Positions 1 to 25,033 of a DNA stretch of 25,033 bases are shown here, piece after piece. Below the pieces are notes generated by a model. It was not told the origin of the DNA and did no database searches. It saw only the letters and a list, made by a program, of their open reading frames with translations. This stretch comes from a virus. Taxonomy: Duplodnaviria; Caudoviricetes. Both the position numbers and the translations under genes were made by a program. Location of the stretch: positions 1 to 25,033 of IMG/VR virus record IMGVR_UViG_3300009602_000083, one strand, 5' to 3'. Every line of letters begins with the position of its first letter. Within the stretch, counting starts at the first letter, position 1.

Positions 1-2
1 AG

Positions 3-905
3 CGTTACCCCGAAATAGCTGAGAGAATCCTCAAGTCAGGCAGGGGCAAGTTTGGGGAAGCTCGGCGCCAGTGGGCAGACATTGATGTGGCGAACTTCGC
101 TCGAGAGGAGGCCCTCGCCCAGGAGTTTCAGTCTGGCATCACCACAGGAGAGTCGTTCAGGGACGCCTACAGCAGCCTTCAGGAGCGGCGTCGGTCTGAG
201 AAGGCCGGTGTGAATGCAGGCTTAGGCCTCTTCCAAGAGGAACAGGATCTCCCTGATGACCCTAACGAACGGGCTCTCGCTGAATACTACCGCGCTCAGG
301 AGGGCGCTGTTCGGGAGTCTGGCATCTACGACTTCGAGGAGGCTGAGAAATCCATAGCAGACCTGGACGCCACTTGGACTGCGGAGCAGAAGGCCTACAT
401 TGACAGGAATACCGGCCGCTCTACACACCCTCCACTCATCCAAGAGTTCAGGGACGACGTGGTGTTCCTCAAGCCCTTCTGGGACATACGAGATAAGGTG
501 ATAGATGGCCTCTCCCCGGGTGACAGAGATGCTTGGGATTCGTACAACAGGGATGAGATCACTCGTAAAGAGCTGTCGGGTACGGTAAGCGGTATCCTCG
601 ACCACATCAAAGAGCTGCAGAATGCCTGGATATTCGACCACGCTGAGACTCCTCGGGTAGACCTGGCTCTCCTGAGATGGGGGTACAGGACGGACGCGCA
701 CTCTGATGAAGGAGCTGAGTTCATAGACAATAGGCTCCGGTCTCCTGACACTCTTTATGGCCCTCCGCAGACTCCACAAACTCAACAGCCTGCCCCATCT
801 GGGGATCTGGAGCATCTGGAGCAGCTCTTCAGTGGAAACCAGGGCATCGGTACAGGTGGAGATCTCCAGCATTTAGAGGAGATCTTTGCTGGAACGCAAC
901 GATAA
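3..905 (+). CDS. C-terminal part of a large protein, probably internal virion/ejection protein (5'-truncated)
   Basis: The frame is open from position 3 (RYPEIAERILKSGRG...), so GTG 87 is not the true start. Acidic, helical composition; upstream of scaffold. Function is inferred only. Confidence 0.55.
   Translation, partial: RYPEIAERILKSGRGKFGEARRQWADIDVANFAREEALAQEFQSGITTGESFRDAYSSLQERRRSEKAGVNAGLGLFQEEQDLPDDPNERALAEYYRAQEGAVRESGIYDFEEAEKSIADLDATWTAEQKAYIDRNTGRSTHPPLIQEFRDDVVFLKPFWDIRDKVIDGLSPGDRDAWDSYNRDEITRKELSGTVSGILDHIKELQNAWIFDHAETPRVDLALLRWGYRTDAHSDEGAEFIDNRLRSPDTLYGPPQTPQTQQPAPSGDLEHLEQLFSGNQGIGTGGDLQHLEEIFAGTQR
801..893 (+). repeat. Imperfect 36-nt direct repeat encoding GDLEHLEQLFSG / GDLQHLEEIFAG
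   Basis: Copies at 801-836 and 858-893, 57 nt apart, in frame. Confidence 0.85.
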
Positions 906-916
906 TGAACCCCTTA

Positions 917-925
917 TGGTATATT
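917..925 (+). promoter_or_regulatory. Candidate extended -10 promoter (TGgTATATT) upstream of scaffold/capsid genes
   Basis: TGnTATAtT in the longest intergenic gap of the + arm; no recognisable -35. Confidence 0.35.
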
Positions 926-937
926 CGAGTTGATACC

Positions 938-965
938 CCTATTGCGTCCCCCTAGGGACTATAGG
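938..965 (+). promoter_or_regulatory. Hairpin overlapping the scaffold Shine-Dalgarno
   Basis: CCTAT(938-942)/ATAGG(961-965) and GTCCC(946-950)/GGGAC(955-959), loop CCTA; the SD AGGAG is at 963-967. Confidence 0.45.
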
Positions 966-973
966 AGATGGTA

Positions 974-1765
974 ATGGCAGACGAGGACAAGGATGTCCAA
1001 AGCCCAGGCGATGCTCCTGGCGCTTCTGAGGTGGACGAGGAGTCTACCACTGATAGCGTAGAGGAGGAAGAGCCCCCTGATTACAGGGCCCTGTATGAGG
1101 CCTCGGAGGCTACGAACAAGCAGCTTCGTAACGACTCTAGGGCTAGGGAGGGCCAGAGGAACCGGACCCAGGACCAAGAAGACCGCATGAACCGGATGGA
1201 GTCCAGCGTTGAGACCATGGCTAGGACCAACGCTCAAATCCTCTCGAAGATGATGACGGAGGACGACGAGTTCGCTGGTGTGGTCAGAAAGGAAAACGAG
1301 GAAGCAGAGACCCAATCTCGCGCTAACGGCGTTAACGGTCGGATCAATAATGTCCTGAACAACATCATGGGAATCGTCCAGACTCAATCCGAGGAGGATG
1401 ATGCTGACCCTGTAGTCCTGATCTCCAAGGAGAACCAGGACAAGCTGACAGCCCTCTGGGGAGCAGCCGCGAAGAAGGCGAAGACGGGGGATGAGTCGGA
1501 TCTTCATCGGGTTCAAATGGAAGCGACCCGGATGGTTCTGGAGGAAGAGCAGGCCCGGAGCCGCAGGGCTCTCGCCGAAGAGCGTGAGAAGAGTAAAGCA
1601 GCAACTAAGAAGGCTCTGGAGAAGGCTGGAGTCGCCGACCAAGATACAGGCCCGGCAAGAGCGGGAGCCGGTGGCGGTGAACGCAAGCGGGGTCTGTCTC
1701 TAATTCAAGAGGCAATCGAGGAAGGCAGTCCTCTCTTCCCCGGAGCTAAGTCAGCTTCGGTATAG
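974..1765 (+). CDS. Capsid scaffolding protein
   Basis: Acidic disordered N-terminus, coiled-coil body, C-terminal amphipathic helix (KRGLSLIQEAIEEG), directly before capsid. AGGAG at 963-967 fits ATG 974 better than 968. Confidence 0.75.
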   Translation: MADEDKDVQSPGDAPGASEVDEESTTDSVEEEEPPDYRALYEASEATNKQLRNDSRAREGQRNRTQDQEDRMNRMESSVETMARTNAQILSKMMTEDDEFAGVVRKENEEAETQSRANGVNGRINNVLNNIMGIVQTQSEEDDADPVVLISKENQDKLTALWGAAAKKAKTGDESDLHRVQMEATRMVLEEEQARSRRALAEEREKSKAATKKALEKAGVADQDTGPARAGAGGGERKRGLSLIQEAIEEGSPLFPGAKSASV

Positions 1766-1774
1766 GAGAACCAC

Positions 1775-2725
1775 ATGCCCACACTCGCGGAATACGAGAA
1801 AGCAGACGTAGACAAGCTCCTGGTCGGAGTGTACGACCATATCGTCACCGCCTCGGAGCTTGCAAACTGGCTGGAGTTCGAAGAGTTCACCGGAGTCTCC
1901 TCTAAGTGGCTCCGTGAGAGCACCCTAGGCGCAGCCTCAACTCACCAGGTCGGTGACACCTGGGTGGACACTGAACCTACGAAGTCCACGAATACAGCCA
2001 AGCTCACCACCGTCGGAATTCAGCATCCTCTGGACCGGATGGCGTCCCAGACTCTGGGGAGCACTCAGTCCCAGGAAGCCCTGTTGATGACGGACATGTC
2101 CAAGTCCCTGGCCCGTAAACTGGAGGATCTATGGGTGACTGGGGACTCTGGCACTCTCTCCACCGAGCCTGAGGGCCTGACCTCTCTCTTAATCGCAGAC
2201 AGCCGTCTGCTGATGATGGATGATGGGTCAACTCCCTCTACGATCACCGGTGCGGAGACAGAGCTGGACCAGGATCGCTTGGACGCCATGATTGACCTAG
2301 TTGAGGGTGGCGCGCCCGACATCCTGTTGATGAACAAGACGATGCGCCGGAAGCTCACTTCCCTCGCTCGTCAGGCTGGCAGTGGTATACAGCTGGGAAC
2401 GATGGAAGCCTTCGGGCGCCAGTGGACCACGTACGCCAATATACCAATCGTGATCGACGACTGGATAACCAATGCCGAGCAATATGAGAACGCCGGCGGC
2501 TGGGCTAGCTCAACAGCGACCACCATCTTCGCTCTCAAGCTCGGTCGGGAGAAGCAGGGGTTCACCGTCCTCCATAACGGTCCTGTGCTGACCCCGGACA
2601 TCCAGAACCTGGGGACCAAGTTCAACAAGAATGAAGACGTCTTCCGGATGGCTGTCTACACGCAGAACGTGATCTACTCCATCAAGGCCTGTGCGGGTTT
2701 GGCTGGGATAGATTCGGCGGCATAG
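1775..2725 (+). CDS. Major capsid protein, HK97 fold
   Basis: 316 aa; N-terminal TLAEYEK..LLVGVYD.IV..S, DRLDAMIDLV..G.PD.LLMNK.MRRKL, Y.NIPIV.DD and terminal CAGLAGI patterns typical of phage major capsid proteins; SD AGGAG upstream. Confidence 0.9.
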   Translation: MPTLAEYEKADVDKLLVGVYDHIVTASELANWLEFEEFTGVSSKWLRESTLGAASTHQVGDTWVDTEPTKSTNTAKLTTVGIQHPLDRMASQTLGSTQSQEALLMTDMSKSLARKLEDLWVTGDSGTLSTEPEGLTSLLIADSRLLMMDDGSTPSTITGAETELDQDRLDAMIDLVEGGAPDILLMNKTMRRKLTSLARQAGSGIQLGTMEAFGRQWTTYANIPIVIDDWITNAEQYENAGGWASSTATTIFALKLGREKQGFTVLHNGPVLTPDIQNLGTKFNKNEDVFRMAVYTQNVIYSIKACAGLAGIDSAA

Positions 2726-2756
2726 AGACAACCGGGGAGACTGAGGAGAAAACGTT

Positions 2757-3578
2757 TTGGCTGCACCATATATGGCCGAGATATTCGGCCCCGTGGCTAT
2801 CCTAATCGGCTCCACTGACGTCGTGGCAGGGGATGCTCTCTACTACGACGGCACGGACTGGGAGTTGGCTGACGCGGATGACAATACCAAGTTCGCTGAG
2901 CTGATCGCGACTGACAGCTTCAGCAGTGGTGAGAATGGCGTGGGCTGCGTCGGCGGTGTCCTTGTGGACGTCGATGCCCCGTTCACTCAAGGCAATTCCA
3001 TGTACCTGTCGGCTACGGCCGGCGCTATCACCGCTACCCGTCCGACGGGTGCTGAGAACTTGGCTCAGATCATTGGGTATTGCCTATCCACCAAAGAGGT
3101 GAAGGTGTTTATCCCACCTCTCCATGAGGAGACCATCAACCAGGCGCCCATGACGGATGGCACTGCCGTCTACGCTCAGAATACAGACTGGACAGGAGTG
3201 CTCCTGGGGGCGGCCTCTGAAGCAGCTGGCTATAGCTTCATGGTGCCACAAAACATGGTGGAGCGGGTGATTGAGTATCTGTGGTGGACTGTGGGAGCTT
3301 CCTCCCCCGCCTTGGACGCCTCTGACACGTACACCATCGATGTCTCCGGCGGGGTGGACGATGAGACTACCACCACCACCTCAGATGGAATTGCTGCTGC
3401 AGCTCTGACGGTCGCGGACAATGACCTGAATCGGGCTGACGTCTCGGCTGCCTTTGATGGCACTGGCCTCGTCGCCCCGGGGAACATACTCGGGGTGGAC
3501 GTCGACAAGGCGGCTGAGGGGGCTGCAGGCGATGACCCTCTCATGCTTGGACTGGTCTGCGTATATCGCTGCGTGTAG
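2757..3578 (+). CDS. Capsid decoration/cement-like protein with extra C-terminal beta domain
   Basis: AGDALYYDG..W.LADAD and G..MYLSATAGAITATRP...QIIG pattern of decoration proteins; follows capsid; TTG start with GAGGAG 8 nt upstream. Confidence 0.7.
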   Translation: MAAPYMAEIFGPVAILIGSTDVVAGDALYYDGTDWELADADDNTKFAELIATDSFSSGENGVGCVGGVLVDVDAPFTQGNSMYLSATAGAITATRPTGAENLAQIIGYCLSTKEVKVFIPPLHEETINQAPMTDGTAVYAQNTDWTGVLLGAASEAAGYSFMVPQNMVERVIEYLWWTVGASSPALDASDTYTIDVSGGVDDETTTTTSDGIAAAALTVADNDLNRADVSAAFDGTGLVAPGNILGVDVDKAAEGAAGDDPLMLGLVCVYRCV

Positions 3579-3587
3579 GGGAGGCCG

Positions 3588-4025
3588 ATGGTTACTCTCA
3601 AATACGACCTACCCTATGACCTGACCGTAGAGTCGGTTCCTGAAAGAGGGGCCTCCAGGTTCGGGGGCCCCAAGAGTCAGCCTATCAACATGAATCTGCT
3701 GGAGAGCCTTATCCTGAATAACCGGCAGATTAGCACGAAAGACCCAGCTCGGCGTAAGCAGGCGCTGGACACCCTTGGGGTGGCTCTACACCTAACCTTG
3801 GCAGCGTTTCGTAAGCTGGGGGTAAGTGCTGGGGATGTGAATCGCCTCAACAATGACTTCGTGGGCAAGCAGGGGAGTGCTCGGCAGACTCTGATGGACA
3901 CTATGCGGAACCATAGGCGGCGTCTGTCGAACCCCAATGACCTCATCATCGCTGTCCATGACGCGGACAACTGGGTCTGGACTCAAGACGCAACGGGAGA
4001 TTTATGGACGTACCGACTAAAGTAG
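3588..4025 (+). CDS. Hypothetical protein (145 aa)
   Basis: GGGAGG SD; tiles the operon; no recognised motif. Confidence 0.75.
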   Translation: MVTLKYDLPYDLTVESVPERGASRFGGPKSQPINMNLLESLILNNRQISTKDPARRKQALDTLGVALHLTLAAFRKLGVSAGDVNRLNNDFVGKQGSARQTLMDTMRNHRRRLSNPNDLIIAVHDADNWVWTQDATGDLWTYRLK

Positions 4026-4477
4026 ACTCCAATGGCAAGACGCGAATGCTTCCTAACACGAAGCCATACGCGATGCGCCTGGAGGAGCCTCCCAAGCCCC
4101 CTCGGCCTGGTCTTCCTAGCACTATGGCGATCAAAGGAATGAGGCTGGGGGAGCTGGACACCGTCTTTGACAGTGTGAATGGGACGATTACAATGGGTGG
4201 TACGACCTTCACGGCTCTCGAGTGGTTCGAGTTCCGCTACCGTGCTGACCTCCTCTTCGAACGAGCAGGTAGGATGGAGCGGGTGAAGCCACCTAGTAAC
4301 CCCGATGTCGAAGGATCGTCTAGCTTTCTGACTAGGAACGTGAAGACGATCCTTAGGCTAGACCGAGGGATGATCCAGGAGATTCCAGCTCCCAATGGTC
4401 CATACGATGAGGCCCATATCGAGTGGATGAAGGAGCGGTACTCCATGGTCATAACCAAGGAGGAATATGCAAACTAG
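4004..4477 (+). CDS. Hypothetical protein (157 aa; start uncertain)
   Basis: Overlaps both neighbours and tiles the operon. Confidence 0.7.
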   Translation: MDVPTKVDSNGKTRMLPNTKPYAMRLEEPPKPPRPGLPSTMAIKGMRLGELDTVFDSVNGTITMGGTTFTALEWFEFRYRADLLFERAGRMERVKPPSNPDVEGSSSFLTRNVKTILRLDRGMIQEIPAPNGPYDEAHIEWMKERYSMVITKEEYAN

Positions 4478-5033
4478 TGTAGAGCAAAAGGTATCGTGTG
4501 GCTGTGGGAAAGAGATTGCCGGTAAGGGTATGAACGGCCATCTGCGGTCCAAGTTCCACATGGATTGGGCAAAGGCTGCAGCGGCCGATCCGAATACCAG
4601 CGTGTCATCGGATCCTGTGGTGGATGACACGTTGGGCCTGCAGACTCCGGAACCTACCCTCAATGGCACGTCTGAGGACATAGCGGCTGAGGTGAAGCGG
4701 ATACTGGCCGACCCTAAGCTCCTCGCTGAGGTGATGGAGAAAGCGAAGCCCGGACCCGTCCCCATGATACCTGACGAAGAGGCTATCCTCGCCCGAGCTA
4801 GGGCAGGAGCTGATCCTATTGAGCTTGCCAAGGATCTCAGGGCAGTCTTCATAAGCAACGACTGGCCGAGTCCAGCTCACCCTCAGACACAGTTGGACTG
4901 GCTGAAGCAGCACAATATTCCAATACGGACGTTGCCCCGGCATATGGACCCAGATATGGTTCGGCAGTATATGAACAACTGGTATGCCGAGCTGAAGGAT
5001 GCCGGCTGGGGCACGACCTGGGAGATTAGGTAA
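4467..5033 (+). CDS. Hypothetical protein with N-terminal C2H2-like zinc finger
   Basis: CGCG-x9-HLRSKFH motif; SD AAGGAGG upstream. Confidence 0.75.
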   Translation: MQTSVEQKVSCGCGKEIAGKGMNGHLRSKFHMDWAKAAAADPNTSVSSDPVVDDTLGLQTPEPTLNGTSEDIAAEVKRILADPKLLAEVMEKAKPGPVPMIPDEEAILARARAGADPIELAKDLRAVFISNDWPSPAHPQTQLDWLKQHNIPIRTLPRHMDPDMVRQYMNNWYAELKDAGWGTTWEIR

Positions 5034-5380
5034 TGGCCGAAGTAATGCCCCATCGGGACATCGTTATCCACGCAGAGCAGCTGGCCTTGGGCGCCTCAGC
5101 GGAGACTCTCGTTGATGCCGGGGCCACGATTCCGGAGAATACCGGGGACGTGGTCATCGTCACTCCTTCTGGGGACTCCCTTCACTGGGCGCCGTCAGTA
5201 ACTCCGACGTCTACTCTAGGGCGTAGGATTACCCTTGGGCACCCGGGTAGAATACCCCACCAGTTCCATAAGACAGCGAAGATCATCTCCGACGATGCTG
5301 CAGACGTGACCTGCCAGCTGATCTACTTCCGCGGTTCGGCGAATCAGATTATCACCGCGTCAAGGAGTGAACCCAGGTAA
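5033..5380 (+). CDS. Small beta-rich protein, possibly virion structural
   Basis: TAATG coupling; alternating hydrophobic strand pattern. Confidence 0.7.
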   Translation: MAEVMPHRDIVIHAEQLALGASAETLVDAGATIPENTGDVVIVTPSGDSLHWAPSVTPTSTLGRRITLGHPGRIPHQFHKTAKIISDDAADVTCQLIYFRGSANQIITASRSEPR

Positions 5381-5739
5381 TGGCCGGCCAAAGGCGCTTC
5401 ATGAAGATCCAGGCGAACGTCTTCAAGATGATTGACGCCGTCGCCATCACTGCTGGGACACCAGCTGCGGTGTGGACGGCGAACGGCGATCTGAGGATTC
5501 GTCTCCTTGGCTGGTCCCTGTCAGCCTCCGCTGCTGCGGCTCTGGAGTTTCAGGATGAGGCGGCTGCGGGTACTGTGATTGCCCAAACTCCTCTGCTTGC
5601 GATAGCAGAGGTTCACAATAGCCCGGATCTTGGGGATGGGGTTCTTCTTGGAGCTGGGCAAGACCTAGACCTGGACGTCACAGCCAACGCAACTATCTCT
5701 GGGATGGTCTGGGGCGTGGAAGAAGGATCCGGCTACTGA
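5380..5739 (+). CDS. Small beta-sandwich protein, possibly virion structural
   Basis: TAATG coupling, SD AAGGAG; Ala/Gly/Thr-rich strand pattern. Confidence 0.7.
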   Translation: MAGQRRFMKIQANVFKMIDAVAITAGTPAAVWTANGDLRIRLLGWSLSASAAAALEFQDEAAAGTVIAQTPLLAIAEVHNSPDLGDGVLLGAGQDLDLDVTANATISGMVWGVEEGSGY

Positions 5740-5763
5740 ACATTGGGCCAAAAGGAGAGTACT

Positions 5764-6063
5764 GTGGGAAATCAAGAAGCTACGGCATCAGAGTGTTATG
5801 AGTGCGGATGTTCTTTCAGTGAGGATAATCCTAGCTATGGCAGCTTGATGCCTCGGGCGCCACACTTCGTGGAGAGAAAAGCCAGCGGCGAGATCATTGA
5901 GGCGAAGGGATTCAACTGGGACTATCGAGTCTGTCTGCCGGATTATAAGAAGCAGTTCGCAGAGGTCTATCCGGGTGAATCTATGCCGCTGGGAGTTAGA
6001 AAGGCTGAGGCCAGAATTGCTGCGTCAGAGGCATACGCAGATGCTATGGCTGGAGGTGAGTAA
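5764..6063 (+). CDS. Hypothetical protein with CxxC motif
   Basis: AAGGAG at 5752-5757 fits GTG 5764 rather than TTG 5743; CYEC...VC motif. Confidence 0.7.
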   Translation: MGNQEATASECYECGCSFSEDNPSYGSLMPRAPHFVERKASGEIIEAKGFNWDYRVCLPDYKKQFAEVYPGESMPLGVRKAEARIAASEAYADAMAGGE

Positions 6064-6518
6064 TGGCAGGAGCCAAGTATTACGCGAGTGGGGAGCAGAA
6101 CCTATTGAACTCTTCGAAATCAGCCTTATCATTGGTAGGAGCTGCTTCTAGCCCTAACAGGGCCTGGGTAGGGGATCTAGTCGTGGGGAATGTTGGAACT
6201 CCCGCTGACCTCGCCGGCACCTATATTGTGGAGAGAACCACAGATGAGGGGATCGGAACAGACGTCGTCCCGACTAAGATGGATATAGCCGATGCAGCGG
6301 CTTTAATACAGGCAAATGAGAATCACGCCCAAGAGCCAACGCTTTCTGGTGGTAAGGTTCTTGAGACTCCGGTGAACCACCGTGGGACTTTCCGCTGGAT
6401 TGCGCCTCCTAATGGAGAGATAGTGACTCCTGCTACGGCGACGGACGGCGTCACCGTTCACTCTCTGCATCTCTCAGCCTTAACCCTGTTCAGAGCCGAG
6501 GCATGGTGGACGGAATAG
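6063..6518 (+). CDS. Beta-rich protein, possibly virion structural
   Basis: TAATG coupling, GGAGGTGA SD; strand-rich, ends in WWTE. Confidence 0.7.
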   Translation: MAGAKYYASGEQNLLNSSKSALSLVGAASSPNRAWVGDLVVGNVGTPADLAGTYIVERTTDEGIGTDVVPTKMDIADAAALIQANENHAQEPTLSGGKVLETPVNHRGTFRWIAPPNGEIVTPATATDGVTVHSLHLSALTLFRAEAWWTE

Positions 6519-6827
6519 ATGAACTACATCAAGGAGCGGTCCAAAGGTAAAGGGACTCTCCTCTTCACCACAGACACGGAACGGGCACCGAGTGACGAGT
6601 GGTTCACGATCACGTGTCCACATCATAATGGCATCTTTATTGTAAAGCCTGGTTCTGGTGTAGAGCGGGGCTGGTGCCATATGTGCAATGCTCCTACCTG
6701 TGGAGCTACAGCTTGTAGTACGGCTTTGAACGGCTGCATACCTTTTGAGAGAAAACTTGAAAGGTATGAGAGGCTGAACCGGTATAAGCCGGAGCTCGGG
6801 TACGTCATAGGGAGCCTCAATGGCTGA
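6519..6827 (+). CDS. Cys-rich putative zinc-binding protein
   Basis: CPHH...WCHMCNAPTCGATAC...GCIPFE; abuts upstream stop. Confidence 0.7.
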   Translation: MNYIKERSKGKGTLLFTTDTERAPSDEWFTITCPHHNGIFIVKPGSGVERGWCHMCNAPTCGATACSTALNGCIPFERKLERYERLNRYKPELGYVIGSLNG

Positions 6828-7587
6828 CACCAAAGTATCAACTCTCACTGAGCTTGCTGCTGGTCCCGCCGAGACCGACGAGGTATACATACGTGATGTA
6901 TCTGAGGCAGCAGCAGATGAGTCCAAGCGAATAACCGCTGTAGAACTACTTAACCCCGAGAACTTCACAGAACTCGCAGCTTCCCCAGCCACCACCGATG
7001 AGGTCTTTATCAATGATGGCGGAGTTGGGAAGAAGATTACAGCAGCCAACCTCTTAGGGGCGGCAATTCAGAACTTCGACCTTTCCACATTCTTATTGGT
7101 GGGGAATGGTGGCTCTACTGGCCTTGCCATCTCAGCTAATGGCGAAGTCACGATGGCAGCCCAACCCTCATTCAACGTCCCAGGAGCCGCTAGAGCCAAT
7201 GAGACAGGTGATGCAACCATCTACACGGTAGTCTGGGGTACGGAGACTGAGGATAGAGGCGGGGACCATGATGGCACGACATTCACATGCCCTGTTGCGG
7301 GGCTTTACAGATTTACTATAAATTGTGGCGTATCTGCTTTGGCTTCTGGACACACCGATGTCCGCGTTACATTGGTAGGTAGCGCCACCGCTACCTCGGA
7401 GAATCAACTGAATGGGTACGCTATCCTTAACGCTGCAACTACTCTCCTGAGTGTTCAGCACAGTGTACAGGTTGAATGTAGTGCCTCAGACACAATAACT
7501 GTAACTTTCCAGGCTAGTGGGGGATCTAAGGTAGTAGACTTAAATGTTGGCCCCGACGGGGAATGGAGTGGAGAGCTAGTCGTATGA
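6820..7587 (+). CDS. Fibre/receptor-binding protein with C-terminal C1q/TNF-like domain
   Basis: PSFNV...GDHDGTTFTCPVAGLYRFT...SASDTITV...WSGELV is the gC1q pattern; two N-terminal fibre-type repeats. Confidence 0.8.
   Translation: MADTKVSTLTELAAGPAETDEVYIRDVSEAAADESKRITAVELLNPENFTELAASPATTDEVFINDGGVGKKITAANLLGAAIQNFDLSTFLLVGNGGSTGLAISANGEVTMAAQPSFNVPGAARANETGDATIYTVVWGTETEDRGGDHDGTTFTCPVAGLYRFTINCGVSALASGHTDVRVTLVGSATATSENQLNGYAILNAATTLLSVQHSVQVECSASDTITVTFQASGGSKVVDLNVGPDGEWSGELVV
6844..7056 (+). repeat. Two-copy coding repeat, 120-nt (40-aa) period
   Basis: LTELAAGPAETDEVYIRD..KRITAVELL (from 6844) versus FTELAASPATTDEVFIND..KKITAANLL (from 6964). Confidence 0.85.
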
Positions 7588-8312
7588 TATGCTTCCCGGC
7601 TGGCATAAACATAAGTCAAGGGGAGAGTGAGTGCTTCTGCCATATTCAGTCAGAATCATTTGACGGTTGGCTGCGTAAGGAGCTTGAAGCCAAGGCATCA
7701 GACTGTCAGAGAATACTAATCAGGAAGTGGCTGCCCACACTATACCAAGACTCCGCCGTAGAGAGTATCCCAAAGGATGAAGATGCCCTGGCCGCGATGA
7801 TAATAGCAAGGCCAGATTACTTGACCTTCAAACAGAGGCTACAAGTACGGGTGGACAGGGAGATGGAGATATTCACCCGCCGGGCAATCCCCAACCAGGT
7901 GCCTCCACAGCTACCTCCTCTAGTCCGCCTTAATGCTTACGCATCGAAGACCAGGGAGACTACCATAACCATCTGCCCCAATGGAGTAGATGTAGCTGAT
8001 AGTGCCTGTGCCTGCATCCTGGACAGTGAGCAGAGCATAGAGAACTGGATTATAGGTGCCATACTGGGGAGGATAAATAAGGGGAAGAAGGCAATGCTCC
8101 GTCAGTATAGGCCCATAGTTGTAGCGGATAAAAGAGTCCCTGCCCTGCCGGGGACTGAGGAAGAACTTCTCTCCCTAATTACGTCACGGGCTGATTACAT
8201 GACCATGCCTGAGCAGAAGGCAGAGATTGAACGCAGGATCAGGGTTGAAGCAGAAGAGAAGGAAGCTCAGCGGATATCTGAGGCCGAGAGACCACTGGAT
8301 GCGTCTGACTGA
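7584..8312 (+). CDS. Tandem-domain protein, possible fibre assembly chaperone
   Basis: ATGA overlap with the fibre stop gives start 7584; two homologous halves; function inferred from position. Confidence 0.6.
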   Translation: MICFPAGINISQGESECFCHIQSESFDGWLRKELEAKASDCQRILIRKWLPTLYQDSAVESIPKDEDALAAMIIARPDYLTFKQRLQVRVDREMEIFTRRAIPNQVPPQLPPLVRLNAYASKTRETTITICPNGVDVADSACACILDSEQSIENWIIGAILGRINKGKKAMLRQYRPIVVADKRVPALPGTEEELLSLITSRADYMTMPEQKAEIERRIRVEAEEKEAQRISEAERPLDASD

Positions 8313-8737
8313 TGTTAATCTTCACACCACAGGTTGCTGGAGGTCTCCAACTGGAGGACGGTCTTGGGAATCTCCTCCTTGAGAATGGTGATACTCTCGT
8401 TCTAGAGAACTTCACTGCTGAACTAGCAGTCCAGGTTCTAGATGAAGCTCCTGTTCTCCCAATCCCATACCGATATCATCTCCCCTACCTCTTCTTTGAG
8501 CCGGAGGAGGCAGGGTTCGCGACCTTCTACGACGCTTGGCAGAACCCTCCAACTACGCTGATGCCGGAGTATTCATCCGAATATCTCTATGGGGCTGTCC
8601 ACAACTTCCCATACTTCTTCATGCAGCTGGCGCCCCCGATCTTCCCTGTTGACGGTACGCGGGTAGCGTCTCCAACAAACACAAGGCCTGGATTCCTAGG
8701 TGTTGGTAGAGCTCACACGACGCGGAGACCAGCCTGA
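8312..8737 (+). CDS. Hypothetical virion-associated protein with LxLE(D/N)G repeats
   Basis: LQLEDG..NLLLENGDTLVLE; TGATG coupling; Pro/aromatic-rich remainder. Confidence 0.65.
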   Translation: MLIFTPQVAGGLQLEDGLGNLLLENGDTLVLENFTAELAVQVLDEAPVLPIPYRYHLPYLFFEPEEAGFATFYDAWQNPPTTLMPEYSSEYLYGAVHNFPYFFMQLAPPIFPVDGTRVASPTNTRPGFLGVGRAHTTRRPA

Positions 8738-9072
8738 TGCCTGAGGAGACGCACTATCTAAAGCAGAATGATGTCGGTGGAGTCATTGAGAGGACGCTGA
8801 GGGACGGCTTTGGAGTCCCTGCTAACCTCACTGGCGCGACGGTGGTATTCTCCATGAGAGTGAAGCCTGCAGGCACTGTCAAGATTAGTGCTGCAGGAGC
8901 TACCTTGGTGACAGCTGTAGACGGTCTAGTTAGATACACCTTCACGGCGGGTAACACTGATACAGCGGATGAATATGAGGCTGAATTCCAAGCGACCTAC
9001 TCCAATGGAGACGTCCAAAGCTACCCGGAGGATGGCTATATCCCGGTGGTGATTACGGACGATATTGCGTAA
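8737..9072 (+). CDS. BppU N-terminal-like Ig-fold structural protein
   Basis: LKQND...NLTGATVVFSM...G.VRYTF...TDTA.EYEAEFQ.TY..G...SYP pattern. Confidence 0.75.
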   Translation: MPEETHYLKQNDVGGVIERTLRDGFGVPANLTGATVVFSMRVKPAGTVKISAAGATLVTAVDGLVRYTFTAGNTDTADEYEAEFQATYSNGDVQSYPEDGYIPVVITDDIA

Positions 9073-10388
9073 TGGTTACGACTACTAGGGTCAACCTGAG
9101 AAAGGAGGTCTCCGAGGCAACAGGGGATCACTTCTCTTTTACGGCGTCTGCTGATGGGACTACGAAGTCCTTGATTGCGGCTTCGCTGAGGAATGAGGTA
9201 GGTGGGACTGACCCGAATGGTTTCATCGGCCAGTATTTCTTGTCTACTGATGGAAACAACAGCGGGGAGCAGCAGCGCTGCGATACCTACTCTCCCGACA
9301 CGAACGACGGACCACTGGTCGTCTTCCAGTCTACCTTCACAAACGCCATCTCTAACGGAGATGGATTCGAGATGCACAGAATCAACCCCGTCCAGAAGCA
9401 CACGGCCGTTGCACAGGCTCTAGCGGAGCTCTACCCGGTCCTCTACCTGCCAATCAAGGATGAAAGCCTCATCGTGGACAGCAGGATCCTCAATGGTGGC
9501 TTCGAGGACTTTGACTCCACTGATCCCGACAATTGGACGAAGAGTGGGACTGGGACTCCTTCCAAAGAGACGACCATCGTCTTCCACGGATCCAACAGCT
9601 TCAAGATGCTCGAGACGAGTGGAAGCGCAGTCCTCCGGTACTACCAGGATATGGACATTGCCTCCATCAGCGGGATCGCCGGCGTTGCGGCCGTCTTCAA
9701 AGCCTGGGTGTACGCCACGGCGGCATCTACAGCTCGAATCATCATAGACTTCGGGTCGTCTGAGGAGGCCAGCGACTATCATGGGGGGTCGTCTGAATGG
9801 GAGCAGTTGACGGTTTCTTCAGCTGTTCCCACAGACGCCACCAGGGTTAGAATCACGCTCGAGGTGATCGCGAGTGGGACTGGCTATTTCGATGGAATGT
9901 GGGCTGCGGTGGATCCGGTCTACCGGTATACGGTCCCTAACAGCATCATCGCTGGCCCCACCAGGATTCTTCAGCAGCATAATGAGGCTCTACCTAAGGG
10001 CCCTTACTACCCGATTCCTGAGGGTGCTGCACCCACCCAAGGGAGGATTCTACGACTCGAGGGGGAGGGCGTGCTCTCTCGCCCTTCCTCCGAGTCGGGA
10101 ACGACTGAGCTAGTAGAGCCAAGACTCTCCTTATTCAGGGCGATGGCCGCGTTGAAGCTGGTGAATATCTTGGGAGAGCAGTCTGCCTCCGAGCAGATTA
10201 CGATGCTAGAGAAGCGTGTAGAGGGCTGGGAGAAGACGGTGATGCGGCTCTCACGTCAAGCTGGGATACGTATGCCAAGGCTGCCTGTGGATTCCTTCAA
10301 GGGGGTATGGAGTGTGAGTCAGGATTCCACCGGTCGGGTCATTGAATCTGTGGTCTCAAGACGTGGGACGGACTTCAGTACCGCCTGA
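9072..10388 (+). CDS. Head-tail adaptor-like protein with inserted carbohydrate-binding (CBM4/9-like) module
   Basis: Helical N- and C-termini; central ILNGGFE..W..HGSNS..WVY..WEQLTV..YFDG galactose-binding-like pattern (about 9486-9911); precedes nozzle-like gene. Confidence 0.6.
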   Translation: MVTTTRVNLRKEVSEATGDHFSFTASADGTTKSLIAASLRNEVGGTDPNGFIGQYFLSTDGNNSGEQQRCDTYSPDTNDGPLVVFQSTFTNAISNGDGFEMHRINPVQKHTAVAQALAELYPVLYLPIKDESLIVDSRILNGGFEDFDSTDPDNWTKSGTGTPSKETTIVFHGSNSFKMLETSGSAVLRYYQDMDIASISGIAGVAAVFKAWVYATAASTARIIIDFGSSEEASDYHGGSSEWEQLTVSSAVPTDATRVRITLEVIASGTGYFDGMWAAVDPVYRYTVPNSIIAGPTRILQQHNEALPKGPYYPIPEGAAPTQGRILRLEGEGVLSRPSSESGTTELVEPRLSLFRAMAALKLVNILGEQSASEQITMLEKRVEGWEKTVMRLSRQAGIRMPRLPVDSFKGVWSVSQDSTGRVIESVVSRRGTDFSTA

Positions 10389-12625
10389 TGGTCGCTGGGC
10401 TCACACATGACATAAAACTGTCTGACTTTGACACCCGGAATGCTCGGGGATTCATGTATTCCCGAGACCGGCGTACCCGTCATCGACGCTTCATGGTCAG
10501 GGAGGCGCCCGGCGCCCCTGAGAGGGGTATGACCATGGGGGAGATGACCCAGGCGGAGCAATCTCCTGTCTACGAGCTGGTGCATTACGTTGACTTCTGG
10601 GGGAAGGGGATAGGGGGCAGGAGATGGATTGACCCCGAGGACCGGGGTAAGCTGAAGATCTCGAAGAAGATCCTCACCTATCCCCGCGGCTCTCTCTTAC
10701 CAGCGAAGGAGCTTCGGAATACCACCCTCTCCTCTGCAGCTGATGAGAAGATCCCTACAGGGTTCGCGGTAGCTCCTCGGGATACTTCGTCCGGCGCCAC
10801 TGGGGGTTATGAGGAGACCGAGCTCTGGGCCTTCGTCGGTCGAGACGTATATTCCGGTGGGGACGACAATTGGACCCTGGAAACAGAGCCTCAGGCTCTT
10901 GCTGTGTACTACCGGAATGGGGTCACCTTCGGGAAGTGGGTCGTGGCTCCTGCTTGGTGGGGTGGGACGGACATGCCCGACGTGGCGATGCCGTACATCT
11001 TCAAGGACTCCATCACGGCGAACTGGACGGCCTCAACTATCACCGCTGGCAGGTTCAAGCACTTCGCCGTCGCTAAGAACAATGCTGGCAATGATCTGCT
11101 CTGGGGTGGTAACCACGTATTCTACACAGGAAAGACGCTTGACGGTGCTCACAATAACAGCACGACCTCACTGACGGCGAGTGCTTCCATTGATAGCGAC
11201 ATCTCGGTGGGGGACATCATCATCTGCGGTGTTGGGGATGACGCGGAGCAGGAGCCGATGCTCGTCACCGCTAGGTCCGGAACCTCCATCACAGTCATCC
11301 GGGCCTACGGATCCGCAGCCGTCACCTATGAGGGAGGGGAGCAGATTCATGTCTACTCTCCCCACGGGATTAAGTCCTCCAGCGACCCCTCAAATTCAGG
11401 TTCCTGGTCCTCAATAACCACGATCGGGGAGAAGGAGTACGCGATCCAAGGCCTAGCGGTCCATGAGGACACCAATACCCTCCTGATCGCCAAGCAGGAT
11501 GGTCTCTGGCAGCAATACGCGGAGCCTATTGCTCAGCGGCTCTTCGTCCGCAACCTCACTATTGACTACCGCGGTCAGGGGCACCCGGTCAACTTCGTTG
11601 GAATCCATGTCTACCAGGGGCATACTCTGCTCCCTCTGGGTGGCGGGGGCCTTCTCGACATGAACGTGGCGACGGGGGAAATCGTCGACATCAGCTTTTC
11701 CCTCTCTGCCCCGGATGAGACTAAGCTCCACGGCCAGGTGCTCTACCTGGAGAGTGGCCCCACCTGCCTGTTCATGGCGCTGAAGGACAAGGATGCCGAG
11801 CTGATACACCTTCTAGCCGGCCACCTTATCACCGTCGACGGAGTGACCAACTGGGCCTGGGAGATGATCGGGGAGGCTGGAGCAGGAGCTGCTATCACCG
11901 ACCATCAGACTATTCTCTTTCACGACGCCACACGGGACGACCACGACCGGCTTTGGATCGGCTTCACAGAGGCATCGGTAGAAGAGGTGCCTCACTTCCT
12001 GCCGACCAGCGACAGGGATAAGACCGACGGGTATAACAATGACGGAGACGGCTATGCAGACCTGCTAGACATCGACTTCAACCTGCCGAGGATTCCCAAG
12101 ACCCTGGTGGATATAGACGTCGAGTCGAAGAATCTTCTTGCCTCCGCAGGGCGCCAGTGGGAGTTCCAGATCCTGATCGATGACCCGACTGGTACGTTCG
12201 TGGCGACAGACGCTGTGAACGTCTCTCCCTTCCAGACCATAGAGCTGCCGGCTGGATCCCAAGGTAGGGTGCTGCAGATTAGGGCAGTCCCCAATGCCAC
12301 CTCGGTGACCACCATTGGGGCAGAGATTCTCAGTGTCCGAGTGAAGGCCTACCTGCAGCCGGATCCCCAGAAGGTACTCCCCATGTCACTCTATCTAGCT
12401 GATAACCAGATGGGGTTGAATGGCGTGGTGAATTCCACGTTGCAGGGAGACCTGAATCAGTTGAACGCCTGGAATGAGGATGCCGGGGACTTGATCCTTA
12501 CTACGCCGGACGGGAAGGTCAGGAACGTCGTCTTCCTCCCTGGTACAATGGTCGTGGAAGAGCACTTTAAGCAGCTGGGGAGGCGATCAGAGTACACCGT
12601 CACCTTCCTTCTTGCGGAGATATGA
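10388..12625 (+). CDS. Tail nozzle/hub protein (P22 gp10 / T7 gp12-like, beta-propeller)
   Basis: 745 aa, beta-rich with propeller-like blades; follows adaptor-like gene; no tape measure, tube or sheath in the window. Confidence 0.6.
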   Translation: MVAGLTHDIKLSDFDTRNARGFMYSRDRRTRHRRFMVREAPGAPERGMTMGEMTQAEQSPVYELVHYVDFWGKGIGGRRWIDPEDRGKLKISKKILTYPRGSLLPAKELRNTTLSSAADEKIPTGFAVAPRDTSSGATGGYEETELWAFVGRDVYSGGDDNWTLETEPQALAVYYRNGVTFGKWVVAPAWWGGTDMPDVAMPYIFKDSITANWTASTITAGRFKHFAVAKNNAGNDLLWGGNHVFYTGKTLDGAHNNSTTSLTASASIDSDISVGDIIICGVGDDAEQEPMLVTARSGTSITVIRAYGSAAVTYEGGEQIHVYSPHGIKSSSDPSNSGSWSSITTIGEKEYAIQGLAVHEDTNTLLIAKQDGLWQQYAEPIAQRLFVRNLTIDYRGQGHPVNFVGIHVYQGHTLLPLGGGGLLDMNVATGEIVDISFSLSAPDETKLHGQVLYLESGPTCLFMALKDKDAELIHLLAGHLITVDGVTNWAWEMIGEAGAGAAITDHQTILFHDATRDDHDRLWIGFTEASVEEVPHFLPTSDRDKTDGYNNDGDGYADLLDIDFNLPRIPKTLVDIDVESKNLLASAGRQWEFQILIDDPTGTFVATDAVNVSPFQTIELPAGSQGRVLQIRAVPNATSVTTIGAEILSVRVKAYLQPDPQKVLPMSLYLADNQMGLNGVVNSTLQGDLNQLNAWNEDAGDLILTTPDGKVRNVVFLPGTMVVEEHFKQLGRRSEYTVTFLLAEI

Positions 12626-12906
12626 TGCGTGATCCTCTACATAATCAACAGGAGCATGTGCTGGTGGAGGATGCGATTCGGCATGTCATGCTGCCTACGG
12701 TAGACGACCCGGCTACTCCTGAGCATCGGCTGACGTTCATGCTCAACCTGATGAACCAGAGACTAGACGCCCTCCCAGAGAGGATTGCTGAGGCGTTGAA
12801 CGGGGACGGGAAGAGCAGGTGGACGAAGATAAAAGAGAAAGCCCCACCCGTTATTGGGTGGAGCTCTCTGTTCGGTCTCTTCGCGGCTATCTTGAAGATG
12901 CTCTAG
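12622..12906 (+). CDS. Small protein with C-terminal membrane helix (holin-like?)
   Basis: ATGA coupling; short coiled segment then PVIGWSSLFGLFAAILKML; last gene of late arm. Confidence 0.55.
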   Translation: MMRDPLHNQQEHVLVEDAIRHVMLPTVDDPATPEHRLTFMLNLMNQRLDALPERIAEALNGDGKSRWTKIKEKAPPVIGWSSLFGLFAAILKML

Positions 12907-13024
12907 CTGACTTCTTCCCCCCTCCTTCACAGTAGTGGCGCCCTACTCTATGCCGGTGGATGCGCCCCTTCCAGAGGAGAATCCAGCGTAGGCAGTCGGG
13001 GCAGCGGCCATAGCTTGGACTCAC
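12887..13024 (-). CDS. 45-aa zinc-finger microprotein (not in ORF track)
   Basis: Hand translation MSPSYGRCPDCLRWILLWKGRIHRHRVGRHYCEGGGKKSARASSR; AAGGAG 7 nt before GTG 13024; CxxC..H..C motif. Confidence 0.7.
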   Translation of the reverse strand: MSPSYGRCPDCLRWILLWKGRIHRHRVGRHYCEGGGKKSARASSR

Positions 13025-13028
13025 AAGC

Positions 13029-13370
13029 TTACTCCTTCTTCCTCTCCACCAACAGCCATGGACTCCCTTCCTCCTTTGAGGCTTCCGTAGCTGCTTTTAT
13101 GATTTCAGGACTGACGCCGGCATCCACCAAGCTCTTCTTGAACTTTGGTGGCTTCTGAGTGGTGGTGGTCCGCCAGGTGATCATATGCTGGTCCAGGGAG
13201 AACTTCTTCTCGTCGGGGAACTCCTCCAGGATCACCTTGAGGATCTCCTTCTGGGCGTCCTCTATCTCCTCCATCTGCTGTCTGATTTCTCGGGCCTGGA
13301 GAAGCTTCACGCAGACCTCTTCAATTCCAGGGTGGTCTAGCTCTAGCGGCTTTGGTGCTTTAACGGCCAT
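13029..13370 (-). CDS. Hypothetical protein (113 aa, coiled-coil N-half)
   Basis: Strong AAAGGAG SD; follows polymerase. Confidence 0.8.
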   Translation of the reverse strand: MAVKAPKPLELDHPGIEEVCVKLLQAREIRQQMEEIEDAQKEILKVILEEFPDEKKFSLDQHMITWRTTTTQKPPKFKKSLVDAGVSPEIIKAATEASKEEGSPWLLVERKKE

Positions 13371-13394
13371 CTCTCTCTCCTTTGATCTCTTCCA

Positions 13395-16247
13395 TTAGGT
13401 CATTTCTCTCCAGTTCTTTCCTACCTTAGTCTCCACCTTCACGGGCACTGAGAGTCGCACGGCGTCCTCCATCATTGGGACTATGAAGACCTTCCAGTTC
13501 TCCATACCGGCATCCGGAAGTTCCCACATCAGCTCATCGTGGATCTGGAGGAGCCAGTTCGGACCTCTTACTCCATCTCTGTTCTCCGCTCTCCAGATGT
13601 TCACCATCGCCAGCTTGAGGATCCCTTGTGCGCTGCTCTGGATGGGCATATTGATTGCCTTCCGCTCCCCATCTCCACGATACCTGGGAATTGGGCATCC
13701 CATCTCTGGTGTATAGCGGATCCTCCCGAACATGTCCTTCACGAAGCCATTGAGTCGAGCGAAGGAGAGAATACCATCCTGCCAATCCCTGAGCTCTGGC
13801 CGGAGCTTATAGTAGTCCTTGATGAAATTCTCGCAGCGCCGTTCGTCCCATCCTTCAATCCCTTCTGACTCCATCTGGGTGAGGAGACCATAAGGTGAGA
13901 GCCCGTAGAGGACTCCGAAGCCAAGGGTCTTCGCGGCATAGCGCTCCGCGGATCCCTTTTCTACCACCTTCCCATACATCTGGTTGGCGGTCTCTGTGTG
14001 AATGTCCCGGTCTTCCCAGAACAGGTCGATCATGGACTTGCACTGAGCTAGGTGTGCGGCGACTCTCATCTCTATTTGGGAGTAGTCTGCAGCAAGGAGG
14101 CTCCAGTCTGGTGCCCGTGAGACGAAGGCCTGTCGTACCAGCTGACCCAGCTCGGTTCGGACTGGTATCTGCATGAGGTTAGGCCGGCGCATGCTCCAAC
14201 GCCCAGTCCCTGTCCTGGTCGGGTTGATGGTGGGGTGGATCTTGCTCTCTGAATCTGCCCACTTGTAGAGGGGGTCAGAGAAGGAGTTCTTCAGGTGGGC
14301 TAGATGCCGGTACTCCTCCACCAGCTTCACGACAGGGTGCTTGATCTTCGCCAGCTCGTCGGACTCTACCGAGGGCAGGCGAGTCTTCTTCGTCAGCTTC
14401 GTAGGCTTAAAGCCCAGGTGGTAGAAGAATAGGAGACGGAGTTCCTTGTCACTGTTCGGGTTGAAGCGCCAATATCCACTCTCTTGACATGGTTGGCAGA
14501 CGGATTCCGTGCCAAGGAACTCTGGACCACCGCATCTTGGGCACTTGATTTTCAGCAGGGCGAAGATCTCCTCACTCTTCTCCTGCATCAAGGCCATGTA
14601 ATGCTCACTGAGCCACTTAAGGTGCTCCCGGTCCACCGTGATGCCGTTCTTCTCCATCTCCCGGGCGATGGGGAGAGTCTGCCGGTCTATCTCATACGCG
14701 AATCGGACACCCTTAGCATCGAGCTCCTCAGATAGGACACGGTGAACCCGGAGGGTGGCGTCAGGGTCTCTCGCCGAGTAGTAAACGGCGTCCTTCCGGG
14801 GGATGTCTTCGAGATTTGCGTCAGGCATAGTGCCAAGAACCGCCTCAATAGCTTTTCTCTCTCGGACATCAATATTATGCCAACGACTCCAGGGATCAAC
14901 TGGTCCATCTTTCAGCACCTTCCCTGACGCTAGGTCCGCCAGGATCTTCTTGATCTTCTTGGTGATGTGATTCGGGTGCTTAGCGACGATGGAGTAGGTA
15001 TTGTCCTTGACGTTCCACTTCTCGTCCTCAATGAGGGGCGGATCCGGCCACATGTCCCCGAGCTGGAGAGGTTCTCCCGTCTTCGCCGCAGCCTTGATTG
15101 CCTTCTGCGCCTGCGCGGTGGTCAGGGGAACGTCTGGGTGCTTCTGCAGCGCTGTCTGCAGGTAATAGAGAGCCTTCCCCCTCCTGTGACCGCTGATGGT
15201 GTCCATGTATGACTTCATCTCCATCCCGCAGAGGCGCCAAGCGAGCTCCTTAAGACCTTGTGGAAGCCCGAGGCAATATGCCATCGCCATCGTATCGTCG
15301 GTGTGAAAGGGAAGGTCAGCGAATTTAGAGTCAAACATGTAATTGTGGACAACCATGTGCTCCACTTCAGAGAGGTTGGGCTTCTCGGGACCATCTAGGA
15401 AGATAGCGGCTCCTGGCTCAACTGCTAGTTGGGTGCTCCAGAGGCTGTCTCCTATCGTCTCTGTGTCTAGCGCAACAACTCCTTGTTCACGGTAAGGCAT
15501 AGGCGCATCTCTAAAGCCTGCAGCTGCACCCACGTCGTAATACTCTTCCTTCCCAGCCCACTCATCCACCGGCCGCTTAATCTCCTCCCCCCTCACTAGT
15601 TTCCCAAGGACAGCGAAGTCCTCTTGGATAAATCTCATGTTTCCGGTGTCGTAGAACCCCGACGCTGGGTGATAGGCGGGGAGGAGGATTGTTCCCTCTC
15701 CAGCAGCGCTGTAAACGTGCGGTCGTTGAAGGCTACCGTGTGAACCCTCCAGCGCGTTCGTGCTAACTGGTTCAGTGTCTCCATCCCCTTCGTCTGCTCC
15801 GACTCGTCGAAGATGTGTAACCGGTATTCCATGACGGTGTTCAACGGTCTCTCCTTCACCCAACAGGAAGTCTGTCGCGACCTTCCCGAGGGTCATGATA
15901 ATCTTCGGCTGGAAGAGAGCGATCTCCTTCATCCGCCATCGCTCTCCACAGAATTGGGCCTGGGCTGGAGTAGGGTCGGCATTCCCCTCTGGCCGGCACT
16001 TCACCGTGTTGGAGAAGAGCACCTCGTCCCTGGTTAGATCACACTTCTGGAGCAGAGCGTCAAGGTATTGCCCAGCATGTCCAACCCAAGGCTGTCCCTT
16101 GGCGTCTTCGTTCTGTCCAGGTGCCTCCCCGACGATCATCACCTTTGCGTCGACAGGGCCTACCGCGGGGACTGGGCCCTTGCACTTTGCCCTGAGGTCG
16201 CAGGAGGTGCAGCTACGGTTGACGTCATACAGCGGCGTTTTGATCAT
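13395..16247 (-). CDS. polA: Family A DNA polymerase with N-terminal family-4 uracil-DNA glycosylase and 3'-5' exonuclease domains
   Basis: UDG: CTSCDL, GEAPG, NTVKCRP, YHPA. Exonuclease: LDTET, HNYMFD, YSARD. Polymerase motifs A DYSQIEMR, B RYAAKTLGFGVLYG, C IHDEL. Confidence 0.95.
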   Translation of the reverse strand: MIKTPLYDVNRSCTSCDLRAKCKGPVPAVGPVDAKVMIVGEAPGQNEDAKGQPWVGHAGQYLDALLQKCDLTRDEVLFSNTVKCRPEGNADPTPAQAQFCGERWRMKEIALFQPKIIMTLGKVATDFLLGEGETVEHRHGIPVTHLRRVGADEGDGDTEPVSTNALEGSHGSLQRPHVYSAAGEGTILLPAYHPASGFYDTGNMRFIQEDFAVLGKLVRGEEIKRPVDEWAGKEEYYDVGAAAGFRDAPMPYREQGVVALDTETIGDSLWSTQLAVEPGAAIFLDGPEKPNLSEVEHMVVHNYMFDSKFADLPFHTDDTMAMAYCLGLPQGLKELAWRLCGMEMKSYMDTISGHRRGKALYYLQTALQKHPDVPLTTAQAQKAIKAAAKTGEPLQLGDMWPDPPLIEDEKWNVKDNTYSIVAKHPNHITKKIKKILADLASGKVLKDGPVDPWSRWHNIDVRERKAIEAVLGTMPDANLEDIPRKDAVYYSARDPDATLRVHRVLSEELDAKGVRFAYEIDRQTLPIAREMEKNGITVDREHLKWLSEHYMALMQEKSEEIFALLKIKCPRCGGPEFLGTESVCQPCQESGYWRFNPNSDKELRLLFFYHLGFKPTKLTKKTRLPSVESDELAKIKHPVVKLVEEYRHLAHLKNSFSDPLYKWADSESKIHPTINPTRTGTGRWSMRRPNLMQIPVRTELGQLVRQAFVSRAPDWSLLAADYSQIEMRVAAHLAQCKSMIDLFWEDRDIHTETANQMYGKVVEKGSAERYAAKTLGFGVLYGLSPYGLLTQMESEGIEGWDERRCENFIKDYYKLRPELRDWQDGILSFARLNGFVKDMFGRIRYTPEMGCPIPRYRGDGERKAINMPIQSSAQGILKLAMVNIWRAENRDGVRGPNWLLQIHDELMWELPDAGMENWKVFIVPMMEDAVRLSVPVKVETKVGKNWREMT
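15635..15844 (-). CDS. Nested +1-frame gene inside polA, DUF4177-like small protein (start TTG 15844 or ATG 15832)
   Basis: MEYRLHIFDESEQTKGMETLNQLARTRWRVHTVAFNDRTFTALLERE resembles the DUF4177 pattern (EY..; LN.l...W.v; l.R); AAGGAG at 15856-15851, 6 nt before TTG; coincides with an insertion in the UDG domain. Confidence 0.55.
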   Translation of the reverse strand: MNTVMEYRLHIFDESEQTKGMETLNQLARTRWRVHTVAFNDRTFTALLEREQSSSPPITQRRGSTTPET

Positions 16248-16548
16248 GGGCTGCCTCCTCCACGTACTTCTCTGCTCCGGCCTTCATGATGATCACGACG
16301 TCGTCGTCCTGCAGAAGCCTCCAGGCTTCCCAGAGATTCCCACTTCCACCTAGATCGTCTGTGCTCTCAACCAGCATGATGATTCTGTCCACCAAATCTG
16401 AAGGGAGGAGGGCATAGAGGGTCTCAATGTAATGGTGCTTGTAGTAGCGCCTTGCTCCTAAGACACGTCTGCCCAAGTCCCTCCCATATCGTTCCTTCAT
16501 CTCGGCGTTCAGCCAATCCGATATAGCGTCTGTGAACTCACGCTCCAT
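16225..16548 (-). CDS. Hypothetical protein (107 aa)
   Basis: GAGGAG SD; overlaps neighbours. Confidence 0.75.
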   Translation of the reverse strand: MEREFTDAISDWLNAEMKERYGRDLGRRVLGARRYYKHHYIETLYALLPSDLVDRIIMLVESTDDLGGSGNLWEAWRLLQDDDVVIIMKAGAEKYVEEAAHDQNAAV

Positions 16549-16846
16549 GATGATGCTCCTCTCCTCCTGGCATTTCTCTCTCTTCCAGCAGCTCTCTCAG
16601 ATCCGAGGCCTCCCCAAACATCTGGTATAGCTGAATCCCGAAGGAGAGGCCACCGCACCAGACATTCATGAGGGCCCCTCGTCGGTGGTACATGCAACAG
16701 TTTATTGGCTTCGACTTCCCAATCTCCATCATGTAATCCAGCATGGCCTGATACTCCCCGGGTAGCTTTCGCGCTACGTAGGGTTCGACAGAGGTATGCT
16801 CCCTGATGACGTTGAAGAGGTTGGTCAGCTGCTCGGCGAAGGTCAT
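16538..16846 (-). CDS. Hypothetical protein (102 aa)
   Basis: ATGA coupling to upstream gene; tiles operon. Confidence 0.7.
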   Translation of the reverse strand: MTFAEQLTNLFNVIREHTSVEPYVARKLPGEYQAMLDYMMEIGKSKPINCCMYHRRGALMNVWCGGLSFGIQLYQMFGEASDLRELLEEREMPGGEEHHHGA

Positions 16847-17091
16847 GAGGGCGTCTCTTCATCTGCGTTCTCCAGCTCTGTCAGCTCCCTCAGCGCTTCC
16901 TCAAGCTGCGTAGTCTTGTTCCAGAGCTCTGCTTCTATCTCTATAAGCTCACTCTCCAGCTCCTGAATAGCCTCCTTCTCAGCTAGATCAGTGGCATGTA
17001 TCTGGCGGCAGATTTCGTGCCCGGTGAATCCATCCCTTAGGTCAGACTCATCCACCTTGGGCCTGTCGTCTATACATATCTGGCAAATCAT
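16843..17091 (-). CDS. 82-aa protein, CxxC..H..C zinc motif plus acidic coiled coil
   Basis: ATGA overlap with the ERCC4 stop gives start 17091 (MICQICIDD...GHEIC); the track's longer N-terminus is off-frame ERCC4 sequence. Confidence 0.7.
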   Translation of the reverse strand: MICQICIDDRPKVDESDLRDGFTGHEICRQIHATDLAEKEAIQELESELIEIEAELWNKTTQLEEALRELTELENADEETPS

Positions 17092-17807
17092 GTCTGCAAC
17101 TCCGTCACTGCTGAATGGGCTATGACCTCTCCAAACCCGAAGATATTCTTCCAGTCCTCCTTTGAGGCGTTCCCCATCTCCTGCACTGTCCCGAACGTCT
17201 GCTCCACGGCGAGGCTCCGCTCCCACTCGATGTAGTTCAGCTCCTTCGCCATTCTCCTGATGAGACTCGGCCGCAGCATCACCGGGGACATAGGTGGTAC
17301 GTAGAATTTCCTGAGGCTGTCATGGTCATCCGGCGCCGTCTGGAACATATCCCAGAGATAGTAGATTTCCCTGATGGTCTCCTTCAGGTTGCGGGTGAAG
17401 ATCACCTGGACGTTCATCATATAGTGGATCTGGTAGAGGTACGCCTTCAGTCTCTTGTAGGTCGTCTCGGTCTCCCGGGCTCCCTTCCTCTGCTTCACAT
17501 GGCCGTCAGGGCCCTCTCGGATGCTCCCCTCGATGATCAGGGCCTGCCGAGTGAACCCTGCGGCGTACGCGTTCCTCACCTGGTTGAGATGGCGCCCATC
17601 ATCTATGCAGGCCAGGAGGTCGGGCACCTTCTTCCGGTCCCCACAGAATCTGAGAGGGCCTCCTTCTGGGTGCCAGCCTTCTTCACTGTCAATCTGGAAG
17701 TCACCATGCTGAATCGGGATAGGGAGGCTGATGCCGGGGTAGTCTCTCTTGAAGCCTCGGACCAGGTCACGGTCATTCGCTGCCGTAGTTAGGTAGATCC
17801 CCCTCAT
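17088..17807 (-). CDS. ERCC4/XPF-family structure-specific nuclease with C-terminal HhH
   Basis: GDF...DRKKVPDL...DGR...Q...LIIEG (GDxnERKx3D variant); IFGFGEVIA HhH-like. Confidence 0.85.
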   Translation of the reverse strand: MRGIYLTTAANDRDLVRGFKRDYPGISLPIPIQHGDFQIDSEEGWHPEGGPLRFCGDRKKVPDLLACIDDGRHLNQVRNAYAAGFTRQALIIEGSIREGPDGHVKQRKGARETETTYKRLKAYLYQIHYMMNVQVIFTRNLKETIREIYYLWDMFQTAPDDHDSLRKFYVPPMSPVMLRPSLIRRMAKELNYIEWERSLAVEQTFGTVQEMGNASKEDWKNIFGFGEVIAHSAVTELQT

Positions 17808-17810
17808 AGG

Positions 17811-18542
17811 TCACTCCCACACCATCGCCGACAATACTGGGAATGGCACGGCTGGGGTCACCTGCCCCTGGAGCATCCCGTTCTGCCGACTCTTGATGAT
17901 CTTCTGGACTCGGTTCCCAGTGCCATCCTGGTAGAGCTGGGCGACGACCTGCACCTGGTACATCATGTCCTTGTAGCCCTTGATCTCATACTCGTTGGGC
18001 TTCTGGAAGACGGTCCCCCATTTGTGGATGAAGATCCCGTTCAGCTGCGTGTCATCGAGCATGGACCGCACGATGGAGCGTAGCGGCGCCTGATACTGCT
18101 TGTGCCGAGTCGGGGGTATCTCGTTGATCTTCCCCACGAAGGCCCACTCTGCTAGCTCTACGAGCTCTGTGAAGGTATCCCAGATGATGGTCCCGCCTGT
18201 CCCGCGGAGGAGGTTCTTCACAAGACGGAACTTGGTCATCAGGTCATCCCAGATGGCCTTATACTCAGCCTGCGTTCCAGTGTCAGGCCAATCTATAGGG
18301 AGGACTGTGACGTCCTTACCAGCCTTAACTGCTTTCTGGATGACGCCTTCAGCACCATGGTCGATGTCGAAGTAGGCGATGGGATCCGGGGCAGTGAGAG
18401 CCCTGTCACTCTTCCCCATGCCACCATCCCCGGTGTATACCATGACGAGGCGCTGCGCAGCTATCTCGGCTGAGGGCTTGTACCCGCCAATCTCAAGTAA
18501 GCCGGCGAGTGGGCTAGGCGCTGCTGATGTCTCCGTCGTCAT
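17811..18542 (-). CDS. P-loop ATPase, AAA_24/Sak4-like
   Basis: Walker A GDGGMGKS, FDIDHG, Walker B IIWDTFTE; near SSB-like and nuclease genes. Confidence 0.8.
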   Translation of the reverse strand: MTTETSAAPSPLAGLLEIGGYKPSAEIAAQRLVMVYTGDGGMGKSDRALTAPDPIAYFDIDHGAEGVIQKAVKAGKDVTVLPIDWPDTGTQAEYKAIWDDLMTKFRLVKNLLRGTGGTIIWDTFTELVELAEWAFVGKINEIPPTRHKQYQAPLRSIVRSMLDDTQLNGIFIHKWGTVFQKPNEYEIKGYKDMMYQVQVVAQLYQDGTGNRVQKIIKSRQNGMLQGQVTPAVPFPVLSAMVWE

Positions 18543-18675
18543 CAGGAATCACCCCCTCTTCGCAGTCTACGTGCTCTCGTATATCAGGGTCGAAGTACCC
18601 GACCCGATATCGCTCTCCCACTTGGATAACCCGCCCACACTTTTGGCAGGTCATGGGCTTAGGTTCTGTTACCAT
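18514..18675 (-). CDS. 53-aa zinc-finger microprotein (not in ORF track)
   Basis: MVTEPKPMTCQKCGRVIQVGERYRVGYFDPDIREHVDCEEGVIPDDDGDISSA; CxxC..HxxC; fills the gap between nuclease and ATPase. Confidence 0.75.
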   Translation of the reverse strand: MVTEPKPMTCQKCGRVIQVGERYRVGYFDPDIREHVDCEEGVIPDDDGDISSA

Positions 18676-19270
18676 ACTTCTTCCTCTCCACCATTGGTTT
18701 CATTCGTAGTAAGGATTGCCAGTTCTCCATCAGCTCCATCGCCGTGAAGTCGATGATATGCAGCCATTGGGTCATGTCGGGTGGCCTGCCACCTATGTTG
18801 AGGACCGGGAACCAGCATTGCGTGACGCCGGCCATCCAGCAATAGGCCTTGGCTTGGATCATATATCGTTCGTTCTCCGTTGGTAGCTCCACGTCCTTCC
18901 AGCGAGTCTTGCACTCCCAGACAGCGACTGGAGGACCATTGTGGATGACTCCATCAAGAGAGCCGACGACGCTATCCACCTCGAGTACGAGGGGTCCGTG
19001 AAAGCTGTCTCCGTGGTCAAAGACGAGGCCTCTCTCTATGGCCTCACATTGCGCCACCTCCCAGAGCACCTTCTCCCAGATGAGGCCAAAGCTGCCGAGG
19101 TTCTTCACCCACTGAGGGAGGTCGTCCTCCTCTTCCTTCCTGAGACCTAGAGTCTCAAGAAGGGCGTCACGAAGGTCACTGACGTGGATCTTCGACTCGT
19201 TTCGGAAGGCAGGCGGGTTGAAAGTGTCGGCTACGTTCTGAAGGTCTAGCTGGACGGACTCGATGTTCAT
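18659..19270 (-). CDS. PD-(D/E)XK exonuclease (Cas4/lambda-exo/RecB-like)
   Basis: IHVSDL, G..WE, GSLDG, WECKT, QAKAY motifs; TAATG coupling favours start 19270 over 19312. Confidence 0.85.
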   Translation of the reverse strand: MNIESVQLDLQNVADTFNPPAFRNESKIHVSDLRDALLETLGLRKEEEDDLPQWVKNLGSFGLIWEKVLWEVAQCEAIERGLVFDHGDSFHGPLVLEVDSVVGSLDGVIHNGPPVAVWECKTRWKDVELPTENERYMIQAKAYCWMAGVTQCWFPVLNIGGRPPDMTQWLHIIDFTAMELMENWQSLLRMKPMVERKKYGNRT

Positions 19271-19392
19271 TACTGCCTCAACCAGAAGATGGCTTCGCTC
19301 AAGGCCAGCCATGTCCTCCGTATCTGGCCTGTCTCCAGAAATGCCTTTGCGATTATCAGGTAGCCGCAGGCGGTGCTCTCCTCTTTTGTCAT
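19270..19392 (-). CDS. 40-aa helical microprotein (not in ORF track)
   Basis: MTKEESTACGYLIIAKAFLETGQIRRTWLALSEAIFWLRQ; AAGGAG SD; TAATG overlap with nuclease start. Confidence 0.65.
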   Translation of the reverse strand: MTKEESTACGYLIIAKAFLETGQIRRTWLALSEAIFWLRQ

Positions 19393-19410
19393 GATTCTCT
19401 CCTTCAAAGT

Positions 19411-19528
19411 GGTGGTGGGGACACCGGGGGTTTAAACCGACATCCCCTCTTACGCCCTACCCTTATCTTCTCCTCGCGCGGAGAGGGCCTGGGACCACCG
19501 GAGGGTTATACGGCAGGGCCGAAGCCCC
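19411..19528 (-). ncRNA. Candidate structured RNA element (UUCG hairpin plus three-way junction)
   Basis: GGGC-UUCG-GCCC (19527-19516); GGUGGU(19499-19494)/ACCACC(19416-19411); inner GCCCU/AGGGC and CUCC/GGAG stems; 11-bp GGGGAUGUCGG/CCGGUGUCCCC with three G-U pairs. Confidence 0.5.
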
Positions 19529-19529
19529 T

Positions 19530-20396
19530 CTAGATGCTGAGAGTGTCCCCGGTGATGGTGACCCCAGCTACTACCAAGGCCTCGGCTACGGCGCCTCCCA
19601 TTACCAGGTTCATCATCTCCATCTTCTCGTCTGCTCCCCGAGTCTTGAAGATGTACAGGCTGAGGTCGTCCTTCTTCCTGTGACCTTCCGTCTCTGGGTC
19701 GGACAGCATAGCCATGGCGGACTCCACCACTTTGGCGACAGCCTCATCATTGGCTACAGCCGTGACGATTTGCTCTTGCTCTGCAGTTGCCACAGCTGTT
19801 GCCGTTGCAGCTGCCGGGACAGCCTGCTCACTGGTTCCATTGGCGTCGATGACTGCCACGTCTGGAGGCTTGGGAGCGTTCGGGGTAGCCTCACCCCACG
19901 GGAACTGGTATAGCTCCAAAGGCAGCACCAGCTGAGAGCTGTCTCCACGCTTGACCTCTTCCTGGTCAAACTTTGCGTAGAGGCCTACCAGCAGAGCCGC
20001 GATCTTGGACTCTTCTCGAAGCTTCTGCTCTGGATACCCGGCATTGACCAAGGCCTTGGTCAGCTGGTAATAGTTGCAGTTGGTCTTGAGGGTGCCGGTG
20101 TGAATCTCCGACCCGTCTGCTGCCACTGTGAACCGGGCTGGGTCTCCAATGGAGTAGAACTGGTTGAAGACCACGCCTTCATCATTCCGGAGGTCCACGA
20201 AGGCAGCGACGGCGACGGCCTGCTGGTTGTTCGTCGCCAACACCGGGATCATGACGTCGGTCCCGTCAGGGTTCTGTCCTACTCCCTTCTTCACATACTT
20301 GTGGATTCCGAATCTAGCTGCTACGACGAGCAAGTCTCCCCTGGGGAAGTCCCCACCCTCGGTAGCATCACTGGGTGCGTTAGACATTGGGGCCAT
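19530..20396 (-). CDS. Putative single-stranded DNA-binding protein
   Basis: Beta-rich aromatic N-domain, Ala-rich linker, acidic; position within helicase-nuclease-ATPase module; strong AAGGAG SD. Function inferred. Confidence 0.5.
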   Translation of the reverse strand: MAPMSNAPSDATEGGDFPRGDLLVVAARFGIHKYVKKGVGQNPDGTDVMIPVLATNNQQAVAVAAFVDLRNDEGVVFNQFYSIGDPARFTVAADGSEIHTGTLKTNCNYYQLTKALVNAGYPEQKLREESKIAALLVGLYAKFDQEEVKRGDSSQLVLPLELYQFPWGEATPNAPKPPDVAVIDANGTSEQAVPAAATATAVATAEQEQIVTAVANDEAVAKVVESAMAMLSDPETEGHRKKDDLSLYIFKTRGADEKMEMMNLVMGGAVAEALVVAGVTITGDTLSI

Positions 20397-20793
20397 AATA
20401 GTAATCTCCTTGTTCTAGTTTGAGTCGATATCTTGCGACCGTTCTCTCTGAAAGTCCGTGCTTCTCAGCGATAGCTCTGAGGCTACCTCCAATGGCTATG
20501 TCCTTAAACACCTCCTGTCTACGCCTTGCCGTCTCAGTGCTCGGTGCTCTCTGACGACGGGCTTTGATCCTATAGACCGTGCGCTCCGTGATGCCTAGAA
20601 TCTCTGCGGCTGCTGTAGGACTGGTGGCTTGATCAATGATCACCTCCATCTGCTTGTCCTTTTGCTGCTTCCTCCAGACCAAGTAGGGCCGAGGATTGTC
20701 ATGCTTGCAGACGGAGAGCGGACACTCCAGGCACCGCGGGTGGACATCACAGCCATCGTCGCCGTACTCTATGTCAGAGGCCTTACGATTCAC
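20380..20793 (-). CDS. Transcription regulator: four-Cys motif plus two HTH domains
   Basis: DDGCDVHPRCLECPLSVCKHD; AAEILGITERTVYR and IAEKHGLSERTVAR. Confidence 0.8.
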   Translation of the reverse strand: MNRKASDIEYGDDGCDVHPRCLECPLSVCKHDNPRPYLVWRKQQKDKQMEVIIDQATSPTAAAEILGITERTVYRIKARRQRAPSTETARRRQEVFKDIAIGGSLRAIAEKHGLSERTVARYRLKLEQGDYYYGPNV

Positions 20794-22381
20794 GATTCCT
20801 CTGAATTGGCGCCGGGATAAGATCCTGGCTCTTCGGGTTCACCCGTTCATGAAACCATTCCGGGGCAAACTCCTTATTGTCCTTCCAGAAGTGAGTCCAA
20901 TGGTCATCCACGATGATTACTTCACAGGTATCACTTTCCCTCCTATTTCCTCTGGCAGCTCCCTGCACTAAGGTCTTCATGGCCTCCCAATCAGAGTACG
21001 TCTCGTCGAGCTCTTTCCTAGCCTTCGCCAGCGGTGTATTGGTGAAAGGCCAGGGCACCTTGCCCCAGATGATGACCTCACATTCCTTGCCGGGGAAGTC
21101 ATAGCCGGTGGTAACCGAGGGAGACACCAGGATGGTCCCAGGGCTCGACCTCTTGAACCTGTTCACGACTTCGATGATATTCCTCGGCGTATTAACGAGC
21201 ATATCCTCACTGAAACGACTGTTGGCCCTGATGATTTCAGCTCTCTCATAGCTGCCGGTATGGATGATGGTCTTTCGATCCCTCCTTGTGCGTAGAATAT
21301 TATCAATGGTGGCAACCCACTCGATCCTCATGGCCTCGGTCCACTTATAGTCCACTCGGATGGTCTTGACGTGGATGAACGGGGCCCTGGCGGGGTCGAA
21401 CTGGGTGTTGGATTGTATCCAGGTTGGGTTCGGGATTCCAAGCTCCTTAGCTGCTCGAGGAGTCATCACTGCCGACATCACCAGGATCTTTGGGACATTC
21501 AAGAAGAGCGCCTGGTTGTGGACTCGTGGGTCAATAGGGGTGAAGTGCATGATCCCCTTCTCATATTCAGGAACCCACTCATCCCGAGCTCTAGAAAGCT
21601 TGCCAACCTTGGCGGCTAGCTGGCGAATCCACTTGTAGTCCGATCGGAGAGCTGTCGGGACATCTGCTCCCGCGTAGCCCTGGACCTCCTCCCTTAGGTC
21701 AGATTCCTCCCTGGTAAGCTCAGGGAGAATGTGTGTGGCGTGGGACTGCCACCACTCCCAGGTCTCATCTGCCTGTGACTCAAACCTGTCCAGTTCCTTG
21801 TGGTCCAGCTCCACCTTCTTGTAGGACTCGATCCACCTCGCCGCGGTGTGCGCCTCGTCGAGTATGAGGAGACCAAAGGGGTTCCCAGAGGTCACCGGGG
21901 GGATGTTGGAGGGCAGGTGGGACATCCCGTCACTATACCCATGCTGGTGGAGCCAGTACGAGTAGTTCGTGCTCACCAGGTTGGCATCCTTCACCTTCGC
22001 CAGCCGGCTGAAGTATTGGCAGCTGTCTCGAGTCGGGCACTGGAAGCCATAGGTGCAGGGCGCGCTGTCGGTGAAGAAGGTCGGGTATTCGTTGCAGACG
22101 TAAGACCCCCGGCCCATGATCTCCTTTAACTCAATCTCCCCGAAGTCGTCCATCAGCTGTGCCTGGAGTCCCTTCGTGCTGGTCAGGTATGCCGTCCTGG
22201 TCTGCCCCCAGAACGCTGTGAGGACCGCTAGGAGGGTCTTCCCGAAGCCAGCAGGGATTGGAGCGCAGGCGAACCTATTCTCCCCATTCATCCACTCTAC
22301 GAGCTGCTCAAAGATGTACTCCTGGCCGGGATACCATTGGTCAAACTTGGGCAGGCCTAGCATTTGGGCTGGTGTTAACAC
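20783..22381 (-). CDS. DinG/YoaA/XPD-family SF2 helicase with Fe-S cluster
   Basis: YPGQ Q-motif, PAGFGKT, TSTKGLQAQL, GRGSYVC..C..C..C, DEAH, MSA, GYDFPG, KVPWP, QGAARGNR. Confidence 0.9.
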   Translation of the reverse strand: MLTPAQMLGLPKFDQWYPGQEYIFEQLVEWMNGENRFACAPIPAGFGKTLLAVLTAFWGQTRTAYLTSTKGLQAQLMDDFGEIELKEIMGRGSYVCNEYPTFFTDSAPCTYGFQCPTRDSCQYFSRLAKVKDANLVSTNYSYWLHQHGYSDGMSHLPSNIPPVTSGNPFGLLILDEAHTAARWIESYKKVELDHKELDRFESQADETWEWWQSHATHILPELTREESDLREEVQGYAGADVPTALRSDYKWIRQLAAKVGKLSRARDEWVPEYEKGIMHFTPIDPRVHNQALFLNVPKILVMSAVMTPRAAKELGIPNPTWIQSNTQFDPARAPFIHVKTIRVDYKWTEAMRIEWVATIDNILRTRRDRKTIIHTGSYERAEIIRANSRFSEDMLVNTPRNIIEVVNRFKRSSPGTILVSPSVTTGYDFPGKECEVIIWGKVPWPFTNTPLAKARKELDETYSDWEAMKTLVQGAARGNRRESDTCEVIIVDDHWTHFWKDNKEFAPEWFHERVNPKSQDLIPAPIQRNRES

Positions 22382-22382
22382 A

Positions 22383-22805
22383 TCACTCTCCCTGGACTGC
22401 TACCCTGCCCTCCTGCTTTGGAGGAGCAAGGAATCTAGCCCATAGTATCCACTCAAAGAGCTGGACAGAGGCCTTCTTCTCCAGCACCAGCTCCCAGCCC
22501 TCAGTGAGGAAAGGGTCGTAAGCTACAGCCCGTGTGATTCGGCCATTGCCCTCCTCCTCTGTGAGAGCTCCTATTACAGTGGCGGTCCTCACCTGGAACC
22601 ACATCTCCAGGGTGTCCTCTATCGGGCGTCTCTCTAGAGGGTGGACGTGCTTCTCAAAAGCCTCCATGCCAGCTTCCAACTCGAGGGATCGGGCATCTAT
22701 AGCTGAGAGTCCTTCAGATAAATCTCCATCCGTTTGGTCTACTACAAGTATCAGAACCAGGATGAGAAATCCAAGGCCACAGAGGACGCAGAACAGAGTC
22801 GTCAT
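22383..22805 (-). CDS. Membrane-anchored hypothetical protein
   Basis: ATGA coupling gives start 22805; N-terminal hydrophobic helix LFCVLCGLGFLILVLILVV. Confidence 0.7.
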   Translation of the reverse strand: MTTLFCVLCGLGFLILVLILVVDQTDGDLSEGLSAIDARSLELEAGMEAFEKHVHPLERRPIEDTLEMWFQVRTATVIGALTEEEGNGRITRAVAYDPFLTEGWELVLEKKASVQLFEWILWARFLAPPKQEGRVAVQGE

Positions 22806-23098
22806 CCGCGACCTCCTGGCGTCCATAGCTTCGCTTTTCCGTAGACCTCACCGAGGTCATCAGGCATCCCATGGCTGAGCACCTGGAGGAGTGCCATGTC
22901 CGCTCCTAGGTTGATGGCATTGAGGTAGTTCTGGACGAGCTTCATGTCTCCACCGAACCGGTGGTTCAGCATCTTCGCAATGTCGGCAAAGTGGTTCGGC
23001 CGATGCTTCTGCATGTAGGCGAGGTAGGTTTTGTTGTCAGCGGCGCCAACCTCATTGCCGGGAAGAGGGGTGCGGTCCATCATCTCATAGAGCTTCAT
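22802..23098 (-). CDS. Hypothetical protein (98 aa)
   Basis: AAGGAG SD; tiles operon. Confidence 0.75.
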   Translation of the reverse strand: MKLYEMMDRTPLPGNEVGAADNKTYLAYMQKHRPNHFADIAKMLNHRFGGDMKLVQNYLNAINLGADMALLQVLSHGMPDDLGEVYGKAKLWTPGGRG

Positions 23099-23117
23099 TC
23101 GGACAACGCTCCTTATG

Positions 23118-23498
23118 TCAACTAATTCCGCAGGCGGGGGGTTCTACAATCTCGTCGGGAGTCGGGATGTAGGACTTGGGTGTGTCAGGCAGTATGATGT
23201 CATAGGCGTCTACCAGTGCCAGCCTGGAAGAGCCGCTTAACTCACCAGCGTGAATAAGCAGGAAGTCAAGCTGGCGGCTGGTGAGCTTTATGAAGTTAAT
23301 CTCCCGGTCCAGAAGGAACGCCTGCCCGTTAGAGATTTGCACGTACCCCTTCTTCGCTAGTACATCAACCGGGCTGATCCCTCCGTCAATGCCAAGGCGC
23401 TCACACTCCTCACGTGCCCACGGAATATGAGAGTAATAGGGAAGTTCAATCCATTCCCCGCTCCGTTTTAGGAACCCGCCTAGACTCATGGTTCGCAC
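23118..23498 (-). CDS. Hypothetical phage protein (start 23498 or 23489)
   Basis: GFL..SG.W......H...A...L.KKGYVQI pattern I associate with uncharacterised phage proteins. Confidence 0.7.
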   Translation of the reverse strand: MRTMSLGGFLKRSGEWIELPYYSHIPWAREECERLGIDGGISPVDVLAKKGYVQISNGQAFLLDREINFIKLTSRQLDFLLIHAGELSGSSRLALVDAYDIILPDTPKSYIPTPDEIVEPPACGIS

Positions 23499-23689
23499 TA
23501 CTCCTGTTGCGTAAACTCGATGTCGCCGTTTTGAGCAAGCTCAGCCAGTTGTTTAGCTCTCTCAGCGATGGTTTCCAGCCGGTCGGCACATCCTTGCCCA
23601 CCAACGGTATTGTCCCGCAGTAGGTGTTCCAACGCGAAGACTGACCCGGCCAAAGCAGCTACCTCAATCTTGAACATCTCTATTTCCAT
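23498..23689 (-). CDS. 63-aa helical hypothetical protein
   Basis: GGAGGGAG SD before ATG 23689 (MEIEMFKIEV...). Confidence 0.65.
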   Translation of the reverse strand: MEIEMFKIEVAALAGSVFALEHLLRDNTVGGQGCADRLETIAERAKQLAELAQNGDIEFTQQE

Positions 23690-23705
23690 GCTCGCTCCCT
23701 CCTGT

Positions 23706-23998
23706 CTACTTAGGCTCGGCAAACGCATCCCAGTCGGCTTTGGCCTTGACCATTGGAATGTGTCTAATAAAAGGCTCTACGTCCTTTGGCGCATAAGTAA
23801 GTAATTGGTCTACAATCGCTACCATCCCCGCCGCCGCCGCGATGGCCTCGGCTACCCACTCGACTCGAATCTCTTTATGAATCGCTACCGCCATGCGGTA
23901 GCCCTCATGCTTACCCTCAGCGAAAGCCACTTTCTTATGAGACTCTATCCGTCCTAAACACTCCGCCTCGACCTCAGCGCGGCCAGCCGGTTAGTCAT
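23706..23998 (-). pseudogene. Hypothetical gene with apparent 1-nt frameshift near its start (or intact gene from GTG 23930)
   Basis: ATG 23998 has an SD and ATGA coupling but stops after 14 codons; the -1 frame is open from 23990 to 23706. Confidence 0.45.
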
Positions 23999-24141
23999 AT
24001 CTGCTCCCTTTTAGCAACGGCTTTAGCATGGAACCCGCAATACCACGTACCCTTAATTTGATAGACCGCATGAGTATTACAAAAGCCGTCTTGCTGGGAG
24101 TGGCAGTATTCTTCCCCTTCGGGGCTGACTGGTTCAGGCAT
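23995..24141 (-). CDS. 48-aa zinc-finger microprotein (not in ORF track)
   Basis: MPEPVSPEGEEYCHSQQDGFCNTHAVYQIKGTWYCGFHAKAVAKREQI; AAGGAG SD; C-x7-C...CxxH. Confidence 0.75.
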   Translation of the reverse strand: MPEPVSPEGEEYCHSQQDGFCNTHAVYQIKGTWYCGFHAKAVAKREQI

Positions 24142-24268
24142 TCTGGCGCTCCTTGAGTTTCCGTCTCCAATAACTGCCGAGGTAGTCGTAACATCGACGG
24201 CAGAGACGAAGAGGGGACTGCGTTAATGGACGTGTCGTGTAACAGTAGGAACAAAACCCGCTAGTCAT
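24134..24268 (-). CDS. 44-aa zinc-finger microprotein (not in ORF track)
   Basis: MTSGFCSYCYTTRPLTQSPLRLCRRCYDYLGSYWRRKLKERQNA; GGAGG SD; CxxC-x13-CxxC. Confidence 0.75.
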   Translation of the reverse strand: MTSGFCSYCYTTRPLTQSPLRLCRRCYDYLGSYWRRKLKERQNA

Positions 24269-24347
24269 CACTTACCCTCCACTAATCCCGTCCACTTGCA
24301 TGAAACATATACCGGGGCACGGTAGCAGGTGTAGTGGCGTTTCGGTG

Positions 24348-24851
24348 TCAGTTGACAATTCTCTCACCCTCCCTCGCAGCGTCTTTAATCTCCTGCAGCT
24401 TCCCAAACCCCGACAGCCGGAGCTCAAACTCTCTCATGTAATTCAGGTAGGTCTGCTTCCGGCTCCCTTCCTCTTGCTTGTAGATCGTCGCCATGATGTT
24501 CTCTAGGTGCTTCTGGAGGTCATCCCACTCGCCGGCATCAGCCATGGCGTCCAGGTTATCCCGCAGCCCGTTGATGATGTCCCTGAACCTCAGCTGCTCG
24601 TTCTTGACCCGAATCAGCTCCTCAATCAGCTCTACGTGGTGCCACTCCCCAATCCCAGGCTCCTCGGCCTCGCAGTGCTCAAGCTGGCGAAGGATAGCGG
24701 CCAGGATAAACCCGCTGACATTGTCGAAGTCCCACTGATCACTAGCGACGAGAATGCTGATGGCATGCGCCGTGGCTGGGGAGACTCGAGCACTGACGGA
24801 GATACTATGGCCGAAGTCAGAGGTAGCTGTAGATTTCCGGACCCGCCTCAC
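24348..24851 (-). CDS. Ribbon-helix-helix DNA-binding protein
   Basis: SISVSARVSPATAHAISILVAS..FDNVSGFILAAILRQLE matches the RHH strand-helix-helix pattern; GGGAG SD; GTGA coupling. Confidence 0.7.
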   Translation of the reverse strand: MRRVRKSTATSDFGHSISVSARVSPATAHAISILVASDQWDFDNVSGFILAAILRQLEHCEAEEPGIGEWHHVELIEELIRVKNEQLRFRDIINGLRDNLDAMADAGEWDDLQKHLENIMATIYKQEEGSRKQTYLNYMREFELRLSGFGKLQEIKDAAREGERIVN

Positions 24852-25033
24852 GCTGAGGCTCCCAGCTGCTCTTTGTCACCACTGGACATCACTTCCAACG
24901 CATTCTCCGGGATTAACCACCTGCCACCTTTACCAGATGGCTGGACGGCGCCGGGGATCTTCCCATCCTCCACCATCCGATAGAGGGTGTTCATGCTGAG
25001 AGCTCCATCGAGGCGCTCATGAAACTCGCTGAT
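24848..25033 (-). CDS. Excisionase-like (HTH_17/MerR-type) DNA-binding protein, 5'-truncated (not in ORF track)
   Basis: ISEFHERLDGALSMNTLYRMVEDGKIPGAVQPSGKGGRWLIPENALE: S..TLYR....G.IP.....G.W.IP pattern. Confidence 0.8.
   Translation of the reverse strand: MSEFHERLDGALSMNTLYRMVEDGKIPGAVQPSGKGGRWLIPENALEVMSSGDKEQLGASA

Follow-up and report, generated by a model that had tools for sequence, protein, structure and literature searches.

Small phage genes that lie wholly within larger ones in another reading frame are familiar from lambda (Rz1 in Rz) and phiX174 (E in D and B in A); these overlap functional, constrained parts of their hosts and are fixed in their lineages. In phage ShiLan, an out-of-frame HNH gene is inserted in a dispensable methylase gene, also recognized by computational inference; the published out-of-frame insertions that we found in phage genes are selfish nucleases, and their spread is explained by homing. 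According to a preprint (bioRxiv 10.1101/2025.01.02.630785), actinophage inteins host out-of-frame and antisense homing endonucleases, and the hosts include DNA polymerase.

We describe a locus in the 25,033-nucleotide stretch of phage DNA that we analyzed ('the window'), in which a polymerase gene probably harbors a DUF4177-like gene that is selected for in the +1 frame, is likely translated independently, and is likely tolerated by the polymerase as a loop. As in ShiLan, the host frame is free of stops, the insertion reads like filler in the host frame and like a real protein in another, intron and intein features are absent, and the distribution among related host genes is disjunct. The cargo differs: where ShiLan has a homing endonuclease of the HNH kind, the insertion here encodes a 47-residue non-nuclease, whose spread must have a cause other than homing; a replicative polymerase, not a dispensable methylase, serves as host; and the start, Shine-Dalgarno (SD) sequence, and stop are in host codons outside the insertion, whereas in ShiLan the GTG and TAA are inside it and a ribosome-binding site was not found. 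Also, the same loop is used here by different cargos and by in-frame domains. The likeness to the actinophage inteins is that a second protein is encoded in another frame of DNA that stays open in the host frame; however, those elements are self-splicing and encode nucleases, whereas the 132 nucleotides here encode neither a splicing domain nor a nuclease. Like Rz1, E, and B, the nested gene is small, lies wholly within a larger gene in another frame, and has its own internal ribosome-binding site (predicted here); unlike them, it overlaps an added loop that is missing in relatives and is unconstrained in the host frame. In a literature search that covered mainly open-access papers, we found no account of a non-nuclease gene, DUF4177 or other, lying within a phage polymerase gene.

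The host polymerase and its loop

The host gene (13395–16247, minus strand) encodes 950 residues in a frame that is open throughout. As assigned by motifs and domains, it is a family-4 UDG fused to a 3'-5' exonuclease and a family A DNA polymerase (PolA), which we take to be the SPO1-like layout: Pfam matches UDG at residues 28–201 (15645–16166, minus strand; E 2.9e-26) and DNA_pol_A at residues 593–948 (E 1.3e-93), with the match to the 3'-5' exonuclease (exo1) under the Pfam cut-off; GEAPG, four cysteines (presumably the Fe-S cysteines), the HP(A/S) motif, and the C-terminal PolA are all found. The closest PDB structure to the UDG domain is 1ui0 (T. thermophilus UDG; E 7e-47).

In the alignment, residues 143–186 (15690–15821, minus strand) are an insertion that reads like filler in the polymerase frame. 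An earlier note had counted about 46 filler residues; 46 do separate HRHG from ILLPAYHPA, but the true excess over relatives is ~35–42. As the note stated, family-4 UDGs normally have a much shorter segment at this place: the HGIP-to-HP loop is 54 residues here vs 12–29 at 43 of 49 related loci, and the HG-to-HP distance is 19 in the sister P0002, 12–22 in most relatives, and 16 in 1ui0. The GC content by codon position is 0.76/0.53/0.40 in the loop vs 0.60/0.40/0.69 elsewhere. The same in-frame loop is present in L001 (99.7% identity across 8,655 nt, gap-free) and is unchanged in four more full-length alleles (P0018–P0021) that differ at 4–46 places elsewhere; because these other assemblies keep an identical loop, with none of the compensating indels that the earlier note had considered, the loop is not an assembly error. 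In-frame passenger domains also occur in this polymerase family (L146/L162, L102/L096), and the length variation, together with known UDG structure, suggests that the polymerase likely tolerates the insertion as a floppy loop of the UDG domain.

We rejected a self-splicing intron or intein, for which 132 nucleotides are too short: an Rfam scan of 13000–17000 gave no match near the cut-off, neither an intein family nor a splicing domain is among the Pfam matches of the host protein, and RNA folding at the loop is ordinary (z −0.67).

Conservation of the +1 reading

An open +1 frame alone is weak evidence: when 831 windows of equal length from the rest of the gene are read in +1, 16.5% are likewise free of stops. 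However, relatives with the insertion keep it open: all four filler-type long loops with DNA (the window and three other loci, same loop) have an open +1 frame, against backgrounds of 0.165, 0.011, 0.203, and 0.14, the product of which gives a joint chance of ~5e-5. Of the six long loops with DNA, four have an open +1 and a closed +2 frame; the other two (L146 and L162) are in-frame cysteine-pair inserts with three and five +1 stops, respectively. Two of the three other open loci carry the same motif as the window, L-N-x-x-x-x-x-x-W-x-V, which lies inside the insertion and is found again on separate branches. The value of GC1-GC3 is 0.28–0.38 in the four carrier loops vs 0.05 and 0.10 in the in-frame controls (L146, L162), and loop-like values are reached elsewhere in 0 of 831, 0 of 742, 1.1% of 806, and 0 of 786 windows; the GC periodicity is register-shifted in all four loops. 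The codons GGA-ATA-C, which read E-Y in +1, are found in four of four carriers vs two of 45 others (p 7e-5, kinship ignored).

The substitutions that separate the window from its relative P0003 were compared using the P0003 protein only, with +1 identity obtained by back-translation. In the polymerase frame, the loop is 45% identical vs 73% elsewhere; the best achievable +1 identity is 79%, which is an upper bound because only the protein of P0003 was compared. The gain from reading in +1 is 0.34 in the loop vs ≤0.13 for the 114 windows outside it. First-position changes that are silent in +1 make up 11 of 24 substitutions in the loop vs 45 of 219 elsewhere (Fisher p 0.008; first-position changes taken alone, p 0.065), and eight consecutive substitutions (residues 166–181) are all silent in +1. 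The +1 peptides of the window, L002, and L110 are alike without the shared MEY (shuffle p 0.026, 0.014, and 0 of 2000), whereas their polymerase-frame loops are not (p 0.33–0.50). In a protein-only scan, from which seven apparent 103–114-residue loops were left out as mis-parsed, an unrelated position comes second, with the window at rank 102 and P0003 at rank 262 among 86,828. On the question of which frame is under selection, substitutions, GC content, and peptide likeness favor +1 over the polymerase frame; judged by these comparisons, the loop DNA is kept under selection in the +1 frame and is better conserved there than in the polymerase reading.

The nested frame and its likeness to DUF4177

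The nested +1 ORF (15635–15844, minus strand) has 69 codons from TTG 15844, or 65 from ATG 15832, and ends with TGA at 15637–15635; from ATG 15832 it gives the 47-residue peptide that the earlier note had quoted. The statement that this peptide starts and ends at the borders of the insertion holds for the DUF4177-like core (47 residues; 15692–15832, minus strand; predicted beta-alpha-beta-beta) but not for the ends of the ORF: the nested start falls upstream in conserved polymerase codons, and the 3' end is 18 codons on, past the HPA motif. Those 18 codons (15638–15691, minus strand) are an S/P/T-rich tail, which is what the conserved ILLPAYHPASGFYDT motif spells off-frame; similar tails also arise in loop-less relatives. 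The nested stop overlaps the ATG of polymerase Met204 as ATGA (15635–15638, minus strand); Met204 is unchanged in 10 of 10 aligned rows, and a +1 stop occurs at its place in four of four carriers and 19 of 45 other loci.

An SD-like AAGGAG (15851–15856, minus strand), encoded by the polymerase G-E-G-E codons, lies 6 nt upstream of TTG 15844, as had been observed earlier, and the hexamer is also found upstream of window genes starting at 4467, 5380, 13370, 20396, and 23098. The duplex energy, computed with a generic anti-SD tail, is −8.8 kcal/mol for TTG 15844 vs a median of −7.3 for 23 starts in the window; ATG 15832 has no usable SD (+0.4 kcal/mol). The predicted start, TTG, is a weak start codon. 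L002 has a TTG at the same position with a strong SD and lacks the ATG, L008 lacks a good SD (−2.6), and three of four carriers have a strong SD at the proper distance. The SD and start alone are no evidence of selection: an SD of equal strength and a +1 start occupy this site in 10 of 25 loop-less relatives. Carriers and relatives without the loop have similar SD strengths (p 0.18), so we discarded SD strength as a sign of selection. In L109 and L008, the +1 ORF was annotated by gene callers; that of the window is called as a gene in none of three versions. The nested ORF is likely translated separately, from the polymerase mRNA.

DUF4177 proteins have a strand-helix-strand-strand layout, according to a paper on PEG 446 of Clostridium tyrobutyricum (PMC11322243), as does the AlphaFold model of the core (E2-7, H10-24, E28-36, E39-46; pLDDT 76, from three sequences). 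In the features given there, the core resembles PEG 446 in its size, EY start, one helix and three strands, LN..G/RW.V helix-strand motif, and hydrophobic last strand ending in ERE; the core differs in being under the Pfam cut-off, nested instead of free-standing, and followed by the 18-residue off-frame tail. For the DUF4177 pattern that the earlier note had named, profile search, motif, and predicted fold agree, but PF13783 is not reached: the +1 peptides of the window, L002, L109, and L008 are all below its cut-off (25 bits), and it matches none of five records tested. Searches of PHROGs and Pfam with the +1 peptides gave nothing significant and no nuclease family, a word-based homologue search with the 47-residue peptide gave zero candidates, and our own DUF4177 HMM scored the window at E 7.7 among 23,311 ORFs. 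In the Atlas, the window scores 0.88–0.89 to DUF4177-named clusters and L109 scores 0.82 to an unnamed one; all are <0.9 and are leads only. When a profile of the +1 peptides was compared with 1.84-billion proteins, two of the three non-self matches (E≤0.001) were DUF4177 proteins over the cut-off; hhalign against DUF4177 gave a probability of 74 and a pairwise E of 2.7e-5 over 18 columns. A motif matrix built on 30 DUF4177 matches that were collected independently gives ranks 1, 2, and 13 of 14,383 +1 15-mers, the first being L002 and the second the window. The +1 peptide is 42% identical over 31 residues to a free-standing DUF4177 protein, and P0032 and a gene of L278 are stand-alone DUF4177 proteins that resemble the nested core. 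Fold matches in BFVD include DUF4177 (TM 0.63) and DUF1737 (TM 0.78), none at E≤0.001; a PDB fold search gave generic matches only (best Z 6.2), this being a very common mini-fold. Together, these comparisons give weak but consistent indications of profile-level homology between the core and DUF4177 members.

Origin, alternative readings, and meaning

The six carriers need four changes among 37 rows, and a single clade is rejected (p-AU 6e-69; a quick tree, with the carrier group named after the first tree was seen and the final run without P0055). P0055 is not supported as a DUF-like carrier. Loop-less sisters (P0002, P0004, L111, L097) stand beside carriers. L086 and the loop-less L087 are 95–97% identical, yet differ by six consecutive synonymous substitutions at V-H-G-I-P-V; from its sequence, this is a recombination patch carrying the insert. 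Among the 23,311 ORFs of the retrieved phage loci, the nested family has no free-standing copy, none of four inserts is copied elsewhere by blastn, and scans of viral contigs that used P0003, the +1 peptide, and a DNA pattern revealed no further carrier (UDG in one of 120 loci, already known). The scans for relatives covered 54 of 64 metagenome parts and 5 of 64 genome parts; a host search of 401 genomes of one Chloroflexota class gave none, and no cultured relative above 46% was found.

The earlier picture of a small gene in a tolerant loop with both frames open is supported; its 'overprinted' origin was wrong because the cargo has free-standing relatives, which points to insertion. Most likely, the cargo came in by insertion, its polymerase-frame reading being a by-product: a free-standing small phage gene of a DUF4177-like family would have recombined into the loop. 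Ribosomes initiating at 16247 would produce the complete UDG-exonuclease-PolA, longer by ~38 residues. Other ribosomes would bind at AAGGAG and translate from TTG 15844 to the stop at 15635, giving a 69-residue product, that is, the 47-residue domain and an unselected tail. Polymerase codons already provide the +1 SD (L/G-G-E), starts (V-E, H-V, H-G), and stop (L-M or M-R), so the cargo need only keep the polymerase frame stop-free. Later, it would likely spread between alleles of the polymerase gene through homologous recombination in the conserved flanking sequence, or be lost by deletion.

A nested gene that was once inserted and selected but is now an untranslated relic, with only the polymerase frame mattering, would fit the patchy distribution with its loop-less sisters and the wide divergence and varying length of the carriers; we consider it unlikely, given the open +1 frame in all four carriers, the run of eight +1-silent substitutions against P0003 despite 73% polymerase identity, and the constancy of the loop among alleles with changes elsewhere. 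A programmed +1 frameshift near HGIP, yielding a UDG(1–139)-DUF4177-like fusion without internal initiation, would agree with a +1 frame that starts within conserved polymerase codons, with the TTG start, and with the missing ATG of L002 and the poor SD of L008. However, a slippery heptamer is absent within 20 codons of the loop in all four carriers, the carriers share no +1 shift-prone codon, RNA structure is ordinary, the core resembles a complete stand-alone protein (P0032, the L278 gene), and three of four carriers have a properly spaced strong SD, so this reading is improbable.

Chance, or de novo overprinting of a variable loop with coincidental DUF4177 likeness, is very improbable: MEY is dictated by the H-G-I-P codons, open +1 frames of 45 codons are common in the gene, and the Pfam match is absent for a common mini-fold, but the L-N…W-x-V motif recurs within the insertion on separate branches and ranks first and second in the matrix, the 42% identity is to a free-standing protein, and the GC register is shifted in all four loops. 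We give the least credence of all to an in-frame domain masked by two compensating indels (assembly errors or double recoding); the core is nearly coextensive with the insertion and the family has in-frame passengers, but the identical loops in L001 and P0018–P0021 largely refute it, three distant lineages share the +1 register, and a −1 slippery site is absent at the 3' border.

The product of the nested gene shows neither nuclease nor splicing features. Tentatively, it may be an accessory protein of the moron type, produced at the time of replication and binding some protein of the host or the phage; recombinant PEG 446 is described as antibacterial in one paper on one distant member (PMC11322243). 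The site looks pre-wired because many loop-less relatives already have a ribosome-binding site and start. It is conceivable, although we regard it as doubtful, that it is an expression slot in an essential gene, repeatedly reloaded with different non-selfish passengers that are swapped by recombination like cassette alleles, and that the stop at Met204 restarts translation to yield a second polymerase, free of the glycosylase. The passengers of such a slot would be DUF4177-like on three to four branches, an unrelated and very recent ORF in L086, and possibly P0055 and P0065.

That a non-nuclease family occupies one loop, in one frame, on several branches, with selection acting on the nested frame, suggests that nested insertion may be a general route for phage accessory genes. 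This route would need neither new intergenic space nor new signals, and annotation pipelines miss such genes; a filler-like loop, a shifted GC register, and first-position substitutions would provide a cheap rule for detecting them. The locus is also a testable case of overlapping genes arising by insertion rather than de novo.

An open +1 frame in the UDG loop

The 25,033-base phage fragment (from a virus record that is 58% complete) has a capsid gene on its plus strand; its replication block lies on the minus strand. The polymerase ORF (13395-16247, minus strand) has Pfam matches to UDG at residues 28-201 and to DNA_pol_A at 593-948. Its +1 frame lacks stops between 15892 and the TGA at 15637-15635, which shares bases with the ATG of polymerase Met204; the candidate nested starts are a TTG at 15844, six bases behind an AAGGAG, and an ATG at 15832 that is made by the polymerase H-G codons. 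The earlier note had described the polymerase ORF, the open frame and the AAGGAG/TTG pair correctly. The insertion that it placed in the UDG domain (the loop; 15690-15821, residues 143-186) is also real, but its excess over relatives is ~35-42 residues, not ~46; the claim that the +1 ORF ends at the insertion borders holds for the core (15692-15832), but the ORF continues 18 codons past the insertion.

Compensating indel errors were looked for in other assemblies and none was seen. The related locus L001 is 99.7% identical to the window over 8,655 bases, gap-free, with eight differences in 15560-16247, all within 15900-15934; the loop is identical in four further full-length alleles of the 90% cluster (two of which may represent the L001 strain) that have 4-46 changes elsewhere. 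Judged from these other assemblies, the loop with its open +1 frame is no artefact, and we regard compensating indels as extremely improbable. The eight L001 differences, packed into 35 bases directly upstream of the nested gene, resemble a short recombination patch. Polymerase residue 105 is R in the window and L in the other alleles, and in the allele P0018 the N-terminal part of the exonuclease (residues 223-325) is swapped (~40 changes) with the loop unchanged, a case of within-gene recombination.

Among 163 viral and metagenome loci, the HGxP...HP motif occurs in 78, 49 of them distinct (including three stand-alone cellular-type UDGs). The histidine-to-histidine spacing is 12-29 residues in 43 of the 49 and 47-86 in six. 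The two in-frame inserts among the long loops, in L146 (2854-3063) and L162 (5306-5515), carry paired cysteines, and +1 has 3-5 stops there; four others (window/L001, L002, L109/L110, L008/L086) read as filler in the polymerase frame, with 0 stops in +1 and 3-11 in +2. Conservation of the +1 frame among relatives, a check proposed in the earlier note, is thus borne out by all four filler-type long loops known as DNA (the carriers). In the protein set (114 polymerases; 74 parsed, 7 of those mis-parsed, leaving 67 usable), loops of 43-167 residues occur in seven, including P0003, P0006, P0055, P0058 and P0065, which are known as protein only.

The same polymerase family accepts other inserts. 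A 104-aa in-frame insert (L102:5937-6248, L096:2704-3015) looks helix-turn-helix-like by eye, and P0004 has one of roughly 110 aa in the linker after the exonuclease; these and the cysteine-pair loops are in-frame passenger domains. In the polymerase domain (window ~14460-14540, residues 570-595), the window shares with P0002, P0003 and L110 a short CxxC...CxxC insert whose 26 codons happen to be free of stops in both alternative frames. A second filler-like insert, 62 residues in the exonuclease domain of P0006 (columns about 380-445 of polymerase alignment A1; protein only), is possibly a second nested gene, its composition being what a host frame read across a +1 gene would give (reached by 0.3% of 3,961 background windows). 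In one subclade (L003/L031, L033, L034, L126, P0038, P0045, P0048), ORFs of about 480-500 aa hold just UDG and exonuclease, which means that the polymerase is split or interrupted there.

Selection and expression signals

In all four filler loops the peak of GC content shifts from the third polymerase codon position to the first, which is the wobble position of +1; GC1-GC3 there is 0.28-0.38 (no more than 1.1% of windows of equal length in the same gene surpass it), compared with 0.05 and 0.10 in in-frame control loops. Over 825 other aligned residues the window and P0003 are 73% identical, against 45% in the loop; 11 of 24 loop substitutions and 45 of 219 elsewhere are explicable by a first-position change silent in +1 (p 0.008; p 0.065 with the silence condition dropped). 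Their best-case +1 identity is 79%, an upper bound obtained by back-translation, and the gain of 0.34 compares with a maximum of 0.13 when the same procedure is run along the gene (114 off-loop windows). GGA-ATA-C codons (E-Y in +1) are found in 4/4 carriers and 2/45 other loci. The actual +1 peptides of the window, L002 and L110 are mutually similar with MEY taken out, but their polymerase-frame loops are not; the similarity of the L086 peptide to the other carriers is marginal (p 0.04-0.47). On the earlier note's question of which frame is under purifying selection, the substitutions, GC register and peptide similarity favour +1 over the polymerase frame. A frame open by chance is highly improbable, and we consider it unlikely that the nested gene is a relic.

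The Shine-Dalgarno (SD) pairing before TTG 15844 is -8.8 kcal/mol (median over 23 window starts, -7.3); L002 has a TTG at the same place (-12.0), L109 an ATG one codon further (-11.7), and L008 an SD of only -2.6. An SD of -8 or lower precedes a +1 start at this site in 10 of 25 loop-less relatives (p 0.18), and a +1 stop lies 10 codons past the HP histidine in 19 of 45 other loci. From these counts, the +1 SD, start and stop are by-products of conserved polymerase codons and no proof of selection, but they account for the fit between this loop and a +1 passenger. Gene callers annotate the +1 ORF in some assemblies of L109 and L008, but not in the window.

Most probably, one mRNA gives two products: the full-length polymerase would be translated with the loop as filler, and internal initiation on the same mRNA would yield a 69-aa accessory protein. 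The loop is presumably tolerant, given its length range (12-167 residues) and its position by alignment to 1ui0, which we take to be a hairpin turn of family-4 UDG. The +1 domain could instead be made as a frameshift fusion, which we judge quite improbable; a slippery heptamer was looked for without success, and neither an RNA family nor a remarkable RNA structure turned up.

Identity of the cargo

Pfam, PHROGs and word searches with the +1 peptides gave no match. With a full HMM of 30 PF13783 (DUF4177) matches gathered from Chloroflexota genomes, the L002 +1 ORF ranks first of 23,311 ORFs (E 0.3); the window ORF is not significant (E 7.7). A 15-column motif matrix ranks L002, the window, L110 and L086 at 1, 2, 13 and 23 among 14,383 real +1 15-mers; protein-only scans (86,828 positions) place P0006 at 1, P0005 (= L002) at 3, P0058 at 7, the window at 102 and P0003 at 262. 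A three-peptide +1 profile has four matches in 1.84 billion proteins: the +1 ORF of L109, a repeat protein, and two DUF4177 proteins that pass the Pfam cut-off. Over 31 residues, the window core shares 42% identity with P0032, a free-standing protein of 60 aa that was chosen with the profile and so is not independent; a 50-aa free-standing relative of P0032 occurs in an unrelated phage. AlphaFold, run on three sequences, predicts strand-helix-strand-strand (pLDDT 76); viral structure matches include DUF4177 and DUF1737 proteins at E-values that are not significant, and the PDB matches are generic. The DUF4177 identity proposed in the earlier note is thus supported by profile matches and predicted fold but falls short of Pfam's formal cut-off; with motif, profile and fold evidence and no Pfam match, the product is best described as like a DUF4177 mini-protein.

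The insert at L086:5403-5543 (= L008:5617-5757) is recent, in the same loop and open in +1, but it resembles DUF4177 little and lacks a good SD; its ORF is annotated as a gene in ENA assemblies. Its cargo is probably a different gene. The 167-residue filler-like loop of P0065 (protein only) weakly fits the L086 peptide (p 0.003, one of 24 tests) and shows no fit to the DUF-like peptides, with which the filler-like loop of P0055 (43 residues, protein only) is incompatible.

Spread, precedents and function

In a quick tree of 41 polymerases with the loop excluded, the six DUF-like carriers are spread over four branches beside loop-less sisters; four changes are required over 37 counted rows (P0055, P0065, L086 and L146 left out), and a single clade is rejected. 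This pattern could stem from repeated gain, from a single old gain followed by about five losses, or from transfer by recombination. L086 is 95-97% identical to the loop-less L087; after 100 alignment columns without any difference, six consecutive synonymous sites differ at V-H-G-I-P-V, where the insert starts. By this comparison, L086 is a direct case of recombination at the insert. The two genomes, otherwise 96% identical, differ by two more indels upstream of the polymerase, at L086:3787-3974 (188 bases) and 4796-4863 (68 bases). In P0006, the target motif EHVHGI is repeated in the insert, as would be expected from microhomology-guided insertion.

The closest published case that we found is ShiLan, an out-of-frame HNH within actinophage methylases (PMC11855218). 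The architectures are alike, but here the cargo is a non-nuclease, a polymerase gene rather than a methylase gene hosts it, and host-gene codons supply the expression signals. Out-of-frame nucleases inside inteins come second and again differ in cargo. In the literature we found no non-nuclease gene nested in a phage polymerase. One DUF4177 protein is reported to be antibacterial upon overexpression (PMC11322243); for another, synteny with regulators in Streptomyces is described (PMC13118837). Tentatively, our best guess is that the product may be a moron-type binding protein, produced at the time of replication. The nested non-nuclease reading frame in this phage polymerase gene is real, a variation on a known architecture.
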